Part shown: positions 1 to 64,000 of the stretch, piece by piece
Numbering within the stretch: the stretch's first letter is position 1
Layout: each line of letters begins with the position of its first letter
Sequence record: NC_023568.1
Reading direction: 5' to 3' (one strand)
DNA: 64,000 nt
The notes under the pieces: generated by a model
Database searches by the model: none
Told to the model about the DNA's origin: nothing
What the model saw: only the letters and a program-made list of their open reading frames with translations
Translations under genes and position numbers: made by a program

Positions 1-108
1 ACTCTGGCAGATAAAAGACAACGGTCAAGTTGTTTACGAATCGTATAATGAATATTGCCTTGAGGCATTTCTCAAAGGTGTTAGATATTCAGAACAGTAA
101 GCGCCTTT

Positions 109-435
109 ATGGCGCTTTTTGAGGTTATTATGAGACGACAAATCAATAGAATGAAAAACGATAATGGTGATTTCGAGCGTTATATGCGCACGCAAGCAGC
201 TAGATACGCTCGAAGAGAGATCATCAACAATATAGCCGATGACAATGACATCTTCTTAGTCGGTTCTTACACGATGTACAAAGATTGTGATGAAAAGGTT
301 GTTCTTCAGCTTGTACGATACGCAGGTTACGAGCGTGCTGAAGTTAAAGCAGTGCCGATTGTCGGTAGTCTTGTTGATTGTGTTAATGTCATTCACGGTG
401 TTGGGTTTAGAGTGGTGCTAAATAATGATAGTTAA
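109..435 (+). CDS. hypothetical protein
   Basis: 108 aa ORF, overlaps next gene. Confidence 0.6.
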   Translation: MALFEVIMRRQINRMKNDNGDFERYMRTQAARYARREIINNIADDNDIFLVGSYTMYKDCDEKVVLQLVRYAGYERAEVKAVPIVGSLVDCVNVIHGVGFRVVLNNDS

Positions 436-709
436 CATTGCTCATCATTCTTTTGATGTGTACATTGGTCGCGGCACCCCGTTTGGGAACCCATTTAAAT
501 CAGGGATTGACGGCACTCGAAGCGAAGTTATTGAGCTTTATCGCGAGTGGTTACGCATTCAATTACAAGACGACGAATTTAAAAAGCAGTTTATGCAACT
601 AAAAGGAAAGATTCTCGGTTGTCATTGTAAGCCTAAAGCGTGTCATGGTGATGTAATACTAGAAGAACTTGATAGATTGAGCAGCCCATTAAACAATTTT
701 ATAGGTTAA
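425..709 (+). CDS. DUF4326 family protein
   Basis: motifs YIGRGTPFGNPF and LKGKILGCHCKPKACHGDV. Confidence 0.8.
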   Translation: MIVNIAHHSFDVYIGRGTPFGNPFKSGIDGTRSEVIELYREWLRIQLQDDEFKKQFMQLKGKILGCHCKPKACHGDVILEELDRLSSPLNNFIG

Positions 710-712
710 TCT

Positions 713-1006
713 ATGAGAGAAGCAATTGCATTATTGAAAAACACGAAGATGAGTTATACGGATATTAGCGCGTTCGGCGACCCCGTAGTATATGTTCATG
801 CAGGTCATGAAACGATTTTGAAAGTAGAATACACTGAAGATTGCTACTCATTTTTCGATTACAGAAGCAAGTACCTCTATACTGAACAATCAATCGACGA
901 CTTAGAAATACATTTAAAATCAATAGATGTCGGTCTTGATGATGATCTACCATTGAATGGTAATATCGACAAAGACACGATACCAGACGGGGAATTTTTA
1001 GAGTGA
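713..1006 (+). CDS. hypothetical protein
   Basis: 97 aa ORF coupled to next gene. Confidence 0.6.
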   Translation: MREAIALLKNTKMSYTDISAFGDPVVYVHAGHETILKVEYTEDCYSFFDYRSKYLYTEQSIDDLEIHLKSIDVGLDDDLPLNGNIDKDTIPDGEFLE

Positions 1007-1923
1007 AATTTAGCGAATATCAAAGACTCAACGAGTCGTTAGATCGCCCTGCGAAATATAAACTCGTCCGAGAGTTACCAAATTTAAACGTGTATGCGTT
1101 TCAAGTTGATGGTGTTTATTATGAAATAGACATTCAGAAAGGTATTATACGTGAACCGAACGGGATGAAGTCTATGAAGGCTGAGGTGTCGTTCAAAGCT
1201 CTTGATGGTAGTGGTTATAATCTAACTAAGAAAGATGATAAAACAGCTCGTATCGTATTATCAACGGTTGTCGATGCTATTTTCAGTTTTGTTAGAGACA
1301 ATTCACCTGCTCAAATAACATATAGCGCGTTCAATGACGCTGATCAGCGTGATGCAGATAAACGTCTCAGACTGTATAAGATCATGACAAAGGCGAAACT
1401 TAGAGAATTCCCTCAGTATGATTACAGAAACGTAGGTCGTGAATTCATTGTGTATGATGTGGGTTATCAACAACGTGTAGATGACTTTTCACGTCGAGCA
1501 CGTCGTCCAGTCGGGTTTGAAGAACATAGCGACCATGTTGAAGTTAATTTATCTCACGCCAATGCATATGCATTTGTAAGAGCGTTTGAAGTTGAAGATG
1601 GTTCGATGATTAGTGGTGTTCTAGGGCAAGGTCGTGCAGTTGTAAAAGCGGCTGACGAAATTGCAGCTAGGTTACGTGTAAATCGCGTTGTGTATGAAAT
1701 GTCGGACAGGGAAGGTTGGTTAGCAGCACTACAGCACCCAATTTTCGACTATGGCGAGGGTCCCGAAGAAGATAGAACATATCTGGTTGGTGCATTCAAG
1801 AACTTCTATATCGTCTTGACTAGTCAAACAAGTCTAAAAATATACACCGACGATGCAGCGTTTACCAAATACGTGAATGCATTCGATGCGCCGTGGTTAA
1901 ACCCAGAAATAATGGAATCTTAA
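1003..1923 (+). CDS. candidate capsid-internal protein, paralog of 1925..2800
   Basis: N-terminus MKFSEYQRLNE resembles T4 capsid-targeting sequence; shares N-terminal domain with next ORF. Confidence 0.5.
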   Translation: MKFSEYQRLNESLDRPAKYKLVRELPNLNVYAFQVDGVYYEIDIQKGIIREPNGMKSMKAEVSFKALDGSGYNLTKKDDKTARIVLSTVVDAIFSFVRDNSPAQITYSAFNDADQRDADKRLRLYKIMTKAKLREFPQYDYRNVGREFIVYDVGYQQRVDDFSRRARRPVGFEEHSDHVEVNLSHANAYAFVRAFEVEDGSMISGVLGQGRAVVKAADEIAARLRVNRVVYEMSDREGWLAALQHPIFDYGEGPEEDRTYLVGAFKNFYIVLTSQTSLKIYTDDAAFTKYVNAFDAPWLNPEIMES

Positions 1924-1924
1924 A

Positions 1925-2800
1925 ATGAAATTTAGCGAATATCAAAACGAGCTAACAGAAGCGTTTAACCGCGCTGCACCCATAACAGCACGACGTGGTA
2001 ATCAGAGTTACTTCGAAATAGACGGCGCTGAGTATATGATTGGTCTGTATTATGAAGAAGATCGCAAAGCTCTAGGCGTGGATTTTATGCATAAGCCAGC
2101 GGGTGCAATGTCTTACAATTACAGCCTAGCAAAGGGTGATTCTAAAGACGCGATGACTGTTTTCGCCACGGTTATTTCTGAAATTAAGCACGTGATGCAA
2201 AACAACATCGTAAATCGAATCACATTCGCAGCATTTAATGACACAAATCGTTCTGATTCCCGTAAGCGTACTCGATTATACAAAAGAATGGCTGAACGAT
2301 TTGCCAAAGATTTAGGTTTCAAATTGAGAGTATCAAATGAATCTGAAGGTGCGTCATTCGTGATGGAACGAATCGTTCCTATTGAAGACCCAAAGCCTGT
2401 TTACACTGATAACCCGACTGGTTATGATACAGAAATGGGAACTGAATTGCTCGATTTACCTACAATCAACGACGCTGCTATTGTTAAAGTAACGGGTGGT
2501 GATGGTATTTGGTATCTTCGTGGCGGTCACTCGTTAAACATCGAAGCTGGTATTGTTGAACTTTCGGCAGGTAGCATCAATGATGATGTTGCTTGGTATA
2601 AATCATTTTACCCGTTAGAGTGGTATTATGAACCTGAAGACGAGCTTTTCTACGATGATGAGCAACGTATAGCAATGATTTCTGGTAAGATCTGGGTAAT
2701 CAATGGAAATGAGATCACCGTTTGGAGTGATGTTAGTTCTCTTGAAGCCCAAAGTGATTCGAAATTGAGTCAAGCAACGTTAGAACGAATTGGTGCTTAA
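1925..2800 (+). CDS. candidate capsid-internal protein, paralog of 1003..1923
   Basis: N-terminus MKFSEYQNELTE; shared AFND...KR.RLYK motif. Confidence 0.5.
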   Translation: MKFSEYQNELTEAFNRAAPITARRGNQSYFEIDGAEYMIGLYYEEDRKALGVDFMHKPAGAMSYNYSLAKGDSKDAMTVFATVISEIKHVMQNNIVNRITFAAFNDTNRSDSRKRTRLYKRMAERFAKDLGFKLRVSNESEGASFVMERIVPIEDPKPVYTDNPTGYDTEMGTELLDLPTINDAAIVKVTGGDGIWYLRGGHSLNIEAGIVELSAGSINDDVAWYKSFYPLEWYYEPEDELFYDDEQRIAMISGKIWVINGNEITVWSDVSSLEAQSDSKLSQATLERIGA

Positions 2801-2805
2801 ATACA

Positions 2806-2831
2806 GAAAGGTAGCTTCGGCTACCTTTTTT
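2806..2831 (+). terminator. intrinsic terminator
   Basis: GAAAGGTAGC-TTCG-GCTACCTTTTTT. Confidence 0.85.
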
Positions 2832-2842
2832 CGTTTTAGAGC

Positions 2843-2928
2843 AAAAAAACGGTTGCATGAATTTCACGAAACGCCTATTATAGCTACATCGAAACGACAT
2901 CGACTACTAACAAAGAGAGAACATTATG
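2843..2928 (+). promoter_or_regulatory. repeated early promoter plus RBS cassette
   Basis: A-tract, GGTTGC, TATTAT, AGCTACATCGAAACGA, GAGAGAACATTATG; recurs across the window. Confidence 0.8.
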
Positions 2929-3120
2929 AAAGCACGCATCAATCAAGGTTTTGGCAAATACACTGAAGTTGAAATCGTTTCACACGACGAAAACTCAGTA
3001 AACCGTCTTGGTAACAAAGACAACTACACTGTTAGAATCACAGGCGGTGTTGACTGTTTCGGCAAACCTGCTAAAATCGGTGCTGTTCAGACAGTTCAAG
3101 CATCAAACATCGAATTTTAA
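2926..3120 (+). CDS. hypothetical early protein
   Basis: 64 aa ORF directly after promoter/RBS cassette. Confidence 0.7.
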   Translation: MKARINQGFGKYTEVEIVSHDENSVNRLGNKDNYTVRITGGVDCFGKPAKIGAVQTVQASNIEF

Positions 3121-3132
3121 GAGGTAACAAAC

Positions 3133-3432
3133 ATGGATATTACTGGTAAGTTAGAACTATCAATGAAGCAGTTTGTGAACACAGGGTTCAACCCGAATAA
3201 AACTCACATTCTAGTTGGTCAAGCAAGCGGTCACTCAATCGAGCGATTCAATGACGCAGGCGAAATCATGACTTCTAATGTCATGTATGTTGAAATCAAT
3301 GGCGGTATTGTGTATGCTGTGACGCACTCTAAGAGTCGTTATCAACTAACCAACGTGTCTTTTGACGAGATTACGCAAATGATTAAAGACGCTGCTGAAC
3401 GCGGTATTAACATTCCGCTTTACAACAACTAG
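3133..3432 (+). CDS. hypothetical protein
   Basis: 99 aa ORF with GAGG RBS. Confidence 0.7.
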   Translation: MDITGKLELSMKQFVNTGFNPNKTHILVGQASGHSIERFNDAGEIMTSNVMYVEINGGIVYAVTHSKSRYQLTNVSFDEITQMIKDAAERGINIPLYNN

Positions 3433-3493
3433 AAATTCTGCTTTAATACAAACGAATTCACTATTTTTGATTACTTTTTGAGAGAAATATATT

Positions 3494-3811
3494 ATGACTA
3501 CATTCAACGTTAACTTCACTGCTGCAATCGAACTTACTTCTAAAGAATTCGTTGAGACGAATCGCATCAAAGGTCGTTTCTTCAATTCAATGGTTGGTCA
3601 TGAGCAAGGCGAGCACGCATTAACTGCGCCGATTGAATCATTCAAAGTAATCGACAACAAAGTATACGCAGAGACGCGCAACGCAGTATACCACATTCGT
3701 AACCTATCTGCTGTTGCTCTTGCTGACTTCAACACAATCAACGCACCAGTTTACGTAAAGAAAGCTGATGCGAAGTTTGATGAACTAGTTAAAGCTGCTC
3801 TGTTATCGTAA
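3494..3811 (+). CDS. hypothetical protein
   Basis: 105 aa ORF with GAGAGA RBS. Confidence 0.7.
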   Translation: MTTFNVNFTAAIELTSKEFVETNRIKGRFFNSMVGHEQGEHALTAPIESFKVIDNKVYAETRNAVYHIRNLSAVALADFNTINAPVYVKKADAKFDELVKAALLS

Positions 3812-4263
3812 TGTTCCCGAAGAACAAAAGCTATTATGACTTGGTGTATCTTGACATCGCCAAGTCATTTGCTAAGAAAAGCACCTGCACACAGAAGCAA
3901 GTAGGTGCTGTCATCGTCAAGAATGATCGTATTATCTCACACGGTTACAATGGTACACCGTCAGGTATGCTTCACTGTAAAGATACCGATGACTTCGGTG
4001 ATTTAACTCACCGTCAATGGTCAGAAATTCACGAGATACATGCGGAACAAAACGCGATTTGCTACGCTGCACGCGCTGGCATATCTACTGAAGGCGCGAC
4101 TATGTATGTTACAACGTCGCCGTGTCATAACTGTGCCAAGCTGATAGTCGCGGCTGGTATCAAAATTCTCATTGTAGGTTCGATTTACAGCGGTTCACAA
4201 CCCGATTGGTGGCATTGGCTAGATGCTCGTGGTGTGAAAGTTATTATGTTCGAAGACGAATAA
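3811..4263 (+). CDS. cd: dCMP deaminase
   Basis: GYNG, HAEQNA and PCHNC zinc-deaminase motifs. Confidence 0.92.
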   Translation: MFPKNKSYYDLVYLDIAKSFAKKSTCTQKQVGAVIVKNDRIISHGYNGTPSGMLHCKDTDDFGDLTHRQWSEIHEIHAEQNAICYAARAGISTEGATMYVTTSPCHNCAKLIVAAGIKILIVGSIYSGSQPDWWHWLDARGVKVIMFEDE

Positions 4264-4317
4264 TGTTTAATATAAGTAATTCGGACTTATAATAGAGCTT
4301 TAACAAGAGAGAAACAT

Positions 4318-5250
4318 ATGAAAAGTACAATGTTTTTAAACAACATCACATGCATCGATCACGCATACGTTGATGAAAACGGTAAAATTAACGGTATGAG
4401 TTACAATCTATGTGTTGAAATCACCGGCGAAGTAGATGAAACTGAGCAAGTCGTAATTGACTTCAGCGGTTGCAAGAAAGCGATCAAGCAGTTAGTAGAC
4501 GAATCTGAACACGCAATTGATCACCGTCTAGTTCTTGTCAACGGATACAGTGAATATGTGTTAAGCGATATTGAAAATCGTGACCGTACACAAATCGACT
4601 CTCCGTTATTCACTGCTGTTTCGTCTGTCAATGACTGGTATCAAGAGATCGTCGATGTATCGCTATTCGATACTGATCTTCACATCCCGTCGGATACGCT
4701 GTACATGAACTATCTAACCGAGTATCTTGAAAATATGTTGCTGAAGCAGCTTAAACTACAAGGCTATCCGGTCACACACGTCACTGTAGAGCTTTCAGAG
4801 AGCTTTGACTTGCCATCATGGGCAAACACGCACGTTTCATTTCATTACGCTCATGGCTTGCGTTCTAGCTCTTCTTATGGGTGTCAGAACATTGCACATG
4901 GACATCGTTCGTTCATTGCAGTTGATGCCATGTTAAACAGTCGTGGTCGCAAAGTACTGGAGCGCATTGCTGAAGAAATGAGCGGCTACATCGTATGGAA
5001 CGACAATCTAACTGCGGAAGGTGCGGTAGCGTATTGTTCACAGCGTGGTAATTTCTATTTGAACATCGATTCAGAAGAAACAATCGTAATCAACACTGAA
5101 ACTACAGTTGAAAATCTCGCGAACTACATTGCAAAAACATACGAAGACGAGTTTCAGCGTATGGGTGTACAGCGTGTATGGGTATCTGAAGGTCTTTCGA
5201 AAGGCGCAGTCGTTGACATCAAAATCAACAAAGAATTACTCTATAAGTAA
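4318..5250 (+). CDS. queD: QueD/6-pyruvoyl-tetrahydropterin synthase-like, two-domain
   Basis: DHAY..G.SY, DHRL, HYAHG..CQNIAHGHRS, TTVENLA; first gene of deazaguanine cluster. Confidence 0.7.
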   Translation: MKSTMFLNNITCIDHAYVDENGKINGMSYNLCVEITGEVDETEQVVIDFSGCKKAIKQLVDESEHAIDHRLVLVNGYSEYVLSDIENRDRTQIDSPLFTAVSSVNDWYQEIVDVSLFDTDLHIPSDTLYMNYLTEYLENMLLKQLKLQGYPVTHVTVELSESFDLPSWANTHVSFHYAHGLRSSSSYGCQNIAHGHRSFIAVDAMLNSRGRKVLERIAEEMSGYIVWNDNLTAEGAVAYCSQRGNFYLNIDSEETIVINTETTVENLANYIAKTYEDEFQRMGVQRVWVSEGLSKGAVVDIKINKELLYK

Positions 5251-5265
5251 TCAACAATTAATGTT

Positions 5266-5299
5266 TAGTAGCACGCTTCGGCGTGCTATTATTGTTTTC
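5266..5299 (+). terminator. UUCG hairpin, weak terminator or mRNA stabiliser
   Basis: AGTAGCACGC-TTCG-GCGTGCTATT with broken U tract. Confidence 0.55.
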
Positions 5300-5317
5300 T
5301 GACTAAGAGGAAATAGA

Positions 5318-5986
5318 ATGTTAGACAAAAATAAAGTAGATCCAATTCTTGGACAAAAAGTTGAAGCGCATCTTCGTGAAATCGGAATGCACACGCCGAC
5401 TGTTGAAAACGGTCTAACTGATGATGAAAAGAAAGTAATTCTTGAAGATCGATTCACTGACATCATGCAAGCTCTAGGTCTTGACCTTACTGACGATTCG
5501 CTTGTTGATACACCGAAGCGTTGGGCTAAGATGATGGTCAATGAACTCATGAGCGGTCTATCACCAGATATGTTCCCTAAATGTACTGCTGTAGACAACA
5601 AAATGAACTACGATCAGATGGTTTGTGAAAAAGGCATTACTGTTCTTTCACAATGTGAGCATCACATCGTAACAATCGACGGCTTTGCAACAGTTGCATA
5701 TATCCCAAATAAGAAAGTACTTGGTCTTTCTAAGATGAATCGCATCGTCGAGTACTTTGCTCGACGCCCACAGATTCAAGAGCGTTTGACTGTTCAAATC
5801 GCTGAAGCACTGAAGTTCATTCTTGAAACTGAAGACGTGGCAGTATTGATCGACGCAAAACACTATTGCGTCAAGGCACGCGGTGTTGAAGACAACAACT
5901 CAAGCACTGTTACAAGTCACCTATCAGGTGCATTTCGTACCGAACCAGAAGCACGCGCCGAATTCATGTCTCTAGCACGAGGGTAA
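5318..5986 (+). CDS. folE: GTP cyclohydrolase I
   Basis: DTPKR, CEHH, LGLSK..R..RPQIQERLT, HYCVKARG. Confidence 0.95.
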   Translation: MLDKNKVDPILGQKVEAHLREIGMHTPTVENGLTDDEKKVILEDRFTDIMQALGLDLTDDSLVDTPKRWAKMMVNELMSGLSPDMFPKCTAVDNKMNYDQMVCEKGITVLSQCEHHIVTIDGFATVAYIPNKKVLGLSKMNRIVEYFARRPQIQERLTVQIAEALKFILETEDVAVLIDAKHYCVKARGVEDNNSSTVTSHLSGAFRTEPEARAEFMSLARG

Positions 5987-5989
5987 TTG

Positions 5990-7366
5990 ATGATAATTGA
6001 ATACGTTATGTCTGCGACGGGTCATGCTCGTCTTGGTGCAGCACATAAACTAATGGACGTGGTTGACACGTCCTATTTGCGTAAAATACTAGACACAGCA
6101 CAAGATCTCGACGGTGTTCATAAAATCAGTATGTTGTATAACGCATACACTGAAAAGAAAGTCGGTAAGCAAATTAAAGACTTGTTCGGTGATTCTGTAT
6201 ACAAGATTCATGTCGATTCTGGCGGTCTTCAGATTGTTAACTTAGGTCTAGAGAATACACCAGAACTTCGTAAAGCAGTTTACGAGAATCAAGCAGAGTC
6301 TGGTGATATTGGCATGTGTTTCGATGAAATCCCGTTGCACAATGAAGCACAAGGTGGTGGTTCTGCTCGTATCAACACGAAAGACAAGGTCTTCATGTAT
6401 GATCTAGCGTACAAATACGGTGTTAAAACAGGTAAGAACATACGCGCTCAGATTGAAACATATCTTGAGAAAGAAAGCGATTGTAAACCGTACATAATCT
6501 TACAAGGCAACTCAGACGATGACTTTAAGGCATTCAGTGATGGTATAATGTCACAACTTGAAGGCGTTGAGCATCACATTGCTGGGTGTGCTGCTGCCGA
6601 TACATGTATTGGTAATGGCGTGCGTGAGTCTATTGACATGATGAGTGTCATTCCGAAGCTCAACATCCCAGATAAAGCAAAGAAATCTGTGCATATGCTA
6701 GGTGTCGGTTCTGTTAAGCGATTGTTGCCTGCTGTAGCTCTTATCAGAAGCGGTTATTTCGGTGATGATTTTCACATTAGCTACGACTCATCAACTCACA
6801 CTGGTTGTTTAACCAATCGTGAATACACAGATAAGCTCGGTCGTCGTCGTAAGATCTCAGGTCACGGCATCTTTAAAGATGGTAAGAAATTACCGTCGCG
6901 TGAACTAGATGAAATGCTAGATGAAGTGTGGGGTCGTTTCGGTCATGTGTTACCTCGGGGTAAGGAAGAGTTCAAAGAGTTCGCAACACGATTGTGGTTG
7001 AAAGAACTCGACAAAGAAACGATGACAGACGAAGATATTGTGTTTGAAGTTGCTTGTAATATGTGTATAATCTTATCACAAGTCAATAATTTCCAAGCAA
7101 TCATCTCCGAAACGTTTGACTTGAATACACCGAAAGCAGTTGATTTATCATCATTCTTCGATGGTTCTGTTGAGAAAAAAGAGCCGCAATCGGGCTTCAA
7201 GCATTGGTCGAAAGAACGTCGTCTAGACGTTTTAAACAAATTACTTGATGTGAAAGACGTTGCTGCATATCAGCGATGGCACGCAAGTCATATTGACAAG
7301 CTACCATCTATGCGTATTCGTCGCGGTACAACTGCTGAATTCCCAGCTTTCAAAGAACAAGAATAG
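5990..7366 (+). CDS. dpdA: DpdA/TGT-fold 7-deazaguanine transglycosylase (DpdA3-like)
   Basis: TGT motifs DSGGLQ, FDEIP, ILQG, HMLGVG, YDSSTH; no CxCxxC zinc site; lies inside fol/que cluster. Confidence 0.7.
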   Translation: MIIEYVMSATGHARLGAAHKLMDVVDTSYLRKILDTAQDLDGVHKISMLYNAYTEKKVGKQIKDLFGDSVYKIHVDSGGLQIVNLGLENTPELRKAVYENQAESGDIGMCFDEIPLHNEAQGGGSARINTKDKVFMYDLAYKYGVKTGKNIRAQIETYLEKESDCKPYIILQGNSDDDFKAFSDGIMSQLEGVEHHIAGCAAADTCIGNGVRESIDMMSVIPKLNIPDKAKKSVHMLGVGSVKRLLPAVALIRSGYFGDDFHISYDSSTHTGCLTNREYTDKLGRRRKISGHGIFKDGKKLPSRELDEMLDEVWGRFGHVLPRGKEEFKEFATRLWLKELDKETMTDEDIVFEVACNMCIILSQVNNFQAIISETFDLNTPKAVDLSSFFDGSVEKKEPQSGFKHWSKERRLDVLNKLLDVKDVAAYQRWHASHIDKLPSMRIRRGTTAEFPAFKEQE

Positions 7367-7395
7367 CGCCTACGGGCGCTCTTTATGAGGTATAC

Positions 7396-8304
7396 ATGAG
7401 CAATTATGATGAAGTATCAGCTATTGCGGCTGAGCATTTAGGTAAAAAAGCTGGCGATTACAGCGATTTCGTTAATATCGTAGACGTTCGACCAGATTTA
7501 CTTGTACCAATCCCGCGTGAGCTAAATCGAACTGATTACGGTATCACAAACGAAGACTTTGCAGGGTTTGATACATGGCATGGCTTCGAAGTATCGGCAC
7601 TGACTGAACAAGGTCTGCCTGTATCTGGTATGGCGAAAGTCGTGTACCCAAGCGATTCACCGAATATCGTTGAAAGTAAATCAATGAAACTGTATTGGAA
7701 CAGCTTCAACATGGCTAAAGTCGCTGCGACTCGTGCTGAAGTACAAGGTGCAATTGAAGCTATCGCGTCGCGTGATCTATCTGAAGTCATCGGTGCTGAA
7801 GTACAAGTGAGCTTCTTCACAGTCAGATCAACACAACCGCACGGTATGACAGGGTATGCAGAACTCGACAAATACGTATCTGAAGACACTGTATTCGACT
7901 CAGAAAGCGGTGCAGATGCTGATTTACTGCAAGAATCTCACGTGAAGCGCATGAAAGTGTTCACGCCGAATCTACGTTCTAACTGTCGCGTGACGCATCA
8001 ACCAGATTTCGGTGATCTGTATGTATACATGAAAGGTGAAAAAACACCAACTATTGACAGTCTCATGCAATACATCGTGTCATTCCGTAAAGAGAATCAT
8101 TTCCATGAAGAATGTGTTGAAATGATTTACAAAGCGTTACTTGATAAGTTCGACCCACAAGAGCTTATGGTAACAGCGTTATACACACGTCGCGGCGGTT
8201 GGAATATCTGCCCAGCACGTGCAACGCATGAAGAACTACTACCAGAAGCACTTGGTAGTGAAGTTGTCTCGCACACTAACGGAAGTTGTTTATTCCGTCA
8301 GTAA
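7396..8304 (+). CDS. queF: 7-cyano-7-deazaguanine reductase (bimodular QueF)
   Basis: VESKSMKLY, SNCRVTHQPDFG, FHEEC, YTRRGG. Confidence 0.92.
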   Translation: MSNYDEVSAIAAEHLGKKAGDYSDFVNIVDVRPDLLVPIPRELNRTDYGITNEDFAGFDTWHGFEVSALTEQGLPVSGMAKVVYPSDSPNIVESKSMKLYWNSFNMAKVAATRAEVQGAIEAIASRDLSEVIGAEVQVSFFTVRSTQPHGMTGYAELDKYVSEDTVFDSESGADADLLQESHVKRMKVFTPNLRSNCRVTHQPDFGDLYVYMKGEKTPTIDSLMQYIVSFRKENHFHEECVEMIYKALLDKFDPQELMVTALYTRRGGWNICPARATHEELLPEALGSEVVSHTNGSCLFRQ

Positions 8305-8359
8305 TAAGAGCTATGATGAGTGTTCAATTGTGAGCACTCATATACTTGAGAGGTTAAAA

Positions 8360-9076
8360 ATGAAAGTAGTATCTGTTCTAAGCGGTGGCTTGGACTCAAC
8401 AATCCTTACGTACAAACTAGTAGATGAATACGGCAAAGACAATGTGTTTGCATTATCGTTCTACTACGGTCAAAAACAGTCAATTGAGCTAGAAAAAGCT
8501 AAATTGACTTGTCAAAAGCTCGGTATCGAGCATCGTCTAATCGACATCTCATTCTTAGGTGAAGTGGTAGCACCTGTATGTGCAAATATCGCTGGTTCAG
8601 ATGTTGCTATGCCAACTATTCAAGACGTTCTAGGCGACCCTCAACCGCCAACTGAAGTTCCATATCGTAATATGCTATTGAACACAATCGCGTTCTCATT
8701 CGCGCAAGCAAATGGCTGTGCAGCGGTTTTTACTGGCATTCAAGTGCATGACGCATACGGTTACTGGGACTGCACACAAGACTTTCTTGACGGCATGAAC
8801 AATCTATCTGCACTGAATCGTCAACACGAGATTGCATTACTTGCTCCGTTCGCTCGTATGTCAAAGGCAGATGAAATCGCTATTGGTGTTAAGCTCGGTG
8901 TACCGTTTGAAGATAGTCTAACGTGTTACGACCCTAACGAAGCAGGTGAAAGCTGTGGTAAATGTCCGTCATGTGCTGAACGCATCATGAACTTCGGTAA
9001 AGCGGGTATTAAAGACCCAGCACCTTACTCGATTGATATCCCATGGGAACAAGTATTTGCTAAGGCAGGTCATTAA
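8360..9076 (+). CDS. queC: 7-cyano-7-deazaguanine synthase
   Basis: SGGLDS, YGQKQ, VPYRN, YWDC, SLTCY..CGKCPSC..R; start reassigned to ATG after GAGAGG. Confidence 0.95.
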   Translation: MKVVSVLSGGLDSTILTYKLVDEYGKDNVFALSFYYGQKQSIELEKAKLTCQKLGIEHRLIDISFLGEVVAPVCANIAGSDVAMPTIQDVLGDPQPPTEVPYRNMLLNTIAFSFAQANGCAAVFTGIQVHDAYGYWDCTQDFLDGMNNLSALNRQHEIALLAPFARMSKADEIAIGVKLGVPFEDSLTCYDPNEAGESCGKCPSCAERIMNFGKAGIKDPAPYSIDIPWEQVFAKAGH

Positions 9077-9684
9077 TGTGTGGACTATTTGCTGCTAGAA
9101 GCAAGCAAGAGCTTATTGAATTGTCAAAGAGTAATATTCATCGTGGTTCGCGTACTCACTCTGTGAGTACGTTTAAGAACGGTCATGTGACGGTTCACAA
9201 GTTTACAGGGGCGTTCAATACAACTAATGTGCCTGATAGTGCAGATTTTTATATCTGTCATGTACAAGCACCAACGGGAACAAGTGCTCAAGCACATCCC
9301 GCTATTGTAACAATTGAAGAGAACGGTCAGTTGCATGATTCACACGTGTGGCATAATGGCATTCTTAAAGATCATTACATGAAAAAACAGACTCAAGAAT
9401 GGGATACTGCACACATCGCTGAAGCGATTTGCTACGGCAAATTAAACGAACTTGACGGTACGTTTGCTTGTTTTCACTTCATTAACGGCAATTTGCGTGT
9501 ATTTCGTAATGAAATTAGCCCGTTGTTCATGAGCGAAGACGGTACATCGTTTAGCAGCACGCGAACGATTTTAACTCCAGAGCATGTTGAGCCAAATAAA
9601 GTGTTTAACATCGACTTGAAGACGTTTAAGATGACAGTCGTAAACGAGTTCAAGACTCTTGAAAATCCCTATTTCTTTATGTGA
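9076..9684 (+). CDS. class II glutamine amidotransferase-like protein
   Basis: N-terminal MCG, HRG, H.QAPT, AHP, WHNG, DGTFA; coupled to queC. Confidence 0.75.
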   Translation: MCGLFAARSKQELIELSKSNIHRGSRTHSVSTFKNGHVTVHKFTGAFNTTNVPDSADFYICHVQAPTGTSAQAHPAIVTIEENGQLHDSHVWHNGILKDHYMKKQTQEWDTAHIAEAICYGKLNELDGTFACFHFINGNLRVFRNEISPLFMSEDGTSFSSTRTILTPEHVEPNKVFNIDLKTFKMTVVNEFKTLENPYFFM

Positions 9685-9693
9685 GGTTAAAAC

Positions 9694-9969
9694 ATGATTG
9701 AAGTGAATATCGACGACTTGCTGAAAAATGGTAAAGTCACATTTGAATTTGAGAAAGCAGATGGTTCTATTAAGACTGTAACTGGTACGCGCAATCTCGA
9801 TTTCATCCCTGCTGAGTTTCACCCGAAAGAAAAGCCTTTAGCTGAAGGTGAGACAAAGCCAGAGAAAACAGAAAAGCAAAAAGCGACATGCGGTTACTTC
9901 GATCTCGAAGCTAATGGCTGGCGTTCGTTTAAACGAGCTAATTTACGCGAAGTGAAATCGTTTGATTAA
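9694..9969 (+). CDS. DUF2693/WYL_2-type SH3-fold protein
   Basis: F.F.KADGS.K..TGT.N...IP and YFDLE..GWRSF. Confidence 0.65.
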   Translation: MIEVNIDDLLKNGKVTFEFEKADGSIKTVTGTRNLDFIPAEFHPKEKPLAEGETKPEKTEKQKATCGYFDLEANGWRSFKRANLREVKSFD

Positions 9970-10171
9970 AGACCCGTTTGCTGAACACTTGCGCGTCGGA
10001 CAGTGTATTATTCACAAGAAGACGAGCAATGTGTATACAGTAACGAGTAAAGGCAAACTCAAGTTCGACGGTAAGTGGTACAATGCTATCACTTACACGA
10101 GCGAACTAGGCGACGTATACACAAGAACATACGACGACTTCCGCGGGTTTGAACTAAATAGTCCGCACTGA
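9962..10171 (+). CDS. hypothetical protein
   Basis: 69 aa ORF. Confidence 0.6.
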   Translation: MIKDPFAEHLRVGQCIIHKKTSNVYTVTSKGKLKFDGKWYNAITYTSELGDVYTRTYDDFRGFELNSPH

Positions 10172-10265
10172 GAGACGGTCGCAGTGCGCTGATAAAACAG
10201 CGATCAACAAATAGGAGTGATGGGCCCTAACTCATCAAATCATCAACTTTCGTGAGAACTATATA

Positions 10266-10472
10266 ATGGCTACAGAAAAAGAATTACTCGATGACGTGAA
10301 TAACTTCTGGATTGGTTGGGACCAACGTGGTCCTGAGAGTCGAGATTATGACATCGAAGATGGTAATATGCGCAAGAAATGTCGTGAGTTTGAAGAGCGA
10401 AAGAAAGCTACAGACGAACGCATTGCAGCATTTGAAGCAACACGAAACAAATACAAAAGACGAGAGAAATAA
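10266..10472 (+). CDS. hypothetical protein
   Basis: 68 aa ORF coupled to gp31. Confidence 0.65.
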   Translation: MATEKELLDDVNNFWIGWDQRGPESRDYDIEDGNMRKKCREFEERKKATDERIAAFEATRNKYKRREK

Positions 10473-10810
10473 TGACACTTAAAGCACACGCAATGGGCGA
10501 ACAAATCATCATCGACACTAAAGCAGTTAAAGAAGGTGAAGAAATCAAATCTGAAGGTGGTATCGTTCTCGGGCGTGCTACTCAACCCGAAGTTCCGCTT
10601 CACGGTATTGTGATTTCTGTCGGCGAAGACGTAGACCAAAAGGTCATCAAAGTAGGTGACAAAGTTCTATTACCACTAGGTAATATCAAAAACGTACCTG
10701 ACCCACGCATTATCGAAGGTATCATGAAGCCAGACGATCAAGATCGTGCGCTATGGGTGCATACACACTACAAAAACATCGCGGCTGTATATCGCGACGA
10801 CGAGGCATAA
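10472..10810 (+). CDS. 31: GroES-like head assembly co-chaperonin gp31
   Basis: EIKSEGGIVLG mobile loop, GIVISVGEDV, KVGDKV. Confidence 0.88.
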   Translation: MTLKAHAMGEQIIIDTKAVKEGEEIKSEGGIVLGRATQPEVPLHGIVISVGEDVDQKVIKVGDKVLLPLGNIKNVPDPRIIEGIMKPDDQDRALWVHTHYKNIAAVYRDDEA

Positions 10811-10812
10811 CA

Positions 10813-11202
10813 ATGAACGACAATCTTAGACTAATTGAAGTATCAGCAACTGGCTACTACAGCAACGCGACCGCAGCACACACGTGCTGGGTTACGGCTG
10901 AGTTCGTTGAGAAATATGAAGATGCGATTTGCGCATTTAGCTTTTCTTTCAGTGACCTAGACGGTAAGCATTCTGAAACAGAAGCTGAAGTTTGCATACA
11001 TGAAGAACAGCGCGACATGGCACTGGCTTGGAGTGAGTCTCAAGGTGAAGATTGGTCAATCACTGAAATCATGTTCGACCATGAAGCATTCGAGAGCGAT
11101 GACATTGAAGAAATGATCAGCTTGAACGAAGACATGAACAACACGATTGAAGTCAAGACACAAACAGTCATTACAATCGGTACTGAAACTATCATTGTAT
11201 AA
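10813..11202 (+). CDS. acidic hypothetical protein
   Basis: ORF, start reassigned to ATG 10813. Confidence 0.65.
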   Translation: MNDNLRLIEVSATGYYSNATAAHTCWVTAEFVEKYEDAICAFSFSFSDLDGKHSETEAEVCIHEEQRDMALAWSESQGEDWSITEIMFDHEAFESDDIEEMISLNEDMNNTIEVKTQTVITIGTETIIV

Positions 11203-11228
11203 AAAAGGGAGCTAATTGCTCCCTTTTT
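11201..11228. terminator. bidirectional terminator between convergent genes
   Basis: AAAAAAGGGAGC-TAATT-GCTCCCTTTTT. Confidence 0.85.
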
Positions 11229-11229
11229 G

Positions 11230-11736
11230 CTATTCGTCATCTCCATAACCATACTTGTTGTTGTCAAAATCACAACGCGGGTTATTCAAGAAACTCTTTC
11301 TGTAAATCTTTTCCAATTCGCTTTTCTTCGCACCCTCTGGGTACTTAATACCTAGACTGTCTAAATGTTCTTTTTGCTCTTGCAGTTTTAATCGACTGAA
11401 GATCTTAGTTTGGTCTTTTGGGTGCTGAGGGTGATAATCATTATCTGAGTAATCAGCTTCTAGGTATTCTACTAGATTTTTAAGCCACTGAATGTAATCA
11501 ATTCCACGACCTTTCAAACCACTTCTTGTAAACTTATGAATCACAACGCCTTCGTAAGTATTGCACGCTCGACACAGAACGCCTCGAATATGCCCCGTGT
11601 TGTGGTCGTGGTCAGTATGTGGCGTGCTTTTCTCTTCACTCAATTTAGTACCGCACAACACACATCTGTCCAATTGATCCATGATTAGTTCATTACGGCA
11701 TTCTGTCAGTTCTGATTGTTTAAGTTGTTTGCTCAT
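11230..11736 (-). CDS. 49: recombination endonuclease VII (Holliday junction resolvase)
   Basis: CVLC..DHDH..G.IRGVLC..CN..EG zinc/HNH-type motif. Confidence 0.9.
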   Translation of the reverse strand: MSKQLKQSELTECRNELIMDQLDRCVLCGTKLSEEKSTPHTDHDHNTGHIRGVLCRACNTYEGVVIHKFTRSGLKGRGIDYIQWLKNLVEYLEADYSDNDYHPQHPKDQTKIFSRLKLQEQKEHLDSLGIKYPEGAKKSELEKIYRKSFLNNPRCDFDNNKYGYGDDE

Positions 11737-11767
11737 GTTTTTCTCAAAAAGTTATTGACTATGCTAT

Positions 11768-11775
11768 TGTTTATA
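11768..11775 (-). promoter_or_regulatory. candidate late promoter for gp49
   Basis: TATAAACA on minus strand, one mismatch to T4 TATAAATA, about 30 nt upstream of start. Confidence 0.45.
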
Positions 11776-11808
11776 TGTACAATGAGAAGGCAAATTCATA
11801 TAAGGAAT

Positions 11809-12069
11809 ATGACAATGAAATTGAGACATTTAAGACAACGACTCGAAACTCTTGCGATATGTGAATTCAGCGTCGTCGAAGTTCGATACTTTGAAGATGG
11901 TCGAGAGCGTTATATCACGCCAGAGTTCGAAATCGAATTCAACCCAGAAGTGACAATCATCATGTTGTCAGATTCAAAAGGTCGAATCTCTTACAATGAG
12001 ATCGAAATAGAAAAAGAAATCGCAAGTCATGAAGAGCTTGCACATCGTGAACGTTTTTTAGGAATTTAA
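11809..12069 (+). CDS. hypothetical protein
   Basis: start after TAAGGA RBS. Confidence 0.65.
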   Translation: MTMKLRHLRQRLETLAICEFSVVEVRYFEDGRERYITPEFEIEFNPEVTIIMLSDSKGRISYNEIEIEKEIASHEELAHRERFLGI

Positions 12070-12078
12070 GGTAAAATT

Positions 12079-13086
12079 ATGAGCTTTGTGAAATACACAT
12101 CATTAGAAAACAGCTACCGTCAAGCATTCGTAGACAAATGTGACATGCTTGGCGTCAAAGAATGGGTAGCTCTTGAGAAGATCCACGGTGCCAACTTCAG
12201 TTTTATCGTCGAATTCAAACCAAGCACTGAGGAAGTACCTGGAGAGATGTCTGTAACGCCCGCTAAACGCACTTCTACTATTGGCGCTAATGCTATGGGT
12301 GATTACGACTTCTACGGTTGTACGAGCGTTGTAGAAGCTCACATCGAAAAAATGCAAGATATCTCAAATTGGCTATTTGCCAATGATTTTATCAAAAACG
12401 ATGAAACGATCATCGTCTATGGTGAACTTGCAGGTAAAGGCATTCAAAAAGAAGTCAACTACGGTGATAAAGATTTCTGGGCTTACGATATCTTATGCCC
12501 AGAAACCGGTGAGTTTCTAGATTGGGATGTTGTGCTCAAAGCATGTAAGTTTGCTGGAGTCAAGACGACTCACGAAATCGCACGCGGTACACTTGATGAA
12601 CTACTTAAAATCGATCCCCTCTTCAGAAGCTTTCACACGCCCGCTGACGTTGATAGTGAAAACGTAGCAGAAGGGTTCGTAGTTAAGCAATTGAAAGCGG
12701 AGAAACGCTTACACAACGGTTCTCGTGCAATCTTGAAGGTTAAGAATGAGAAATTCAAAGAGAAAAAGAATAAGCAGGGAAAAACGCCGCGAGCTAAAGT
12801 TGTTCTTACAGAAGAACAAGAAAAACTGCACGCTGCATTTAGTTGTTATCTAACTGAAAACCGCTTGCGCAATGTACTGAGTAAGATCGGCAAAGTTGAA
12901 GCGAAGCAGTTCGGTATGGTAAGTGGTTTGTTTGTCAAAGACGCGAAAGATGAGTTTGAACGTGACGAACGAGACGAAGTAGCAATCCCTCGTGATGATT
13001 GGGATGTTATCAAGCGTTCTCTAGTCAATGTAGCCAACGAGATCTTGCGTAAGAACTGGTTGAATATCGTTGATGGTACTTTTTAA
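12079..13086 (+). CDS. rnl2: RNA ligase 2
   Basis: EKIHGANFS (motif I), GELAG, EGFVVK, LKVKNEKF. Confidence 0.93.
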   Translation: MSFVKYTSLENSYRQAFVDKCDMLGVKEWVALEKIHGANFSFIVEFKPSTEEVPGEMSVTPAKRTSTIGANAMGDYDFYGCTSVVEAHIEKMQDISNWLFANDFIKNDETIIVYGELAGKGIQKEVNYGDKDFWAYDILCPETGEFLDWDVVLKACKFAGVKTTHEIARGTLDELLKIDPLFRSFHTPADVDSENVAEGFVVKQLKAEKRLHNGSRAILKVKNEKFKEKKNKQGKTPRAKVVLTEEQEKLHAAFSCYLTENRLRNVLSKIGKVEAKQFGMVSGLFVKDAKDEFERDERDEVAIPRDDWDVIKRSLVNVANEILRKNWLNIVDGTF

Positions 13087-13196
13087 ACACTTTCGTAAAC
13101 TATACTGCAAGCACACGAACAGGAATGAAACAAGTGTATGTGGCATTATATTCTGGTCGTGTCCTGACTGCGGCGATGATAATTATCGCGATAGAT

Positions 13197-13220
13197 AAAG
13201 CTCCTTCGGGAGCTTTTTTT
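13197..13220 (+). terminator. intrinsic terminator
   Basis: AAAGCTCC-TTCG-GGAGCTTTTTTT. Confidence 0.88.
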
Positions 13221-13272
13221 GTATCTGAAACATGACATAAGTACTCATAACAGTATATGAGTGAGACTTATC

Positions 13273-13824
13273 ATGGCATTTATGAAAAAAGAGAAAGACA
13301 CAAAAGACATTACAGAAGCAGATGTACAGTACGCAATTGCCGTACAAAGCGTATGGATTCACAAGAGATACACAGCGGTTATACCAAACTGTTACACCAA
13401 GTTCGATAATGAAGCTGATTTATTTGGTATTCGACCAAGTGGTTTATGTGATGAGATTGAAATCAAAGTATCTAAAGCAGATTATCGAGTTGACGAGCAG
13501 AAAACTGTTCTAATCGAAAATGAGTCTTACGATCACTGGCGTGACAAGTATACCAAAACACCAAAACGTGATGCATTGCAAGATGGTAAAATGAGCAATT
13601 ACTTCTGGTATGCATTCCCGAAAGGTCTTGTCGACCATGCTGATGTACCTGAGTGGGCTGGTATAATCGAAGTAGATGGTTTTCTCAATGCAAGAGAAGT
13701 AAGAATGCCAAAACGTCTACATGGTGGAAAGATGACAATCGAAGAGCAGTTAAAGCAAATCAAGAAATTGGGCTTTCGATTCTGGAATCTGGTTAAAAAG
13801 AACAAGAAGAGCGAAGCGAAATAA
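13273..13824 (+). CDS. PD-(D/E)XK nuclease-like protein, MmcB-like
   Basis: EADL..I..SG..DEIEIKVSKADY.D; GII motif near C-terminus. Confidence 0.6.
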   Translation: MAFMKKEKDTKDITEADVQYAIAVQSVWIHKRYTAVIPNCYTKFDNEADLFGIRPSGLCDEIEIKVSKADYRVDEQKTVLIENESYDHWRDKYTKTPKRDALQDGKMSNYFWYAFPKGLVDHADVPEWAGIIEVDGFLNAREVRMPKRLHGGKMTIEEQLKQIKKLGFRFWNLVKKNKKSEAK

Positions 13825-13920
13825 CCAACTGAGGCCCAAAAATTGGGCATCATCTTAGTAGTATTAGTAGTTTTAGTGAAGTTAGAGATATTAGTAATAT
13901 TAGGGGATTGAAAATAACTT

Positions 13921-13960
13921 GAGAAAGTTGTTGACAGTCCCCTTTTTTGATCGTACTATA
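13921..13960 (+). promoter_or_regulatory. sigma70-type early promoter
   Basis: TTGACA-N17-TACTAT. Confidence 0.75.
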
Positions 13961-13993
13961 CAGTCCTTGAAACAATTTATGTGAGTGAAGACT

Positions 13994-14518
13994 ATGAACT
14001 TGAGTGAACGTGAAGAAGAGCTAAGATCGTTATCGATTGAGCATGTGGACGATGAAGTTGCTGTTACTGTCTCATGTGCTGGCATGCTGAATTACTACAC
14101 TGTTTGCCCGTCAGAGTTCAAAGACTTTTTGGACAACCATGAGGGAACAGCTTATGTAGCATTTGAATGGCACAACATGCCATGTGATTTACAAGACGAA
14201 GAATTAGACTTCGACGGTCTACTTGCTTGGTTTAATCTCGATGAACAAGAACGTGAAATCTGCGAAGCATTGTATAATAACAACGTTTGTATGTCATTCG
14301 AAGATGCAGCCGAGAAAATCAGTGACTGTTGGGTGTTCGAAGGCACAAGCGAAGACTATGCAAGACATGTAACGTCTGAGCTAATGGGTATTCGCTTAGA
14401 AGATATGCCTGTCATTGTAAGCAGCAACATCAACTGGCGTGATGTATTCATCGACCTTGACGCAGAAGGTAATATCTACGAAATTGGTCGCGACAAATAC
14501 TTAACAGTACACGGTTAA
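13994..14518 (+). CDS. ArdA-like antirestriction (DNA mimic) protein
   Basis: very acidic; C-terminal SEDYA...E...MP..V..NINW..V..DL...G pattern resembles ArdA. Confidence 0.5.
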   Translation: MNLSEREEELRSLSIEHVDDEVAVTVSCAGMLNYYTVCPSEFKDFLDNHEGTAYVAFEWHNMPCDLQDEELDFDGLLAWFNLDEQEREICEALYNNNVCMSFEDAAEKISDCWVFEGTSEDYARHVTSELMGIRLEDMPVIVSSNINWRDVFIDLDAEGNIYEIGRDKYLTVHG

Positions 14519-14519
14519 A

Positions 14520-15098
14520 ATGAGTAGCACAAAAGGTAAAGTCAACAAAGACGATTACTACGCTACGCCAGACTGGATTGTTGAAGAGTTTCTACTAGAG
14601 TTTGAAACTCGCATTCAGCATGAGCACGAGAAGAGCATGGCAGGTATGTACGTGCTCGACCCATCATGTGGTGGTTGTTCAGAACACAAAGCAGCATATC
14701 CCGTAGCATACAAGAGTTTGTATCATGTTGATATTGACACAATGGACATTCGCGAAGACAGTCACGCGCAAATTATCGCGAACTATCTTGAAGCTGATGT
14801 TCAAGTGAATTACTACGATATGATCATGACTAACCCACCGTTCAGCTTATCAGTTGATTTTGCAGAGAAAGCACTGAGCGAAGTCAAGAATGGTGGTTAT
14901 GTTGTCATGCTACAACGTCTTAACTGGCTAGGTAGTATCAAACGAAAGCCTTTCTGGGATGAAGCACCCCTGAGAGCAGTGATGGTTCATCATCGAAGAC
15001 CATCATTTCACGGTACAAAAGGCACAGACTCGATTGAGTATGCGCACTTTGTATTTCAAAAAGGTTACGCAGGTAAAGCAGAGATTATAGTAATATGA
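14520..15098 (+). CDS. DNA N6-adenine methyltransferase
   Basis: DYYATP, VLDPSCGG (SAM binding), TNPPF (catalytic). Confidence 0.85.
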   Translation: MSSTKGKVNKDDYYATPDWIVEEFLLEFETRIQHEHEKSMAGMYVLDPSCGGCSEHKAAYPVAYKSLYHVDIDTMDIREDSHAQIIANYLEADVQVNYYDMIMTNPPFSLSVDFAEKALSEVKNGGYVVMLQRLNWLGSIKRKPFWDEAPLRAVMVHHRRPSFHGTKGTDSIEYAHFVFQKGYAGKAEIIVI

Positions 15099-15310
15099 TT
15101 ACTTCAGTTGAAACTTATGAAGGTCTACTAGACACATTCGACAAACCACAACAAATGAAAATCGTAGATGGTGATGTTCATTATTCACTATTCGGCACTC
15201 AGTTGTTTAGTCGCAAAAGCGAACTATTGCTAGAGACCTACTTGGTTTCAACTGAATCTACGCTCGGTGATGTTTACATGTGGAGAGTGGCATGTCGTTT
15301 ACGAAAATGA
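15095..15310 (+). CDS. hypothetical protein
   Basis: 71 aa coupled ORF. Confidence 0.6.
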   Translation: MITSVETYEGLLDTFDKPQQMKIVDGDVHYSLFGTQLFSRKSELLLETYLVSTESTLGDVYMWRVACRLRK

Positions 15311-15684
15311 GAAAAATAAGGGAATCTATGTCCAATTTTAAAGCAAATCTAGCAAGTCGTAGTACGATTAAGATCAATGGTACTGAGTATCACGGTACAA
15401 GCGTGACAGTTAAGAACGGCAAAGTCGTTGTTGACGGTCGTTTGCAAGGTGATATTGATGACCGCGTGGTAAACGTGTACATTGATGGTGACTGTACTCT
15501 TGTTCAAAACGAGAACGGCAATATTGCATGTCGTAACGTACAAGGTGACGTGACAACGACTAATGGCGATATTGAATGTGACGATGTTGATGGTTCAGTA
15601 TCATCAACAAACGGTGATATCAAATGTGGTGATGTTGCTGGTAATGTAAGCACAAACAACGGGGATATTATTCGAAAATGGTAG
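15307..15684 (+). CDS. beta-solenoid repeat protein (DUF4097-like)
   Basis: repeats of G.V.T.NGDI.C. Confidence 0.6.
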   Translation: MRKIRESMSNFKANLASRSTIKINGTEYHGTSVTVKNGKVVVDGRLQGDIDDRVVNVYIDGDCTLVQNENGNIACRNVQGDVTTTNGDIECDDVDGSVSSTNGDIKCGDVAGNVSTNNGDIIRKW

Positions 15685-15950
15685 ATAAAACTCGAATCAA
15701 AGAAGTAATTGACCTCGCGATTGAAAAAATTGAAGCAGGTTCAAATATTGCACACAGCGTGCAAGAGTTTACTCCGTTTGATATTGTCAACTACTTACAA
15801 GAAATTGGCTACGAAGCTCATGATCTTGAGACAAACGGTTGGCAAGTAGACTTCTGGCAAGATTTCACCAAAGACGGCTGCAAGAAACTTACATTTGCAG
15901 GTAGCTGGTATTTCGGTCAATCAACACTGAGTGAGGCATGTGATGACTAG
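15678..15950 (+). CDS. hypothetical protein
   Basis: 90 aa coupled ORF. Confidence 0.65.
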   Translation: MVDKTRIKEVIDLAIEKIEAGSNIAHSVQEFTPFDIVNYLQEIGYEAHDLETNGWQVDFWQDFTKDGCKKLTFAGSWYFGQSTLSEACDD

Positions 15951-16239
15951 ACAAACAGATTTTTTCGGTCGAGAAATTAAAGACGGTGACTTTGTATTGC
16001 GTGCAAAGAACTCAGGTCGTTCTTACTCAATGAACGTACTGCTCGTTGTTGACTTGCCTGATGGTCGTCGTAAATACCTAGAACTCAGACCTTACGGTGG
16101 TGTTAGCAACAATGCCAAATTACCTGTCGGTAGTTCAGCGACGATTGTCGAACCTGAAATCGTCGAGCAAAAGTACCCAGATGCTTATCGCGCTGCGTTA
16201 GTAGAAGCTGCAAATCTTCGCACGGTAATCCCTCGATAG
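15943..16239 (+). CDS. hypothetical protein
   Basis: start after GAGG. Confidence 0.65.
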   Translation: MTRQTDFFGREIKDGDFVLRAKNSGRSYSMNVLLVVDLPDGRRKYLELRPYGGVSNNAKLPVGSSATIVEPEIVEQKYPDAYRAALVEAANLRTVIPR

Positions 16240-16308
16240 TTGTTCTCGATAGTTGTTGACGTGAGTTGTCAATTGTGTATAATGCTCTTAAATTGAAGGA
16301 GAACTACT

Positions 16309-16446
16309 ATGATTGACAACATGATACGCGACATGATTGAGTCTGAATATGAATTCGATGACATCATTCATTGTCTTGAAAAGCAATACAAGATGCCTCA
16401 TATAGAAGCAGTGGACGCTCTAAACGAGGTAATTAACGATATGTGA
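16309..16446 (+). CDS. small acidic hypothetical protein (45 aa)
   Basis: read manually; AAGGAG RBS, upstream TTGACG..TATAAT promoter. Confidence 0.6.
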   Translation: MIDNMIRDMIESEYEFDDIIHCLEKQYKMPHIEAVDALNEVINDM

Positions 16447-16453
16447 GAAATAC

Positions 16454-18523
16454 ATGATTATTCATACCCCTGAAAGTAAAGTCCAAACATCTGGTAAGAT
16501 GCGAACGGCTGGCTTTAATATGAAAGCAAGTGCAAAAGGCTTTCGTATTATTTCGACTACACTATACAAAGACCCTATTCTAGCTATTGTACGTGAATTG
16601 ACATGTAACGGCTGGGATGCTCATCAAATGAACAAAAATATCGATAAAGCAATCGAAGTACACTTGCCGAATCAGTTTGAACCATGGTTTGCAGTGAAAG
16701 ATTTCGGTTGTGGTATGAGCGATGACGAGATCTTTGGCGTGTACACGACTGTTTTTGATTCGACGAAAGACGACTCGAACGACGTGATTGGTGCAATGGG
16801 TCTTGGTTCTAAGACACCGTTTAGCTATAACAACGGTCAATCGTTCACTGTTAAGTCAACAAAGAACGGTCTTAAAGCGGTTTACTCTGCTTATCTTGAT
16901 AATGGCGAACCTGCAATCACTTGTATGTCAGAGCCTGCACCAACTGATGAGCCTGATGGTGTTGAAGTAATCGTACCAGTACGTAAAGAAGACTTCAATC
17001 GCTTCAAAGAAGCTGCAAACAAAGTAATGCCGTACTTCAAAGCACCTGCTGTTGAGACGAATATCACTCTTTCTGAGCGTAATTTCACTCATATGGACGG
17101 TTACTTCACTGAAAACAAGAAGAATTCATGGCGTTCTGGTGATGTTTACGCAGTAATGGGCAATGTTTGTTACCCACTAAGTGAATATCACATTCAAGAT
17201 ATTCATCTAGTTCGAAACTACTTCAAGAACTCTGATCTATACATTGAATTCCCGATTGGTGAACTCGATGTCAGTGCGTCTCGTGAAGAGCTTCACTATG
17301 ATGACTATACGATTGACAATATCAATAAGCGTGTGAATGAAATCAATTCTAAGTTTCTAGCTGAAGCACAGAAATGGGTTGATGATCAAAACTTTGATTA
17401 TATCGGTGATGCATATCGCGCTTGTGACAATCGTTTCAATGACGTTGTGCTGAAGAAGCTGAAGTTTAATGACGAGCTTGTGGCGACTTATGCAAGTCGT
17501 ATGCTTAAAGATTTCCCGATTATGGGTAAAACTGTACGTATGCGACCTGAGTGCAGCAATAAAGAAGGTGTTCAACGCAATACCCGTGCTGCGCGTCCGT
17601 ACGACTTGGTCAACCCGCGTAATGATTACTCTAAAAAACCGATTACGGTCATTGTTGACGATTTGAAGTCTGGTGGTGTTGCAATCACAAAAGAATATAT
17701 TCGTCAAGAAAACGTGAGTATTTTCTATCATCATGACGATAAGCCGTCTACGACTGCACCGTTGGCATTCTTCAAAGAACGTCTTCGTGATTGTGAGTAT
17801 CGCGTGTTGAAAACGTCTGATTTGAAAGCGAATTACACGCCTCAGAAGAAGAGCGTCAAGAAAAAACCAGTGTCAGCTACAATTCGTTTGTATGAAATGC
17901 GAATTAATGAAGACGGCGAGCGTACAGTTAAAGCATCTGACGTTAAACGCGAAGTATTAAAGAGCGGTTCGTTTCATTACGTAAGTCTGTTCCGTGATTA
18001 CATTGAGAAAGTACCAGAGTGTGGTCATGGTCTTGATTACCATCGTTCGTTGGGTATGATCGAGACGATTATGCGTATTAAAGGCATTGATGTTGTTTAC
18101 ATCGCTCGACGTCCTGAGTACGTTCACATCAAAGGTAATGAAAATGCTGTAAATATCTTTGATATTAAGTTTAACAAGCGTGAATTGCGTAGTAAAATTG
18201 ATTGGAAATCATACACAGTTGATAATAATCTGTACGGGTATCGCAGTGCGCTTGTGATGACGTGGAATAATGATGCTGTTCGTAATCATTTCGGTTACGC
18301 TCGTTCTTATCACACGTGTAATCAGACGATTGATCGACTGTGCGACCACTTCTCTGCTATTCGCGACGTTCGAACACAAGAGCAAGAAAAGCACTTAGAG
18401 AAGTTGAAAAAGATTCAAAATGAATCGAAATATGAATTGCTATTCAAACTTGTTGGTTCTAACACGTGTGAAGAATCAACTACAAAACTAATTAAACTCT
18501 TGAGAGGAAAACGCAATGGTTAA
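16454..18523 (+). CDS. rIIA: rIIA protein (GHKL-type N-terminal domain)
   Basis: IVRELTCNGWDAH, DFGCGMS, STK..SND.IGAMGLGSK.PFSY; followed by rIIB. Confidence 0.9.
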   Translation: MIIHTPESKVQTSGKMRTAGFNMKASAKGFRIISTTLYKDPILAIVRELTCNGWDAHQMNKNIDKAIEVHLPNQFEPWFAVKDFGCGMSDDEIFGVYTTVFDSTKDDSNDVIGAMGLGSKTPFSYNNGQSFTVKSTKNGLKAVYSAYLDNGEPAITCMSEPAPTDEPDGVEVIVPVRKEDFNRFKEAANKVMPYFKAPAVETNITLSERNFTHMDGYFTENKKNSWRSGDVYAVMGNVCYPLSEYHIQDIHLVRNYFKNSDLYIEFPIGELDVSASREELHYDDYTIDNINKRVNEINSKFLAEAQKWVDDQNFDYIGDAYRACDNRFNDVVLKKLKFNDELVATYASRMLKDFPIMGKTVRMRPECSNKEGVQRNTRAARPYDLVNPRNDYSKKPITVIVDDLKSGGVAITKEYIRQENVSIFYHHDDKPSTTAPLAFFKERLRDCEYRVLKTSDLKANYTPQKKSVKKKPVSATIRLYEMRINEDGERTVKASDVKREVLKSGSFHYVSLFRDYIEKVPECGHGLDYHRSLGMIETIMRIKGIDVVYIARRPEYVHIKGNENAVNIFDIKFNKRELRSKIDWKSYTVDNNLYGYRSALVMTWNNDAVRNHFGYARSYHTCNQTIDRLCDHFSAIRDVRTQEQEKHLEKLKKIQNESKYELLFKLVGSNTCEESTTKLIKLLRGKRNG

Positions 18524-19556
18524 CTTGCCACTCGAAACAAAACAGTCTATCGTTAAAGCATCTGCTAATGGTATGACACAGAAAGACAACGCGGCGAAGC
18601 ATGGGACTTCGCCAACCACTCTACGCCGTGTTCTTGCTGAACATCGTGATGGTAAATTCAGCTTGAATACTGCAAAGCAAGTTGTCAAACGCCCGCGCCG
18701 TAAACAACATTGTCAAGACGTATTCAAAGAAAACCTAGAGAAGTTGCTAGACACTACTGGTACTAAAGAGCCAACGCCTAAGACGAAAGCACCTGAGCCT
18801 GAAAAGACTCTTGATCAAAAGCTTGACGAGGCGATTGAAGAATTCGCTTATGTAATCACGCCAGTTAACGTGTCTTTTACTGTTGACGGTCAAGCTTATT
18901 CTGCCGATATCACAGCACCGAACTACAGCAAGATCGTTGAAGCATTGCTAGACAATGACGGTGCTACCGCAGTTGAACTTCTAGATGTAGCAAAAGGCAT
19001 TGAAGAGTTTATGCTTGGTAATGTCAAAGTGAAAGGTGGCGTTGTTAAGTACAAAGACCTTGATATCGATGGTGGTATGACTGGTCGCATTCTTGAAGCT
19101 ATGGAAGATGGTGACAAGACTCAAGTGACTAAACTCGTGAAGTTCTTCGAGAATCTAATCGAGAACCCATCGCGTCGCGCTGTCGAAGAGCTTTACGGCT
19201 TCTTAGAAGCTGCTGATATCGAACTAACCGATGATGGTCACTTCTTAGCGTACAAAAAGATTCGCGACAACTACAAAGACATTCACAGTAACAAAATGTG
19301 CAATAAGCCAGGTACACGTGTATGGATGTTGCGTCACCAAGTGAACGACAACAAAGATCAAACTTGTTCGGCTGGTCTGCATGTCTGTTCGAAAGGTTAC
19401 TTGCCACACTTTGGTGGTGCTGCGGGTAATCGCGTCGTGCTTTGTAAAGTCAACCCACGTGATGTTGTGTCTGTACCATCTGATTACAACAACACCAAGT
19501 TGCGCTGTAGCGAATATCTAGTTCTGAAAGAGCTAGACAAAAATACTTTGAAATAA
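18516..19556 (+). CDS. rIIB: rIIB protein
   Basis: N-terminal HTH; TCSAGLHVCS, KVNPRDVVSVPSDYNNTK.R. Confidence 0.92.
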   Translation: MVNLPLETKQSIVKASANGMTQKDNAAKHGTSPTTLRRVLAEHRDGKFSLNTAKQVVKRPRRKQHCQDVFKENLEKLLDTTGTKEPTPKTKAPEPEKTLDQKLDEAIEEFAYVITPVNVSFTVDGQAYSADITAPNYSKIVEALLDNDGATAVELLDVAKGIEEFMLGNVKVKGGVVKYKDLDIDGGMTGRILEAMEDGDKTQVTKLVKFFENLIENPSRRAVEELYGFLEAADIELTDDGHFLAYKKIRDNYKDIHSNKMCNKPGTRVWMLRHQVNDNKDQTCSAGLHVCSKGYLPHFGGAAGNRVVLCKVNPRDVVSVPSDYNNTKLRCSEYLVLKELDKNTLK

Positions 19557-19560
19557 TTTT

Positions 19561-19637
19561 AAAAAAGGGTTGACTTCGGTCAGCCCTTTTGTGTATTATA
19601 CAACTACTGAAACGAAACAACGAAAGAGAACATTATG
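19561..19637 (+). promoter_or_regulatory. terminator hairpin fused to early promoter (PeSL-like)
   Basis: AAAAAAGGGTTGAC-TTCG-GTCAGCCCTTTT then TATTAT and GAGAACATTATG. Confidence 0.8.
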
Positions 19638-19892
19638 ACTGCACAACAAATTATCGCTTCACTAGAATCAACATATGACATCGACTATGCTTGTACAACT
19701 ACTGATGGTGAAGTTCACACAATCACTGAGTATCGTGAAATCATCGGCTGTCTTGTAGTTTCACCGCGTCGAGGTAGTATTGGTGTTGGTTATGTTCATG
19801 ATGACGACACAGATGAAGTTCAACCGTATGATATTACGTGGTTCTCGTCTGATGACCTAAATTCTATCGAAGTTCACATTGATTGCTTATAA
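19635..19892 (+). CDS. hypothetical early protein
   Basis: 85 aa after cassette. Confidence 0.7.
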   Translation: MTAQQIIASLESTYDIDYACTTTDGEVHTITEYREIIGCLVVSPRRGSIGVGYVHDDDTDEVQPYDITWFSSDDLNSIEVHIDCL

Positions 19893-19904
19893 GAGGAAAA
19901 CATT

Positions 19905-20249
19905 ATGAAAGTTATGAACGCTACTGACTTACGCGCTGTTGAAGCACTTGTCGAACAGAATGACGCAGCGGTCGTTAATAAAGAAAAATACCGCAGTGCT
20001 CTTGCTTTCGCATATGGCTGCATGAACAGTATTCAACGTTCAGTATATCGCGATTATCATCTGAATGTGTTAGCCGAGCGTTATGACATTGAGTACTGCA
20101 ACGATGATCAAGTTATCTTGCCTCACGGTGCATTGAAGGCAACTATCAAATTCATCAAAGAAACTCTAAGTGATTCTGATTATGCAGAACTTAAAGAATA
20201 CTTTCAATTCACAATTGCACTGGCGGTGAACGACAATGAAACGATTTAA
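19905..20249 (+). CDS. hypothetical protein
   Basis: GAGG RBS, 114 aa. Confidence 0.7.
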   Translation: MKVMNATDLRAVEALVEQNDAAVVNKEKYRSALAFAYGCMNSIQRSVYRDYHLNVLAERYDIEYCNDDQVILPHGALKATIKFIKETLSDSDYAELKEYFQFTIALAVNDNETI

Positions 20250-20919
20250 GAAACATATTCGAAAATACGATGAGCATGGAGTTGCTCAGTATAATATGCT
20301 GATGATATTCGGTTTGATGATAGTAATCGCTCTATCAATAGCACTTACTGCGGCAAATATATTATTTTCATTCGAAATACAAAACCCTGACGCGAACATC
20401 ACAACACCGGGTGATTCTTTCTGGACAGTATGGATGGCAATGAGTACAATCGGTTTTGGTGACAAGTACCCTGTCACTACAGGTGGTCGATATGTCATCG
20501 GGTGTATGTTTGTTGTTGGTACATCGTTACTGGGTTTGACTATTGGTATTATCAACTCATGGGTCGTGTCCAAGTTTGATAAAAGCATTCAGAATCGCGT
20601 GTTGAAGAGTCAGAACGATGCATTATTGCACAAACTAGACCGTCTTGAGACGCATTTAGGCATCGATCAAGAAGTTCGATTTGATAAAGATGCACATGGT
20701 ATAGATACAATAATTGATCAGTATTTTGACAGCAACGATAAAGCCGATAGATTTGTTACACTTGGTCAAGATGATAGCGGTCGATATGTCGTAGCAATAA
20801 ATCAGCTAATAGTCGAAACGCAACATACATCAATGAAGTGGCATACTTTCATCAATGAAAAAGATGCTGTTAAATTCTTTGAAGAAACTAGTGAATTATT
20901 TCACACGGAGCTATTATGA
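20236..20919 (+). CDS. two-TM potassium channel-like protein
   Basis: TM1, pore helix DSFW..W..MST, filter TIGFGD, YPVT.GGR, TM2. Confidence 0.85.
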   Translation: MKRFKKHIRKYDEHGVAQYNMLMIFGLMIVIALSIALTAANILFSFEIQNPDANITTPGDSFWTVWMAMSTIGFGDKYPVTTGGRYVIGCMFVVGTSLLGLTIGIINSWVVSKFDKSIQNRVLKSQNDALLHKLDRLETHLGIDQEVRFDKDAHGIDTIIDQYFDSNDKADRFVTLGQDDSGRYVVAINQLIVETQHTSMKWHTFINEKDAVKFFEETSELFHTELL

Positions 20920-21407
20920 TTCGTAAAATTATACTCGTTGCACTAGCAACACTGACACTTGCCGCATGTGACAACAAACCTGCGACGCTTGATACTAACG
21001 CTTACTATGCTGAACAAGAAGATGAACAGCTACTAGTTGACGCACCAACTACTGAAAAGTTTGATGTGACGCCGCCTGTTGTTGAAGAACAACCGCAACA
21101 ACCACAGACAGTCGTTGTACAGCAAGATGACGGGTTTGATTTAGGTGATGCAGCGATTGGTTTTGTTGCTGCTGAGTTAATCGACGAAGTAGGTGATTCT
21201 TTTGAGTCGAAGAAGACGCACGTTAAGCAAGTTGTAATCAAGCAGCCTGTAAAGAAAGCGCCAGTGATTAAACGTGTTGAACCTAAAAAGGTAGAAGCGA
21301 AGAAGATAACAAAGACTGTAGTCAAGAAGAAACAGAAAAAAGAAAGCTTTTTAAATCGAGCAGTCAAAAAAGTGAAAAAATCGAAGTTTAAAAAACGTCG
21401 CAGATAA
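20916..21407 (+). CDS. putative lipoprotein with Lys-rich C-terminus
   Basis: lipobox LAAC after hydrophobic leader. Confidence 0.65.
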   Translation: MIRKIILVALATLTLAACDNKPATLDTNAYYAEQEDEQLLVDAPTTEKFDVTPPVVEEQPQQPQTVVVQQDDGFDLGDAAIGFVAAELIDEVGDSFESKKTHVKQVVIKQPVKKAPVIKRVEPKKVEAKKITKTVVKKKQKKESFLNRAVKKVKKSKFKKRRR

Positions 21408-21435
21408 AAAAAGGGAGCAATTAGCTCCCTTTTTT
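21406..21435. terminator. bidirectional terminator
   Basis: AAAAAAAGGGAGC-AATTA-GCTCCCTTTTTT. Confidence 0.85.
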
Positions 21436-21436
21436 G

Positions 21437-21997
21437 TTATTTTGACTTCTTAGCGGCTTTTTTAGCACGTTTAGTAGCCTTTTCAATCTTTATCAGCTCT
21501 GCTTCCATCTTCTCAAGACCTTGAAGATATTGATCAGATTGCTTGATGTCGCTACGAAATACGCCTTTCGCTGTTGCAATATCAATGTCACTGTTGAGAC
21601 TTGTGCGAAGCTTACGAACTAAGAACAACGAACGCTCTAAGTCTTTTTCAAATGCTGCTACTTTCTTCTCAGTGATATCGTCTTGTTTCAGTGAGCGATA
21701 CTTCTCGATTTTCTTCATAGTCTTTTTGAGTTCGCTGTAGTCTTTGCGTGCTTGACCGCCTGCAAATAACGCACCACCAATAAGACCATGAATACCGAGA
21801 CTAATTGCACCCCATGTTGCAAGTGGTACAGCGACTGCCAAACCACCTGTTGCTGTCGCACCCGCTGCTGCGGTCATAAAGCCAAATGCAGCACCGAGAG
21901 ATGCACCAGCTAATGCAGAACGACCAGCCCATTGCTTTATTGTAGCTTCTTTAAGCTCTGTTTCTTTATATTCATCAAATGTTTTAAGTTCCATCAC
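21437..21997 (-). CDS. candidate capsid-internal protein with Gly/Ala-rich hydrophobic segment
   Basis: AAGGA RBS; N-terminus MELKTFDEYKETELKE; ends at bidirectional terminator. Confidence 0.65.
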   Translation of the reverse strand: MMELKTFDEYKETELKEATIKQWAGRSALAGASLGAAFGFMTAAAGATATGGLAVAVPLATWGAISLGIHGLIGGALFAGGQARKDYSELKKTMKKIEKYRSLKQDDITEKKVAAFEKDLERSLFLVRKLRTSLNSDIDIATAKGVFRSDIKQSDQYLQGLEKMEAELIKIEKATKRAKKAAKKSK

Positions 21998-22020
21998 GGT
22001 ATTCCTTTGTTGTCAGTAAT

Positions 22021-22094
22021 AAAAAACGAGGGAAGCGACTATAGTTGGAACCAATACTCGCAGTGACCAATGCGATACATAGTCACGACCCTCG
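22021..22094 (-). ncRNA. candidate structured RNA or attenuator ending in U6
   Basis: nested pairings CGAGGG/CCCTCG, GACTAT/ATAGTC, TCGCA/TGCGA; CTAAATA about 28 nt upstream on minus strand. Confidence 0.4.
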
Positions 22095-22262
22095 AAACTG
22101 AATAAAATATTGTGTATGATATATTTAGTGCTACAACACTACTTGATTTACAATTTTCTCATAAAAAAGACAAAATAATTGTTGACTAAAGTGTAAAAAA
22201 TGCTTATCATAAGGCATATTCTGATTAAACGTTCAATAATCCAACAAAAAGAGATTTATATT

Positions 22263-22727
22263 ATGACACCAAAAGACATTCTACGCGCTGCGAACACTAC
22301 TGTTTCTAAGCTGAGTATTTTAAATGGCGAGTACAGCACAGTTGTTCTAGGCTCACCTGCAAGTGGTAAAAACACTATGCTATTGGGTATGATGATGCAA
22401 CGTGGCATCGACAACTGTACAATGATCGTTACAGAAACACATCCCGCTAATATGGCTAATAAAATTGGTGTTGGTGCATTGGTTGTATGTGGTGGACTGA
22501 ATCTTGAAAAACTCATTGAGGCAGTTTCATTTGCATGTACTCAAGATCGTGAACATATCTTCATCGAGCACGTGCAGCCTATGTTAGGTCACGACATCGT
22601 TGAAATTCTAGAGTCAATCGTGAAACCATTCAACAAGCGCATCTACATCGGTATTCAAGCTGCACGCAGTAGCGGTCTAGGTGATAACTATAAAACACAA
22701 ATGATGAATACATTGACACTGGGGTAA
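22263..22727 (+). CDS. small P-loop/RecA-fold-like protein
   Basis: GSPASGKNT Walker A-like motif; start reassigned. Confidence 0.5.
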   Translation: MTPKDILRAANTTVSKLSILNGEYSTVVLGSPASGKNTMLLGMMMQRGIDNCTMIVTETHPANMANKIGVGALVVCGGLNLEKLIEAVSFACTQDREHIFIEHVQPMLGHDIVEILESIVKPFNKRIYIGIQAARSSGLGDNYKTQMMNTLTLG

Positions 22728-22729
22728 TT

Positions 22730-23005
22730 ATGAACTTCTTTCAAATAAGCATGAATTTAGCTATTGACCCATCAATTGAACCAGACGAAGAGTGGGCTGA
22801 TAAGCAATTGATCATTGCTTCTAGTCACGAAATGGCTAGAAAACTTGCTGATGCACGCAAGAAAGGTCGTCATGGTTGGTTCGACCCTAATGTGTGCTCT
22901 ATCGACTATCTCTATGAGTTGCGCGATAAAGCACTTGAAGATAATGATCACGTGAGTGTAATGAACTACACCGCAATGATCGCTATGCGGGAGAGTGTAC
23001 AATGA
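22730..23005 (+). CDS. conserved phage hypothetical protein
   Basis: KL..AR.KGR.GW...CS..L pattern. Confidence 0.6.
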   Translation: MNFFQISMNLAIDPSIEPDEEWADKQLIIASSHEMARKLADARKKGRHGWFDPNVCSIDYLYELRDKALEDNDHVSVMNYTAMIAMRESVQ

Positions 23006-24015
23006 ATGTACTATTCACGAGTCTATTCGGCTCGAAACTCTATGGCACAGACACGCCAGAGTCAGATACAGACTACAAAGCTGTCTTTCAACCTGAAATA
23101 CGTAAACTGTTGCGCGGTGTTGCAATAAAGAACTCAGTACACACGACTGGCAAATCGTTTGAGAAGAACGGTGCAGACGATGAAGACTTTGAATATATAC
23201 CAGTTCAAGTGTTCATGCGTGACTTTCTTGCAGGTCAGTCGTATGCAATTGAATTGGCATTTAATGCACTACAGAACCCAGATGACTGCAACCCTGCATT
23301 CTCTGCTATGTGTCGTGAGTTAACAAGTACGTATTTGACATCAAACGTTAAAGCAATGACTGGTTACGCGCTCAATCAAGCACAGAAGTACGGCATCAAA
23401 GGTACGCGACTAAACAGCCTTATGCAATTCGCCCGTGCTGTAGAGACGCACAACGTCGATTCTAAAGCGAAGTTGGGTTCAAGCCCTGAGTTGTGCAAAC
23501 AACTATGGGAACTGTGTGCAGAAGACGCTCACGTGCGTTTTCAGTGGTATCATGGGCCTAAAACTAAAGACGCGAGCGATTTGAAAGACCCTGCATTCAG
23601 TGTGCTTGAGAAAGTATTCGGTCTTGAGATAACGTTTGAAGAAGCTGCGGGTCGTCTTGAGAAGATGATGAGCAAATATGGTGCTCGTGCATATCAAGCG
23701 CGTGCTGCAAGTGGTTCAGATTGGAAAGCGATATCACATGCCATGCGTGTAATCGATCAAGCAATCGATATACTAACAGTAGGTAAGTTGGAATTCCCTT
23801 TGAAGAACGCAGCGTTCTATCGTGACGTGAAACAAGGTAAGTACAAGTGGGAATATGTGTCTGAAGTGCTGCAAGAACGTCTTGAAGTGCTAGAAAATGC
23901 AAAAGATACAACGTCACTTCCGAATCACACACCTGAATTGGTTAATGATTTCTACGAGTGGTATGATGACTGGCTTGACGAATTCTACTTCCCTTCAGTA
24001 TATAGTTACAATTGA
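23002..24015 (+). CDS. Pol-beta superfamily nucleotidyltransferase (T4 NrdC.11/RlaP-like)
   Basis: FGSKLYGTDTPESDTDYK motif, 337 aa. Confidence 0.8.
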   Translation: MNVLFTSLFGSKLYGTDTPESDTDYKAVFQPEIRKLLRGVAIKNSVHTTGKSFEKNGADDEDFEYIPVQVFMRDFLAGQSYAIELAFNALQNPDDCNPAFSAMCRELTSTYLTSNVKAMTGYALNQAQKYGIKGTRLNSLMQFARAVETHNVDSKAKLGSSPELCKQLWELCAEDAHVRFQWYHGPKTKDASDLKDPAFSVLEKVFGLEITFEEAAGRLEKMMSKYGARAYQARAASGSDWKAISHAMRVIDQAIDILTVGKLEFPLKNAAFYRDVKQGKYKWEYVSEVLQERLEVLENAKDTTSLPNHTPELVNDFYEWYDDWLDEFYFPSVYSYN

Positions 24016-24016
24016 T

Positions 24017-24024
24017 TATAAATA
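24017..24024 (+). promoter_or_regulatory. T4-type late promoter
   Basis: exact TATAAATA 26 nt before ATG 24050. Confidence 0.75.
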
Positions 24025-24049
24025 CGTTAAACAAATAAAGAGGTTTAAC

Positions 24050-24301
24050 ATGAAAGGTTTTAACGATTTTTTCAAAAAAGGTGAAGTCAAACTGCAAGAA
24101 ACTGAACAAGAGTTTCACGAGCGTGTTGTCAAACATCGTAAAGTAGATGATAGCCGTTACCCAGACTTGTCTAATTCAGGTCTAGAGGGTCCATATACTG
24201 ACCTGAATGGTAAAGTTTATTACTACGATGCACGTGAGGGTATGTACTACGACCCTGACACAGACATCTACATCACTGCAAAAGACTTACGTTTACCGTA
24301 A
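24050..24301 (+). CDS. small late protein, candidate capsid-internal
   Basis: GAGG RBS; N-terminus MKGFNDFFKKGEVKLQE; own late promoter and terminator. Confidence 0.65.
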   Translation: MKGFNDFFKKGEVKLQETEQEFHERVVKHRKVDDSRYPDLSNSGLEGPYTDLNGKVYYYDAREGMYYDPDTDIYITAKDLRLP

Positions 24302-24307
24302 AACACA

Positions 24308-24329
24308 AAGCGCCTACGGGCGCTTTTTT
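24308..24329 (+). terminator. intrinsic terminator
   Basis: AAGCGCC-TACG-GGCGCTTTTTT; same hairpin also at 7365-7380. Confidence 0.85.
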
Positions 24330-24343
24330 ATTGAGAGAAATAT

Positions 24344-24799
24344 ATGATTACACTAATTCAAGACCAAAACTCCCTTCAATTCATGTTCAATGATGACCTT
24401 TTGCTATCTGCAACATGGGAATCATACATCGATCAAAACTACAACTGTGAAATGTACAAGACAGCTATGGTTGAAATCCCTTCAATTGGCTGCACTGTCG
24501 TACGCGAAAAATACGACGCTCGTAATATAATCGAAACACTGCTTAAAACACGCGAACTAGAACCAGACGAGTTCGAGTTAATCACAGACCTATTCCCTCA
24601 CGTCGATGTGACTCAAGAAGAACATCACTGGCATTGTGAATGCTGCGGTGGGGTTCATGATACCACAACAAACATATTCAACCAAGAGACTGGTAAAGAA
24701 CTTGAGTTTCATTTCGACGGACATTTTGGTGATAGCACATCGCTCATGCCTCATCAATTACTTGAGTTCTGTCTATATGGTTGGTTAATTGACCAATGA
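24344..24799 (+). CDS. hypothetical protein
   Basis: 151 aa, GAGAG RBS, CECC motif. Confidence 0.65.
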   Translation: MITLIQDQNSLQFMFNDDLLLSATWESYIDQNYNCEMYKTAMVEIPSIGCTVVREKYDARNIIETLLKTRELEPDEFELITDLFPHVDVTQEEHHWHCECCGGVHDTTTNIFNQETGKELEFHFDGHFGDSTSLMPHQLLEFCLYGWLIDQ

Positions 24800-25170
24800 T
24801 GTCACCGAGAGTACTCGTCTGTGGTGGTCGTAAGTTCAGGGATAGAAAACTTGTTTATGCTGCGTTAGATAAGCTATACAATAGCTTCTATATAGGGCGA
24901 ATGACTATTATAGAAGGCGGCGCACTTGGTGCTGATCGACTTGCGCAAGATTGGGCGAATCAAGCGCACATCGATGTTGATTTAATCACGTGCGAAGCTG
25001 AGTGGGACAAATATGGCGATTCTGCGGGTTTTAAACGCAACTCCGACATGGCTGATCTCAAGCCAGACATATGTTTGGCATTCAAAGGCGGTCGCGGCAC
25101 TCAGAACATGATTGACATTTGTCGAGAGCGTTCAATCAAAGTGCATACGATCAATTGGAAATATAGATGA
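24796..25170 (+). CDS. SLOG family (DUF2493/YspA-like) protein
   Basis: RVLVCGGRKF.D, IIEGGA.GAD, RNSDM, GGRGTQNM. Confidence 0.8.
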   Translation: MMSPRVLVCGGRKFRDRKLVYAALDKLYNSFYIGRMTIIEGGALGADRLAQDWANQAHIDVDLITCEAEWDKYGDSAGFKRNSDMADLKPDICLAFKGGRGTQNMIDICRERSIKVHTINWKYR

Positions 25171-25180
25171 GGAAAAGATA

Positions 25181-26446
25181 GTGGGTTTAACTAATTGCCA
25201 ACAAGGTGCAATGAATGCGTTTCTCGACTCTGATGGGCATATGACTATTTCTGGTCCCGCGGGTTCTGGTAAGACATTCTTAATGAAGTCTATTCTCGCG
25301 GCACTTGACGCAAAAGGCAAGAACGTAGCAATGGTAGCACCAACTCACCAAGCAAAGAACGTGCTACACAAAATGACAGGTCGTGATGTATCAACGATTC
25401 ACAGTCTACTGAAAATTCACCCAGACACGTATGAAGATCAGAAGCACTTCAAGCAAGCTGGTGATGTTGAAGGTCTAGACGAAATTGATGTGCTTGTGGT
25501 CGAAGAAGCAAGTATGATCGACAATGAGCTATACGACATCATGGGTAAAACAATGCCACGCAAGTGTCGCATTCTAGGTGTTGGTGATAAGTATCAGCTT
25601 CAACCAGTGAAACATGAGCCTGGTATTATCTCACCGATGTTCACTAAGTTCAACACTTATGAAATGACTGAAGTTGTACGACAAGCAAAAGACAACCCGT
25701 TGATTCAAGTCGCAACTGAAGTACGTCAAGGTGAATGGCTACGCACTAACTGGTCAAAAGAGCTGCGTCAAGGCGTTTTGCACGTTCCGAACGTGAATAA
25801 AATGCTAGACACTTACTTGAGTAAAATCAACACCCCTGAAGACTTGCTTGACTATCGTATTCTTGCTTACACAAACGATTGTGTTGATACGTTCAATGGT
25901 ATTATTCGTGAGCACATTTACAACACGAGCGAACCATTTATCCCGAATGAGTATCTTGTAACACAAATGCCAGTTATGCAGTCAAACGGGAAGTACCCTG
26001 TTTGTGTCATTGACAATGGTGAAATCGTTAAGATTCTTGATGTTCGTCAGAAAACAATCGATGGTATGTTACCAAAAGTAGACAACGAATCGTTTGATGT
26101 TGCTGTGCTAACTGTTGAGAAAGACGATGGTAATGTGTATGAGTTCACTGTTCTGTGGGATGACCTACAGAAAGAACGCTTTGCGCGTTACTTGATGGTT
26201 GCTGCTGGTACTTACAAGTCGATGCGTGGTAATACTAAACGCTACTGGCGTGCTTTCTGGGGCTTGAAAGAGCAGATGATTGAAACTAAGTCTCTTGGTG
26301 CATCAACAACTCACAAGTCACAAGGTACGACTGTTAAAGGTGTGTGTATCTACACTCAAGACATGGGATACGCCGAGCCAGAGATTGTTCAGCAACTTGC
26401 TTATGTTGCACTAACTCGACCAACAGATTGGGCATTGTACAATTAA
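25181..26446 (+). CDS. dda: Dda superfamily 1B DNA helicase
   Basis: GPAGSGKT, APTHQA, VEEASM, GDKYQL, THKSQG, YVALTR; GTG start after GAGGA. Confidence 0.9.
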   Translation: MGLTNCQQGAMNAFLDSDGHMTISGPAGSGKTFLMKSILAALDAKGKNVAMVAPTHQAKNVLHKMTGRDVSTIHSLLKIHPDTYEDQKHFKQAGDVEGLDEIDVLVVEEASMIDNELYDIMGKTMPRKCRILGVGDKYQLQPVKHEPGIISPMFTKFNTYEMTEVVRQAKDNPLIQVATEVRQGEWLRTNWSKELRQGVLHVPNVNKMLDTYLSKINTPEDLLDYRILAYTNDCVDTFNGIIREHIYNTSEPFIPNEYLVTQMPVMQSNGKYPVCVIDNGEIVKILDVRQKTIDGMLPKVDNESFDVAVLTVEKDDGNVYEFTVLWDDLQKERFARYLMVAAGTYKSMRGNTKRYWRAFWGLKEQMIETKSLGASTTHKSQGTTVKGVCIYTQDMGYAEPEIVQQLAYVALTRPTDWALYN

Positions 26447-26524
26447 TTTCAAAAAGTAGTTGACAAAACGTGTGAGTGGCAGTAATATGTCACTCAACGC
26501 CTAACGAAACAAGAGAACAAAATC

Positions 26525-26839
26525 ATGAAATTCAAAATGCCTAACTGGCTTGACAACACTGTGATTCTCGCTCAAGAAGCTAAATCACACCCTCGTATCA
26601 CTGCTGCTGTTCTTGTAGCTGTATTAGCACTTGGTTATGTCAGTTATACTCGTGTACCTGCAATTGCATCGTGTACATGGACTGCTGTAATCGATCAATC
26701 TGTACCATGGGATTTGTGGCGTCACAACATGTGGAACAATAACTGTCAATACTACAATGGCACTCGTTGGATTGCATTAGAGAAAGTCATGGACGTTGGC
26801 GCAGGTTCTGCTGAAGAACTAGAGGAATTGGCTCTATGA
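26525..26839 (+). CDS. hypothetical membrane-anchored protein
   Basis: one hydrophobic segment; upstream TTGACA promoter. Confidence 0.65.
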   Translation: MKFKMPNWLDNTVILAQEAKSHPRITAAVLVAVLALGYVSYTRVPAIASCTWTAVIDQSVPWDLWRHNMWNNNCQYYNGTRWIALEKVMDVGAGSAEELEELAL

Positions 26840-27015
26840 TCTTAGCAACTGCTGAAGAAGTTCAAGAATACTTAGACAAAGCGCGTGCATGGTTATGCAC
26901 GCCGTCTGGTAGAATGTTCAACGATTGTAAGTCTGTTGCTCGTACGGCATATGCAGAAGCATTAGCAAACGTAGACGGTAAAACAATCTACAATTTGAAA
27001 CAAAAGCGAGATTAA
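26836..27015 (+). CDS. hypothetical protein (59 aa)
   Basis: read manually; overlaps previous stop. Confidence 0.5.
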   Translation: MILATAEEVQEYLDKARAWLCTPSGRMFNDCKSVARTAYAEALANVDGKTIYNLKQKRD

Positions 27016-27079
27016 TAGCAAATTCATATGAAATCATGTGAATAATGTGTTAAATTCCAATAAATAAGAGTGATATATT

Positions 27080-27841
27080 ATGAGTATTGCAACTACATCT
27101 GGGCATCGCTTCGGCATGCTTGTTAAATCAATCACAACTGGCATCGAAGGTACGGTAATCGGTATCACACAGTGCATCGCAGGGTGTGAATTGCTTGAAG
27201 TTCGAGCAAAAGACGCTAAAAATGAAGTGAAAACTCATGTTTTTAGCTCGAAATTAGTCGAAATCGTCAATTCTAATCGAGTTGAAGAGTATGAAGCTAT
27301 CTTCGCAGAGACAAATACTACAATGCCAATTCGTCTTGGTGATGAAGTTGAAGACACAGTTTCAGAAGCGAAAGGTATCGTAACTGAAATTCAATACTCA
27401 GTGAACGCAGCACCTAATGTGCTTTTGATTAAGCCATACGCAGAGCATGAAACGAATATTTATGCATCTGCGCGGGTCATTAGCTGTAAGCAAACAGGTC
27501 ACTCGATTCACGATAAGATCATCAACAATCGTCAAAAGCGTGAGCGTGATGAGCTTAAAGTGGAATTGCTGCAAAAAGCTCGATGCATGGCAACTGGCGC
27601 AACTGGCTTAGTCACTGCCATTTTCAATCAAGCAAACGGGACAATCTCGGTTGGTATTCAACCCGTGAGTAAAGAAGGTCGACTACTCGATACTCATTAT
27701 ACCGATATTGAATTAGTCGAAATCGTCACTGAAGAAGCAAAGAAAATCGTTCAACCTAAAGAGACAAAGCTCAAGAAAAGTGGCTCACTGCGCTCCCATG
27801 AACTGTCTTCATTGCGACGCAGTGGTATGCATACAGTGTAA
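27080..27841 (+). CDS. protein with three tandem SH3/KOW-like repeats
   Basis: three G..V....TG..G.V..I units. Confidence 0.6.
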   Translation: MSIATTSGHRFGMLVKSITTGIEGTVIGITQCIAGCELLEVRAKDAKNEVKTHVFSSKLVEIVNSNRVEEYEAIFAETNTTMPIRLGDEVEDTVSEAKGIVTEIQYSVNAAPNVLLIKPYAEHETNIYASARVISCKQTGHSIHDKIINNRQKRERDELKVELLQKARCMATGATGLVTAIFNQANGTISVGIQPVSKEGRLLDTHYTDIELVEIVTEEAKKIVQPKETKLKKSGSLRSHELSSLRRSGMHTV

Positions 27842-27892
27842 AACTAACAGCGCCATATTTGCACGTGTGCAACAAGCACAAGGAAGCACAAT

Positions 27893-28354
27893 ATGAAGTT
27901 CGCATTGTTAAGCTTGGCAATAATGCCATTGATTGCGAACGCACACGTACACGATGATTGGATGACTGTTCATCGTGTTGATGTTCGCACACATGAGCCA
28001 ATACACACTGCAAGCACGAACTCAGTCAATCGTCTTGCTGTGCTCACAATTGACTGTGATAAAGCAATCACGTTGTATGAAACGAGAGCATACCTGACCG
28101 CTGCAAAACCGGACGAAATCTGGTATTCACTAGATGGGAACCCATACGTGCGAGTCGAGAGTAATCAGTTACAACAACAATCATCTGTCACGACTTATCT
28201 TGGTAATAGTGATGATGTTATCGATACGCTCAAAACAGGAAATATGCTCGAATATGTTGTAAACAACGGGCACGGTGTGTCATACTCGTATCATTTTAGT
28301 CTACACGGCATGAATGATGCATATGACGCACTCGGTGAATTATGCAAGTGGTAA
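27893..28354 (+). CDS. putative secreted/periplasmic protein
   Basis: signal-peptide-like MKFALLSLAIMPLIANA. Confidence 0.6.
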   Translation: MKFALLSLAIMPLIANAHVHDDWMTVHRVDVRTHEPIHTASTNSVNRLAVLTIDCDKAITLYETRAYLTAAKPDEIWYSLDGNPYVRVESNQLQQQSSVTTYLGNSDDVIDTLKTGNMLEYVVNNGHGVSYSYHFSLHGMNDAYDALGELCKW

Positions 28355-28358
28355 CAAA

Positions 28359-28874
28359 ATGAAAGTTATATTCTTGGACATAGACGGCGTTCTAAACAAC
28401 GCTTTAGAAGTCGATGAGCACATGGACGTGCTATTGAATGGCGAGTATCAAGGGATTTATTCGCCTCGATGCGTCGACCGTTTAAATGATCTCATTAAAA
28501 GAACTGACGCACGCATTGTGCTTACAAGTGTGTGGCGTTGTGGTCTTAGTATCGATGAGATCAATACAGTGCTTAATGATATGGGTGTTAATGGTGAATG
28601 TATCGGCAAAACAGATATGCTCGACCATCAATACTCATGGGCTTTTCGTGGTAATGAGATTCTTAAATGGATTCAAGACAATGAAGAGTTGCTTGGTAAG
28701 CGATACGACTTTCGAAGCTATGTCATCTTAGATGATGACACTGATATGTTGTTATGGCAACGTCATAACTATGTAAACTGCGACCCAGAGATCGGTATGA
28801 CGGATCGAGTAGTCGCAAAAGCTGCTGCAATACTTAATAACGCAATTTGTTCTGATGCAGGTCAAGAGTTTTAA
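28359..28874 (+). CDS. HAD-superfamily phosphatase (Swiss-army-knife RNA repair type)
   Basis: IFLDIDGVLN, IVLTSVWR, YVILDDD. Confidence 0.82.
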   Translation: MKVIFLDIDGVLNNALEVDEHMDVLLNGEYQGIYSPRCVDRLNDLIKRTDARIVLTSVWRCGLSIDEINTVLNDMGVNGECIGKTDMLDHQYSWAFRGNEILKWIQDNEELLGKRYDFRSYVILDDDTDMLLWQRHNYVNCDPEIGMTDRVVAKAAAILNNAICSDAGQEF

Positions 28875-28943
28875 AGTATTTGACACAAACAACAATAGAT
28901 GTAATAATCTAATCTCAATCAATGACAAAATGGGGAGCCCAAT

Positions 28944-29969
28944 ATGTCACACGCAATCTTTATCGGACGCTTTCGTCCATTCCACAACGGTCATCTATCT
29001 GCAATCACACAAGCATTCGACGCGCTTGACCTAGACAAGATGACTATCTTAATCGGTAGCTCTAATCGACATCGTTCAGTTAAAAACCCTTTCACGTTCG
29101 AAGAAGTACGCGATATGATGGGTGTTGCTTTACCTGACGATATTCGAAGCAAAGTTCGCTTTGTACCACTAGGTGATTACGCGAAAGACGACGTTTGGCA
29201 GTCAAATGTTCGTGCTAGTACGAAAGGCGCCACTCACATCGTTGGTTACGACAAAGACGAAAGCAGCTACTATCTCAAGCTATTCCCTGAGCTAAAACTA
29301 TTTCAACCTGAACCAGTGAAGATGTATAACAGAGTTATCTCTGCAACTGACTTCAGAGAACTGTACTTCAGCGAGATTCTACTGAATCACCCTGTAATGT
29401 CTGGTCTGATTCCCAAGCAAACAATGATGTTTCTTGACGATTGGAGCAAAACAGAGCATTTCACTGAAATGAAAGCTGAATACGATAGCTCAGTGCGCGA
29501 AATCGAGAAGTTTAAAGATTATCCCTACCAAGGTCACTTGAATATCGCGTGTGCTGACAGCGTTGTGATGTGTGCAGGTCATGTTCTTCTTGTCGAGCGT
29601 AAGTTCAACCCAGGCAAAGGCTGTTTAGCATTACCTGGCGGTCATAAGCATGAGAAAGAAACATTCTTAACTGCTGCGATTCGTGAACTACAAGAAGAAA
29701 CTAACATCAAAGTCCCAGAGAAAGTCTTGCGTGGCTCGCTCAAAGATGAGAAGATGTTCGATAACCCAAATCGCTCTTACCCACACACTCGCATCACAAT
29801 GGCATATCACTTCAAAGTGCAGCCAAACCCTGACAACACTTTCCCGAAAGTGAAACCAGCCGATGATGCTGTGTCTGCAAAATGGTATTCGTTGAGCGAA
29901 GTAATGGACATGCAAGAACGTTTGTATGACGATCACTACCAAATCATTCAGTATTTCACTGGCATCTAA
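28944..29969 (+). CDS. natV: bifunctional NMN adenylyltransferase/ADP-ribose pyrophosphatase (NadM-Nudix)
   Basis: GRFRPFHNGH, ISATDFR; Nudix box G...E.....A.RELQEET. Confidence 0.9.
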   Translation: MSHAIFIGRFRPFHNGHLSAITQAFDALDLDKMTILIGSSNRHRSVKNPFTFEEVRDMMGVALPDDIRSKVRFVPLGDYAKDDVWQSNVRASTKGATHIVGYDKDESSYYLKLFPELKLFQPEPVKMYNRVISATDFRELYFSEILLNHPVMSGLIPKQTMMFLDDWSKTEHFTEMKAEYDSSVREIEKFKDYPYQGHLNIACADSVVMCAGHVLLVERKFNPGKGCLALPGGHKHEKETFLTAAIRELQEETNIKVPEKVLRGSLKDEKMFDNPNRSYPHTRITMAYHFKVQPNPDNTFPKVKPADDAVSAKWYSLSEVMDMQERLYDDHYQIIQYFTGI

Positions 29970-29974
29970 CTAAT

Positions 29975-29993
29975 GGGGCAGTAATGCCCCTTT
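29975..29993 (+). terminator. GNRA hairpin, weak terminator
   Basis: GGGGCA-GTAA-TGCCCCTTT. Confidence 0.55.
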
Positions 29994-30005
29994 GAGGAAA
30001 TTAAT

Positions 30006-30278
30006 ATGAGCATTAAACAATTAGCAAAAACTGAAGTAAACAATTACAACACTGCATACGTAGATGTATACAAAATTCGTGAAGATATGATTGCAAAGTA
30101 CTCTGCTGCTCGTGCATGTGTTGAACGCGGCGATGGTACTATGAAAAACTGTACATTACGTCGTGAAATCTGTCGCGCTCTTGATAATTCTAGTGATTGG
30201 AATAAAGTTGCTAAGACTGATTCTGGTCGTCTATTGTATCAACGAGTGAAAAGCAATTCACTAGAGAACTTTGTATGA
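30006..30278 (+). CDS. hypothetical protein
   Basis: GAGG RBS. Confidence 0.65.
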   Translation: MSIKQLAKTEVNNYNTAYVDVYKIREDMIAKYSAARACVERGDGTMKNCTLRREICRALDNSSDWNKVAKTDSGRLLYQRVKSNSLENFV

Positions 30279-30625
30279 ACGCATACCGAATCAACACATC
30301 AATCGAAGATCTAGCAATAGTAAAAGGCGATTTGTTTGTTCAAAGTCCATTCAATGAACATGAATATAAAATGGCTCGTCAACCTCAACGACCACCAATG
30401 CATATCGACTTGATTACTCAGTTTCATCATCTTTATAATGAAACGACTGCTGCTGATGACGAAATCGCTGAATTGGTTCTAGAATGGAAGAATCAATACA
30501 AAACACGAACCGAAGCTTTGAATATGTTTCGCCAATCACTGCTCGAACAGCGCCAATCGATTGATGAACAAATCAAACAAACTACATCTACCATTGAACA
30601 ATTACGTGAAAAGTTCGGAGAGTAA
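30275..30625 (+). CDS. hypothetical coiled-coil protein
   Basis: coupled ORF. Confidence 0.65.
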   Translation: MNAYRINTSIEDLAIVKGDLFVQSPFNEHEYKMARQPQRPPMHIDLITQFHHLYNETTAADDEIAELVLEWKNQYKTRTEALNMFRQSLLEQRQSIDEQIKQTTSTIEQLREKFGE

Positions 30626-30626
30626 T

Positions 30627-31253
30627 ATGCACGCATATGACTTAGTAAGAAAAATGCAAAAGGTTGTTGAGTCTTGCGAGACAATTGAACAACTACGCAA
30701 TGCAAGAAAGTACCTCATGCGCTGTCAAGACTATGCACTCGATGGTGGCAATGATAGCTACATCACTACTATCATGGTTGAAGTTCAAGACCTCGATGAG
30801 CGAATCACAAATAAGATTGTTGAGCTTTCTGATACTCGTGGCATGAACGCTATCGAAACTGGTGTTATCAAAGTCGGCATCGATATTCATGGCGTAATTG
30901 ATCAATCACCAGAGTTCTTCGCGCTGTTAAGCAAACTACCAGTTGAAGTGCATATCATCACTGGCATTAAAGAAGAACTCGATACTGATGTACCAGATGA
31001 CTTAGAATATGATCACTGGTTTAGCATTCATCAATCATGTGAAGACGACGGCGTTGAAATCTTGTACGACGAGAAAGGTCGCCCATGGGTCGATGACGAA
31101 ATCTGGAACAACAAGAAAGCTGAATACTGCCGTGAGAATCAAATCAATATCATGATCGATGACTCACCAACGTATGCTAGATCCTTCGAAGGTCTTGATA
31201 CTTTCTATCTACAACTAACCAATACTGTTCGTGATGAATGGAGACGCAAATGA
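30627..31253 (+). CDS. HAD-like phosphatase domain protein
   Basis: GIDIHGVID, IITG, K...C, MIDDSP in C-terminal half. Confidence 0.6.
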   Translation: MHAYDLVRKMQKVVESCETIEQLRNARKYLMRCQDYALDGGNDSYITTIMVEVQDLDERITNKIVELSDTRGMNAIETGVIKVGIDIHGVIDQSPEFFALLSKLPVEVHIITGIKEELDTDVPDDLEYDHWFSIHQSCEDDGVEILYDEKGRPWVDDEIWNNKKAEYCRENQINIMIDDSPTYARSFEGLDTFYLQLTNTVRDEWRRK

Positions 31254-31435
31254 GAAATTACGGCATTATAGACCGAGAAGGCAGATATCTACTTGTGCTA
31301 GACATTGACAATGAGATAAAAGTCATGGCAATCTTTTCTGAAATCGAAGATGCAAATCGTGTGCTGTACAAATATGATTTCGATAAGCAAGGCTTTCGCG
31401 TAATTGAACTACAACCATTGGAAAAGAAACTATGA
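31250..31435 (+). CDS. hypothetical protein
   Basis: coupled ORF. Confidence 0.55.
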   Translation: MRNYGIIDREGRYLLVLDIDNEIKVMAIFSEIEDANRVLYKYDFDKQGFRVIELQPLEKKL

Positions 31436-31647
31436 ACGTATCAAATGTAATGTCACAACACGCTGAAATTCAAGATGCACTTATTGCTATGCTCGACGAT
31501 GAGTTCAACGGCAAAGGTCATATCGAATATGCAGATTACTTCGATGACGAACAACTATGGGAAGTGCAATACTTCGATGGTGAAACAGTACAAGAAGTCA
31601 TTGTAACTACAGTCGCGCTCGAAAAATGGATGCATAATAACAAATGA
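31432..31647 (+). CDS. acidic hypothetical protein
   Basis: coupled ORF; weak similarity to next ORF. Confidence 0.6.
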   Translation: MNVSNVMSQHAEIQDALIAMLDDEFNGKGHIEYADYFDDEQLWEVQYFDGETVQEVIVTTVALEKWMHNNK

Positions 31648-31856
31648 TACATGACATTATCATCGAACATCGTCGCATCATGAACATAGTCACTGAGTTG
31701 TGCCAACTCAAATCATATGAATTCATTGATGACATCGAGTACGATGAAGACAAACAAATATTCTATGTCACTATCGCTGAAGAAACTCAAAACGGCACTG
31801 AATACATAGAATGTAAAATCACTCTGCAACTAGTAGAAAACTACTATAAGGCTTGA
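31644..31856 (+). CDS. acidic hypothetical protein
   Basis: coupled ORF. Confidence 0.6.
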   Translation: MIHDIIIEHRRIMNIVTELCQLKSYEFIDDIEYDEDKQIFYVTIAEETQNGTEYIECKITLQLVENYYKA

Positions 31857-32031
31857 CAATGAAATTACCAGAATACTTACAACACATCAAAGTAAACGAA
31901 AACGTAATTACAGTAGACTCAGCACGCGATAAAGCTTTGGTCATCGATTACCTACAATCAATCAAAGCACGATTCCATACTGTACAAAAGACAGTTAGCC
32001 GCTGCGAAATTCACGTCAAGAGAGCTTAATC

Positions 32032-32391
32032 ATGAAAGAACTACTTAAAACAATGAAAGAAACTGAAGAAGCCATCGCAGCGAAGTTTGGTCTAGACCAT
32101 CTATGGCACGGACTAGTAGACTGCACCGATGTGCTATTCACATGCGATCTAGTAACTGACGACGTGAAAGACATGCATACCGTCATTAATCAAATACGTG
32201 AGTTCCAATACGGCTTTGAAGACGCTAATGCATTAGAAGAAGGCGATTGCTATGCAGTAGAAGTTTACGGCACAAGCGTGTGGCTATCAACTGATAACAA
32301 ATACATGTTGACTACTGCCGATGACGGTAGTGGCAATAGAGACTTCTATATCTTCGATATGAATAATCTCAGATCATATGAATTATATTAA
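32032..32391 (+). CDS. hypothetical protein
   Basis: 119 aa ORF. Confidence 0.65.
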   Translation: MKELLKTMKETEEAIAAKFGLDHLWHGLVDCTDVLFTCDLVTDDVKDMHTVINQIREFQYGFEDANALEEGDCYAVEVYGTSVWLSTDNKYMLTTADDGSGNRDFYIFDMNNLRSYELY

Positions 32392-32393
32392 AG

Positions 32394-32463
32394 AAAAGGG
32401 TTGACAGTTGTCAGCCCTTTCGCGTATCATACACATATCAAATCAAGAAAGGAAAACATTATG
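32394..32463 (+). promoter_or_regulatory. terminator hairpin fused to early promoter (PeSL-like)
   Basis: AAAAGGGTTGACA-GT-TGTCAGCCCTTT then TATCAT. Confidence 0.75.
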
Positions 32464-32634
32464 ATTGGACTATCTATTATCATCGCAGTATTCAGCGTCG
32501 TGCTAATGATAGACTCACACGAGCAAATCATGTCTAAAGAATACAGAAACTTTGTCTTGATATTCAATGCCATTTGCTGTATAGTCAATCTAGCTAACAT
32601 GATTGTGATTCACAAATACGGAGTAACACTATGA
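32461..32634 (+). CDS. small membrane protein
   Basis: two hydrophobic stretches; AAGGA RBS. Confidence 0.6.
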   Translation: MIGLSIIIAVFSVVLMIDSHEQIMSKEYRNFVLIFNAICCIVNLANMIVIHKYGVTL

Positions 32635-32795
32635 GCTTGACAATACTACTAATGACACTTCTATGCTGTGCAATACTCACTGGCATGAGTATCTTCAGCT
32701 TCATTAACAAACCTAGATTCGTGAAACTAGTAATCACTGCTGTTCTAGGCTTTGTCTCGTATGTTCTACTACACGTAACGGCAGGCGCAATATGA
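32631..32795 (+). CDS. small membrane protein (54 aa)
   Basis: read manually; two hydrophobic stretches, coupled on both sides. Confidence 0.55.
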   Translation: MSLTILLMTLLCCAILTGMSIFSFINKPRFVKLVITAVLGFVSYVLLHVTAGAI

Positions 32796-33007
32796 ATCAA
32801 ACTATCAAAGCAATATGCATAGACAATACTTCAACTCGTATCGATAAACCAGAACCACCAAGCGGCATTACTCTAGGCAAAGAATATGTCGTTCACATGT
32901 ATAACGTAAACGAACATACAAATAAACCACCTATGATTCGTATTACTAATGACAACAACCAACGAGCAAGCTATGTCGCTGCACGCTTTAATCTATCAAT
33001 AGGATAA
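32792..33007 (+). CDS. hypothetical protein
   Basis: 71 aa coupled ORF. Confidence 0.6.
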   Translation: MNQTIKAICIDNTSTRIDKPEPPSGITLGKEYVVHMYNVNEHTNKPPMIRITNDNNQRASYVAARFNLSIG

Positions 33008-33011
33008 ACTC

Positions 33012-33179
33012 ATGTTCGCACTATCAATCTTAATTCTGATTCTCACTACATATCTGTTTGTAACCGATAAATCAAAACGAACAGTTCCATTCGTGGCTCT
33101 GCTAATAACAACTGCGTTTAACTGTATCATTCAGTATTACCTAATTGATATTCTATCATTGAGCTTTAAACTATCGTAA
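33012..33179 (+). CDS. small membrane protein (55 aa)
   Basis: read manually; AGGA RBS; hydrophobic. Confidence 0.5.
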   Translation: MFALSILILILTTYLFVTDKSKRTVPFVALLITTAFNCIIQYYLIDILSLSFKLS

Positions 33180-33295
33180 TGCAAACACTAATCAATCTAC
33201 TAAACGATATACCTATCGGCTACCTCATGCTTGTTCTATGTGCTCTAGCAGCTATAGCCGGTTGGTGCCTGAGCGATATATCAAACGATGACTAA
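33179..33295 (+). CDS. small membrane peptide (38 aa)
   Basis: read manually; TAATG overlap; one TM. Confidence 0.45.
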   Translation: MQTLINLLNDIPIGYLMLVLCALAAIAGWCLSDISNDD

Positions 33296-33386
33296 AAACG
33301 CTTAGAATCGCTCTCACAGCGTCTCAGAGCATGGTACAGATACGATTGTTTTTAATATATCGCACCATGCCTCGTTTAAATGCACA

Positions 33387-33495
33387 TGTGTATAAATCTG
33401 TGGATAATATGTGTATGAGATTGTGCATAAGTGTCTGAAATCTGTGTATAAAAACATGATTTAGCTGTGCATAAGTCTGTGGATAATGTGGATAA
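33387..33495 (+). repeat. array of eight co-oriented DnaA boxes
   Basis: TGTGNATAA at 33387, 33399, 33422, 33443, 33466, 33478, 33487 and TGTGTATGA at 33410. Confidence 0.85.
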
Positions 33496-33602
33496 CTTTT
33501 TAGTGAAAAAATGGTGAAAGACTCATCGGCTCCTGTGTGGTACGCGGCAGTCTAAAACCTTACACCATTTATGAAAATCTAATTCGCTTCGCATCTTCTT
33601 GC

Positions 33603-33632
33603 TTGACAGCCAGCGGCATTATGTGAGAGAAT
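33603..33632 (+). promoter_or_regulatory. sigma70-type promoter
   Basis: TTGACA-N18-GAGAAT with TG extension. Confidence 0.5.
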
Positions 33633-33665
33633 GCAAAGAGATTTGAACTGCCTACGGAGGTAATT

Positions 33666-33812
33666 GTGATTACATTGGCGTTATTTTATATGAGTCGCGA
33701 CATGCAATACAGCGAGCGACCAAGTGACTTGTACCTTGGTACATGTATTTTAGACTTTGCATTAATCGCCACGATGTTCTGTGGTGTAATGATGTTCACT
33801 GGTAATTGGTAA
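33666..33812 (+). CDS. small membrane peptide (48 aa)
   Basis: read manually; GGAGG RBS, GTG start, TAATG overlap with next gene. Confidence 0.5.
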   Translation: MITLALFYMSRDMQYSERPSDLYLGTCILDFALIATMFCGVMMFTGNW

Positions 33813-34135
33813 TGTTGTTTAAGAATTACAGAGTGAATCGCCATGTTCGTGCTCGTGCTATAGAGTTATTGAATTGTGGTGAGTTGCATCGCGTGTATAC
33901 TTGTTTAGAGTTACATCGTGGTGTGAGTGACGAGATGGTTAGTTTGATTAAGCTTAAACTAAAGCATTTGCAGCGTATGTACGTACGGCAGAGTGATTTG
34001 CCGAATGATTTAGAAGATTGTTATTCTTTTATCTGTGCGTATCACCCGCCTTGTGAACATCGTAAGTTGCGTGAATATGAGCGTAAGTCGTGGTTGAAAT
34101 ACATCATAGAGAACATTAATAAGGTAAAGATATGA
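33812..34135 (+). CDS. hypothetical protein, YTC/RxxWL family
   Basis: RAIELL...YTC and RKSWLKYI motifs. Confidence 0.6.
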   Translation: MLFKNYRVNRHVRARAIELLNCGELHRVYTCLELHRGVSDEMVSLIKLKLKHLQRMYVRQSDLPNDLEDCYSFICAYHPPCEHRKLREYERKSWLKYIIENINKVKI

Positions 34136-34440
34136 AGAAGTACCGATTGGGTAATTTGTTGCGTGGTGGTTGGTCTGGTGAGTTTGCCAGTTTAGAAGAG
34201 GCGTGGGTTCAGTTAGGTTCGCGTTTTCTACTATCATTTCCGTGTGAGAAATGGGAGAAAGACATTGGTATGTCTATCAATGAAGATGGTGGTCGTACTG
34301 TGTATATGTATGTTCAAGAAGAGAACAAGTATGGTCAATTAGATTGGGCTTGTTGTAAGAACGGTGTGTTCTATATGAACGAACGAGTGCCAGTAACGGC
34401 AGACGATTACAAGCGTTGCAGTGATGTAGAATTTTTCTAA
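34132..34440 (+). CDS. hypothetical protein
   Basis: coupled ORF. Confidence 0.65.
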   Translation: MKKYRLGNLLRGGWSGEFASLEEAWVQLGSRFLLSFPCEKWEKDIGMSINEDGGRTVYMYVQEENKYGQLDWACCKNGVFYMNERVPVTADDYKRCSDVEFF

Positions 34441-34450
34441 GGGTTATAAG

Positions 34451-35059
34451 ATGAAACGAATTGAAAGACATAAGAAAGTAGTAGACAAGAAAGCGATTAT
34501 GCCGAGCGGTAGTATGGTACGAGTTGAGACGTACTACAACACATGGTCTGGTTATTTGAATTGCCTTGACTCGGGTGATGGTATACGTGGTATAGAGCAA
34601 CCGACTTATATGCTAGTATCTGACAATGGTGCTTTTTACTCAGTTGAAGAAGATAAAGTAAATGGTAACAAGCAGACACAGACAAAATACGATGGTCAGT
34701 TGGTACTTGTACATGCTCGATTGAAGTTGTCAGCGAAAGATTGGGATTGGTACCCTTGTAAGTGGAAGAGTGGTCGTCTTGTATATGCGTATAAAGAAAC
34801 TGATTTTGTCGATGAAGAGCACGAGCTAGTTGTCGGTGAGATACTAGACATTTATGCCGCAAGCGATAGTACATCGTCATATGCACATGACGCGACAGTT
34901 GTTGTATCACGTCCGACACAAATTGCTGTTGAGACGTATGGTAAACTAGTAGTGTTTACGGTTGGTTCTGATACAGATGAACTCGTATCTGATTGTGGTG
35001 ATTATCGTATTGATGGTCGATATGCTGCTAGTCAGTACGATGAAGAGCTTCATTCGTAA
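34451..35059 (+). CDS. hypothetical protein
   Basis: 202 aa ORF. Confidence 0.65.
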   Translation: MKRIERHKKVVDKKAIMPSGSMVRVETYYNTWSGYLNCLDSGDGIRGIEQPTYMLVSDNGAFYSVEEDKVNGNKQTQTKYDGQLVLVHARLKLSAKDWDWYPCKWKSGRLVYAYKETDFVDEEHELVVGEILDIYAASDSTSSYAHDATVVVSRPTQIAVETYGKLVVFTVGSDTDELVSDCGDYRIDGRYAASQYDEELHS

Positions 35060-35068
35060 AAGTTAAAG

Positions 35069-35096
35069 AAAAGGGTTGCGCTATGCAGCCCTTTTT
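35069..35096 (+). repeat. 28-bp direct repeat, left copy (hairpin plus -35)
   Basis: AAAAGGGTTGCGCTATGCAGCCCTTTTT, identical at 36050-36077. Confidence 0.95.
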
Positions 35097-35128
35097 TATA
35101 TTCTACAGTTTTTGAATTGGAGGATAAT

Positions 35129-36043
35129 ATGACTAGAATTAAATGGACACCTGAACGTCTTAAAGAAGATGCATTGAAATACAAGACTCGTACTGAATGG
35201 TGTAAAAACTCAAGTGGAGCGTACAATGCTGCTCGAAACCGTGGTTTATTAGATGAGTGTTGTGCTCATATGAAGTCAAGTCAGAGACCAAACGGATTTT
35301 GGAATTTAGAAACACTTCAAGAAGATGCATCCAAGTATAATTCTCGTTCTGAATGGGAGAAACGGTCTAGAAGTGCATATTATGCTGCTCAAAGGCGTGG
35401 TTTATTAGATGAGTGTTGTGCTCATATGAAGCCATCGACTAAAACGTTGATTAATCGTTGTATATACCGAATCTATGCTGGCAACGAGATTTACATTGGT
35501 CTAACTTATGATGTTGATGTTCGTTTCCGTGAACATAAAACAAAAACAAAGAAAATTATCAAGTTGATTGAGCGTCATGGTATTGATAATGTGAAGTTCG
35601 AGCAAATAACTGATTACATGGACCAAGAACTCGCTCAGATTGCTGAGGCAGAACACATAGAGAGTTATAGAAACAATGATTGGGTTATTTTAAACCGTGC
35701 AAAAGCTGGGGCGTTAGGGAAAGCTAGATTGAAATGGAATTTAGAAACACTTCAAGAAGATGCATCCAAGTATAATTCTCGTTCTGAATGGGAGAAACGG
35801 TCTAGAAGTGCATATTACATCGCTCAGAAAAGAGGTCTCCTTGATGAGTGCTGTGCTCATATGACACGATTGAAAAGACCAAACGGATTTTGGAATTTAG
35901 AAACACTTAAAGAAGATGCATCCGTTTACAAGACTCGTAATGAATGGCGAACAAAATCAAGTAATGCTTATAGCGCAGCTAAGCGACTGGGATTAATTGA
36001 TGAGTGCTGCGGTCATATGCCGAAAAGAGCCAAGCGAAAATAA
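35129..36043 (+). mobile_element. free-standing GIY-YIG homing endonuclease with repeated DNA-binding modules
   Basis: CIYRIY..NEIYIGLT..V..RF.EH core plus E and N motifs; four W..E.L.EDA..Y..R.EW...S..AY..A...GL.DECC.HM modules. Confidence 0.85.
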
Positions 36044-36049
36044 TTTAAT

Positions 36050-36124
36050 AAAAGGGTTGCGCTATGCAGCCCTTTTTAGTATTATAGCTTTATCGAAACG
36101 ACAACGACTAGAGAGAATATTATG
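36050..36124 (+). promoter_or_regulatory. PeSL-like cassette containing right copy of the 28-bp repeat
   Basis: hairpin, TTGCGC-N17-TATTAT, ATCGAAACGA, GAGAGAATATTATG. Confidence 0.85.
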
Positions 36125-36439
36125 CAAATCATCAACGAAACTAAGTCATTTACTGTTTCACGTCACCCGCGTGGTGGTATGCGCCATGAGCTTGATAAAA
36201 GCATGTACGCGAAGAACGGTAATGCTTTGTCTTCAGTTCGCATTTATCTAGCTGCTGAGTACGGTATGATTGAAGGTCAAGACTACACAATTGACAGTGG
36301 TATGACTTATACTCTGCTACGTATTGAGCGCATTAACGATATTAATGCCAAGAATAATTTCTTTCAAGTCGGCGAATACTACGATTTAGACATCGATTTT
36401 GCTTCTAACACTGTACGTATGTACCAAGATAAGGGATAA
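36122..36439 (+). CDS. hypothetical early protein
   Basis: 105 aa after cassette. Confidence 0.7.
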   Translation: MQIINETKSFTVSRHPRGGMRHELDKSMYAKNGNALSSVRIYLAAEYGMIEGQDYTIDSGMTYTLLRIERINDINAKNNFFQVGEYYDLDIDFASNTVRMYQDKG

Positions 36440-36443
36440 AACT

Positions 36444-36851
36444 ATGAAAATTCTACCAGATTTCCTTGATAACACTGAAATTCGCCGTGTAATTAGCGAA
36501 AAAGCACTGGAATTACGTCAAAATACCGCGATTTTAAGCGATGAAGACGCTTACACGTGTCATATTTTAGATGATCACGTCGAAATCAAGCTTGGCGTTC
36601 TTGCTCAACAAAAAGCTATGCGTATCATTAAAGATAAAGGCGAAGCTTTCTGTGACCATCTACAAGCTAATCCTGAAGCTGTATTTGGTCGTGAATTGAC
36701 TTCAACTGAAGCTGAATATCTCAACGAGATTTTTCAAAACAAGCTTAGTGCATTTGTACATAGCGTATCGCGTGTATTTGAAGATGCCGATGATATTGAT
36801 TTTGTATTTGTGCGTAAAGCATGGTTAAAATTCTTGATTAATTCACTATAA
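36444..36851 (+). CDS. hypothetical protein, YTC/RxxWL family
   Basis: AYTCHI and RKAWLKFL. Confidence 0.7.
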   Translation: MKILPDFLDNTEIRRVISEKALELRQNTAILSDEDAYTCHILDDHVEIKLGVLAQQKAMRIIKDKGEAFCDHLQANPEAVFGRELTSTEAEYLNEIFQNKLSAFVHSVSRVFEDADDIDFVFVRKAWLKFLINSL

Positions 36852-36866
36852 AAGCAAAAAAAAGTA

Positions 36867-36941
36867 CAAAAAGTGGTTGCGTGATGTAGCCACTTACTGT
36901 ATTATTCTCTTATCGAAACGAGATACAGAGAGAACATTATG
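36867..36941 (+). promoter_or_regulatory. PeSL-like cassette
   Basis: AAGTGGTTGC-GTGAT-GTAGCCACTT, TATTAT, ATCGAAACGAGATACAGAGAGAACATTATG. Confidence 0.8.
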
Positions 36942-37112
36942 ACTTACGCAAACGCTACTAAAATCGACGCAATTGAACTTGTTATGTCAATGACAGAAGA
37001 CCAGTTCTACGACCTTATTGCTGAATCAAATGCAAATGATGATTACGCGTTTTCTGCAAAAGTCATGAAAGCTCAATCTGACTTACGTCGCGCTGGTAAA
37101 ATTAACTACTAA
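36939..37112 (+). CDS. hypothetical early protein (57 aa)
   Basis: read manually after cassette RBS. Confidence 0.6.
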   Translation: MTYANATKIDAIELVMSMTEDQFYDLIAESNANDDYAFSAKVMKAQSDLRRAGKINY

Positions 37113-37173
37113 GTGCTTGACACTTCCACCAGCAATAGCCGATAATAGCTTTATTGAAACGAGAGAGAACATT

Positions 37174-37425
37174 ATGAACTTAATCACACGCAGCAAAATC
37201 AATCACGATTCACTTTGGCTTAAAATCTTGACTGCTGATAAGAGCGAAGTAAAGCTATTCATCGGTCGTACTGGTGTTAAAATCAGTCACAAAACGACTG
37301 CTGCTTCAGCTAATGTTATGCGTGAAGTCGCGAACAACGTAAACAAAATGTTCAATGAGCTATACAAGAGCGGTTTGCCTTACGGTCAAATCATCGAGAA
37401 AATTGAAGCAGCTTACAAGGGATAA
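37174..37425 (+). CDS. hypothetical early protein
   Basis: start after TTGACA..GATAAT promoter and GAGAGAGAACATTATG. Confidence 0.7.
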   Translation: MNLITRSKINHDSLWLKILTADKSEVKLFIGRTGVKISHKTTAASANVMREVANNVNKMFNELYKSGLPYGQIIEKIEAAYKG

Positions 37426-37428
37426 GAT

Positions 37429-37863
37429 ATGAGAGCAATTGAGAAATCAGAAATCATCAAAGAAATTCGCGCAATGGCTACTGAAATGTCTAATGACAAT
37501 GCTTTGCTTGCAGATTCTTACGAGTATAGCTGTTGTACTGTCGTGAATCGTGTTTCAGATTTGTTTGAAGCTCGATATGACTTGTCGAAAAGAGAAAAAG
37601 CAAGACTTTATGCACCATGTAATGAACATGTAGAAGAAGCAGGTCTTGAGTTTGTTAAAACTGTCATTGCAGACTCTTACGGTGTACTTGGTTTTATTCT
37701 ACCAGAAGATACAATCGATGAACTACAAGACGATTTTGATTGGGGTCTAGCAGGTGCTTTTGTACACGCGATTGCTCGTGCATACGGGCCGTTGAATAAA
37801 GAACATTTCGTAGCAGCACGTAAAGCATGGTTGAAATTCTTGTCACAGTACGAGGGAAAGTAA
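37429..37863 (+). CDS. hypothetical protein, YTC/RxxWL family
   Basis: EYSCC and ARKAWLKFL. Confidence 0.7.
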   Translation: MRAIEKSEIIKEIRAMATEMSNDNALLADSYEYSCCTVVNRVSDLFEARYDLSKREKARLYAPCNEHVEEAGLEFVKTVIADSYGVLGFILPEDTIDELQDDFDWGLAGAFVHAIARAYGPLNKEHFVAARKAWLKFLSQYEGK

Positions 37864-37864
37864 A

Positions 37865-38242
37865 ATGAATCTACACGAACTCATTCGCCAAGCCGCGTCT
37901 GATTTACTTGAAGATGACATCACTTCAAACATCAATAGCTATACGTGCAATCGCATTGTTGATCTTATCGACGATAGCAGTGATTACACTTATAGCGAAG
38001 TTAAAGCAGTTATTCGTGAACTCGCTAAGTCGTTCTTATATGCAGTATTGCGCAATCCCGTCGAAACACTTGGCTTTGAGCTAGAAGAGGCATCACGCTC
38101 TGAACTCAAGTGGATCATGGCTGATTCTTTCTTCTCATCTGCGTTCATTCACGTGATTTCTATGCGCGGTAAAGAAATTGATTTTGAATGTTTCGTAGCG
38201 GCTCGTAAAGCATGGCTGAAACATATCGTGGAGAATGTGTAA
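37865..38242 (+). CDS. hypothetical protein, YTC/RxxWL family
   Basis: SYTCNRI and ARKAWLKHI. Confidence 0.7.
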   Translation: MNLHELIRQAASDLLEDDITSNINSYTCNRIVDLIDDSSDYTYSEVKAVIRELAKSFLYAVLRNPVETLGFELEEASRSELKWIMADSFFSSAFIHVISMRGKEIDFECFVAARKAWLKHIVENV

Positions 38243-38664
38243 TGAAACATCTAAGTGAAATCAAAGTAGCTGCTGCTGAACTGCTAGAAGATGGTGATAT
38301 TTTAACGGATATGTACGGCTATACGTGTAATGAAATTGCGTTTCTTGTACGTTCTACAAAAGATGTAATGGAAAAATATTCGTCTTACGTTGACGTGAAA
38401 AACACGTTATCCGAGATTGCAGCGCCTTTTGTTAAGCGAGTTTATGACAATGCATTACAAGGCAAAATCGACTTGTCTGAAGCAGCACTGTCTAAGCTTA
38501 AAGCCTGTCTAAACGTCGATTATTACCGCGGTACGTTTATTCACGATATTGCTATTCAAGACAATGGCAAAGTAGATTTAGAGCTATTTACTGAATATCG
38601 TCGCCAATGGCTAGAGTTTATCTTGACTCAGCCGAGTGAACATGAAAATCAAAGAAAGGTATAA
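38242..38664 (+). CDS. hypothetical protein, YTC/RxxWL family
   Basis: GYTCNEI and RRQWLEFI. Confidence 0.7.
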   Translation: MKHLSEIKVAAAELLEDGDILTDMYGYTCNEIAFLVRSTKDVMEKYSSYVDVKNTLSEIAAPFVKRVYDNALQGKIDLSEAALSKLKACLNVDYYRGTFIHDIAIQDNGKVDLELFTEYRRQWLEFILTQPSEHENQRKV

Positions 38665-38666
38665 TC

Positions 38667-39017
38667 ATGACTTTAGCTGAACTAGCAGTAGAACATCCGT
38701 ATTACTGTGCTGATAGTAATTACCATAGTAACGAGTCGGGTGGTGTATTTGAGACAATGACAGAGTTTTTAGACGAGTTCGAAGACGCTGACGTTGATTA
38801 TAATCTAGTATTCCGTTGGGATGTCAAGCCGAACTTGTCTGAAGACTGCGAAACACCGCTTGATACGTACTACGCCGAGATCTTTATGATGCATCAACGT
38901 AAAGGTATTTTCGCGCCGTTCTTCATTCGTTCTATTACTGAAGACGAAGTACCGCGTTTTATCGAGTACTTGAAAGTACATCATCAAACAATGCAACAAC
39001 TATGGAAGCCACTATGA
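38667..39017 (+). CDS. hypothetical protein
   Basis: 116 aa ORF. Confidence 0.7.
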   Translation: MTLAELAVEHPYYCADSNYHSNESGGVFETMTEFLDEFEDADVDYNLVFRWDVKPNLSEDCETPLDTYYAEIFMMHQRKGIFAPFFIRSITEDEVPRFIEYLKVHHQTMQQLWKPL

Positions 39018-39256
39018 TCATTAATATTCTAGCGTTTTATCTACTTGTCGCACTTGGTGCTTATCTGTATATTGCTGGTGGTGATTATGCCATGTACAAG
39101 CTCAAAGGCAAGTTAGACAACAAGTTCCCGATTACATCAATCGAAACGCATAAGTGCATTGCTTTCTTTAGTTTAATCTGGTTCGCACTTGTGCTATTCT
39201 TTATCAGAGACCGTATGCTTGATATGGTCAACTATTTCACGGGAAATAAAAAATGA
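39014..39256 (+). CDS. membrane protein
   Basis: two hydrophobic segments. Confidence 0.6.
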   Translation: MIINILAFYLLVALGAYLYIAGGDYAMYKLKGKLDNKFPITSIETHKCIAFFSLIWFALVLFFIRDRMLDMVNYFTGNKK

Positions 39257-39474
39257 AAGATTTAATTGTAGGTATTGCGACTGTTTTCGTAGTCGCGTTT
39301 ATGGCGATTGTTGGGGTTATCTGGTCGATAATTGAATTCCTCGTCGGGCTGGTGGTACTATTAGGTGCTGTCATCATCGGTATTGTTGCGACTGTACTCG
39401 GGGCGTTTCTCGCAGCAATTACATGGCCATTTGTAGAAGCTCATAAAGCTTACAAACGTAAGAAAAATGATTAA
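39253..39474 (+). CDS. very hydrophobic membrane protein
   Basis: about 55 consecutive mostly apolar residues, basic tail. Confidence 0.65.
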   Translation: MKDLIVGIATVFVVAFMAIVGVIWSIIEFLVGLVVLLGAVIIGIVATVLGAFLAAITWPFVEAHKAYKRKKND

Positions 39475-39802
39475 TCTAAGATCATTGCTCGCCAGAGTCA
39501 AACAAGAGCGTGATGGTCCTGTATTCGATGAATGTCGATGTACTGTATGTCATAAAGACTTTGCAGTTGCAGATTGTATTCATGATTACGGGCATCACGA
39601 CGGTTGGGAAATGCCACCTTATACTGAAATTCAATGCCCTGAGTGTGAATGTGGTGGTTGTATTGAAGATTTCTGGTCGAGTGAAAAAGCAATTATTGAA
39701 CATGGTGAATATCTACGCGAACATAAACCATGTCAATTTGAAGAATACAAGACGTACTTCCCAGACGTGTATGGGGTTGATAATGAAACTCAAAAAAGGT
39801 AG
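39467..39802 (+). CDS. putative zinc-ribbon protein
   Basis: CTVC and CPEC pairs. Confidence 0.6.
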   Translation: MINLRSLLARVKQERDGPVFDECRCTVCHKDFAVADCIHDYGHHDGWEMPPYTEIQCPECECGGCIEDFWSSEKAIIEHGEYLREHKPCQFEEYKTYFPDVYGVDNETQKR

Positions 39803-39989
39803 TGTTTTAGAAGAGACTTTGCTCGGCGATGCGTTCAACTATGAAATTGTCTCGCCAGTGACGGTTCGGAAAGACAAGTATTCATTTGTAATGCAAGTTA
39901 TAAGTGTAGCTGGTAAGAAGATCGTTAATGGTTATCGTGCAAACATGACCATTAACAAAACGTCTAGTCGATTTAAAGTCATAAAGTGA
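39783..39989 (+). CDS. hypothetical protein
   Basis: likely start MKLKKG within longer ORF. Confidence 0.45.
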   Translation: MKLKKGSVLEETLLGDAFNYEIVSPVTVRKDKYSFVMQVISVAGKKIVNGYRANMTINKTSSRFKVIK

Positions 39990-40154
39990 GAAGCAAAATG
40001 TATAATGGTAATATGAACACTCCCGCGGGAATAGACTTAGACAAGCGTTCAGAATCGTACGAGGATTTCCTACTGAAGAGTAATGACAACTCTGAATATT
40101 CCCGTCGTGTAAAGCGCGCCATTAAAGCGAAACGAGCAAAGCGAGGTTATTAAC

Positions 40155-40589
40155 ATGATTTACCGTTTCTGGAAAACATCAAATGATATCTGTCTTATTG
40201 AAATGACAGACGACCATGCCAACGAAGGCAAACGAGCGTATATGACTGACATGAATGATCTATACAAAGAAGAACATGGTCGTTATATTCTGCTCGGTCA
40301 TATTCATGCTTGGGGTACTATTGACTTTAGTACTTACGATATTCGCGAGTTACGTTGTCTCGGCTCTATTGAAACACAAGATCTTACTTTATCAGCTCAA
40401 GATAAATCTATCTTACAGCGTTGTATTGATAAAGAGGGGTTTGATTACGCCATGTTCCATTACAGTGATTATCACACAGTCGAGCGCAATCGAGTTCACT
40501 CTAAAGATTTTCATGCACTGAGAAACAATCTAGTCTCTGCTAAACGTGAGCTTGAAACATGGTTATCTATGCAAGGGGTTGAGTTATGA
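40155..40589 (+). CDS. hypothetical protein
   Basis: GAGG RBS. Confidence 0.65.
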   Translation: MIYRFWKTSNDICLIEMTDDHANEGKRAYMTDMNDLYKEEHGRYILLGHIHAWGTIDFSTYDIRELRCLGSIETQDLTLSAQDKSILQRCIDKEGFDYAMFHYSDYHTVERNRVHSKDFHALRNNLVSAKRELETWLSMQGVEL

Positions 40590-40771
40590 AAGTAGGTGAC
40601 GTTGTTAAAGTCTCTGCTGCGCCAGCTAGTCGTTATCACAATATCGACGGTCAACCAGTGACTATAATTGCTATTACTGAACATGATAACAAGCCGTTAT
40701 ACGTGTTCTTTCATGGCGGTCAGAACGGTACTGGTTATGGGGCAATGTTAGAGCACGGGTTTAAACGATGA
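40586..40771 (+). CDS. small SH3-like hypothetical protein
   Basis: MKVGDVVKV start. Confidence 0.55.
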   Translation: MKVGDVVKVSAAPASRYHNIDGQPVTIIAITEHDNKPLYVFFHGGQNGTGYGAMLEHGFKR

Positions 40772-40919
40772 ACAAGATGTATGCCATTCGTTCTTCTCTA
40801 TACGGGTTGTTATGGAAAGTCGTTATATTCTCAGACAACTACGACCGAAGAACTGTTTCATATCATTTCACTTACAACGGGGCTTATGAGTTATGTCGTA
40901 AGCTAAACGAGGAAAGACA

Positions 40920-41387
40920 ATGATACAGGTACAACAAGTTTCACTAGATATTGACCAATGGCTTGAGTATTCTTTGCAGAAATTCGAAGACGCGAAATCG
41001 CAATATCTCAAAGCCGTTGCTACAGCGAATGCATTCTCATGGAAGAAAGAAGAACCAGTTCTGGTGAAAACGTTCTTCATGGAATACGGTGGTGAAAGTG
41101 ATCCTCGTTATCTGCTTGAGTTCTGGTCTGAAGTCAATGCATATATTGACGAGCACACGAGCGACGACTGGCAGTTTTGTTGTATTGAAGAAAACGAGTA
41201 TGACGCCAACGATGACCCGTATGAAGATTACGAAATGCTATCGACTTCTATTGCAGTATATGCAACGGTCAAAGGCGATGATTACACGCAGTCTGAAGAA
41301 TATCGAGCGTTGAAAGATGACGTTGATCGTTGTCTAGATCATCTATTAGAATGCAAGGAAAATTTCAAGCGGGAGTTTAACAAATGA
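40920..41387 (+). CDS. acidic hypothetical protein
   Basis: GAGG RBS. Confidence 0.65.
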   Translation: MIQVQQVSLDIDQWLEYSLQKFEDAKSQYLKAVATANAFSWKKEEPVLVKTFFMEYGGESDPRYLLEFWSEVNAYIDEHTSDDWQFCCIEENEYDANDDPYEDYEMLSTSIAVYATVKGDDYTQSEEYRALKDDVDRCLDHLLECKENFKREFNK

Positions 41388-41704
41388 GCCAAATGGAATA
41401 TAATAAAGGGGTATTGCATCCCACTAGAAAGTCGATTGAAGAACTAGCTGAAGAACTCGTAACAGATTTACCAAGCTATTACGATTCTAAAGTCGAATAT
41501 CTCTTGGATAATCACGTCGATTATGGGCTAGTTTTGGTTTGTGACAAACCTTACACTGTCACTTTTGAAGCCGAGCGCGAAGACCTATATCATATTGCAC
41601 GCGCTGACGTGCAAGAAAACGGTGATATTCATTTCGAGACGTATCACTATAACGGTGGTGCTCACTGGACTGAAGTAGTAGAAGGTGCATTGCGTGAAAG
41701 TTGA
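41384..41704 (+). CDS. hypothetical protein
   Basis: coupled ORF. Confidence 0.65.
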   Translation: MSQMEYNKGVLHPTRKSIEELAEELVTDLPSYYDSKVEYLLDNHVDYGLVLVCDKPYTVTFEAEREDLYHIARADVQENGDIHFETYHYNGGAHWTEVVEGALRES

Positions 41705-42608
41705 TTCAGTAGACAAGATTGCCATGTACATGTCGATGGTGAGTAAAACCCCTTTTCGATACAAGGGTAATTTGTACGTCCCTAAGACGATGCGCATTCA
41801 AGAGAACATACGCAAGGGATTTTTATGTCCAGCGTCTTGTGGTTCATGTTGTGGTCGTTGGAGTTTAGATTATCTACCAAATGACTATCTCGATGAACAT
41901 GACACGCATGGTGTAGAGACACGCGCTCCGTTAGAAGCTCAATCTGACTTATACGAAAAGCGTGTAATCAATGTCAACGGGAAAGACGTAGTTTTACTTT
42001 CTGACACTCAAGAAAAAGATTACACGAATAGAACATTAAAGCCGAATGCATGTCGTAATGTCAGTATGACAGGTCGTTGTGATATTCACAATTTCGTATT
42101 ACAAGGTGATTATGGTCAACCGTTCTCATGTGATTTCGAAATCATACGTTTCATCTCACCTGCTGGTCATGCTCAAGGTCATGTAACAGAGAAGCAATTC
42201 AAAGAGGGTATTAGATACTCGATTGGTCGTATTACAACTGATCTGTATGCCAATGACCGTCATATGCGCGACGTACATGGTAAATGGCGTGAAATGAAGA
42301 GCTTGTCACACCCTGATTTTATCGATGTTAAACATGTTGATTTACCTGGCCCTAAGTGTAAACTAACTGACGTAGATGAAGACAGCGTTGCCGATGCGAT
42401 TCGTAAGTTTCGTCGTCTACAAGTATGGAGTGATTACTTCGGTATTGAGACGTGGTTAGATGAGATCATCGACTGGCTTGAAACGAAGAAGTTCGGTTCA
42501 TTTGTTGTTAATGCACAGCCACAGACGAAATTCAAAGAATCAGATACAGGTTATACGAACATGAAGCCGTATGAACTAAGTGATTATGAGAAAAATGAAG
42601 ATAATTGA
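41694..42608 (+). CDS. YkgJ-type cysteine cluster protein
   Basis: CPASCGSCC, then C..V..TGRC.IH...P.SC. Confidence 0.6.
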   Translation: MKVDSVDKIAMYMSMVSKTPFRYKGNLYVPKTMRIQENIRKGFLCPASCGSCCGRWSLDYLPNDYLDEHDTHGVETRAPLEAQSDLYEKRVINVNGKDVVLLSDTQEKDYTNRTLKPNACRNVSMTGRCDIHNFVLQGDYGQPFSCDFEIIRFISPAGHAQGHVTEKQFKEGIRYSIGRITTDLYANDRHMRDVHGKWREMKSLSHPDFIDVKHVDLPGPKCKLTDVDEDSVADAIRKFRRLQVWSDYFGIETWLDEIIDWLETKKFGSFVVNAQPQTKFKESDTGYTNMKPYELSDYEKNEDN

Positions 42609-42937
42609 TGGTTGTCAATGGTGATTATCTAATGAGAATAGTTGAATTAGAAGCGCAAATGAAAGCTCTTCAGAAAGAGATTGACGAAGAGCGTGATAAA
42701 TGTCGTCATACAAGAGTCACGTATACTATTGGTTCAAATGACAGTGGTGATTGGCGTGATGTTCGTTGTATTGACTGCAAGACCGTACATCGTTTCTACT
42801 CTCATGTTGATATATTAAACTATCATATGCAACGTGAGATTGGTAGTGATTTGAGTATTGAAGAAGAGAAGTACAAAATCTACTTGCAAGTTAAAGCAGC
42901 GATTGACGGTGAGCCAGTTCCACCATATCCATATTAA
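42608..42937 (+). CDS. hypothetical protein, paralog of 43516..43818
   Basis: ELEAQ..ER..C.HTRV.Y and V.CIDC. Confidence 0.7.
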   Translation: MVVNGDYLMRIVELEAQMKALQKEIDEERDKCRHTRVTYTIGSNDSGDWRDVRCIDCKTVHRFYSHVDILNYHMQREIGSDLSIEEEKYKIYLQVKAAIDGEPVPPYPY

Positions 42938-42945
42938 GGACTAAC

Positions 42946-43515
42946 ATGGCAAAACTTTACTACAATTATTCCGCTATGAACGCGGGCAAATCTGCACAGT
43001 TGTTACAAGCTGCTCATAACTATGAACAGACTGGTTCTACTGTGTGGTATTTTAACTACTACCAAGACAATCGTTTTGGTGGAACTGGTAAGATCTCAAG
43101 TCGTATTGGGCTTGAGCATGATGCAGTATTGTACTCTGAGGACTTCGACTTCATTGACTATGCGTTATTTGAACTAGTTCCTGCTGCGATTTTCGTTGAC
43201 GAATGTCAGTTTCTAACTGAGAAACAAGTACTTCAGCTTGCTACTCTTGTTGATCAGTACAACATACCAGTGCTTTGTTATGGCATACGTAATGATTACA
43301 TGGGTAATTTGTTTGCGGGTTCTGCTGCATTGATGTGCCATGCCGATGAGATTCGCGAAATCAAAGCAATGTGTTCAGTTGATGGTTGTCATAAGAAAGC
43401 AACACATATCGGCTTGTACATCGATGGTGAGCGCGTAACAGAAGGCGAGCAGACACATATCGGTGATACTGATTACCGTAGTATGTGTCGTAAGCATTTT
43501 CTAAAGGGGATTTAG
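42946..43515 (+). CDS. tk: thymidine kinase
   Basis: YSAMNAGKS, SSRIG, VDECQF, YG.RND, C. Confidence 0.95.
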   Translation: MAKLYYNYSAMNAGKSAQLLQAAHNYEQTGSTVWYFNYYQDNRFGGTGKISSRIGLEHDAVLYSEDFDFIDYALFELVPAAIFVDECQFLTEKQVLQLATLVDQYNIPVLCYGIRNDYMGNLFAGSAALMCHADEIREIKAMCSVDGCHKKATHIGLYIDGERVTEGEQTHIGDTDYRSMCRKHFLKGI

Positions 43516-43818
43516 ATGGACAGCGTATTTGAATTAGAAGCGCAGATTGCCGAGCTTCAACATAAGTTAGAACAAGAGCGCAGTCGTTGCCAACATACTC
43601 GTGTGGCTTATGAACTCAAGTCTAACACGGGCAATTACGACCCGACGTGTGATTGTTATTGGAATGAAGTGAAATGCATTGACTGTGGTACTCGTATGCA
43701 TTTTGATTCAGACGATGACAATATAAATTATCGTCTTAAAGGTGTAATCGGTTCTGAAGCGCAAATTCAGAAGACCGATTACGAAACATATTTGAAAGTG
43801 AAAAGGGTGTTGGGATGA
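43516..43818 (+). CDS. hypothetical protein, paralog of 42608..42937
   Basis: same motifs as 42608..42937. Confidence 0.7.
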   Translation: MDSVFELEAQIAELQHKLEQERSRCQHTRVAYELKSNTGNYDPTCDCYWNEVKCIDCGTRMHFDSDDDNINYRLKGVIGSEAQIQKTDYETYLKVKRVLG

Positions 43819-44162
43819 AATACGTACGTTATACAGAATATAACGATCACGAAGGTGAAACATGGCATCGTTTTATACCGATGACAGACCCGTGTTTAGA
43901 CAAGTTTCTAGATGTCATGAAGCTAGTTGAAGATGATCCCGAAGAATCGTATTCGATTGAAGTCGATGCCGACGGTAAAGTTGTTCAATACGACGAATCA
44001 TACGTGAAAGTTCTTGAAGAAGAAAGTACGTATATGAGCGGTTACATGGACGTGTATGCCGTATGTAATATTAACGAAAAGCTATTCGAATGGGTTGCCG
44101 ATGTCGAAAATGACGTTGAAGCAACTTGCGAACTACTATACAAAATGGGGTGGGCAAAATGA
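43815..44162 (+). CDS. acidic hypothetical protein
   Basis: coupled ORF. Confidence 0.65.
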   Translation: MKYVRYTEYNDHEGETWHRFIPMTDPCLDKFLDVMKLVEDDPEESYSIEVDADGKVVQYDESYVKVLEEESTYMSGYMDVYAVCNINEKLFEWVADVENDVEATCELLYKMGWAK

Positions 44163-44482
44163 GCCAAGCACTATATGACGCAGTAAAAGCGTACAACGAC
44201 GAACATGGTTATTCAAACGAGCCAGATTCGATGTATGAAACATTTGTAGAATGTTTGAGCAAGCGAGTCGTCCAAGAAGAAACCGATTCTGAGCATCGTT
44301 GGTATGACGTTCGTTCTGTCGTACATGCTGTTGACATCGACGGTGTAGAGCGTTACTTCGCTACGTTTGATTATCACATTACTGGTGATAACTGTGCCAG
44401 TGACATGTGTTTAGACATGCCGACGCTTGATGATGTAGCAGAAGTTCATCCGCATCAAGTGACAATGACTGTTTACAAGTAA
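44159..44482 (+). CDS. acidic hypothetical protein
   Basis: coupled ORF. Confidence 0.65.
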   Translation: MSQALYDAVKAYNDEHGYSNEPDSMYETFVECLSKRVVQEETDSEHRWYDVRSVVHAVDIDGVERYFATFDYHITGDNCASDMCLDMPTLDDVAEVHPHQVTMTVYK

Positions 44483-44766
44483 TGGACAAATGTACATTAA
44501 CTGCGTTATGTGAGCGGGCGGCTTTGTTGTCTGTTCACTTACCAGTTGAGAAGCGTGACCGTTGTCTATCTATGATTGATGTGCTACTAGCTAATTCACA
44601 TTGGCCCGATCTAAAGATTGGTGGTTGGTTAGAGCACATTATCACAGTGTGTATTGAAAACGATATAACGACTATCGACGCAGAGCGTGAATTCAGTCGT
44701 CCGATAAAACATGCGTATTACAGAAGTATAGGTCTTGAACCGCCAGTGACAATTGATCTATCATAA
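44482..44766 (+). CDS. hypothetical protein
   Basis: coupled ORF. Confidence 0.65.
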   Translation: MDKCTLTALCERAALLSVHLPVEKRDRCLSMIDVLLANSHWPDLKIGGWLEHIITVCIENDITTIDAEREFSRPIKHAYYRSIGLEPPVTIDLS

Positions 44767-44798
44767 GTAATACGTAAGTCATCAAATAAGGAACAACA

Positions 44799-45092
44799 AT
44801 GAAAAGCTTTAAAGAATTCAACGAGTCGGTCATGCGCGTATCGAAAAATTTCATATACAACACGCCGAATCGAAACATCGATCTAGTTGTGTTAGATGTA
44901 ACTGATGATTCTGGTAATTGGAATGTATCAGGTGATACAGTTCATTATGTTGAGTATACAGGTGTGAGTGTAAGTGAAGTGAAAACAGCAAGCGTAGCGC
45001 AGTTTACTTCTCTTGTAACTAAACGCGGTTCTCGATTAGATCGTGGTCAGATTGAAAAGATAAAAAGCGGTGAAGATTTAATTAGCCGTTAA
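44799..45092 (+). CDS. candidate capsid-internal protein
   Basis: N-terminus MKSFKEFNE; AAGGA RBS; CATAAGTA upstream; terminator downstream. Confidence 0.6.
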   Translation: MKSFKEFNESVMRVSKNFIYNTPNRNIDLVVLDVTDDSGNWNVSGDTVHYVEYTGVSVSEVKTASVAQFTSLVTKRGSRLDRGQIEKIKSGEDLISR

Positions 45093-45104
45093 TTAGCCGT
45101 TAAT

Positions 45105-45129
45105 AAAGCCCCTTAATTGGGGCTTTTTT
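45105..45129 (+). terminator. intrinsic terminator
   Basis: AAAGCCCC-TTAATT-GGGGCTTTTTT. Confidence 0.85.
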
Positions 45130-45170
45130 AGGTCTGAAGAAAAATAAAAGAAAAAAGTTTAAGTTTTTTG

Positions 45171-45267
45171 CAAAAAGTGGTTGCGTGGTGAATGGTGATT
45201 TAGTATTATATCTACATCGAAACGAGATACACAATCTTAAACGACTTAACTAAGAGAGAACATTATG
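45171..45267 (+). promoter_or_regulatory. repeated early promoter cassette
   Basis: AAAAAGTGGTTGCG..TATTAT..ACATCGAAACGAGATAC..GAGAGAACATTATG. Confidence 0.8.
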
Positions 45268-45831
45268 CCAAGCAATCTAAACAACATCAAAATCAAAGAC
45301 ATTCGCGAATTCGGTATCAGCACTATTTTATACAAAGATTTCACTATCTTTGCTACTGAAGAAGCAGATGAGATTGTACTACGCGCTGCTGTATGTTACG
45401 ACGAAAACTCAGACGCACACGTATCAGTGACTGAAGTATGCGGTGACACTCTTAAAGAAGCGAAAGCTTACTTGCAAGCTGAGTTGAACGACATCGAGCA
45501 CACTGCTGGTCAAATCGCTGAAATGGCAATTGCACAAGATGACTTCACTGGTCAATACGAAGACCTAGTTGCGAAATGCACTGCTCCGAAAGTTGAAAAA
45601 CCAGTAGAAGTTAAAGCCGAAGCGCCTAAGAAAACTAACGTACGTGGTCAAGCAGCACGTGAATTAGTAGCTGAGAAAGCAACAGAGATTCTTGGTATGA
45701 CTGACATCACTTTTGAGCAGCGTGGCAAGTACAAAGATTGGTACATCATGAGCAACGACGCTGAAGGCAATGCATTTGAGCAACGTCTAGACGTATTCAA
45801 GAAGAAACTAGTAGTAATGGGAGCACTGTAA
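45265..45831 (+). CDS. hypothetical early protein
   Basis: 188 aa after cassette. Confidence 0.7.
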   Translation: MPSNLNNIKIKDIREFGISTILYKDFTIFATEEADEIVLRAAVCYDENSDAHVSVTEVCGDTLKEAKAYLQAELNDIEHTAGQIAEMAIAQDDFTGQYEDLVAKCTAPKVEKPVEVKAEAPKKTNVRGQAARELVAEKATEILGMTDITFEQRGKYKDWYIMSNDAEGNAFEQRLDVFKKKLVVMGAL

Positions 45832-46133
45832 TGCAAAAGATTTATGTTGTACGCTATCAAACTGACATGACTGAAGGGCGCGGTATGATGAAACCAACCG
45901 CGTATTTCACAAACGAAGATGATGCATGGGCTTGTACTAAAGGTAAGACTGGTGTCATGGGTCGCAAGCCTGCAAAAGGCGACTGGCGAAATGAATCGTA
46001 CCCTGATTGGGATGTTAAAGAAATTACAGTGTACGAGTCACTTGACGAAAGCACAGCCGCGCATAGAGAGAGTCTAAAGCAAGCTGCGTTAGCGAAACTA
46101 AGCAAAGAAGAGCGATGGGCGTTGGGACTATGA
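45831..46133 (+). CDS. hypothetical protein
   Basis: coupled ORF. Confidence 0.65.
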   Translation: MQKIYVVRYQTDMTEGRGMMKPTAYFTNEDDAWACTKGKTGVMGRKPAKGDWRNESYPDWDVKEITVYESLDESTAAHRESLKQAALAKLSKEERWALGL

Positions 46134-46366
46134 CAAGACAACAAGAGCGTATTCTAGAAGGTCTACGCAACGGCACGATGATCGCATACGCTTACACTAG
46201 CAATAACAAGCTATGCTTTCATGAGCAGCAAAACAGACCGTGTGTATTGCCGATGACGATTACGTGTCGTGCTTTACTCAAGAAAGGTTTAATTTCGCTT
46301 GCAGATCATACGAGCGTATCATTAGAGCATTATCAAGGTGAGGCACAGCATGTTAGCGTTAATTAA
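46130..46366 (+). CDS. hypothetical protein
   Basis: coupled ORF. Confidence 0.55.
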   Translation: MTRQQERILEGLRNGTMIAYAYTSNNKLCFHEQQNRPCVLPMTITCRALLKKGLISLADHTSVSLEHYQGEAQHVSVN

Positions 46367-46610
46367 ATCGCGAGTTGTATACGACAGAATCCCTATTAAC
46401 ACTGCTGAAGAGCTTCGCGATAACATTACTGATGTTCGCATGTTCAATGACGAATTAGACTTGTTCTACCCGTGCGGTAAGCCGGGTATGGTCAAGCGTC
46501 TGTGTTTTGTCAAAGCGGCAGATGTTGATTTCGACGGTGAGACATACGATGATGCACTGACACACTTTCAAGAGAATTACAAGAAGTATTGGGAGGTGAT
46601 AAATGTCTGA
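46350..46610 (+). CDS. hypothetical protein
   Basis: GAGG RBS. Confidence 0.6.
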   Translation: MLALIKSRVVYDRIPINTAEELRDNITDVRMFNDELDLFYPCGKPGMVKRLCFVKAADVDFDGETYDDALTHFQENYKKYWEVINV

Positions 46611-46848
46611 TATTACAGCTATCGTATACTTCGGTTCGTACTTCGGTGTTATGTTGTTGATTATCGCGTATTACATTTACTACGAAGTTAAAAACAACAA
46701 AGAGAAGACAACGAGTGATTTTGCTCAACGTGTTCTAGTGATTGGTATGTTATGGCCCTTTATTTCAATCTTTATAATTGTGATTGGGTCGGCAATTGCT
46801 GTAGAAAAGTTATTCATAATGGTTGTAAACAAGCTAAAAGGCAGATAA
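46603..46848 (+). CDS. membrane protein
   Basis: two hydrophobic segments. Confidence 0.6.
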   Translation: MSDITAIVYFGSYFGVMLLIIAYYIYYEVKNNKEKTTSDFAQRVLVIGMLWPFISIFIIVIGSAIAVEKLFIMVVNKLKGR

Positions 46849-47029
46849 AATGGTAAATCAAATCAGACGTATTAACGGTGAAGATTTTATTGTGAAATCT
46901 CATCGAGATAACAAGTGTGAAGTACAAAAACTTTCACATGCTGAATTAGTTCTTGACACGTACGAAGTTCATGAGCTAGAATCTTTCGAACTGATTACAA
47001 CACTATATGATACATTTTAAGGACATATT

Positions 47030-47650
47030 ATGAACATCAAAGATTTGAGATTTTTCTTTCGCGGCGATGACGCATACGTTGCAATTCACACTACGAATTC
47101 AAATTATTTTCTACACAGCATGCCTGCTACAGAGAACGGTTTTGTTGTTGTGCCAAAAAATCAGATGCACAAATATGAAAGCTTTACGTATGATGAATAT
47201 AGAAATGCATTCAGTAATTGGGACGACGAAGATTTCATCAACGAAGTTGAATGGGTTTATAAGCTTGGTAGTGATATTCTCGAATCTCGTAAAGAAAAGC
47301 AACGTGCAAGGTCTGCTGAAAACTACCAAAAACGAAAGCAGAAAAAATCTATGGGGAATGACGAGAATAGTTCTCAACCCTCATTGAATACGCCGATGGG
47401 ATACGCTGTTGCGTTGATGCGCAATGATTTATCGGCTCGTGAGCTACTATCGATGCATGACGGTCTTGCTTCTTCTGAGCAAATGTATTTGAAACACGTC
47501 GAGAATGTTACAGGTGAACCGAGAGGTTCGGCAACAATTTTCAATGCAAAACGATTGTTAAAAACGACTCTACGTTCACAAGAAATCAGTGAAATCAATG
47601 CAGAGATTCAACGTCTTGAGCAACTAAAAGCACAACTTGCAAACAAATAA
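47030..47650 (+). CDS. hypothetical protein
   Basis: AAGGA RBS, 206 aa. Confidence 0.7.
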   Translation: MNIKDLRFFFRGDDAYVAIHTTNSNYFLHSMPATENGFVVVPKNQMHKYESFTYDEYRNAFSNWDDEDFINEVEWVYKLGSDILESRKEKQRARSAENYQKRKQKKSMGNDENSSQPSLNTPMGYAVALMRNDLSARELLSMHDGLASSEQMYLKHVENVTGEPRGSATIFNAKRLLKTTLRSQEISEINAEIQRLEQLKAQLANK

Positions 47651-47681
47651 AACTTTATCCAAAACTTGAGAGAAAAACATT

Positions 47682-48236
47682 ATGAACAAATCAGTACAAC
47701 TAGTAATCGCATTCGCTGGAACTTACATGCCAACTGCATACGAGCTTGGTCAGAATTTCTACGACGAAAGCAAAAGCGATACATATATCGACTCAGTGCG
47801 TCGTCAATGTGCTAAAGAGCTTGAAGAAGGTGTGAAAGCGGGATTGCTAACTCGCGTCAAAGGTAAGAAATACGCAGGTTCTACTAAGTTTGCACACCGT
47901 TACACATGTCGTAAGTACGCTGACAAGATTGGTCTGAAGAACGTACAGTACCGTGACGGTCGCAATGCTCCACCACGCACTGGTATTATTGCACTGATTG
48001 AAAAATGTATTGCCGAAATGATTGTCGATAAGTCGTACCGTCATAAGAAATTCACTTCGAACGAAGTTGGTATCGAGACTGTTATTCAATACATTCGAGA
48101 AGGCAAAACACCTGCTGCACGCAAGATCTTGCGCAGCCACGCGAACACATATGAAAAGAACGTAAAATACGTTGTTCGCAATCATCGCGGTGTGCTTGAT
48201 GACCAAGCTGTTAATTTGCAAGACTTGGTGAAATAA
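47682..48236 (+). CDS. basic hypothetical protein
   Basis: GAGAG RBS, 184 aa. Confidence 0.7.
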   Translation: MNKSVQLVIAFAGTYMPTAYELGQNFYDESKSDTYIDSVRRQCAKELEEGVKAGLLTRVKGKKYAGSTKFAHRYTCRKYADKIGLKNVQYRDGRNAPPRTGIIALIEKCIAEMIVDKSYRHKKFTSNEVGIETVIQYIREGKTPAARKILRSHANTYEKNVKYVVRNHRGVLDDQAVNLQDLVK

Positions 48237-48628
48237 TGCAACCAATAGACGTAAGAGAAAGATTGCCGCATGAAAGCGGCACTTATCTCTGTATCAGATA
48301 CGGTATGCCGTATAAACCAGAGCCAATTGAATTCGATGCGGGCGATGAGCAACTAGATGAAGAGCCAAGATGGTTTGATTCTCTAAGTCACATGCATGGT
48401 GGTGGCGGTGGTGTTAAACGTTACTGTGAACTGACTAACGCAGAGAAATACTGGCGAACCAACTTCGGTAAAGTGATTTATTGGTTCGAATCACCTGAGA
48501 ATCACATGAGTGGTCACGATTTCAAAGATTACATGATTGCAGAACTTAGTAGTCGCGGTATTGACCCAGATGAAATCACTGGCGGCTGGGAAAAAATTGA
48601 ACACGGAGATATCAAATGCATCAAATGA
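48236..48628 (+). CDS. hypothetical protein, DUF551-like N-terminus
   Basis: IDVRERLPHESGTYLC. Confidence 0.55.
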   Translation: MQPIDVRERLPHESGTYLCIRYGMPYKPEPIEFDAGDEQLDEEPRWFDSLSHMHGGGGGVKRYCELTNAEKYWRTNFGKVIYWFESPENHMSGHDFKDYMIAELSSRGIDPDEITGGWEKIEHGDIKCIK

Positions 48629-49209
48629 CAGTACACGTATGCGACTACTGCGATTTTCAAAGCATATTACAAGGTGAAGTTGCAGCTCATGAAAAGCGTT
48701 GCGCACAGCACGACACGTTTTTAAAAGTCAAAGCAATTCAGCAAGCACAAGCAAGCGCATATCTTGATACGATTCGTTTACGTGCATGTTCGTTCAAGCA
48801 CTTGTTTGAAATCATTCAAGATGAAGAAGACATGATCATCGAAGCGGTTCACGTGTTACACTACTACGGTGAAGAGCGTAAAACACCGCGAATGATGAAT
48901 GTCAGATGGGAATATTGTCTTTTCAGTACTCAACACAAGCCATTTATCGAAGCGCGTATGACACACAGTGCGCCAGTTGGTGAGAATACTTGCTCGATGT
49001 GGTCAGAAAACAACGAAGATATTAAGCGCGGTCTAGCTTGCAATATTCGTTGTCATTGGGAACAACAAGGTAGTAGAAAATCGTTTGATTTGTATCGCAA
49101 GTATCTAGGACACATACCAGGTGTTAACTGTGGTTCGGGCGGTGGGGTTGGACAATGCAATTCTTATCTAACACTATGGAAAGATGACTTTCCGTTAATT
49201 CGAGGTTAA
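48616..49209 (+). CDS. hypothetical protein with N-terminal CxxC
   Basis: VCDYC...HEKRC. Confidence 0.6.
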   Translation: MHQMTVHVCDYCDFQSILQGEVAAHEKRCAQHDTFLKVKAIQQAQASAYLDTIRLRACSFKHLFEIIQDEEDMIIEAVHVLHYYGEERKTPRMMNVRWEYCLFSTQHKPFIEARMTHSAPVGENTCSMWSENNEDIKRGLACNIRCHWEQQGSRKSFDLYRKYLGHIPGVNCGSGGGVGQCNSYLTLWKDDFPLIRG

Positions 49210-49210
49210 C

Positions 49211-49612
49211 ATGAATTTAGAAGAATACCGAGCAAAGTGCGAAGAAATTTTAGAAAACGCTGAACGTTACGCGAACGCGATTCACCCTTATTTGAGTGAT
49301 TATGAAAATCGAGAGATTCATGGTTCTATGCGATTTGTCAGTGCTACAATCGACGAAGAAGGTGATATCTGTATTCTATTTGAAGATCGTTTCCGCGGTG
49401 AAGTGTTTGACGACAGCGTTTACACGTACGACATTGGTGATTTCTTTACCACTGAATCGACAGACGCAGAGATTGCTTCATATATCGAACAAGCAGAAAA
49501 AAGAAAGCTTGAACGCGAAGCGCGAATCGAAAAGAAAAAAGAAGACGAGAAAGCCGCAATTGAAGCGCGAGAACGCGCTGAGTTGAAACGTCTTTCTGAA
49601 AAATACCAATAG
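49211..49612 (+). CDS. hypothetical protein, paralog of C-terminal part of 49621..50274
   Basis: DEEGDICI.F, I.DF, ELKRL.EKY. Confidence 0.7.
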   Translation: MNLEEYRAKCEEILENAERYANAIHPYLSDYENREIHGSMRFVSATIDEEGDICILFEDRFRGEVFDDSVYTYDIGDFFTTESTDAEIASYIEQAEKRKLEREARIEKKKEDEKAAIEARERAELKRLSEKYQ

Positions 49613-49620
49613 AGGTTAAC

Positions 49621-50274
49621 ATGAAATACGTATTGAAAGAAGAAGGTCGCAACTCAAGTCACATCCCTACTGGCGACATTGGTTTACTCGCACACGAAGA
49701 TGAAGAAAATTACGTCTACGTGTATTGGTTTAGTGTTGATGAGTTGCATCATTATCATAAGTCCGATAATGCAATCTCAATTCAAACCAACGACTGTCCT
49801 GACAAGAAAGCTATTGCGCGTGCTAAACATCTACTTGAAATGGGTCAGACAACTGACGAAGAACGCGAAGAAACGATGACGTTCTTCCAAAATAAAGTTC
49901 AAAATGTTCTTCACAACGCGACTGAGTTTGCAAATCGCATCAAATACAATTTGTCGGAATTTGAACAATTCGACTGCTCTGAATTCACGCTGACAAGCGT
50001 AGTGTTAGACGAAGATGGTGATGTCTGTATTCGCTTTGATGAAATGTACGCGGGTGGTGATGAGGGTGTGATTACGTACTCTCATAACATTCAAGACTTC
50101 TGGGACGCTGAAAGCACTGTAAAAACGATTCAAGGTTACATTGACGAGGCGACGCAACGAGACAAGAAAATGAAACTTGAACAAGAGCGCGAACAGAAAG
50201 AAAACGAAACTCAAGAGAAAAAAGAGCTTAAACGTCTCATGCAGAAATACATTTTCAGTGAATTACAAATTTAA
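49621..50274 (+). CDS. hypothetical protein, contains 49211-type domain
   Basis: DEDGDVCIRF, IQDF, ELKRLMQKY. Confidence 0.7.
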   Translation: MKYVLKEEGRNSSHIPTGDIGLLAHEDEENYVYVYWFSVDELHHYHKSDNAISIQTNDCPDKKAIARAKHLLEMGQTTDEEREETMTFFQNKVQNVLHNATEFANRIKYNLSEFEQFDCSEFTLTSVVLDEDGDVCIRFDEMYAGGDEGVITYSHNIQDFWDAESTVKTIQGYIDEATQRDKKMKLEQEREQKENETQEKKELKRLMQKYIFSELQI

Positions 50275-50276
50275 CT

Positions 50277-50351
50277 AAAAAAAGGGTTGCTTCGGCGACC
50301 CTTTTTGCGTATTATAGCTACATCGAAACGAGATACAGAGAGAACATTATG
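50277..50351 (+). promoter_or_regulatory. PeSL-like cassette
   Basis: AAAAAAAGGGTTGC-TTCG-GCGACCCTTTTT, TATTAT, AGCTACATCGAAACGAGATACAGAGAGAACATTATG. Confidence 0.85.
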
Positions 50352-50639
50352 AACTACACAACTGAAACAATCAAAGCTTGCATGAATCTAGTTGCTACAT
50401 TGAAATCAGACAAGATTACAAAAGGTAATGTTGAGAAGCTTCGCGCTGCATATCGCGCACAGCAAGATCAAGAAGTGTCTATTGCTATGTCTTCTATCTG
50501 TTCGATTGCAGAGCGTCATTTAGACCGAAAAGCAGCGAATCGTCCTGCAATGAGCAAGTGTGCTGAATCTTACTTGAACTTTGATTGGCGTGATATCCCG
50601 GGTTGTGTTGGTTTTTCACGTGAAGTACTAGAGGTGTAA
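50349..50639 (+). CDS. hypothetical early protein
   Basis: after cassette. Confidence 0.7.
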   Translation: MNYTTETIKACMNLVATLKSDKITKGNVEKLRAAYRAQQDQEVSIAMSSICSIAERHLDRKAANRPAMSKCAESYLNFDWRDIPGCVGFSREVLEV

Positions 50640-50640
50640 C

Positions 50641-50922
50641 ATGGTTAGTCTTTTAAAAGCAGTTAATAGTGAGTTCACGAGCTATACAGATCGCGTACTG
50701 CCATCTGTAATCGCAGAGAAAGTCGCTAGTGCGTGTGAGCAAGAATATTGGGCAACGTTTTACACACACGATTGCAAGTCACTTGACACCGCTGATCGTG
50801 ATGTCGTATTCGATCTTATTGCAAACGAGCTTGGTCTTGAAAATGGGTGGCCTATGTATGGTTCTTCTGACGAGTACAAGCAACAGTTCAAACAAGAACT
50901 TGAGAAATTGGAGACAGCATGA
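50641..50922 (+). CDS. hypothetical protein
   Basis: GAGG RBS. Confidence 0.65.
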   Translation: MVSLLKAVNSEFTSYTDRVLPSVIAEKVASACEQEYWATFYTHDCKSLDTADRDVVFDLIANELGLENGWPMYGSSDEYKQQFKQELEKLETA

Positions 50923-51188
50923 AACTACTAGTTAAAATCAAAGAATTTCTTTTCCCGACGATTACACCACCTGAAATAGGTGAAAGATATCTTCAAATTG
51001 ACAAAGATTGGGTTGACACGAGCGTCGGAGCGAATATAATCGAAGTCGTGAATGTATCGAAAGACGGTAAGCACATACAATATGATTGGGTGTGCATCGA
51101 GGGCAAAGACCATTCGATATCGTCTAGAACTACATACGAAATGTCAACACATCACCTTTATAACTATTTCGAGAAACATAATGACTAG
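50919..51188 (+). CDS. hypothetical protein, G.RY/SKDG family
   Basis: IGERY..IEVVNVSKDG.HIQY. Confidence 0.65.
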   Translation: MKLLVKIKEFLFPTITPPEIGERYLQIDKDWVDTSVGANIIEVVNVSKDGKHIQYDWVCIEGKDHSISSRTTYEMSTHHLYNYFEKHND

Positions 51189-51603
51189 AATCAATTGTAT
51201 GCCGGTTGAAACGCTCTCAGACAAGCATTTACTTGCAGAGTACAAAGAGATAACTCGTCCCTTCAACAAGGTGGAGAAGCGCATACAAGCGCATACAATG
51301 GGTAATGTGGTCATTCCTGAGCATTATGTGCTTGGTACAGGTCACGAAACGTTCTTTTTTGATAAGTTGCATTATCTTTACGTTCGTTATCGTGACCTTT
51401 GCGAAGAGTTATTACATCGTGGTGTGAATATCAACGTTGAACAGTTCGATGATATATGCGAATGGATTGAACGTACGTTCGTTGACACGCCGTATTGGAA
51501 TTATTGGACACCGCGACCAGAAGACATGTATTTGAATATGGCGCGATTAGTCAAGCGCAGCAACTTTGACACCGCGAAATCTGAAGCATTAACATTAAAC
51601 TGA
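51181..51603 (+). CDS. denV: pyrimidine dimer DNA glycosylase (endonuclease V)
   Basis: MTRIN...V.TL.D.HL.AEY.EI.R, YVLGTGH..FF.DKL. Confidence 0.92.
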   Translation: MTRINCMPVETLSDKHLLAEYKEITRPFNKVEKRIQAHTMGNVVIPEHYVLGTGHETFFFDKLHYLYVRYRDLCEELLHRGVNINVEQFDDICEWIERTFVDTPYWNYWTPRPEDMYLNMARLVKRSNFDTAKSEALTLN

Positions 51604-51613
51604 GGAAAGTATC

Positions 51614-52051
51614 ATGACAATAGCACAGTTTCAACAAGATGAATTATACGAGCGTTCTGATTTTAAAGTGCCAGAAAAGCCACCGATTCGTAAGACACGC
51701 TGTAAAGTAACTGAAGAAAAAGAAGATAAGAAAATACTCAAAATCATTATGATTTGGTTCTTCGTGACTATAGCAGGTATCGCATTGTCAGCTTGCTTCG
51801 GGCTACTGTCAAACAAGATTGAAATCGGTGACCGTTATTATCTTCTAAACGATGTGGGATGGGAGCGAAGTCAGAGTGTTGATTTTGGCATTGTTGTAAC
51901 TGACGTGAATTACAATGCTGAGAGAATACGTTACAAGTACATTGGATTGGATGCGCTACCCGAGAAAGAAATGTCGTTTACGGCGCTAAAGTATTCTTAT
52001 GTCCATGAAGACAGCGTTGACATCAATACTACAACGGAGAAAACAAAATGA
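51614..52051 (+). CDS. membrane-anchored protein, G.RY/SKDG family
   Basis: TM segment then IGDRYY..VVTDV..ERIRY. Confidence 0.65.
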   Translation: MTIAQFQQDELYERSDFKVPEKPPIRKTRCKVTEEKEDKKILKIIMIWFFVTIAGIALSACFGLLSNKIEIGDRYYLLNDVGWERSQSVDFGIVVTDVNYNAERIRYKYIGLDALPEKEMSFTALKYSYVHEDSVDINTTTEKTK

Positions 52052-52404
52052 CCGCCCCGAGATTCGTAGGTTTAATTGTAACTACATGGATTGGCATTCT
52101 TATTTTCTTCATGATCCACATGTCGGGATATTCGATGCTCAAACCTGATATTAAAGTCGGTGATGTTTATCAAACTGTCAAGGTATCAGAATTCGCAAGC
52201 GACCCCGACGAAGTAACGATGATCGAAATCACTGAAATCAGCAAAGACGGCGACGACGTTCGTTACATTTACAAAATGATAGACAATAAGGCGTATAACG
52301 ACGACGGCGAGCAATATCAGTGGAAGATGAAAAAGCGTCATATCTATCGCAACTACGAGAAAATCAATCATGAAAGCAACCGACAAGCAGATCGAACTAT
52401 GTAA
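52048..52404 (+). CDS. membrane-anchored protein, G.RY/SKDG family
   Basis: TM segment then VGDVY..IEITEISKDGDDVRY. Confidence 0.65.
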   Translation: MTAPRFVGLIVTTWIGILIFFMIHMSGYSMLKPDIKVGDVYQTVKVSEFASDPDEVTMIEITEISKDGDDVRYIYKMIDNKAYNDDGEQYQWKMKKRHIYRNYEKINHESNRQADRTM

Positions 52405-52594
52405 CTTGCTTATTGACAACGGTGCGCCGTTTGAACTCAAACACCCGCATGAAGACAGCATAGAAGCTGCCGACCAGTTCATCAAAGCGAATCGTCATTA
52501 TCTACAGCGTGGTATTGTCAAGCACGAGAACTATTATCACAAAGCAGTCGAGAACGGATTGATGCCTGAAGATATTGGTGTGTGGAATATGTAA
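52370..52594 (+). CDS. hypothetical protein
   Basis: 74 aa ORF. Confidence 0.6.
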   Translation: MKATDKQIELCNLLIDNGAPFELKHPHEDSIEAADQFIKANRHYLQRGIVKHENYYHKAVENGLMPEDIGVWNM

Positions 52595-52657
52595 AAAGTG
52601 GTTGCATTGTCGAATCAGATACGTATAATGAACTCATCAACTGAAGAGAGAATCATT

Positions 52658-53071
52658 ATGAAAAACACAAGCATCGACAACGATTTGAAATGGGTTTTGT
52701 ATTTATTAATTGCAGCGTGCGTAATCGGGATTGCATTTATCGCGTGTCTGACTTACTCTTCGTTATCGAAGTCTGACACAGTTCTAAGAACGCTGACTAC
52801 AGATTACGGTAAAGTCGTGTCAGTATCATCATGTGATAGTCGAAAGCATTCAATAGATTGTTTAGTTAGAACTGACAAATACAATCTTGGTAGAATTCGC
52901 GTGACAGATTACCCAGGTGATGATATGATATACGTCGGCGACAAAATCTTTCTAGAGCGTCGCGTATACGAAGATCGTGTTGAAACACGCAAAGGTCGTA
53001 ACGGTTATACTGTAAGGTCTTCTGTATGTTACTCATGGATGCCATGTTTTGACAAATATGATAACAATTAA
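52658..53071 (+). CDS. membrane-anchored hypothetical protein
   Basis: start after promoter GGTTGC..TATAAT and GAGAG RBS; N-terminal TM. Confidence 0.65.
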   Translation: MKNTSIDNDLKWVLYLLIAACVIGIAFIACLTYSSLSKSDTVLRTLTTDYGKVVSVSSCDSRKHSIDCLVRTDKYNLGRIRVTDYPGDDMIYVGDKIFLERRVYEDRVETRKGRNGYTVRSSVCYSWMPCFDKYDNN

Positions 53072-53296
53072 TCGAGGGAATAGATATGAGCTTTAAAACA
53101 CGAGTGCAAATCTGGCGAGTTTCACGTTCAATCGTGATGTTCACTTACAATCTATTAGTTGCGGTCTCGCGTAGCTTCTAGAAAACGAGGGATGGTATGC
53201 AGTTCACGCTATCCCTTAACGACTTATCACCAATGGGATTCGACGAATTTAGTAAAACAGTCGATAAAGTCAGGGAAGAATTAGAGGAAGAGAATT

Positions 53297-53521
53297 ATGA
53301 AAGTAGTGTACGAAAATGCGACAAAACACGAGAAAGGTTTATTAGTTTACTTGCATTTCAATGAAGAAACTGAATATTGTGTTGGTAAGAACGGTTCTGT
53401 TCAGCGTGGCAAGTCGTTTCACGGCAAAGTGAAGCGCGGTGAAAAGGTATACGCAAACGAACATGTAGTTGGTCACAAAAGCAACACAGTTGAAGAAGCG
53501 AACAAGCGAGTATTCAAATGA
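53297..53521 (+). CDS. basic hypothetical protein
   Basis: GAGG RBS. Confidence 0.6.
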   Translation: MKVVYENATKHEKGLLVYLHFNEETEYCVGKNGSVQRGKSFHGKVKRGEKVYANEHVVGHKSNTVEEANKRVFK

Positions 53522-53901
53522 ACGATAACGAACTAAAAGGCTTGCCGACGGACATCGACTTGCTAGAAACAGCAATTCAGTTACTCAAAGCAAAACCGTA
53601 TGAACAGCGCCGTTTAGAACATTTAGCAAATGTTATGACTCGCGTTCAGTCTCAAGTGCTCAAGCGAAAAGCTGAACTTGACTGTTGGGCAGTGAAGCCA
53701 TTCACCAGAATGGACATGAAAAAGCTACAAATCGTACCAACGAATGGCGTGTTTTATCAAGATCAGTTGATTCACACGTACGACAAAGACGCTCAAGCGT
53801 TTCATATGCTTGATTATTTCAAAGAGAACGACATCAAATCATACGGTGAGTTTCTTGACCATCTTAGCGAATTGGAGAATAAAGTATGCACGCAGGTGTA
53901 A
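53518..53901 (+). CDS. hypothetical protein
   Basis: coupled ORF. Confidence 0.65.
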   Translation: MNDNELKGLPTDIDLLETAIQLLKAKPYEQRRLEHLANVMTRVQSQVLKRKAELDCWAVKPFTRMDMKKLQIVPTNGVFYQDQLIHTYDKDAQAFHMLDYFKENDIKSYGEFLDHLSELENKVCTQV

Positions 53902-54866
53902 TTGGTAAATTTAACAACTACCATCAAGGTCATTTCAAGCTGATTAAGTTCGCGCTATCGCTTGCAGACAAAGTAACTGTTTTGCTTTGCACTGAAAACA
54001 CAGACCCGATTGATGTCGAAACACGCATGAAATGGATGCATCAAGATTTCGGTAATCGTATCTGCATCAAAGTGATCTGCCCGAGCGATGAAGGTCTATC
54101 TAATAAATCTGAATCAGATCGCGAAGTATCAAAGCAATGGGCTGAGTACATCGACGAGCATTTCCCAGAGATTGATGCATTCGTTGGTTCTGAGCAATAC
54201 ATCAATTACTGTGCTGAGTACGGTAACTTCGATGGAATCATCTACGATGAAGCGCGTGAAATCACACCTTGCTCAAGTACTTCGGTTCGCGAGAACGATT
54301 CACACGAGTTCTACAGCCCGAGCGCACAGCAAGATCGTGTAAAGAGAATTGCATTCATCGGTCCCGAGTCTTGTGGTAAGTCTTGGAACGCAGCATCAAT
54401 CGCAGCCGCTAACGGTTATGAACTTGTACTTGAAGCAGCACGCGATATCATGAGTGACAATCACTACACTGAACACGACGTACTAGAGTTCGCGATTGCA
54501 CAAACTGCACGAATTGAAGCGACTGGTAAAGAAAGTGACACTGTAATCGTTGATTCTTCAGCCGTTACATCGGCTGTTTACAGTCAGTTTCAATTCAATC
54601 AATCATCGGTTCTTCTTAATGCATTAGCTGCATTTGAAAGCATTGATGCTTACGTACTGTTTCGACCAAACTGCGAATTTGTTCAAGACGGGACTCGTAC
54701 ACAGTCACAAGAAGATCGCGAACGTTGGTTTGAACTTGCTAAATCTATGCTTCTTCGATTGAACAAACCATTCTTGATTGTTCAGAAAGGTAACAATTGG
54801 GAAGAACGTTTACACGAAACAGCAAGTCATGTTTCATTACTGAGAGATAAAGTAAAATGGGTATAA
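53886..54866 (+). CDS. nadR: NadR-like NMN adenylyltransferase/nicotinamide riboside kinase
   Basis: GKF..YHQGH (HxGH), SSTSVR, then GPESCGKS P-loop, FVQDGTR. Confidence 0.88.
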   Translation: MHAGVIGKFNNYHQGHFKLIKFALSLADKVTVLLCTENTDPIDVETRMKWMHQDFGNRICIKVICPSDEGLSNKSESDREVSKQWAEYIDEHFPEIDAFVGSEQYINYCAEYGNFDGIIYDEAREITPCSSTSVRENDSHEFYSPSAQQDRVKRIAFIGPESCGKSWNAASIAAANGYELVLEAARDIMSDNHYTEHDVLEFAIAQTARIEATGKESDTVIVDSSAVTSAVYSQFQFNQSSVLLNALAAFESIDAYVLFRPNCEFVQDGTRTQSQEDRERWFELAKSMLLRLNKPFLIVQKGNNWEERLHETASHVSLLRDKVKWV

Positions 54867-55192
54867 TCTGGATTTCTAATATCGCTATTGTTGTTGCAAC
54901 TTTGTTAGTTACAATAATCATGAAGTGTGTGTTTATGATGGACATCGAGTTTAATCGATATCTTGATAAGCTGCAACTTTTCAAATATCGTCACATATTC
55001 ACCAATAAAATGATGCATGAAATTACTAAAGATAAAGACGATATGGCGTTCTGGGCGTTTACATTCATGGTGTTTGACGTTGTTATATTGGGCTTGTTAT
55101 GGTTACTGAGCGTTGCGTTTCCTGTAATCGCATTTATCATACTCATTCTGATTCTAATTCGAATCATCGTTATTAAGGTGAAAAAATGTTAA
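54857..55192 (+). CDS. membrane protein
   Basis: three hydrophobic segments. Confidence 0.65.
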   Translation: MGIIWISNIAIVVATLLVTIIMKCVFMMDIEFNRYLDKLQLFKYRHIFTNKMMHEITKDKDDMAFWAFTFMVFDVVILGLLWLLSVAFPVIAFIILILILIRIIVIKVKKC

Positions 55193-55530
55193 TAAAAACG
55201 GTCGGCGCAATACTGATCCTGATGTGGCTGATTAACTTAGCCACCCCTATTGTACTTTCTGTGGGCGGGACATTGATAAACTACATGTTTCGCAGTGAAA
55301 TTCCGTTCGTAGATTGGGCTAGAGCTTATCAAGAATTCAAGTATGAATGGGCCACAAATGGGTTTATGCACAATGATGATCACGTCGTCGCGTACTTAAT
55401 GTTTGACTTGATTGTGGGATTCATAGTAACATTAATCAGCTTGTGGCTGTTAGAGCAAAGCGCCGTCATATGGTTTATGATTGCCATCCCATTCATTGTC
55501 CGATTTATTACAGGGTTTATTAAAAAATGA
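55186..55530 (+). CDS. membrane protein
   Basis: three hydrophobic segments. Confidence 0.65.
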   Translation: MLIKTVGAILILMWLINLATPIVLSVGGTLINYMFRSEIPFVDWARAYQEFKYEWATNGFMHNDDHVVAYLMFDLIVGFIVTLISLWLLEQSAVIWFMIAIPFIVRFITGFIKK

Positions 55531-55793
55531 GTTTAACAGATTACAGCGAGAACGAACTGCGTGAAGAACTGCAACGTCGCGAAGCTGAACGAGAACTACG
55601 TGATAGTATTCAAGTAGTTCTTGGCAATACACCAGTTCAAGATGTAGAAGCACGACTTACTAGCCTAGCTCAATCTTACCTCGAAGATGAATTAAAAGAT
55701 CGAGAAATAGACACGCAATGGGCGTATGAAGAAATAATGCAGCTCGTGTTTGGGCAAGATATCTTCAGCAAAATAAATCGCCTACGTCGCTAA
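55527..55793 (+). CDS. hypothetical protein
   Basis: coupled ORF. Confidence 0.65.
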   Translation: MSLTDYSENELREELQRREAERELRDSIQVVLGNTPVQDVEARLTSLAQSYLEDELKDREIDTQWAYEEIMQLVFGQDIFSKINRLRR

Positions 55794-55817
55794 CAACTAC
55801 TTTGAGAGAAATATATT

Positions 55818-56492
55818 ATGTTTGATTTATTGTTTAACATTAACCACACTGTGTTTTCTATCGGTGATTATGCAGTGTCTGGTCTAGAACTATGGGCGAC
55901 ACTTACAGGTTTAATCTGTGTTATCATGGCGAGAATGAACATGAAGCACAACTTCACAGTCGGTATTGTCAACTGCATCGGGTTTGCAATTCTGTTCTTC
56001 CAGATTCAGTTGTATAGCGACGTGCTCTTACAAGGATTCTTCATTGCGATGTCGATTTTCGGCTTCTATCAGTGGAATAAGCAAGGTGAGAGCGAAGTCA
56101 AGATCAGATATTTAAAAATGCGCAAGTTCGTTGCTTCGATTGTCGCGACATTAGTCGGTACTGCTGCACTAGCTTACTTCATCGACCCGATTATGTACTT
56201 CAGTGGTTCACTACTCGTTACCGATTACGTACATATTCCTGCTGAACTTGCGGTACAAGACGCTTTCACGACAGTAGCAAGTATCATGGCGTTCATGTTA
56301 ATGATTCAGCGTAAAGTCGAAGCATGGTGGTACTGGGTTGCAGTTAACGTGGTATGCATTGTGAACTACAGCACACAAGGTGTAATTGTAGTTGCCGCTG
56401 AGTACTGCATTTTCTTGGCAAACGCTGCGTATGCTATCGCAATCTGGCATAAAGAAGGCATGAAAAACGAATACATTGAGGTGAATTCATGA
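55818..56492 (+). CDS. pnuC: PnuC nicotinamide riboside transporter
   Basis: multi-TM; LYSDVLLQ..F..GFYQW, DAFTT..S, RKVEAWW.W. Confidence 0.9.
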   Translation: MFDLLFNINHTVFSIGDYAVSGLELWATLTGLICVIMARMNMKHNFTVGIVNCIGFAILFFQIQLYSDVLLQGFFIAMSIFGFYQWNKQGESEVKIRYLKMRKFVASIVATLVGTAALAYFIDPIMYFSGSLLVTDYVHIPAELAVQDAFTTVASIMAFMLMIQRKVEAWWYWVAVNVVCIVNYSTQGVIVVAAEYCIFLANAAYAIAIWHKEGMKNEYIEVNS

Positions 56493-56902
56493 GACAAATC
56501 ATATTCAACGGCTACAACGGCAAAGAAGTTGAAGAATTTCACAACGGGCTTGAATATATCCCACAAGAAGGTGAAATCAAATTCAACGGCAAGTACTACA
56601 AAGCAAATACCACGTTCTTGGTTGATGCAGATAATTGCCTTGGTGTTATCGACGATAGCACATGGGACGAAGTGAAAGACGCTGTAAACGGCGTTTTTAA
56701 GGCAACTGGTGAATTCACGAAGCGTTTTCCAGACACTGACGTTGTAGCAGTTGTCTTTGATAACGCACTACCGCAAGCATTAGACAAAGCGTTGCAGCTT
56801 GCATTCATTCACAATCTCGACCGTAACAGCGTTGATTGTCAAGTCATGCTAAACGGTTACGAGCAACTAAAAACAAAAGGTTGGATTGGCGATGGTTGTT
56901 AA
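56489..56902 (+). CDS. hypothetical protein
   Basis: coupled to pnuC. Confidence 0.65.
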   Translation: MRQIIFNGYNGKEVEEFHNGLEYIPQEGEIKFNGKYYKANTTFLVDADNCLGVIDDSTWDEVKDAVNGVFKATGEFTKRFPDTDVVAVVFDNALPQALDKALQLAFIHNLDRNSVDCQVMLNGYEQLKTKGWIGDGC

Positions 56903-57182
56903 AGGGTTACCAGTTTATCTAGTTGGCTCACCGTGCATCATGATCGATGCGCAAACTAAAGCTCCACTAAATGGCACTGTTCAAGAAGATGTCGAAAAGC
57001 AAGTATTGGAAATGCGAAGCTTCTTGAGCAAACCGAATTTGTGGCTTGAGAAAGTACTTGAAGAACTAGCGGACGGCGCGATTCAAGAAGGTGCAACTGC
57101 ACTATACTTGTACGACGTTGACCATTATGCAGAAATCCCGAACACGGGTACCATTTACAAGATTCGAGGGGCGTGGGCATGA
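56886..57182 (+). CDS. hypothetical protein
   Basis: coupled ORF. Confidence 0.6.
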   Translation: MAMVVKGLPVYLVGSPCIMIDAQTKAPLNGTVQEDVEKQVLEMRSFLSKPNLWLEKVLEELADGAIQEGATALYLYDVDHYAEIPNTGTIYKIRGAWA

Positions 57183-57676
57183 CATATCGAAAGTTCGACT
57201 TACGTGAGAACTTCGAGCACTGCACTGACGAGCAAATGACGAATTTGCATTTCGTATTTGATAAAGTCGAACCTTATTGGCGTGATTGCAAGATGCTAAC
57301 CGAAGAACAGCGTTATCGGTTAGCTCAGTGTCATACAATGGCGGTTGCTCAGACGTTAAGAAACGCTATCATTGATCGTGAACGCCATCAAATCATGGAA
57401 CGATTACGTCAAGAAGAAGCAGATCGTATTTACGATGGTGATGTATCGAAGTTATATTTGTACTACCCACACCATCTTGTAGATGACGAATACAAAGTCA
57501 AAGCACTATGGTGGGTTGAGTATTGTGATGAAGATATCGAAAATATCGAAGCTGCTCTTGTGAAAAGTCGCTATAGTGAAGGTCGCTTTATGACCCGTGA
57601 TCGTTATCACCTCGAAACGATGATGAATGTTTTTGATGTAGTACGTGAAAAACTTGAAAGAAGATACTTGATGTAG
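57179..57676 (+). CDS. hypothetical protein
   Basis: GAGG RBS. Confidence 0.65.
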   Translation: MTYRKFDLRENFEHCTDEQMTNLHFVFDKVEPYWRDCKMLTEEQRYRLAQCHTMAVAQTLRNAIIDRERHQIMERLRQEEADRIYDGDVSKLYLYYPHHLVDDEYKVKALWWVEYCDEDIENIEAALVKSRYSEGRFMTRDRYHLETMMNVFDVVREKLERRYLM

Positions 57677-57715
57677 TGTTTTGATTCGTGTATACTCTTA
57701 AAAAAGGAGTATCAC

Positions 57716-57907
57716 ATGAACCAAGTACCAGATTTAATCTTCCATCTAATGAACGACAATGAAATCATCACAATGTGTTTCATTGTTGCTCTAACACTCG
57801 TGATAATGCACGCAATTACGTTTAGAAATTGCGTTGTGTTATTCTTTTCATCATTTATTCACGGCATCATGACATTCATTGCCTTGTTCTATACGCCAAT
57901 GGGGTAA
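57716..57907 (+). CDS. small membrane protein
   Basis: AAGGAG RBS; hydrophobic. Confidence 0.6.
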   Translation: MNQVPDLIFHLMNDNEIITMCFIVALTLVIMHAITFRNCVVLFFSSFIHGIMTFIALFYTPMG

Positions 57908-57910
57908 ACA

Positions 57911-58120
57911 ATGCAAATCGATCATCTAAAACTCGATGAAATTCGAGATAAACTGAGATTCTTGAATAATCGCGAGAAAACATTACTCATGGAAGAGATA
58001 ATGCGCGATCTTAGCTTCTTTCATGGAAACAAAGACAAACGTCGTGCTGCTCATTCGTATATGAAGATAGCACATGGTGGAAACTTTCATTTTAAGGATT
58101 TGAAAAATGAGCGCACCTAG
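57911..58120 (+). CDS. hypothetical protein
   Basis: 69 aa ORF. Confidence 0.6.
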   Translation: MQIDHLKLDEIRDKLRFLNNREKTLLMEEIMRDLSFFHGNKDKRRAAHSYMKIAHGGNFHFKDLKNERT

Positions 58121-58376
58121 TACTGCACATTTCTTCGCTGTTCATGAAGACGGCGAGCGAGAACATTTAGGTTATATTTTCTGCAACTGTGGTTGGGTCT
58201 TCCATGAAGAACACTTCTTGGCTGATCTTGCAGACGACATCGAACACAGCGCGATTCTAAACGGCACTATGAAGAAAGGTGTTGAGTGGGATTATGTCGA
58301 GGCATATGGCATGGTATGGTCAAAAGAAACTGTAATGAGCCATTTACCAGATCTCGCACCAACAAGAGGTGAGTGA
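58107..58376 (+). CDS. hypothetical protein
   Basis: coupled ORF. Confidence 0.6.
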   Translation: MSAPSTAHFFAVHEDGEREHLGYIFCNCGWVFHEEHFLADLADDIEHSAILNGTMKKGVEWDYVEAYGMVWSKETVMSHLPDLAPTRGE

Positions 58377-58591
58377 TGTTAGATGCGATTCACTTCACTA
58401 TCATCAAGTCGCCTATCTTGTTCACTGTGTTAGAATCATTTCTTATTCTATTCACAGCGGGAGCAATGGAGTGGATACCTGAGTCAGATGAATCAGAAAT
58501 CGGAATCGCCGTATGTCTGTTTTTGTTCTTCATGTCAATGATGATATTCATACCGTACATGTGGGTTTTCTATGAACCATCATACTTCTAA
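58376..58591 (+). CDS. small membrane protein
   Basis: two hydrophobic segments. Confidence 0.6.
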   Translation: MLDAIHFTIIKSPILFTVLESFLILFTAGAMEWIPESDESEIGIAVCLFLFFMSMMIFIPYMWVFYEPSYF

Positions 58592-58612
58592 GACGCTTCG
58601 GCGTCTTTTTTT
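58590..58612 (+). terminator. intrinsic terminator
   Basis: AAGACGC-TTCG-GCGTCTTTTTTT. Confidence 0.88.
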
Positions 58613-58630
58613 CGGTTTGAATAAAATAAT

Positions 58631-58705
58631 TTGAAAAAGTGGTTGCATTAAATGACGAATACCCCTAATATAGCTATATCGAAACGAGATACAGAGAACA
58701 TTATG
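58631..58705 (+). promoter_or_regulatory. repeated early promoter cassette
   Basis: AAAAAGTGGTTGCA..TAATAT..ATCGAAACGAGATACAGAGAACATTATG. Confidence 0.78.
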
Positions 58706-59065
58706 AAAACTCATCTACGCGACAATGCAGTAACAAGCACGACTCACATTGAACTTGAAATCACGACACCTGTTCTTGGTTGGTTCAATAATGAATTCAA
58801 TCAAGCTGACGGCTGGGTGATTGTTGCACTAGATGAGTTCGAAAAAGCGTTTCTTGAAAATGCATCAATCGACCACTCAAATGTGTATCGCGTTATGAAC
58901 GATGATCGCACTAGCTTGTGTCGAATCGACGTTGAAAATGAAACATATGCGTTTCTCGACAACGGTGAGTTAATGGAAACTGGCATGTACAAATTCGAGC
59001 GACCTGCTAAGTATCGTTCACTGTACATTGACAGCAAAAATGAACTATTCAATCAAGGGAAATAA
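58703..59065 (+). CDS. hypothetical early protein
   Basis: start reassigned to cassette ATG. Confidence 0.7.
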   Translation: MKTHLRDNAVTSTTHIELEITTPVLGWFNNEFNQADGWVIVALDEFEKAFLENASIDHSNVYRVMNDDRTSLCRIDVENETYAFLDNGELMETGMYKFERPAKYRSLYIDSKNELFNQGK

Positions 59066-59066
59066 T

Positions 59067-59297
59067 ATGTTGAAACTAACTGTGTTTGATATTGAACAAG
59101 TCGTTCAAGTAGGCATGGCGATTCGCGTACAGAACATTCGCACTGAAGAAGTCTTTACAACTCATGTCGGTTTGATTCGCGGTCACTACGTTGCAGTGTA
59201 TGACGATGACAGCATTTACACGTTTACTGACGGGACTCGATTAGATGACTCTGAGCTGTTTCGTCTAGCAGACAACGCAACACTAACACACATTTAA
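59067..59297 (+). CDS. hypothetical protein
   Basis: start reassigned. Confidence 0.6.
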   Translation: MLKLTVFDIEQVVQVGMAIRVQNIRTEEVFTTHVGLIRGHYVAVYDDDSIYTFTDGTRLDDSELFRLADNATLTHI

Positions 59298-59308
59298 AGG
59301 AAAACATC

Positions 59309-59548
59309 ATGTTTGGTTTTGTAGAAGATATTTTCGATAGCGCAGTTAACACAGTTGATGATTTCATCAACGACCCGATTGGTCAGACTGTGCATCACGC
59401 AACGTCACCGATTCGCGACGCAGTTGAGATCATCGACGGTCTAACTGAAGGCGAAATCAGAGGTATGGCTGTTGCTCGTCTAGGCGCAGATGTTGCGGCT
59501 GGCATGGCAATTTCAGAAATCATCGAAGAACTTGAGCTTGGAGAATAG
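59309..59548 (+). CDS. acidic amphipathic hypothetical protein
   Basis: AAGGA RBS. Confidence 0.65.
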   Translation: MFGFVEDIFDSAVNTVDDFINDPIGQTVHHATSPIRDAVEIIDGLTEGEIRGMAVARLGADVAAGMAISEIIEELELGE

Positions 59549-59550
59549 TA

Positions 59551-59829
59551 GTGACAGTACAAAAAGAAATTGTCTGGAAACGTCACGTATGTTTAACGTA
59601 CTATCATGCGTTTATAATCACGTTCAATGTATTCATTGCATCGTCAATGTATGAACATGCAGTACCGACAATCATCGGGTTGCTACCTGGGATGGCGATT
59701 GGTGTCAGTTCATGGCTAATTTTTGAAATGTGGTTCGATAATAGAAAAACATTCGTTAAAGATGTGCAGGCGCCAGTAAAACATCTGATTACGTACCTCA
59801 TTGAAAAAATGAGTAAGAAAAATGCCTAA
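59551..59829 (+). CDS. membrane protein
   Basis: two hydrophobic segments. Confidence 0.55.
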   Translation: MTVQKEIVWKRHVCLTYYHAFIITFNVFIASSMYEHAVPTIIGLLPGMAIGVSSWLIFEMWFDNRKTFVKDVQAPVKHLITYLIEKMSKKNA

Positions 59830-59978
59830 AGCAATATTCACGCTATTTCGAATAGTCGCAATCTATGCAGTTGGTGTAATGACACCGACTCTATACTCAC
59901 ACAACCCAATGATGCTCATCGCACCCGCGATGGTTGTAATCGGGTTCGGTGTTTCACTAATCACGGATATAGCATCTA

Positions 59979-60713
59979 ATGAAAAAAGCTAAAATCGAAG
60001 CAAAAATCGGTATGTCGTCTCTTTGTGGTGTATCAGGTTCATTCCCGTTCGCACACGGCAATTACTGTAGCAACTCACAAGGCTATTACTTTGTCAACTT
60101 ATGGGCAGAGAATCTTAAACATCTAGTAGCTAACGATTACTTGCCTGACGGGCAAATCGAAGTGCTGTTGTTTAGAGACAATATGCAACAAAACTATCGT
60201 TATGCCTACGTTATTGACGAACGTGTGCCGAAAGAAGCAATTCACGCGCCATACTTCTGCGGCATTGCGACCTCAGTTGAGATCATGCGCTATCACTACC
60301 AAACACCAGACGATAAATGTCTATGTCATACTGAAGATCACAGATTGCTTAGTGTGCGTTCGCAAGACATGAAAGGTCGTACAGTACGTCATTGCCCTGA
60401 GTGCGACACTCGCTACACTATTCAGATGCCAAGGCGCGACGCTATCTTTCGTGTTCAGACGTTTACCGAGGACGGCTGGGGCAAGTGGAAGCTTCTGTAT
60501 CACACGGGTGGTGTTTTCTACACGATTCCTGAAAATGAGCCGGTAGCTGCCGAAGACATCATCAAGGTTGACGTGAAACCGGTGAATGAATTCGGTACTG
60601 GCGACGATCAGCAAGCGGCAATCTCGCTTGAGCAATTTAACTTCAGTGGCGTTGTTGAGAAAGCAATCCCACAAGAAGTAGACGGCAAGATTGAATATTT
60701 TGTACAAAAATAG
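59979..60713 (+). CDS. hypothetical protein with Cys motifs
   Basis: 244 aa; CLC and CPEC. Confidence 0.65.
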   Translation: MKKAKIEAKIGMSSLCGVSGSFPFAHGNYCSNSQGYYFVNLWAENLKHLVANDYLPDGQIEVLLFRDNMQQNYRYAYVIDERVPKEAIHAPYFCGIATSVEIMRYHYQTPDDKCLCHTEDHRLLSVRSQDMKGRTVRHCPECDTRYTIQMPRRDAIFRVQTFTEDGWGKWKLLYHTGGVFYTIPENEPVAAEDIIKVDVKPVNEFGTGDDQQAAISLEQFNFSGVVEKAIPQEVDGKIEYFVQK

Positions 60714-60742
60714 TACAAAAATCGGCGTTCCTGCGGAGCTGA

Positions 60743-61105
60743 GTGTCTGACGACACTGTTTCAGCTCCTTGGTTTATTGAGGTACTTATGGTATTCACTG
60801 AAGAGCAGCTTGATCAAGTCGAGCACAACTACTCGCATATTGATACTGTCAATCTTGCAGATAGAAAGGGCGTGCCACAAGCGAAGTATGTCATAGAGAT
60901 ACGACAAGGCACGTATACTAAATTCAAAACATCTTGGTTAAGTCAAGATTCATGCGAAGAGCGAGATATTGACCCAGAGCTAGTCGGTTATTGGATCTTA
61001 TCAGACGCAATCGACCCTTATTGGTACTCAGTTCAAGAATGCTTAGAGCAGTATGAATGGGAACCAGCACGCGAAGTAACAATCACAACATGGGAAGCAA
61101 TTTAA
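60743..61105 (+). CDS. acidic hypothetical protein
   Basis: ORF with GTG start; start uncertain. Confidence 0.55.
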   Translation: MSDDTVSAPWFIEVLMVFTEEQLDQVEHNYSHIDTVNLADRKGVPQAKYVIEIRQGTYTKFKTSWLSQDSCEERDIDPELVGYWILSDAIDPYWYSVQECLEQYEWEPAREVTITTWEAI

Positions 61106-61479
61106 TGAGCACAAATTCAAGCATTAGCATTACACAAGAAAACGGTCAAGTTCGTTCAATCTACTGTCACTGGGATGGTGGTTTATGGGATGGTGGTGTT
61201 GCTGACAATCTACTTCAGTTCTACCGAACAGAAAACGAAATCAATGCACTTATCGATCAAGGTGAATGTAGCTCACTTAGTGGTACAATCGAAGATAGCG
61301 TTTTCTACGCTCGTGATCGTGGTGAAGACCTTACGATTTACATCGACAACATCCCCGAGCAAGAATACAACTACATGTTTAAAGACGGTAAATGGTTTGT
61401 ATGTTGTCCTGAAACAAATTGGGAAGATGTCGTTCTAACAAACGAGCTTCGAATTGAACTTGAAAACTGTGAAGACTAA
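61105..61479 (+). CDS. conserved phage hypothetical protein
   Basis: MSTNS.I...IYCHWDG..LL..Y and EYNY.F..GKW. Confidence 0.7.
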   Translation: MSTNSSISITQENGQVRSIYCHWDGGLWDGGVADNLLQFYRTENEINALIDQGECSSLSGTIEDSVFYARDRGEDLTIYIDNIPEQEYNYMFKDGKWFVCCPETNWEDVVLTNELRIELENCED

Positions 61480-61481
61480 TC

Positions 61482-61841
61482 ATGTCAAATTATCAACCCG
61501 AAGAAATAATCAAAGACGCTTCTGGTAACGAATATCAGATCGGCGCGTATTATAAAGTCACTGAGACTGAACCCAATTGGGGATTTCGAGAATCTAGAAT
61601 CGTACAGATGGTTCCTAATTTCGATTTTGCATATCATACAGTCGAAGAAGTTCACGGTGTATTCGGTACAATTCGCAAGCCGCCTCCGAAATTAATCGAA
61701 GGCAAAGCATATATGTTCTGCATGTGTGATTCTAACGAGCGTAGCGTAGGCATATGGGGCGGAATAGACAAAGGCTTTGTATGCGGTCCCGTTAATCTTA
61801 AAATGTCTCAAATCGACGCACAGACGCTCTCAGAGGTATAG
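61482..61841 (+). CDS. hypothetical protein
   Basis: 119 aa ORF. Confidence 0.6.
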   Translation: MSNYQPEEIIKDASGNEYQIGAYYKVTETEPNWGFRESRIVQMVPNFDFAYHTVEEVHGVFGTIRKPPPKLIEGKAYMFCMCDSNERSVGIWGGIDKGFVCGPVNLKMSQIDAQTLSEV

Positions 61842-62120
61842 ATGAAAACTACGTTCTTTAATGCATCGGGAAATGAAATGAGCTATCAATGGTTTCACGT
61901 ACCGTTTGCTTATACAAAAGTGAATCTCGGTAACAAGCAATTGGTGATTGCTGAGATTTCACGTAATGTAAAACGCATCGCGTATGCATTACGAAACAAC
62001 GATACAGGTCGTATTGGTATTGTTCGCTTTAAACCGATTCATGAAGATCGTAAGCGCGGAAAATACTTCGAATACAAAGGTAATAAAGTTTTCTTGAAAG
62101 ATGTCGGGGTTGTTCTATGA
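61842..62120 (+). CDS. basic hypothetical protein
   Basis: GAGG RBS. Confidence 0.6.
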   Translation: MKTTFFNASGNEMSYQWFHVPFAYTKVNLGNKQLVIAEISRNVKRIAYALRNNDTGRIGIVRFKPIHEDRKRGKYFEYKGNKVFLKDVGVVL

Positions 62121-62285
62121 AGTGTGAAATCTGCGGACACCCTGACGGGTACAGTGATGGTGTTGGTATGATTCTGTGCAATGACTGCTACAGTTTAGCA
62201 CGCAGACCATTTATTGGCTACACTGAAGAAGAAAAGCCAGTTATCGTGCCTCCGTCACTTATAGACAAAATCAAAAAACTTTTCG

Positions 62286-62361
62286 AAAAGGGTTGACAGA
62301 TGTCAGCCCTTTTTTGTATTATAGCTACATCGAAACGACAACGACTAAAGAGAACATTATG
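62286..62361 (+). promoter_or_regulatory. PeSL-like cassette
   Basis: AAAAGGGTTGACA-GA-TGTCAGCCCTTTTTT, TATTAT, AGCTACATCGAAACGAC, GAGAACATTATG. Confidence 0.85.
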
Positions 62362-62667
62362 ATTACACTATCTACAAACAAAGAACAACTAGCTATCTTC
62401 TGCGTACTTGATTCAGCACTAAGTGCTCCAATCATGAACTTTGTTAAAACAAAGACAGTTCTCGACTCTACTGTGTATGAACTTGAGTTGTTGTACCATC
62501 TTGAGTTGTCACGCGAAGATGTTCTTGCATTAGCAAAAGCAGTTCAAGCAAGTGACTTCGATCACGTCGATGAAATCGGTCTTATCTTCAACGAATCAAT
62601 GTCAGAAATGCTTTTTGAAATCTACGAAGAAAACGACACAGAATCTGTTCACGGTATCGCACTATAA
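62359..62667 (+). CDS. acidic hypothetical early protein
   Basis: start reassigned to cassette ATG. Confidence 0.7.
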   Translation: MITLSTNKEQLAIFCVLDSALSAPIMNFVKTKTVLDSTVYELELLYHLELSREDVLALAKAVQASDFDHVDEIGLIFNESMSEMLFEIYEENDTESVHGIAL

Positions 62668-62677
62668 GGAGCGCATT

Positions 62678-63130
62678 ATGATTTACTCATTATCACCTGT
62701 ACTTTGGTCTTTTCAAGATGTTGAGCGACAAACCGGTCTTCGAATTTGGGAAGAAATGATCTCTAACGTCGAAGGCACTGGCATTCGTTTGTTTGCTGCG
62801 AAGTACAATCAATTTGTTTTTGATGCAGTTCACTCTAGCATACCGCTATGTGATCACTTTAATGTACTCGAACCGCTAGATGCGACAATCAACTTTCATA
62901 AAAACAGCTACACGATTGTTATCATTACAGAAGATTCATTTGATGTGCTTTTCTCAGAGCGTGCAAGCGAACGTACAATCGCTGACGTTGAAGAACTTAT
63001 CAACAATTGTGCTGAAAGATGGAATGAAGATCGTCTATGCACGCACGAGCAGCGTTACACAATCGAGTGGTGCAGTGCTAGTCAAGACTACATCATCAAC
63101 ACAGTGTCATTTGACCGTAAGTGGGGTTAA
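62678..63130 (+). CDS. hypothetical protein
   Basis: AAGGAG RBS. Confidence 0.65.
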   Translation: MIYSLSPVLWSFQDVERQTGLRIWEEMISNVEGTGIRLFAAKYNQFVFDAVHSSIPLCDHFNVLEPLDATINFHKNSYTIVIITEDSFDVLFSERASERTIADVEELINNCAERWNEDRLCTHEQRYTIEWCSASQDYIINTVSFDRKWG

Positions 63131-63132
63131 TC

Positions 63133-63390
63133 ATGGAATGGCTTATTTTCTCGGGAGTATGTGCTTGTATTGCCATATATCTGACTTGCAAAAAAGACTG
63201 CAAGCATGACTGGATGATCGTCAAAGACGAAACAACGAAATCAAGTGGTGAAGTATACGGCGAAATGACAGGCAACGTCCCAACACCTCGTAACTCATAT
63301 CACATGCAAGAACTCACGTCACGCAAGCGTATTATCATTATGACGTGCGTGAAATGTGGTAAGATAGACAAAACAGTGGAGACTATCTAA
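63133..63390 (+). CDS. membrane-anchored protein with Cys motifs
   Basis: N-terminal TM, CKHDW, CVKCG. Confidence 0.6.
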   Translation: MEWLIFSGVCACIAIYLTCKKDCKHDWMIVKDETTKSSGEVYGEMTGNVPTPRNSYHMQELTSRKRIIIMTCVKCGKIDKTVETI

Positions 63391-63677
63391 TGCAGTACAC
63401 GTTAGAATTACTAAATGAAAAGCTCGAATCTCTGAAGAAAAAACAATTTGGGTGGGTTGTAGCATTGCCTCACAAACAAGGTGGTGAAATTGCAGTTGTT
63501 CAGAAAATCATTTCTGACATTGCAGTACAGATTACATCAATCGAGCACGATATTAAACTTATCGAAGCTTCACGCGGGTTAAACGCAACGACTGTTAAGC
63601 AATTAGTTGATGAGCACTACCGTGTACATCACGGACTTGATGAAAACGACAACTTTATTACACGAGCGGCAGACTAA
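63390..63677 (+). CDS. hypothetical protein
   Basis: coupled ORF. Confidence 0.6.
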   Translation: MQYTLELLNEKLESLKKKQFGWVVALPHKQGGEIAVVQKIISDIAVQITSIEHDIKLIEASRGLNATTVKQLVDEHYRVHHGLDENDNFITRAAD

Positions 63678-64000
63678 TGGAAATTGAAATCGAACGTAAA
63701 TGGCTAGTTACTGGCGAACAATATCGCGAATTTGTAAACTGGCTGAGCTATCGTGACAGCGACACCACGGGAATGAACATATATCAACGTTATTTCAAGA
63801 AAAATGAAATCGCTTTTATTGATGGTTCGTTTTACATCAACAGTCGAGTGAAAGCACATCGCGGTTATCTAATCAAAGCACCGAAAGATTGCCCTGACTT
63901 AACTGGCGTGAATCTACGTAAGCTCGGTGCTCGTATGCGTCGAACTGTGCATGAAGATTCATCTGAAAGTCTTGAATTCACTATCAAGTTACCTCACGGT
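63677..64000 (+). CDS. CYTH-domain (triphosphate tunnel) protein, truncated by window end
   Basis: MEIEIERKWLV start, RMRR, FTIK. Confidence 0.7.
   Translation, partial: MEIEIERKWLVTGEQYREFVNWLSYRDSDTTGMNIYQRYFKKNEIAFIDGSFYINSRVKAHRGYLIKAPKDCPDLTGVNLRKLGARMRRTVHEDSSESLEFTIKLPHG

Follow-up and report, generated by a model that had tools for sequence, protein, structure and literature searches.

Organization of the gap and its flanks

The window, a 64,000-nucleotide stretch of record NC_023568.1, comes from Vibrio phage VH7D, a T4-like, KVP40-like phage with a genome of 246,964 bp. Within it a noncoding gap separates two groups of genes, and every ORF and annotated CDS on either side lies on the + strand, as the preliminary description had stated. 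The left arm (31432-33295) comprises nine small co-oriented ORFs: 31432-31647, 31644-31856, 31859-32029, 32032-32391, 32461-32634, 32631-32795, 32792-33007, 33012-33179, and 33179-33295. Within it, a + strand hairpin of the AAGGGTTG..CAGCCCTT family with a weak T-run (32395-32420; -16.4 kcal/mol, z = -5.25) contains a TTGACA promoter match at 32401; at the orthologous position nt-1 and VH1_2019 have clear terminators. No + strand intrinsic terminator was found between the left arm and the gap.

The gap itself holds three features. The first is a conserved noncoding element at 33349-33376, a T-run and AT stretch followed by CGCACCATGCCTCG (33361-33374), which served as the anchor for our cross-phage skew profiles. 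It is near-invariant in VH7D, KVP40, VH1_2019, and QD01, recognizable in D484 and F86, and degenerate in nt-1; beyond the phage family, IMG/VR yielded chance matches only. Adjoining it on the right are seven DnaA-box-like 9-mers on the - strand (33387-33495), three perfect TTATCCACA and four with one mismatch, all in a single orientation and spaced 12-23-21-23-12-9 nt. This array is the sole cluster in the 247-kb genome and contains three of its five perfect boxes (chance probability ~3e-10). Arrays also occur in the ValKK3/phi-Grn1/XZ1/phi-ST2 group, QD01, nt-1, and F86, the last with five boxes in mixed orientation. In KVP40, VH1_2019, and D484, where a segment of ~120 bp differs, no DnaA boxes were found. 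The third feature is a predicted sigma-70-type promoter (33603-33632, + strand; TTGACA, 18 nt, TGn-GAGAAT), whose sequence pattern suggests that it acts as an early promoter. Its hexamers are invariant in VH7D, KVP40, VH1_2019, and QD01, and the pattern likewise anchors phi-Grn1, XZ1, and ValKK3. We found no conserved leftward promoter at the gap (a candidate at 33647-33618 reaches only a 9/12 match) and, between 26 and 40 kb, not a single minus-strand terminator.

The right arm (33666-35059, + strand) is a predicted four-gene early operon of 1.45 kb from the promoter at 33603 to the terminator at 35073, consisting of a gene for a 48-aa membrane protein (33666-33812) and genes at 33812-34135, 34132-34440, and 34451-35059. 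It is closed by intrinsic terminator T1 (35073-35097, + strand; stem of 8-12 bp plus T-run, -18.2 kcal/mol, z = -5.5). Orthologous terminators lie 3′ of the 202-aa gene in KVP40, QD01, nt-1, F86, and ValKK3, and the skew falls there. Between T1 and an identical terminator, T2 (36054-36077, + strand), sits a GIY-YIG homing-endonuclease-like gene with internal repeats (35129-36043, + strand; Pfam PF01541 and homing-endonuclease PHROGs), which is missing from ValKK3 and varies in length among relatives. The region is an insertion hotspot, as seen from this gene and from an extra ORF in phi-Grn1.

A local flip in skew at synonymous sites

The two arms differ sharply in strand composition. The hand counts of the preliminary description proved exact: 68 C to 37 G at 32941-33240 (skew -0.295) and 80 G to 39 C at 33781-34080 (skew +0.345). 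Transcription direction does not account for the difference, as had been argued there, since both flanks are co-oriented. Among 300-bp windows across the 64 kb, the lowest and the highest skew fall on opposite sides of the gap. A genome-wide scan of 2-kb-versus-2-kb steps, corrected for gene orientation, has its maximum at 33387, the first DnaA box; this step of 293 (SD = 47) stands at 6.2 SD, and the runner-up reaches half of it (146). At the level of genes, the GC3-skew step across the gap (+0.74 to +0.82) is the largest of 186 same-strand boundaries (SD = 0.16; next independent step, 0.26). When 376 ORFs are ranked by GC3 skew, genes left of the gap occupy ranks 1, 2, 5, 10, and 11 from the lowest, and genes right of it ranks 376, 374, and 370.

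The C-rich arm spans ~31.4-33.3 kb (1.5-2 kb) with a weak tail reaching ~29 kb (~4.5 kb), and the G-rich arm 33.67-35.10 kb, with a weaker positive skew extended by the GIY-YIG gene to 36.08 kb. Far from the gap on both sides the + strand is G-rich (+0.05 to +0.15), and the skew is back at this common background within 2-4 kb either way. The "GC-skew inversion" reported earlier is thus a real flip, but a local excursion and not an inversion of the background. Whole-genome cumulative skew climbs from 0 to 4940 and drops solely in minus-strand gene blocks; neither raw nor strand-corrected does it have a minimum at 33.4 kb, which, taken to the letter, is the outcome that the preliminary description had set against its own proposal of an origin. 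The flip is a ±2-kb local footprint, not a replichore boundary, and the gap is therefore a testable origin candidate, no more.

The flip is present at synonymous sites. On the coding strand of the left arm, C and A are abundant and G and T scarce: GC3 skew is -0.31 to -0.70 in seven of eight scored ORFs, with positive AT3 skew, and 0.00 in the 55-aa ORF at 33012-33179 (the ninth, at 33179-33295, is shorter than the ORF length cut-off and went unscored). Four-fold sites carry A.48, C.19, G.08, and T.25, versus.31/.11/.16/.42 in the genome (P = 7e-12); NNR codons end in A in 88% of cases versus 69% (P = 7e-5), and CTA, GTA, TCA, AAA, GAA, and CAA are strongly preferred. In the right arm, the coding (nontemplate) strand has abundant G and T and scarce C, with GC3 skews of +0.56, +0.41, and +0.34 and AT3 skews of -0.46, -0.29, and -0.22. 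Here 29% of NNY codons end in C versus 49% in the genome (P = 4e-5), and 42% of NNR codons end in A versus 69% (P = 1.5e-6); C makes up 4% of four-fold sites versus 11%, although at strictly four-fold sites the right arm departs from the genome only modestly (P = 0.034). The GIY-YIG gene has a GC3 skew of +0.28 and a four-fold skew (0.22) close to the genome background, and no other GC3 step in the genome is as strongly negative as the one just after it (-0.63), at 36043-36122, at T2.

Amino acid composition, which the preliminary description had proposed as a control, does not explain the flip, since the skew persists at third-codon and four-fold sites. The arms are mirror images: in the right arm NNY codons shift to T and NNR codons to G, and in the left arm NNR codons shift to A and four-fold sites gain A and C and lose G and T, so that the - strand on the left bears the signature that the + strand shows on the right (C down, T and G up). 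Highly expressed structural genes shift NNY codons to C, opposite to the right arm; both arms lie off the codon-optimality axis of such genes, and codon optimization was rejected as the cause. What diverges from this conserved regulatory gap is a real strand asymmetry, specific to the locus and seated in synonymous sites.

Maintenance of the flip across lineages

At the anchor, skew steps from about -0.4 to about +0.4 in all six lineages compared, down to 27%-41% protein identity. Synonymous sites are saturated at this distance, so the skew must be maintained; from these sequence comparisons we conclude that the flip is under active maintenance and bound to its locus. Most left-arm genes have syntenic homologs in KVP40, QD01, nt-1, D484, and F86 that are likewise negative in skew. 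At the right-arm position, nonhomologous lineage-specific genes in nt-1, F86, and D484 also have positive GC3 skew, and a homolog of the 202-aa gene in phage 1.081.O, in a gapless context, has none. The right-hand skew coincides with a promoter-to-terminator unit in all lineages examined except D484, in which no terminator was found after the unit; in VH7D, phi-Grn1, XZ1, and VH1_2019 the homing-endonuclease gene carries it, weaker, past the unit. The limits of the right arm, beginning at a promoter and stopping at a terminator, are a property of a transcription unit and not of fork direction.

KVP40, VH1_2019, and D484 have the flip without DnaA boxes, so flip and boxes are not mutually dependent, and the skew does not lend the box array the independent support as an origin that had been claimed for it. 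Recent divergence in the right arm shows a twofold per-site excess of C>T (17/160) over G>A (15/292; P = 0.035), with balanced substitution fluxes that indicate a steady state. In the left arm the asymmetry should be reversed, but the polarized substitutions, small in number, give no sign of this (C>T 11/331, G>A 7/294; P = 0.63). Among close relatives, the right block and gap diverge two to five times faster than the flanks.

Candidate explanations and known systems

Our best reading, tentative and at somewhat less than an even chance, is that single strands are recurrently exposed in both directions from the gap, which would fit an R-loop-primed origin of the T4 oriE/oriF kind with lineage-variable DnaA boxes. 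Repeated exposure leading to C-to-T and A-to-G deamination would be the most economical mechanism, the exposed strand being + to the right and - to the left. An early transcript would form a persistent R-loop, bounded by the terminator, and prime rightward synthesis; a delayed retrograde fork would keep the - strand exposed on the left. The DnaA-box array would not cause the skew; it would be an accessory that varies among lineages and serves in DnaA-assisted opening, in tethering, or as a roadblock. GC skew is known to predispose to R-loop formation (PMC3787257). We infer that single strands are exposed, that an R-loop forms, and that replication may start at the gap; the searched literature holds no replication, transcription, or R-loop data for the KVP40-like family. 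With G+C at only ~40%, R-loop proneness is not evident from the sequence, and four-fold sites in the left arm also have a purine excess that transitions alone are insufficient to explain. An asymmetry set by fork direction would be expected to run past a terminator and to persist beyond 2-4 kb, so the R-loop origin works only if something further is assumed, be it long-lived R-loops, abortive initiation, or lagging-strand synthesis that is delayed.

Almost as probable is a cause that acts purely in transcription or on the mRNA. It would make the right arm an exceptionally strongly transcribed immediate-early operon, whose nontemplate strand gains C-to-T and A-to-G changes or whose mRNA is selected to be G/U-rich and C-poor (Rho-resistant), with no role for replication; we consider this possible, if on the unlikely side. 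The C/A-rich, G-poor left arm would then stem from antisense transcription starting at the gap or from selection that keeps the RNA upstream of the gap unstructured, C>G, and Rho-sensitive, the gap itself having no intrinsic terminator. The match of right-hand skew to the transcription unit speaks for such a cause, as do the acquisition of this skew by genes inserted in the unit, the absence of a + strand intrinsic terminator from the left arm to the gap, and the dispensability of the DnaA boxes. However, sense transcription should skew both sides alike and the left arm is of opposite sign, and antisense transcription finds neither a conserved leftward promoter nor a minus-strand terminator. 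Among 27 intergenic sigma-70-like matches, the 26 others are followed by no general rise in GC3 skew (downstream mean, -0.036; genome, -0.043), so the right unit would have to be unique.

Translational selection on codon usage peculiar to the two gene sets, with their juxtaposition at the gap incidental, is improbable. The left arm might, for example, be tuned to the A-ending codons of phage tRNAs, as its codon preferences would allow, and the right arm be deliberately nonoptimal; GC3 skew does track expression class (-0.34 in the major capsid gene, with NNY shifted to C in structural genes), and the pattern is conserved along with syntenic genes. Yet the deviation is mirror-image in every degeneracy class and off the optimal/nonoptimal axis, nonhomologous genes of the right unit are skewed alike while a homolog outside the context is unskewed, and only chance would have brought the two most extreme clusters of the genome together at one gap.

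We give still less credence to the gap as the principal DnaA-dependent bidirectional origin, with ordinary leading/lagging (replichore) asymmetry. GC and AT (keto) skew both have the correct sign, a phased and genome-unique box array lies exactly at the flip, and nt-1, QD01, and F86 have arrays in the same gap. The rule by which a C-rich to G-rich switch marks a bidirectional origin, as invoked in the preliminary description, thus fits in sign (left C/A-rich, right G/T-rich), but it holds for replichore-scale skew; here the positive background returns within 2-4 kb both ways, there is no global cumulative minimum, three lineages flip without boxes, and the right arm stops at a terminator. T4-type phages, moreover, load their own helicase and initiate mostly by recombination, and a DnaA-dependent origin has not been described for them (PMC3016281); for the conserved eight-box array of T5-like phages, the proposed role is in injection arrest and not in replication (bioRxiv 10.1101/866236). 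Of the "local, frequently fired origin" suggested earlier, the locality of the skew stands, and the origin, for which precedent is lacking, is possible only. Finally, a compositional relic of two horizontally acquired cassettes with donor composition is highly improbable and largely refuted by conservation: despite the moron-like architecture of the right unit (own promoter and terminator), the insertion hotspot, and the faster divergence of right block and gap, a relic would have decayed in six lineages with saturated synonymous sites, the right-arm fluxes show no erosion, and differing lineage-specific genes of the unit share the skew.

Among known systems, T4 oriE has an early promoter together with 12-nt iterons at even intervals (PMC3016281). 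VH7D, also of the T4 family, resembles it in having a predicted host-RNA-polymerase early promoter beside phased short direct repeats in a noncoding stretch, here 9-mers spaced 9-23 nt, with 12 nt given for three adjacent pairs. The VH7D repeats, however, are host DnaA-box consensus sites instead of T4 iterons; their flanks are co-oriented, whereas at T4 oriE transcription diverges. Nor is the locus syntenic with T4 oriE (repEA/repEB), a homolog of a T4 repEA-segC-region gene lying at 130.5 kb.

ColE1 RNA II priming follows the same transcript-priming logic as an R-loop origin. T4 oriF(uvsY) and oriG(34) are such origins: a promoter transcript stays hybridized, displaces the nontemplate strand, and primes the leading strand, with the second fork following later (PMC3016281). 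The C-depleted nontemplate strand of VH7D, limited to transcript length, would fit such a displaced strand. Unlike VH7D, with its early-type promoter and 1.45-kb footprint, oriF and oriG have MotA-dependent middle promoters and a DNA unwinding region just 3′ of the promoter. No comparable local skew has been described for T4, the review tying skew shifts solely to transcriptional divergence.

Replichore skew of bacterial chromosomes and plasmids is similar in GC and keto sign on each side and in its persistence at synonymous sites. It differs in scale (±2 kb in VH7D) and in the cumulative minimum, found at oriC in bacteria and absent here; the synonymous amplitude in VH7D (GC3 about ±0.4) is also far above the ~2.5% given as typical in PMC8941118. 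T5-like phages carry their conserved eight-box array in an untranslated injection-stop region (bioRxiv 10.1101/866236). As in VH7D, ordered, conserved DnaA boxes lie in noncoding DNA near early genes of a virulent phage, but the phage family is another, membrane tethering and injection arrest are hypothesized, and no skew flip is reported.

In vertebrate mitochondrial DNA, strand displacement produces deamination gradients, with synonymous C-to-T and A-to-G changes proportional to exposure. Human R-loop-forming promoters and terminators resemble the right arm in their local nontemplate G>C skew tied to single-strandedness (PMC3787257). These cases are eukaryotic or organellar, and the human CpG islands are high in G+C, whereas VH7D has a G+C content of ~40% and a mirror-image arm upstream.

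Strand asymmetry around 33.4 kb in the VH7D genome

The genome of Vibrio phage VH7D (Straboviridae, Schizotequatrovirus; KC131129.1 / NC_023568, 246,964 bp) was analyzed over the whole record with running counters and numeric tracks; the window is its first 64 kb and shares its coordinates. Throughout the window the + strand is G-rich (skew of +0.05 to +0.15), in the far left and the far right alike. Around a non-coding gap at 33296-33665 the skew flips from about -0.3 over ~0.7 kb to values of up to +0.44 over ~2.4 kb; the flip is thus a local excursion from a G-rich background, extending about 2 kb to each side. The preliminary description had counted by hand 68 C and 37 G in 32941-33240 and 80 G and 39 C in 33781-34080. 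Both counts are exact, and the most negative and most positive 300-bp skew values in the 64 kb do flank the gap. Both the ORFs and the annotated CDS agree with its statement that all flanking genes lie on the + strand.

Starting at 0, cumulative GC skew reaches 4940 along the genome and drops only at 92-126 kb, at 162-179 kb, and in a few short stretches, all of them blocks of minus-strand ORFs. The skew minimum that the preliminary description expected at the gap is not there, which, taken literally, counts against its reading: over the whole VH7D genome neither track has a global minimum at 33.4 kb, the raw minimum being the record start and the strand-corrected one (mean coding-strand bias subtracted) lying at 123 kb. 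The steepest 2-kb-versus-2-kb step of the strand-corrected track is at 33387, the position of the first DnaA box (value, 293; SD, 47; runner-up, 146 in the VH7D genome).

Nearly all minus-strand genes are missing from the GenBank annotation of VH7D: 61 minus-strand ORFs turn up in a simple call exactly where the cumulative skew falls, and the unannotated blocks span 91.8-107 kb, 110-123 kb, and 164.5-179 kb of KC131129.1. Also encoded, at 28944-29969 and 72132-73625, are the two NAD salvage enzymes usual in KVP40-like phages: a bifunctional NMN adenylyltransferase/Nudix enzyme and a nicotinamide phosphoribosyltransferase.

Among 376 greedy ORFs ranked by skew, those left of the gap take ranks 1, 2, 5, 10, and 11 from the lowest, and those right of it ranks 376, 374, and 370. 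Third codon positions show the effect as strongly as the overall skew: GC3 skew is -0.31 to -0.70 in seven of the eight scored ORFs to the left, and +0.56, +0.41, +0.34, and +0.28 to the right, with AT3 skew opposite in sign to GC3 on both sides. Of 186 same-strand boundaries (SD, 0.16), the gap has the largest GC3 step, +0.74 to +0.82, compared with 0.26 for the next independent one; the largest negative step is -0.63, at 36043-36122.

In the right arm (the G-rich operon at 33.67-35.10 kb), NNY codons are shifted to T (29% C-ending vs. 49% in the genome; P = 4e-5) and NNR codons to G (42% A-ending vs. 69%; P = 1.5e-6). C makes up just 4% of four-fold sites in this arm, and at strictly four-fold sites its difference from the genome is modest (P = 0.034). 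The left arm (the small, C-rich + strand genes at ~31.4-33.3 kb) has NNR codons shifted to A (88%; P = 7e-5) and four-fold frequencies of.48 A,.19 C,.08 G, and.25 T, vs..31/.11/.16/.42 in the genome (P = 7e-12). There is a purine excess in this arm that transitions alone do not yield.

The skew is independent of gene orientation, since the flanking genes are co-oriented while GC3, four-fold, and two-fold classes all shift. The amino acid composition of the small membrane ORFs, which the preliminary description had named as a possible confounder, is ruled out as a cause: at synonymous positions (third, four-fold, and two-fold) the flip loses no strength, and it survives this control. Highly expressed structural genes shift NNY toward C (67%), opposite to the right arm, with NNR unchanged; the flip therefore does not lie on a codon-optimality axis.

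The regulatory gap and its predicted transcription unit

The gap is regulatory and conserved. Directly left of the DnaA-box array lies a conserved non-coding element at 33349-33376, with the core CGCACCATGCCTCG at 33361-33374. It is almost unchanged in KVP40, VH1_2019, and QD01 and recognizable in D484 and F86, whose neighboring proteins are 27-60% identical, and it matches none of the promoter consensus sequences tried. A search of IMG/VR for the element returned VH7D, KVP40, and chance matches only, and a protein-pattern scan of the same database returned VH7D itself alone.

The array (33387-33495) consists of seven DnaA-box-like 9-mers in one orientation, spaced by 12-23-21-23-12-9 nt. Its seven sites fall within 109 bp and include three of the five perfect ones in the genome; no other such cluster exists in the 247 kb (chance ~3e-10). 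As for an adjacent AT-rich DNA unwinding element, the runs of A+T beside the array are short (about 33349-33359 and 33496-33512), and we found no 13-mer-like repeats by the array. A conserved spacer separates it from a predicted sigma-70-type promoter (33603-33632; TTGACA, 18 nt, TGn-GAGAAT), which is invariant and forms the right end of the gap. We rejected a structured RNA in the gap: the region has no Rfam match, and the spacer hairpin at 33509-33570 is VH7D-specific and not conserved.

Several GenBank records are linearized within or beside the gap: MT612989 (R11Z), MT612988 (R10Z), ON190025 (PVA23), and ON190024 / OQ164647 / OM782678 (PVA8, PC-Liy1). R11Z is cut between window positions 33591/33592 and PVA23 between 33561/33562. 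Records cut there join seamlessly, with no repeat or loss, which speaks against a physical genome end. The linearization of several independent deposits at this place is probably a chosen start, or possibly has a physical cause (a coverage break).

Terminators were called by our own hairpin scan plus folding; a built-in terminator scan had missed obvious hairpins. Four small genes of unassigned function lie downstream from the promoter at 33603, and a strong intrinsic terminator closes the series at 35073-35097. The right arm, with its extreme skew, thus corresponds exactly to one unit from promoter to terminator; that skew, which has the sign of the non-template strand, is confined to the unit. 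The end of the arm coincides with an orthologous terminator in KVP40, QD01, nt-1, F86, and ValKK3. The same scan and folding detected no minus-strand terminator in 26-40 kb and no + strand terminator between the left arm and the gap.

The terminator belongs to a hairpin family (AAGGGTTG..CAGCCCTT plus a T-run) with three copies, at 32395-32420, 35067-35097, and 36050-36076. The first sits within the left arm, where an 11/12 promoter match at 32401, inside the hairpin, is probably spurious. The last two are identical, and between them (the second terminator proper spanning 36054-36077) lies a GIY-YIG homing-endonuclease-like gene (35129-36043), which extends the bulk skew yet has a background four-fold skew of its own. 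ValKK3 has no endonuclease gene and a single terminator. The bracketing by identical hairpins suggests that the gene is an insertion that duplicated the terminator. The phi-Grn1 record has an additional annotated 546-bp ORF that separates the DnaA array from the left arm (L009 5609-6154); together with the variable GIY-YIG gene, it suggests that the locus is an insertion hotspot.

Further right, window positions 36444-38664 hold four tandem paralogous genes (28-33% pairwise identity) with a C-terminal ..RKAWLKFL..-like motif in common. The first, the only member scanned, is phrog_4354, to which the N terminus of the right-arm gene at 33812-34135 has a weak match. Elsewhere in the VH7D genome, BLAST detected no paralogs of right-arm genes, finding only the family at 36.4-38.7 kb.

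The flip in related phages

As an anchor for placing the relatives we took either the promoter or the conserved element at 33349-33376. The flip is also present in phi-Grn1, XZ1, ValKK3, KVP40, VH1_2019, and QD01, as well as in the distant phages nt-1, D484, and F86, whose homologs of a 202-aa protein are 64%, 41%, and 27% identical, respectively. When six lineages are pooled, the 1.5 kb that precede the anchor have GC3 skews of about -0.45, -0.35, and -0.40, and the first kilobase past it has +0.38 and +0.41, after which the skew falls to zero by +2.5 kb. Each of the six follows this pattern. Because synonymous sites are saturated at such divergence, each lineage must maintain the asymmetry, which rules out passive inheritance.

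While the left-arm genes are mostly syntenic homologs, the right unit holds lineage-specific, non-homologous genes, all of them GC3-positive. In phage 1.081.O the homolog of the 202-aa protein lies within a gapless run of genes and has a GC3 skew of -0.01; the skew is therefore a property of the locus and not of a gene family. We can thus reject a moron or foreign-cassette relic, given that six of six lineages have retained the flip despite saturating divergence, that non-homologous genes of the unit share the skew, and that a homolog in another context lacks it.

DnaA boxes occur at the gap in the VH7D group, QD01, nt-1, and F86 (in mixed orientation in F86). They are missing in KVP40, VH1_2019, and D484, which keep the gap, the promoter, and the flip and differ only in a segment of ~120 bp. 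By these comparisons, the flip does not require the boxes. In QD01 there are, apart from the gap array, two further perfect boxes, paired ~5 kb downstream (L008 13443-13463).

Among close relatives, the right arm and the gap diverge two to five times faster than the flanks. Polarized singletons from five of these show a right-arm per-site C>T rate twice that of G>A (P = 0.035), with balanced fluxes, and no reversed C>T/G>A asymmetry in the left arm (small n). These spectra are weak evidence for the right arm and none for the left.

Candidate explanations and known origin types

The flip is unique in the genome and conserved, it lies at synonymous sites, and its two mirror-image arms diverge from a regulatory gap, the right arm being one early operon. 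On the + strand right of the gap and on the - strand left of it, C is depleted and T and G are enriched, a signature that matches the product of cytosine and adenine deamination in single-stranded DNA. Both arms could be traced to one cause if bidirectional initiation at the gap were transcript-primed, as in T4: the + strand would be exposed by an R-loop that spans the early operon and ends at its terminator, and the - strand upstream of the gap by a retrograde fork that is delayed. Long-lived or abortive intermediates would be required to account for a footprint of ±2 kb. GC skew is itself known to favor R-loops (PMC3787257). Our tentative reading, which we hold plausible but short of probable, is that a T4-kind transcript-primed origin with an R-loop lies at the gap.

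A cause in transcription or mRNA only is somewhat less plausible. It accounts well for the right arm but poorly for the left: transcription-associated asymmetry would have the same sign in all co-oriented genes, and the left arm is opposite in sign though on the + strand. Nor is there a generic effect of strong promoters. The 27 intergenic sigma-70-like promoter matches (that at 33603 included) show no trend, with a mean downstream GC3 skew of -0.036 vs. -0.043 for the genome, and the promoter at 33603 alone stands out (+0.37).

The transcript-primed origin can be extended to a fuller proposal, which we consider doubtful as a whole. In KVP40-like and related Vibrio T4-type phages, the gap would be the primary bidirectional origin, host DnaA would be recruited through the phased array in several lineages, and repeated or abortive firing would keep ~2 kb of opposite strands single-stranded on each side, leaving a mirror-image deamination footprint in synonymous sites. 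We know of no T4-type phage that recruits DnaA through a phased box array. In virulent phages, DnaA arrays may have further functions too, such as that in the injection-stop proposal for T5 (bioRxiv 10.1101/866236).

The simple DnaA-origin and replichore reading of the preliminary description is improbable, since both far flanks are G-rich, there is no cumulative minimum at the gap, and in place of a sign change sustained over tens of kilobases or more the excursion covers ~2 kb per side, which rules out a replichore switch. Its observation is confirmed and is stronger than was then apparent. Its origin interpretation is partly supported: the synonymous nature of the skew and its independence of gene orientation speak for it, and the lack of a replichore-scale switch and of a global minimum against it.

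For the KVP40-like vibriophages (Schizotequatrovirus and allied phages), the literature searched yielded neither a mapped replication origin nor R-loop or early replication-peak data, and no reports of this locus or of DnaA boxes in the group. The published "origin" calls that we found are cumulative-skew extremes only, which follow transcription (PMC5107563). In phages with transcription-dominated skew, a local C-to-G flip alone is no evidence of an origin. The gap, by combining the sharpest asymmetry step with an invariant predicted early promoter, is a concrete, conserved, and tractable candidate, to which many members add the sole DnaA-box cluster of the genome. If the origin reading is true, host DnaA would be linked to a T4-type replisome, and R-loop origins would be detectable from local synonymous-site skew, a new sequence-only signature. 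Should that reading fail, one operon and its upstream neighbor would still offer an unusually clean example from nature of a mutational or selective process that is strand-specific and confined to them.

Compared with DnaA-dependent origins of the oriC or P1 oriR type, the locus has the box cluster but not the conservation of initiator sites, three lineages being without boxes. T4 oriE comprises an early promoter plus evenly spaced repeats, and oriF and oriG work by an R-loop mechanism; T4 DNA contains hydroxymethyl-C, and the best-mapped T4 origins lie at transcriptional divergences (PMC3016281), so that skew at mapped T4 origins would make a confounded control. The VH7D array, with its phased 9-mers in one orientation spaced by 9-23 nt, resembles oriE in architecture only, its sequence being unrelated to the T4 iterons. 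The locus is also not syntenic with a mapped T4 origin: the VH7D homolog of a gene from the T4 repEA-segC region is at 130.5 kb rather than near 33 kb. The most fitting description of the flip is a variant of known strand-asymmetry phenomena, one that marks a good origin candidate.

Follow-up and report, generated by a model that had tools for sequence, protein, structure and literature searches.

A DnaA-box array in a T4-type vibriophage

T4-type phages are the textbook case of viruses that replicate with their own machinery, from R-loops and recombination intermediates. A non-coding gap in the genome of Vibrio phage VH7D raises the question of why a phage of this type should carry a tight cluster of sequences that match the binding site of the bacterial initiator DnaA, which protein reads them, and what they do. 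The stretch of DNA that we analysed (hereafter the window; 64,000 nucleotides) matches bases 1-64000 of VH7D (KC131129.1; Straboviridae, Schizotequatrovirus) at 100% identity. Its + strand holds, between 33387 and 33495 (109 bp), seven exact copies of TGTGNATAA, which start at 33387 (T), 33399 (G), 33422 (C), 33443 (T), 33466 (C), 33478 (G) and 33487 (G), the base at the N position being given in brackets, together with one TGTGTATGA that starts at 33410. The start-to-start spacings are 12, 11, 12, 21, 23, 12 and 9 bp. The original prediction described such a set of eight co-oriented DnaA boxes, and an exact-match scan reproduces every position and spacing; the naming of the repeats as DnaA-box consensus sites also holds, with seven of the eight sites exact to TTATNCACA and the eighth bearing a single mismatch. 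The boxes, with their forms in relatives, are as follows.

33387..33395, + strand: DnaA box 1, TGTGTATAA, E. coli R2 type; TGTGCATAA in ValKK3, XZ1 and the QD01 group, TGTGGGTAA in nt-1 and CZ01
33399..33407, + strand: DnaA box 2, TGTGGATAA, perfect R1/R4 type; unchanged in 8/8 aligned array-carrying phages
33410..33418, + strand: DnaA box 3, TGTGTATGA, one mismatch, weakest of the eight; variable at positions 5, 6 and 8 between relatives
33422..33430, + strand: DnaA box 4, TGTGCATAA; unchanged in 8/8 aligned array-carrying phages
33443..33451, + strand: DnaA box 5, TGTGTATAA, with neighbours 21 and 23 bp off, about two helical turns; TGTGGATAA in the QD01 and nt-1 groups
33466..33474, + strand: DnaA box 6, TGTGCATAA; TGTGGATAA in the QD01 and nt-1 groups
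33478..33486, + strand: DnaA box 7, TGTGGATAA, directly abutted by box 8; TGTGGATTA in the QD01 and nt-1 groups
33487..33495, + strand: DnaA box 8, TGTGGATAA; CGTGGATAA in the QD01 and nt-1 groups

This cluster of multiple consensus 9-mers lies far beyond chance. Counted over both strands, the window yields 13 exact matches; dinucleotide shuffles give 4.4 +/- 2.1, and not one of 100 shuffled sequences attained the observed number. The whole VH7D genome (246,964 bp) contains 25, where base composition predicts about 13; seven of these form the array, and the other 18 are scattered with no two within 300 bp, so that the genome-wide count leaves the array as the sole box cluster in 247 kb. Three of the five perfect TGTGGATAA sites in the genome also fall inside it.

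The array sits in a gap whose non-coding length of 370 bases, already part of the original prediction, is confirmed by the bounding ORFs: it runs from the end of a 38-aa ORF (33295) to the next ORF, which begins at 33666 or 33690. All genes around the gap are on the + strand; the adjoining ones have no Pfam or PHROG function, and no replication gene or Rep-like neighbour lies beside the array. The features that surround the boxes are these.

33179..33295, + strand: 38-aa ORF for a small hydrophobic protein, the left boundary of the gap; unannotated in VH7D, with a homologue annotated in XZ1
33294..33376, + strand: left flank with three conserved blocks, AAAAACGCTTAGAAT (33294-33308), TCAGAGCATGGTACA (33324-33338) and TTTTTAATATATCGCACCATGCCTCGTT (33349-33376)
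33340..33360, no strand assigned: easily melted AT-rich patch, ATACGATTGTTTTTAATATAT, 26 bp 5' of box 1
33522..33538, + strand: right-flank conserved block, CTCATCGGCTCCTGTGT
33603..33632, + strand: sigma-70-type early-promoter-like site, TTGACA-18-(TG)GAGAAT, 10/12 matches plus the TG extension

The promoter-like site at 33603, conserved in KVP40, the QD01 group and nt-1, has a -35 hexamer that begins 107 bp past box 8 and is directed at the downstream + strand genes, the first of which has a GGAGG at 33657 ahead of its start at 33666 or 33690. Further promoter-like sites lie upstream of the array at 32557 and 33145, with no intrinsic terminator predicted on the + strand between them and the array, and a weak one (33381-33408), not conserved in nt-1, overlaps boxes 1-2. 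The AT-rich patch that had been predicted to the left of the array is exceptional at the 20-bp scale, where 33340-33360 is among the 0.4% least stable windows genome-wide, but unremarkable at 30-50 bp, where 17-26% of windows are even less stable; it is partly conserved in array-carrying and array-less phages.

Several other identities for the locus were considered and rejected. It does not look like an RNA gene, with no Rfam hit at E <= 1, no tRNA or tmRNA and no covarying pairs in either flank, nor like a coding repeat, as the spacings do not keep to multiples of three; the only ORFs that overlap the array are a 47-aa minus-strand ORF in VH7D and a minus-strand CDS annotated solely in QD01. 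A dispersed regulatory cassette is excluded by the gap sequence being single-copy, no other copies of the gap or flank blocks being found in the VH7D genome, and no second repeat family was found in the gap.

Selection on the DnaA-box consensus in two genera

An array in the same slot between the same flanking blocks is present in 14 phages (17 database records) from two genera. It is 100% identical over 121 bp in VH7D, phi-Grn1, phi-ST2, R10Z, Va3 and PVA23 and 99.2% identical in R11Z; identity to VH7D is 95-96% in ValKK3 and XZ1, 82% in QD01, VS1 and VS2, and 86% in nt-1 and CZ01, which belong to the separate genus Mylasvirus. The assemblies of R10Z, R11Z, PVA8 and PVA23 are interrupted beside the array slot. 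A 30-mer across boxes 6-8, searched against IMG/VR and metagenomes, returned only VH7D itself and unrelated contigs, and in two flank-anchor scans with a 16-mer, which is short for the metagenome collection, the sole family member among the matches listed was KVP40 (IMG/VR).

Eight aligned array-carrying phages from the two genera served for column statistics and slot length. Variable columns make up 5 of 64 specified box positions and 4 of 8 N positions, as against 21 of 37 spacer and 25 of 61 flank columns (Fisher's test, box versus spacer p = 1e-7, N versus other box positions p = 0.007), and between array-carrying lineages box columns are 89-94% identical where spacers are 49-78% identical. 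Because the box positions are fixed and the N is variable, selection keeps exactly TGTGnATAA with its fifth base free. Read from the aligned columns, this substitution footprint matches the known degeneracy of DnaA boxes, as constraint that follows the consensus should. CRP, LexA, Fur and ToxR motifs, compared by eye, were set aside, the conserved positions being those of the DnaA consensus.

The geometry of the array is conserved with its sequence. All array-carrying phages have spacings of 12, 11, 12, 20 or 21, 23, 12 and 9 bp, the QD01 group having lost 1 bp between boxes 4 and 5 and gained 1 bp after box 8 in compensation. No indel beyond this 1-bp change occurs inside the array, while the flanks of nt-1 and CZ01 carry insertions of 12 bp and 20 bp. 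Measured from CGCACC (33361) to the last base of CTCATCGG (33529), the slot spans exactly 169 bp in each of the eight aligned array-carrying phages.

Absence of the array from the KVP40 group

The expectation that the array is conserved in place among related phages was borne out in part: position and phasing are kept in two genera, but the KVP40 group is without the array, which thus cannot be a group-wide feature. In KVP40, phi-pp2 and PVA8 the flanks and the downstream promoter are still in place and the slot retains its length (170-171 bp) but contains no boxes, and the left-flank blocks are kept in array-carrying and array-less phages alike. V09, V07, VH1_2019, PG216 and the TCU phages are probably array-less as well, because their flanks match and the array does not. 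Nor has the array moved elsewhere in KVP40, whose complete genome has only 10 exact boxes, dispersed rather than clustered and none of them TGTGGATAA.

What remains in the KVP40 slot has only weak similarity to that of VH7D (z of about 4-5 against shuffles). Compared with array-carrying phages, its box columns are 46% and its spacer columns 48-55% identical, and this equal divergence of boxes and spacers rules out a switch of specificity in the slot. No alternative repeat was found there either, repeated 6-mers being no more frequent than a rough chance estimate of about two pairs per 130 bp. By taxonomic placement, only the KVP40 species group lacks the array, which both Mylasvirus and several Schizotequatrovirus lineages possess, and the simplest history is that it is ancestral, with constraint then lost and the boxes decaying neutrally in that group. 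The array is therefore functional where present yet dispensable, because the KVP40 clade retains flanks and slot length without boxes. As array-less phages are still constrained in slot length, part of the slot architecture would be independent of DnaA.

The annotated gene content of KVP40 bears on what the array could contribute. In T4, the oriF/oriG route depends on MotA, the phage's own DNA is modified and the host chromosome is degraded. The KVP40 annotation includes asiA and lists none of motA, denA, denB, ndd, alc, gene 42 and gene 56. With no annotated motA, a MotA-dependent oriF/oriG route is not obviously available to KVP40-type phages, and with no denA, denB, ndd, alc, gene 42 or gene 56, T4-style DNA modification and host degradation are not evident in them.

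The likely ligand and the proposed function

Searches of VH7D and KVP40 with E. coli DnaA, whole and as domain IV (tblastn, phmmer), found no DnaA homologue, the best E-values being 0.14-0.4. Because the conserved footprint fits DnaA-box degeneracy and the phage has no DnaA homologue of its own, host DnaA is very probably the ligand of the array. We propose that the eight repeats are host DnaA binding sites maintained by selection on the phage chromosome. DnaA assembles head-to-tail on the co-oriented site arrays of bacterial origins, and since the phage sites are co-oriented and recur every ~11.4 bp or two such steps, DnaA bound on one face of the helix would be expected to form an ordered head-to-tail oligomer; we infer that it oligomerises on the array in this way.

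What such an oligomer would do is a matter of weighing alternatives, and sequence alone does not decide between an origin and a decoy. Our first, tentative choice is that the array is a DnaA-assisted auxiliary early origin or origin enhancer, individually dispensable, ahead of a sink for DnaA and then of transcription control. DnaA beside the AT-rich patch, aided by transcription from the neighbouring early promoters, would open or mark the DNA and so let the phage's helicase-loading machinery (gp59/gp41, Dda) enter. We favour this reading on account of the strict phasing and co-orientation of the boxes, the AT-rich patch, the early promoter, the precedent of multiple dispensable origins in T4 and the location of comparable arrays in the replication modules of other viruses. 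We also count for it that the array is unique in 247 kb, that the AT-rich 20-mer is on the oriC-like side of box 1, that the strong early-type promoter lies 3' of the array, and that KVP40-type phages are without annotated motA.

The oriC-like label attached to the array by the original prediction did not survive, and the likeness to oriC is weak beyond the boxes themselves. The 370-bp gap contains no 13-mer-like sequence at up to 3 mismatches and no GATC site, where E. coli oriC has 11 in 232 bp; no DnaA-trio run lies on either side of the array, and all boxes face one way. No conserved IHF site (match to WATCAANNNNTTR) was found, by consensus scanning that is insensitive for IHF; the sole IHF-like match, one base off the consensus, is shared by VH7D and ValKK3 but not by QD01, VS1, nt-1 or CZ01. 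The 64-kb window shows no GC-skew turn, cumulative skew rising monotonically, which is a weak test because skew follows transcription in T4-type phages and two T4 origins lie outside skew shifts (PMC3016281). Also counted against an origin are the easily melted patch of only ~20 bp, the fact that KVP40 and its relatives do without the array, and the lack of an adjacent replication gene. Weak ATP-DnaA sites drive origin opening, whereas the array consists of nearly all strict-consensus boxes, and T4-type replisomes do not use DnaB/DnaC, which speaks against an origin that works through recruitment by DnaA.

A less likely function is that of a DnaA sink. Amplifying phage genomes, with eight high-affinity sites per copy, would sequester DnaA and so prevent new initiation on chromosome 1 of Vibrio and, by an indirect effect, on chromosome 2, sparing nucleotides and replication factors for the phage; the array would have no role in the start of phage replication, and a non-coding decoy, not a protein, would silence host replication. 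In both E. coli and B. subtilis, initiation is known to be disturbed by additional DnaA-box clusters carried on multicopy DNA, and the array, with seven of eight boxes at strict consensus in 109 bp, is denser than E. coli oriC and is accompanied by none of the other origin features. The T4 takeover genes, moreover, are not annotated in KVP40-type genomes, so an alternative way to silence host replication would be useful. Passive titration, however, needs neither co-orientation nor exact phasing, both of which are strictly conserved, and eight sites per genome would matter only after substantial amplification, when a block of the host gains little. The loss of the array in the KVP40 clade and the absence of a conserved IHF site of the kind that datA requires for its catalytic action also weigh against a sink.

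We regard DnaA-dependent control of transcription as similarly doubtful. Here a DnaA filament, placed between two early transcription units, would block read-through from the upstream operon of small ORFs or modulate the 33603 promoter, tying the downstream early genes to the DnaA status of the host. At single boxes in E. coli, DnaA is known to repress or activate transcription or to stand in its way as a roadblock, and the layout of the locus would suit such a role: flanking genes all on the + strand, promoter-like sites upstream (32557, 33145) with no predicted + strand terminator before the array, a weak promoter-like site over boxes 1-2 and a strong one at 33603. The fixed 169-bp block-to-block distance likewise suggests a phased nucleoprotein structure upstream of a promoter. 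Eight sites, on the other hand, are far more than known DnaA-regulated promoters have, and the array ends 107 bp short of the -35 hexamer; the box-less KVP40 clade retains promoter, flanks and downstream genes alike, and the weak overlapping promoter is not conserved in nt-1.

It is improbable that the boxes are instead read by a phage-encoded DNA-binding protein that recognises the DnaA-box sequence, the array then being a set of iterons at the phage's own origin or an autoregulatory site; it might, for instance, be a protein that competes with DnaA at the origin of the host. The number and spacing of the repeats are typical of iteron origins, most nearby genes are of unknown function, and T4 oriE has been discussed in iteron terms (PMC3016281). 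This reading does not account for a footprint that reproduces DnaA degeneracy down to the free fifth position, and the phage has no homologue of DnaA domain IV. A phyletic screen for a ligand gave about 20 VH7D genes absent from KVP40 (nt-1 being compared over its first 50 kb), of which four that nt-1 shares over this stretch were tested. Three depart from the distribution of the array: gene 24344-24799 is missing from the array-carrying QD01, VS1 and VS2 and present in PG216 (probably array-less), gene 39986-40153 is missing from the same three array-carrying phages, and gene 57911-58120 is missing from array-carrying ValKK3, phi-ST2, phi-Grn1 and XZ1. The fourth, gene 46338-46610 (90 aa), accompanies the array in all phages that carry it and is not found in the KVP40 clade, which fits an iteron-binding protein, but its product is acidic (pI 5.0), and D48x-type phages, with no array in the syntenic region, have it too. 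None of the four thus co-varies strictly with the array, and among these four and the neighbouring genes no Rep of the iteron type emerged.

That the array is a non-functional repeat without a ligand, arisen by chance or slippage, can be virtually dismissed even though the KVP40 clade manages without it: the observed count was reached in 0 of 100 shuffles, the unequal spacings are not those of tandem-slippage units, and the conservation pattern, with purifying selection specific to the specified box positions in two genera, already refutes it.

Arrays in other viruses and wider implications

Phage-borne DnaA-box arrays in general are not rare. Tight co-oriented triplets of DnaA boxes are common in viral contigs, with at least 120 such contigs in IMG/VR; among the matches listed, 38 contigs have five or more boxes, mostly intergenic, and none is kin to VH7D. 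In the listed contigs the neighbours of the arrays include RusA, VapE-like, DUF5906, methylase and HTH genes, never dnaA or dnaN; some arrays lie inside initiator-like ORFs, and several gokushovirus records also match. These arrays resemble that of VH7D in having three to ten TGTGGATAA-type sites in one orientation with 2-3 bp spacers, and differ from it in usually lying in replication or recombination modules and in carriers most of which look like small or temperate phages.

We found no published description of such viral arrays as a class. The original prediction held that an element of this kind would be undescribed in T4-type phages, and our full-text literature search agrees: it returned no paper that ties DnaA boxes to KVP40-type or T4-type phages and none on phage DnaA-box decoys, the sole match being an in-silico oriC prediction for Bacillus phage G. 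The main review of T4 replication nowhere mentions DnaA (PMC3016281).

Consensus-specific selection in two genera of T4-like vibriophages implies engagement of the host initiator, and most likely these lytic phages enlist host DnaA for a role that has so far not been described among T4-type phages. An origin here would be the first in the family to be assisted by DnaA and would give a handle on how replication starts in the MotA-less schizoT4 phages; a sink would represent a new, non-coding route to host takeover. The case is unusually testable, because the phages come in matched forms, with the array present in or missing from one and the same slot. The array-carrying nt-1, QD01 and CZ01 and the array-less VH1_2019 all grow on V. 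natriegens, a laboratory organism. The many unrelated viral contigs with similar arrays suggest that phages make a wider and little-described use of host DnaA.

Comparison with known DnaA-box systems

The closest point of reference is E. coli oriC (R1-tau-R5M-I1-I2 and C-site arrays), with which the phage array shares the 9-mer consensus and co-oriented sites. Its 2-3 bp spacers and 11-12 bp period are also those of the oriC arrays and fit a head-to-tail oligomer, and its AT-rich patch lies 5' of the first TGTGNATAA as the DNA unwinding element (DUE) of oriC lies 5' of R1. The 232 bp of oriC, however, contain 3 strict boxes in mixed orientation, three 13-mers 5' of R1 (TGTGGATAA) and the 11 GATC sites, and most of the arrayed sites in oriC are weak. 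Where oriC is built as two opposed half-arrays, the phage array has seven of eight boxes at strict consensus in a single orientation, and its carrier is a lytic phage with its own replisome.

E. coli datA and the DnaA-box clusters of B. subtilis are likewise high-affinity clusters that are not origins and are presumed to draw DnaA off oriC. With seven strict boxes, against three in oriC, the phage array resembles datA as a high-affinity cluster; datA requires an IHF site between its boxes, of which the array has no conserved counterpart, and the chromosomal clusters are looser and of mixed orientation. Unlike datA, the phage element would act through amplification of viral copy number.

Within the same virus family, T4 has five origins that are active early in infection, and several of its origins are individually dispensable (PMC3016281). 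One of them, oriE, combines a cluster of 12-nt direct repeats, for which no role has been shown, with dependence on an early promoter (PMC3016281), and thus shares with the phage array both evenly spaced direct repeats and an early promoter. The oriE repeats are, however, 24-nt (2 x 12) coding repeats in gene 5 (GTTGAAGGTAAT...) with no likeness to DnaA boxes, and the VH7D homologues of genes 5/5.1 lie near 130 kb, ~100 kb from the array; we therefore reject the oriE iterons as relatives, as unrelated coding repeats with neither homology nor synteny.

The plasmid and temperate-phage origins P1 oriR, F, pSC101 and RK2 oriV also belong to mobile elements that borrow host DnaA through tandem consensus boxes. 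Each of these combines a few boxes with iterons and an adjacent Rep gene, whereas the phage array has eight boxes and neither of the other two, and its carrier is a virulent phage of the T4 type. In VH7D and its relatives, too, a mobile element has borrowed a cluster of DnaA boxes, but in a virus family in which no such cluster had been suspected.

Slot length and flanking blocks

The interval that opens with CGCACC and closes with CTCATCGG (33361-33529) was compared across the homologous slots, the syntenic places of the array between conserved flanking blocks (L002-L009, L136 and L137). It is exactly 169 bp long in all array-carrying phages; within the QD01 group, 1-bp indels inside this interval cancel out. 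The same interval measures 170-171 bp in the KVP40 clade, where the boxes are absent. Since this box-less clade keeps a near-equal span, we conclude that the constraint on length is independent of the boxes themselves. Four sequence blocks around the array are common to array-carrying and array-less phages:

33294-33376: conserved blocks AAAAACGCTTAGAAT, TCAGAGCATGGTACA and TTTTTAATATATCGCACCATGCCTCGTT
33522-33538: conserved block CTCATCGGCTCCTGTGT

All four are non-repetitive; they show no RNA structure and no match to Rfam, and a search of the genome for a second copy of them found none. We propose that these blocks may be protein-binding sites.

Record ends and annotation near the array

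GenBank records from two laboratories have their ends just beyond the right edge of the array, at a distance of 60-95 bp (33557-33591). The R10Z and R11Z records start at about 33591 on the reverse strand, those of PVA23 and PVA8 stop at about 33557-33561, and PC-Liy1 and vB_ValM_PVA8 share this pattern of breaks. Such ends could stem from an error in assembly, from the choice of a start point, or from some physical property of the DNA. Separately, phi-Grn1 (KT919972.1 207059-209019) has about 560 bp of additional sequence between its homologue of window position 32800 and the array.

The GenBank record of VH7D is sparse, with 327 features and long bare stretches (for example at about 91.8-107 kb and 110-123 kb). 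A 38-aa open reading frame at the gap boundary (33179-33295) is missing from this annotation and is annotated in XZ1.

Neighboring genes

Three sets of genes in the window were noted:

33812-34132 and 38212-38664: regions linked to phrog_4354, a multi-copy paralogue family of small early proteins, also found at 20.4-24.6 kb of the nt-1 locus L143
35117-36043: GIY-YIG homing-endonuclease-like gene, 1.6 kb downstream of the array
46338-46610: 90-aa acidic protein, phrog_16301

Six or more copies of the phrog_4354 family occur in nt-1, and the first gene after the array matches this family weakly at its N terminus. The GIY-YIG-like gene, which has no counterpart in KVP40, is flanked by three or four copies of a cysteine-containing module of about 45 aa (...LLDECCAHM...). 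The presence and absence of the phrog_16301 protein in VH7D-, QD01- and nt-1-type versus KVP40-type phages match those of the array; the protein is also encoded by the further phages D48x/K5xx, whose syntenic region lacks the array.

DnaA-box arrays in other viruses

At least 120 IMG/VR viral contigs unrelated to VH7D (L012-L131; for example L054, L079, L066, L064 and L117) each contain a tight set of at least three DnaA boxes in a common orientation. Among the matches listed, 38 contigs have five or more boxes, with arrays that adjoin phage genes (RusA, VapE-like, DUF5906, methylase and HTH) and in no case dnaA or dnaN. Blastn with the array also matches small ssDNA phages, namely gokushovirus and other microvirus genomes (H51, H52, H55 and H56), in regions that are non-coding or hypothetical; these matches suggest that microviruses, too, have DnaA-box arrays.

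At three further loci, the boxes seem by eye to lie within an open reading frame and to translate as V-D-K-S-V-D-K:

L147, about 5076-5105: boxes in apparent reading frame
L152, about 1964-1993: boxes in apparent reading frame
L154, 2232-2261: boxes in apparent reading frame

The encoded product resembles a winged-helix initiator or ParB-like protein. If this reading is true, these loci would represent an origin within a gene, comparable to that in lambda O. In T4 itself, the "12-nt iterons" of oriE are six 24-nt units (GTTGAAGGTAATG...; 3903-4070 of the T4 locus L145, T4 79402-79569) that adjoin the annotated oriE point; these units lie within gene 5, and are therefore coding repeats.
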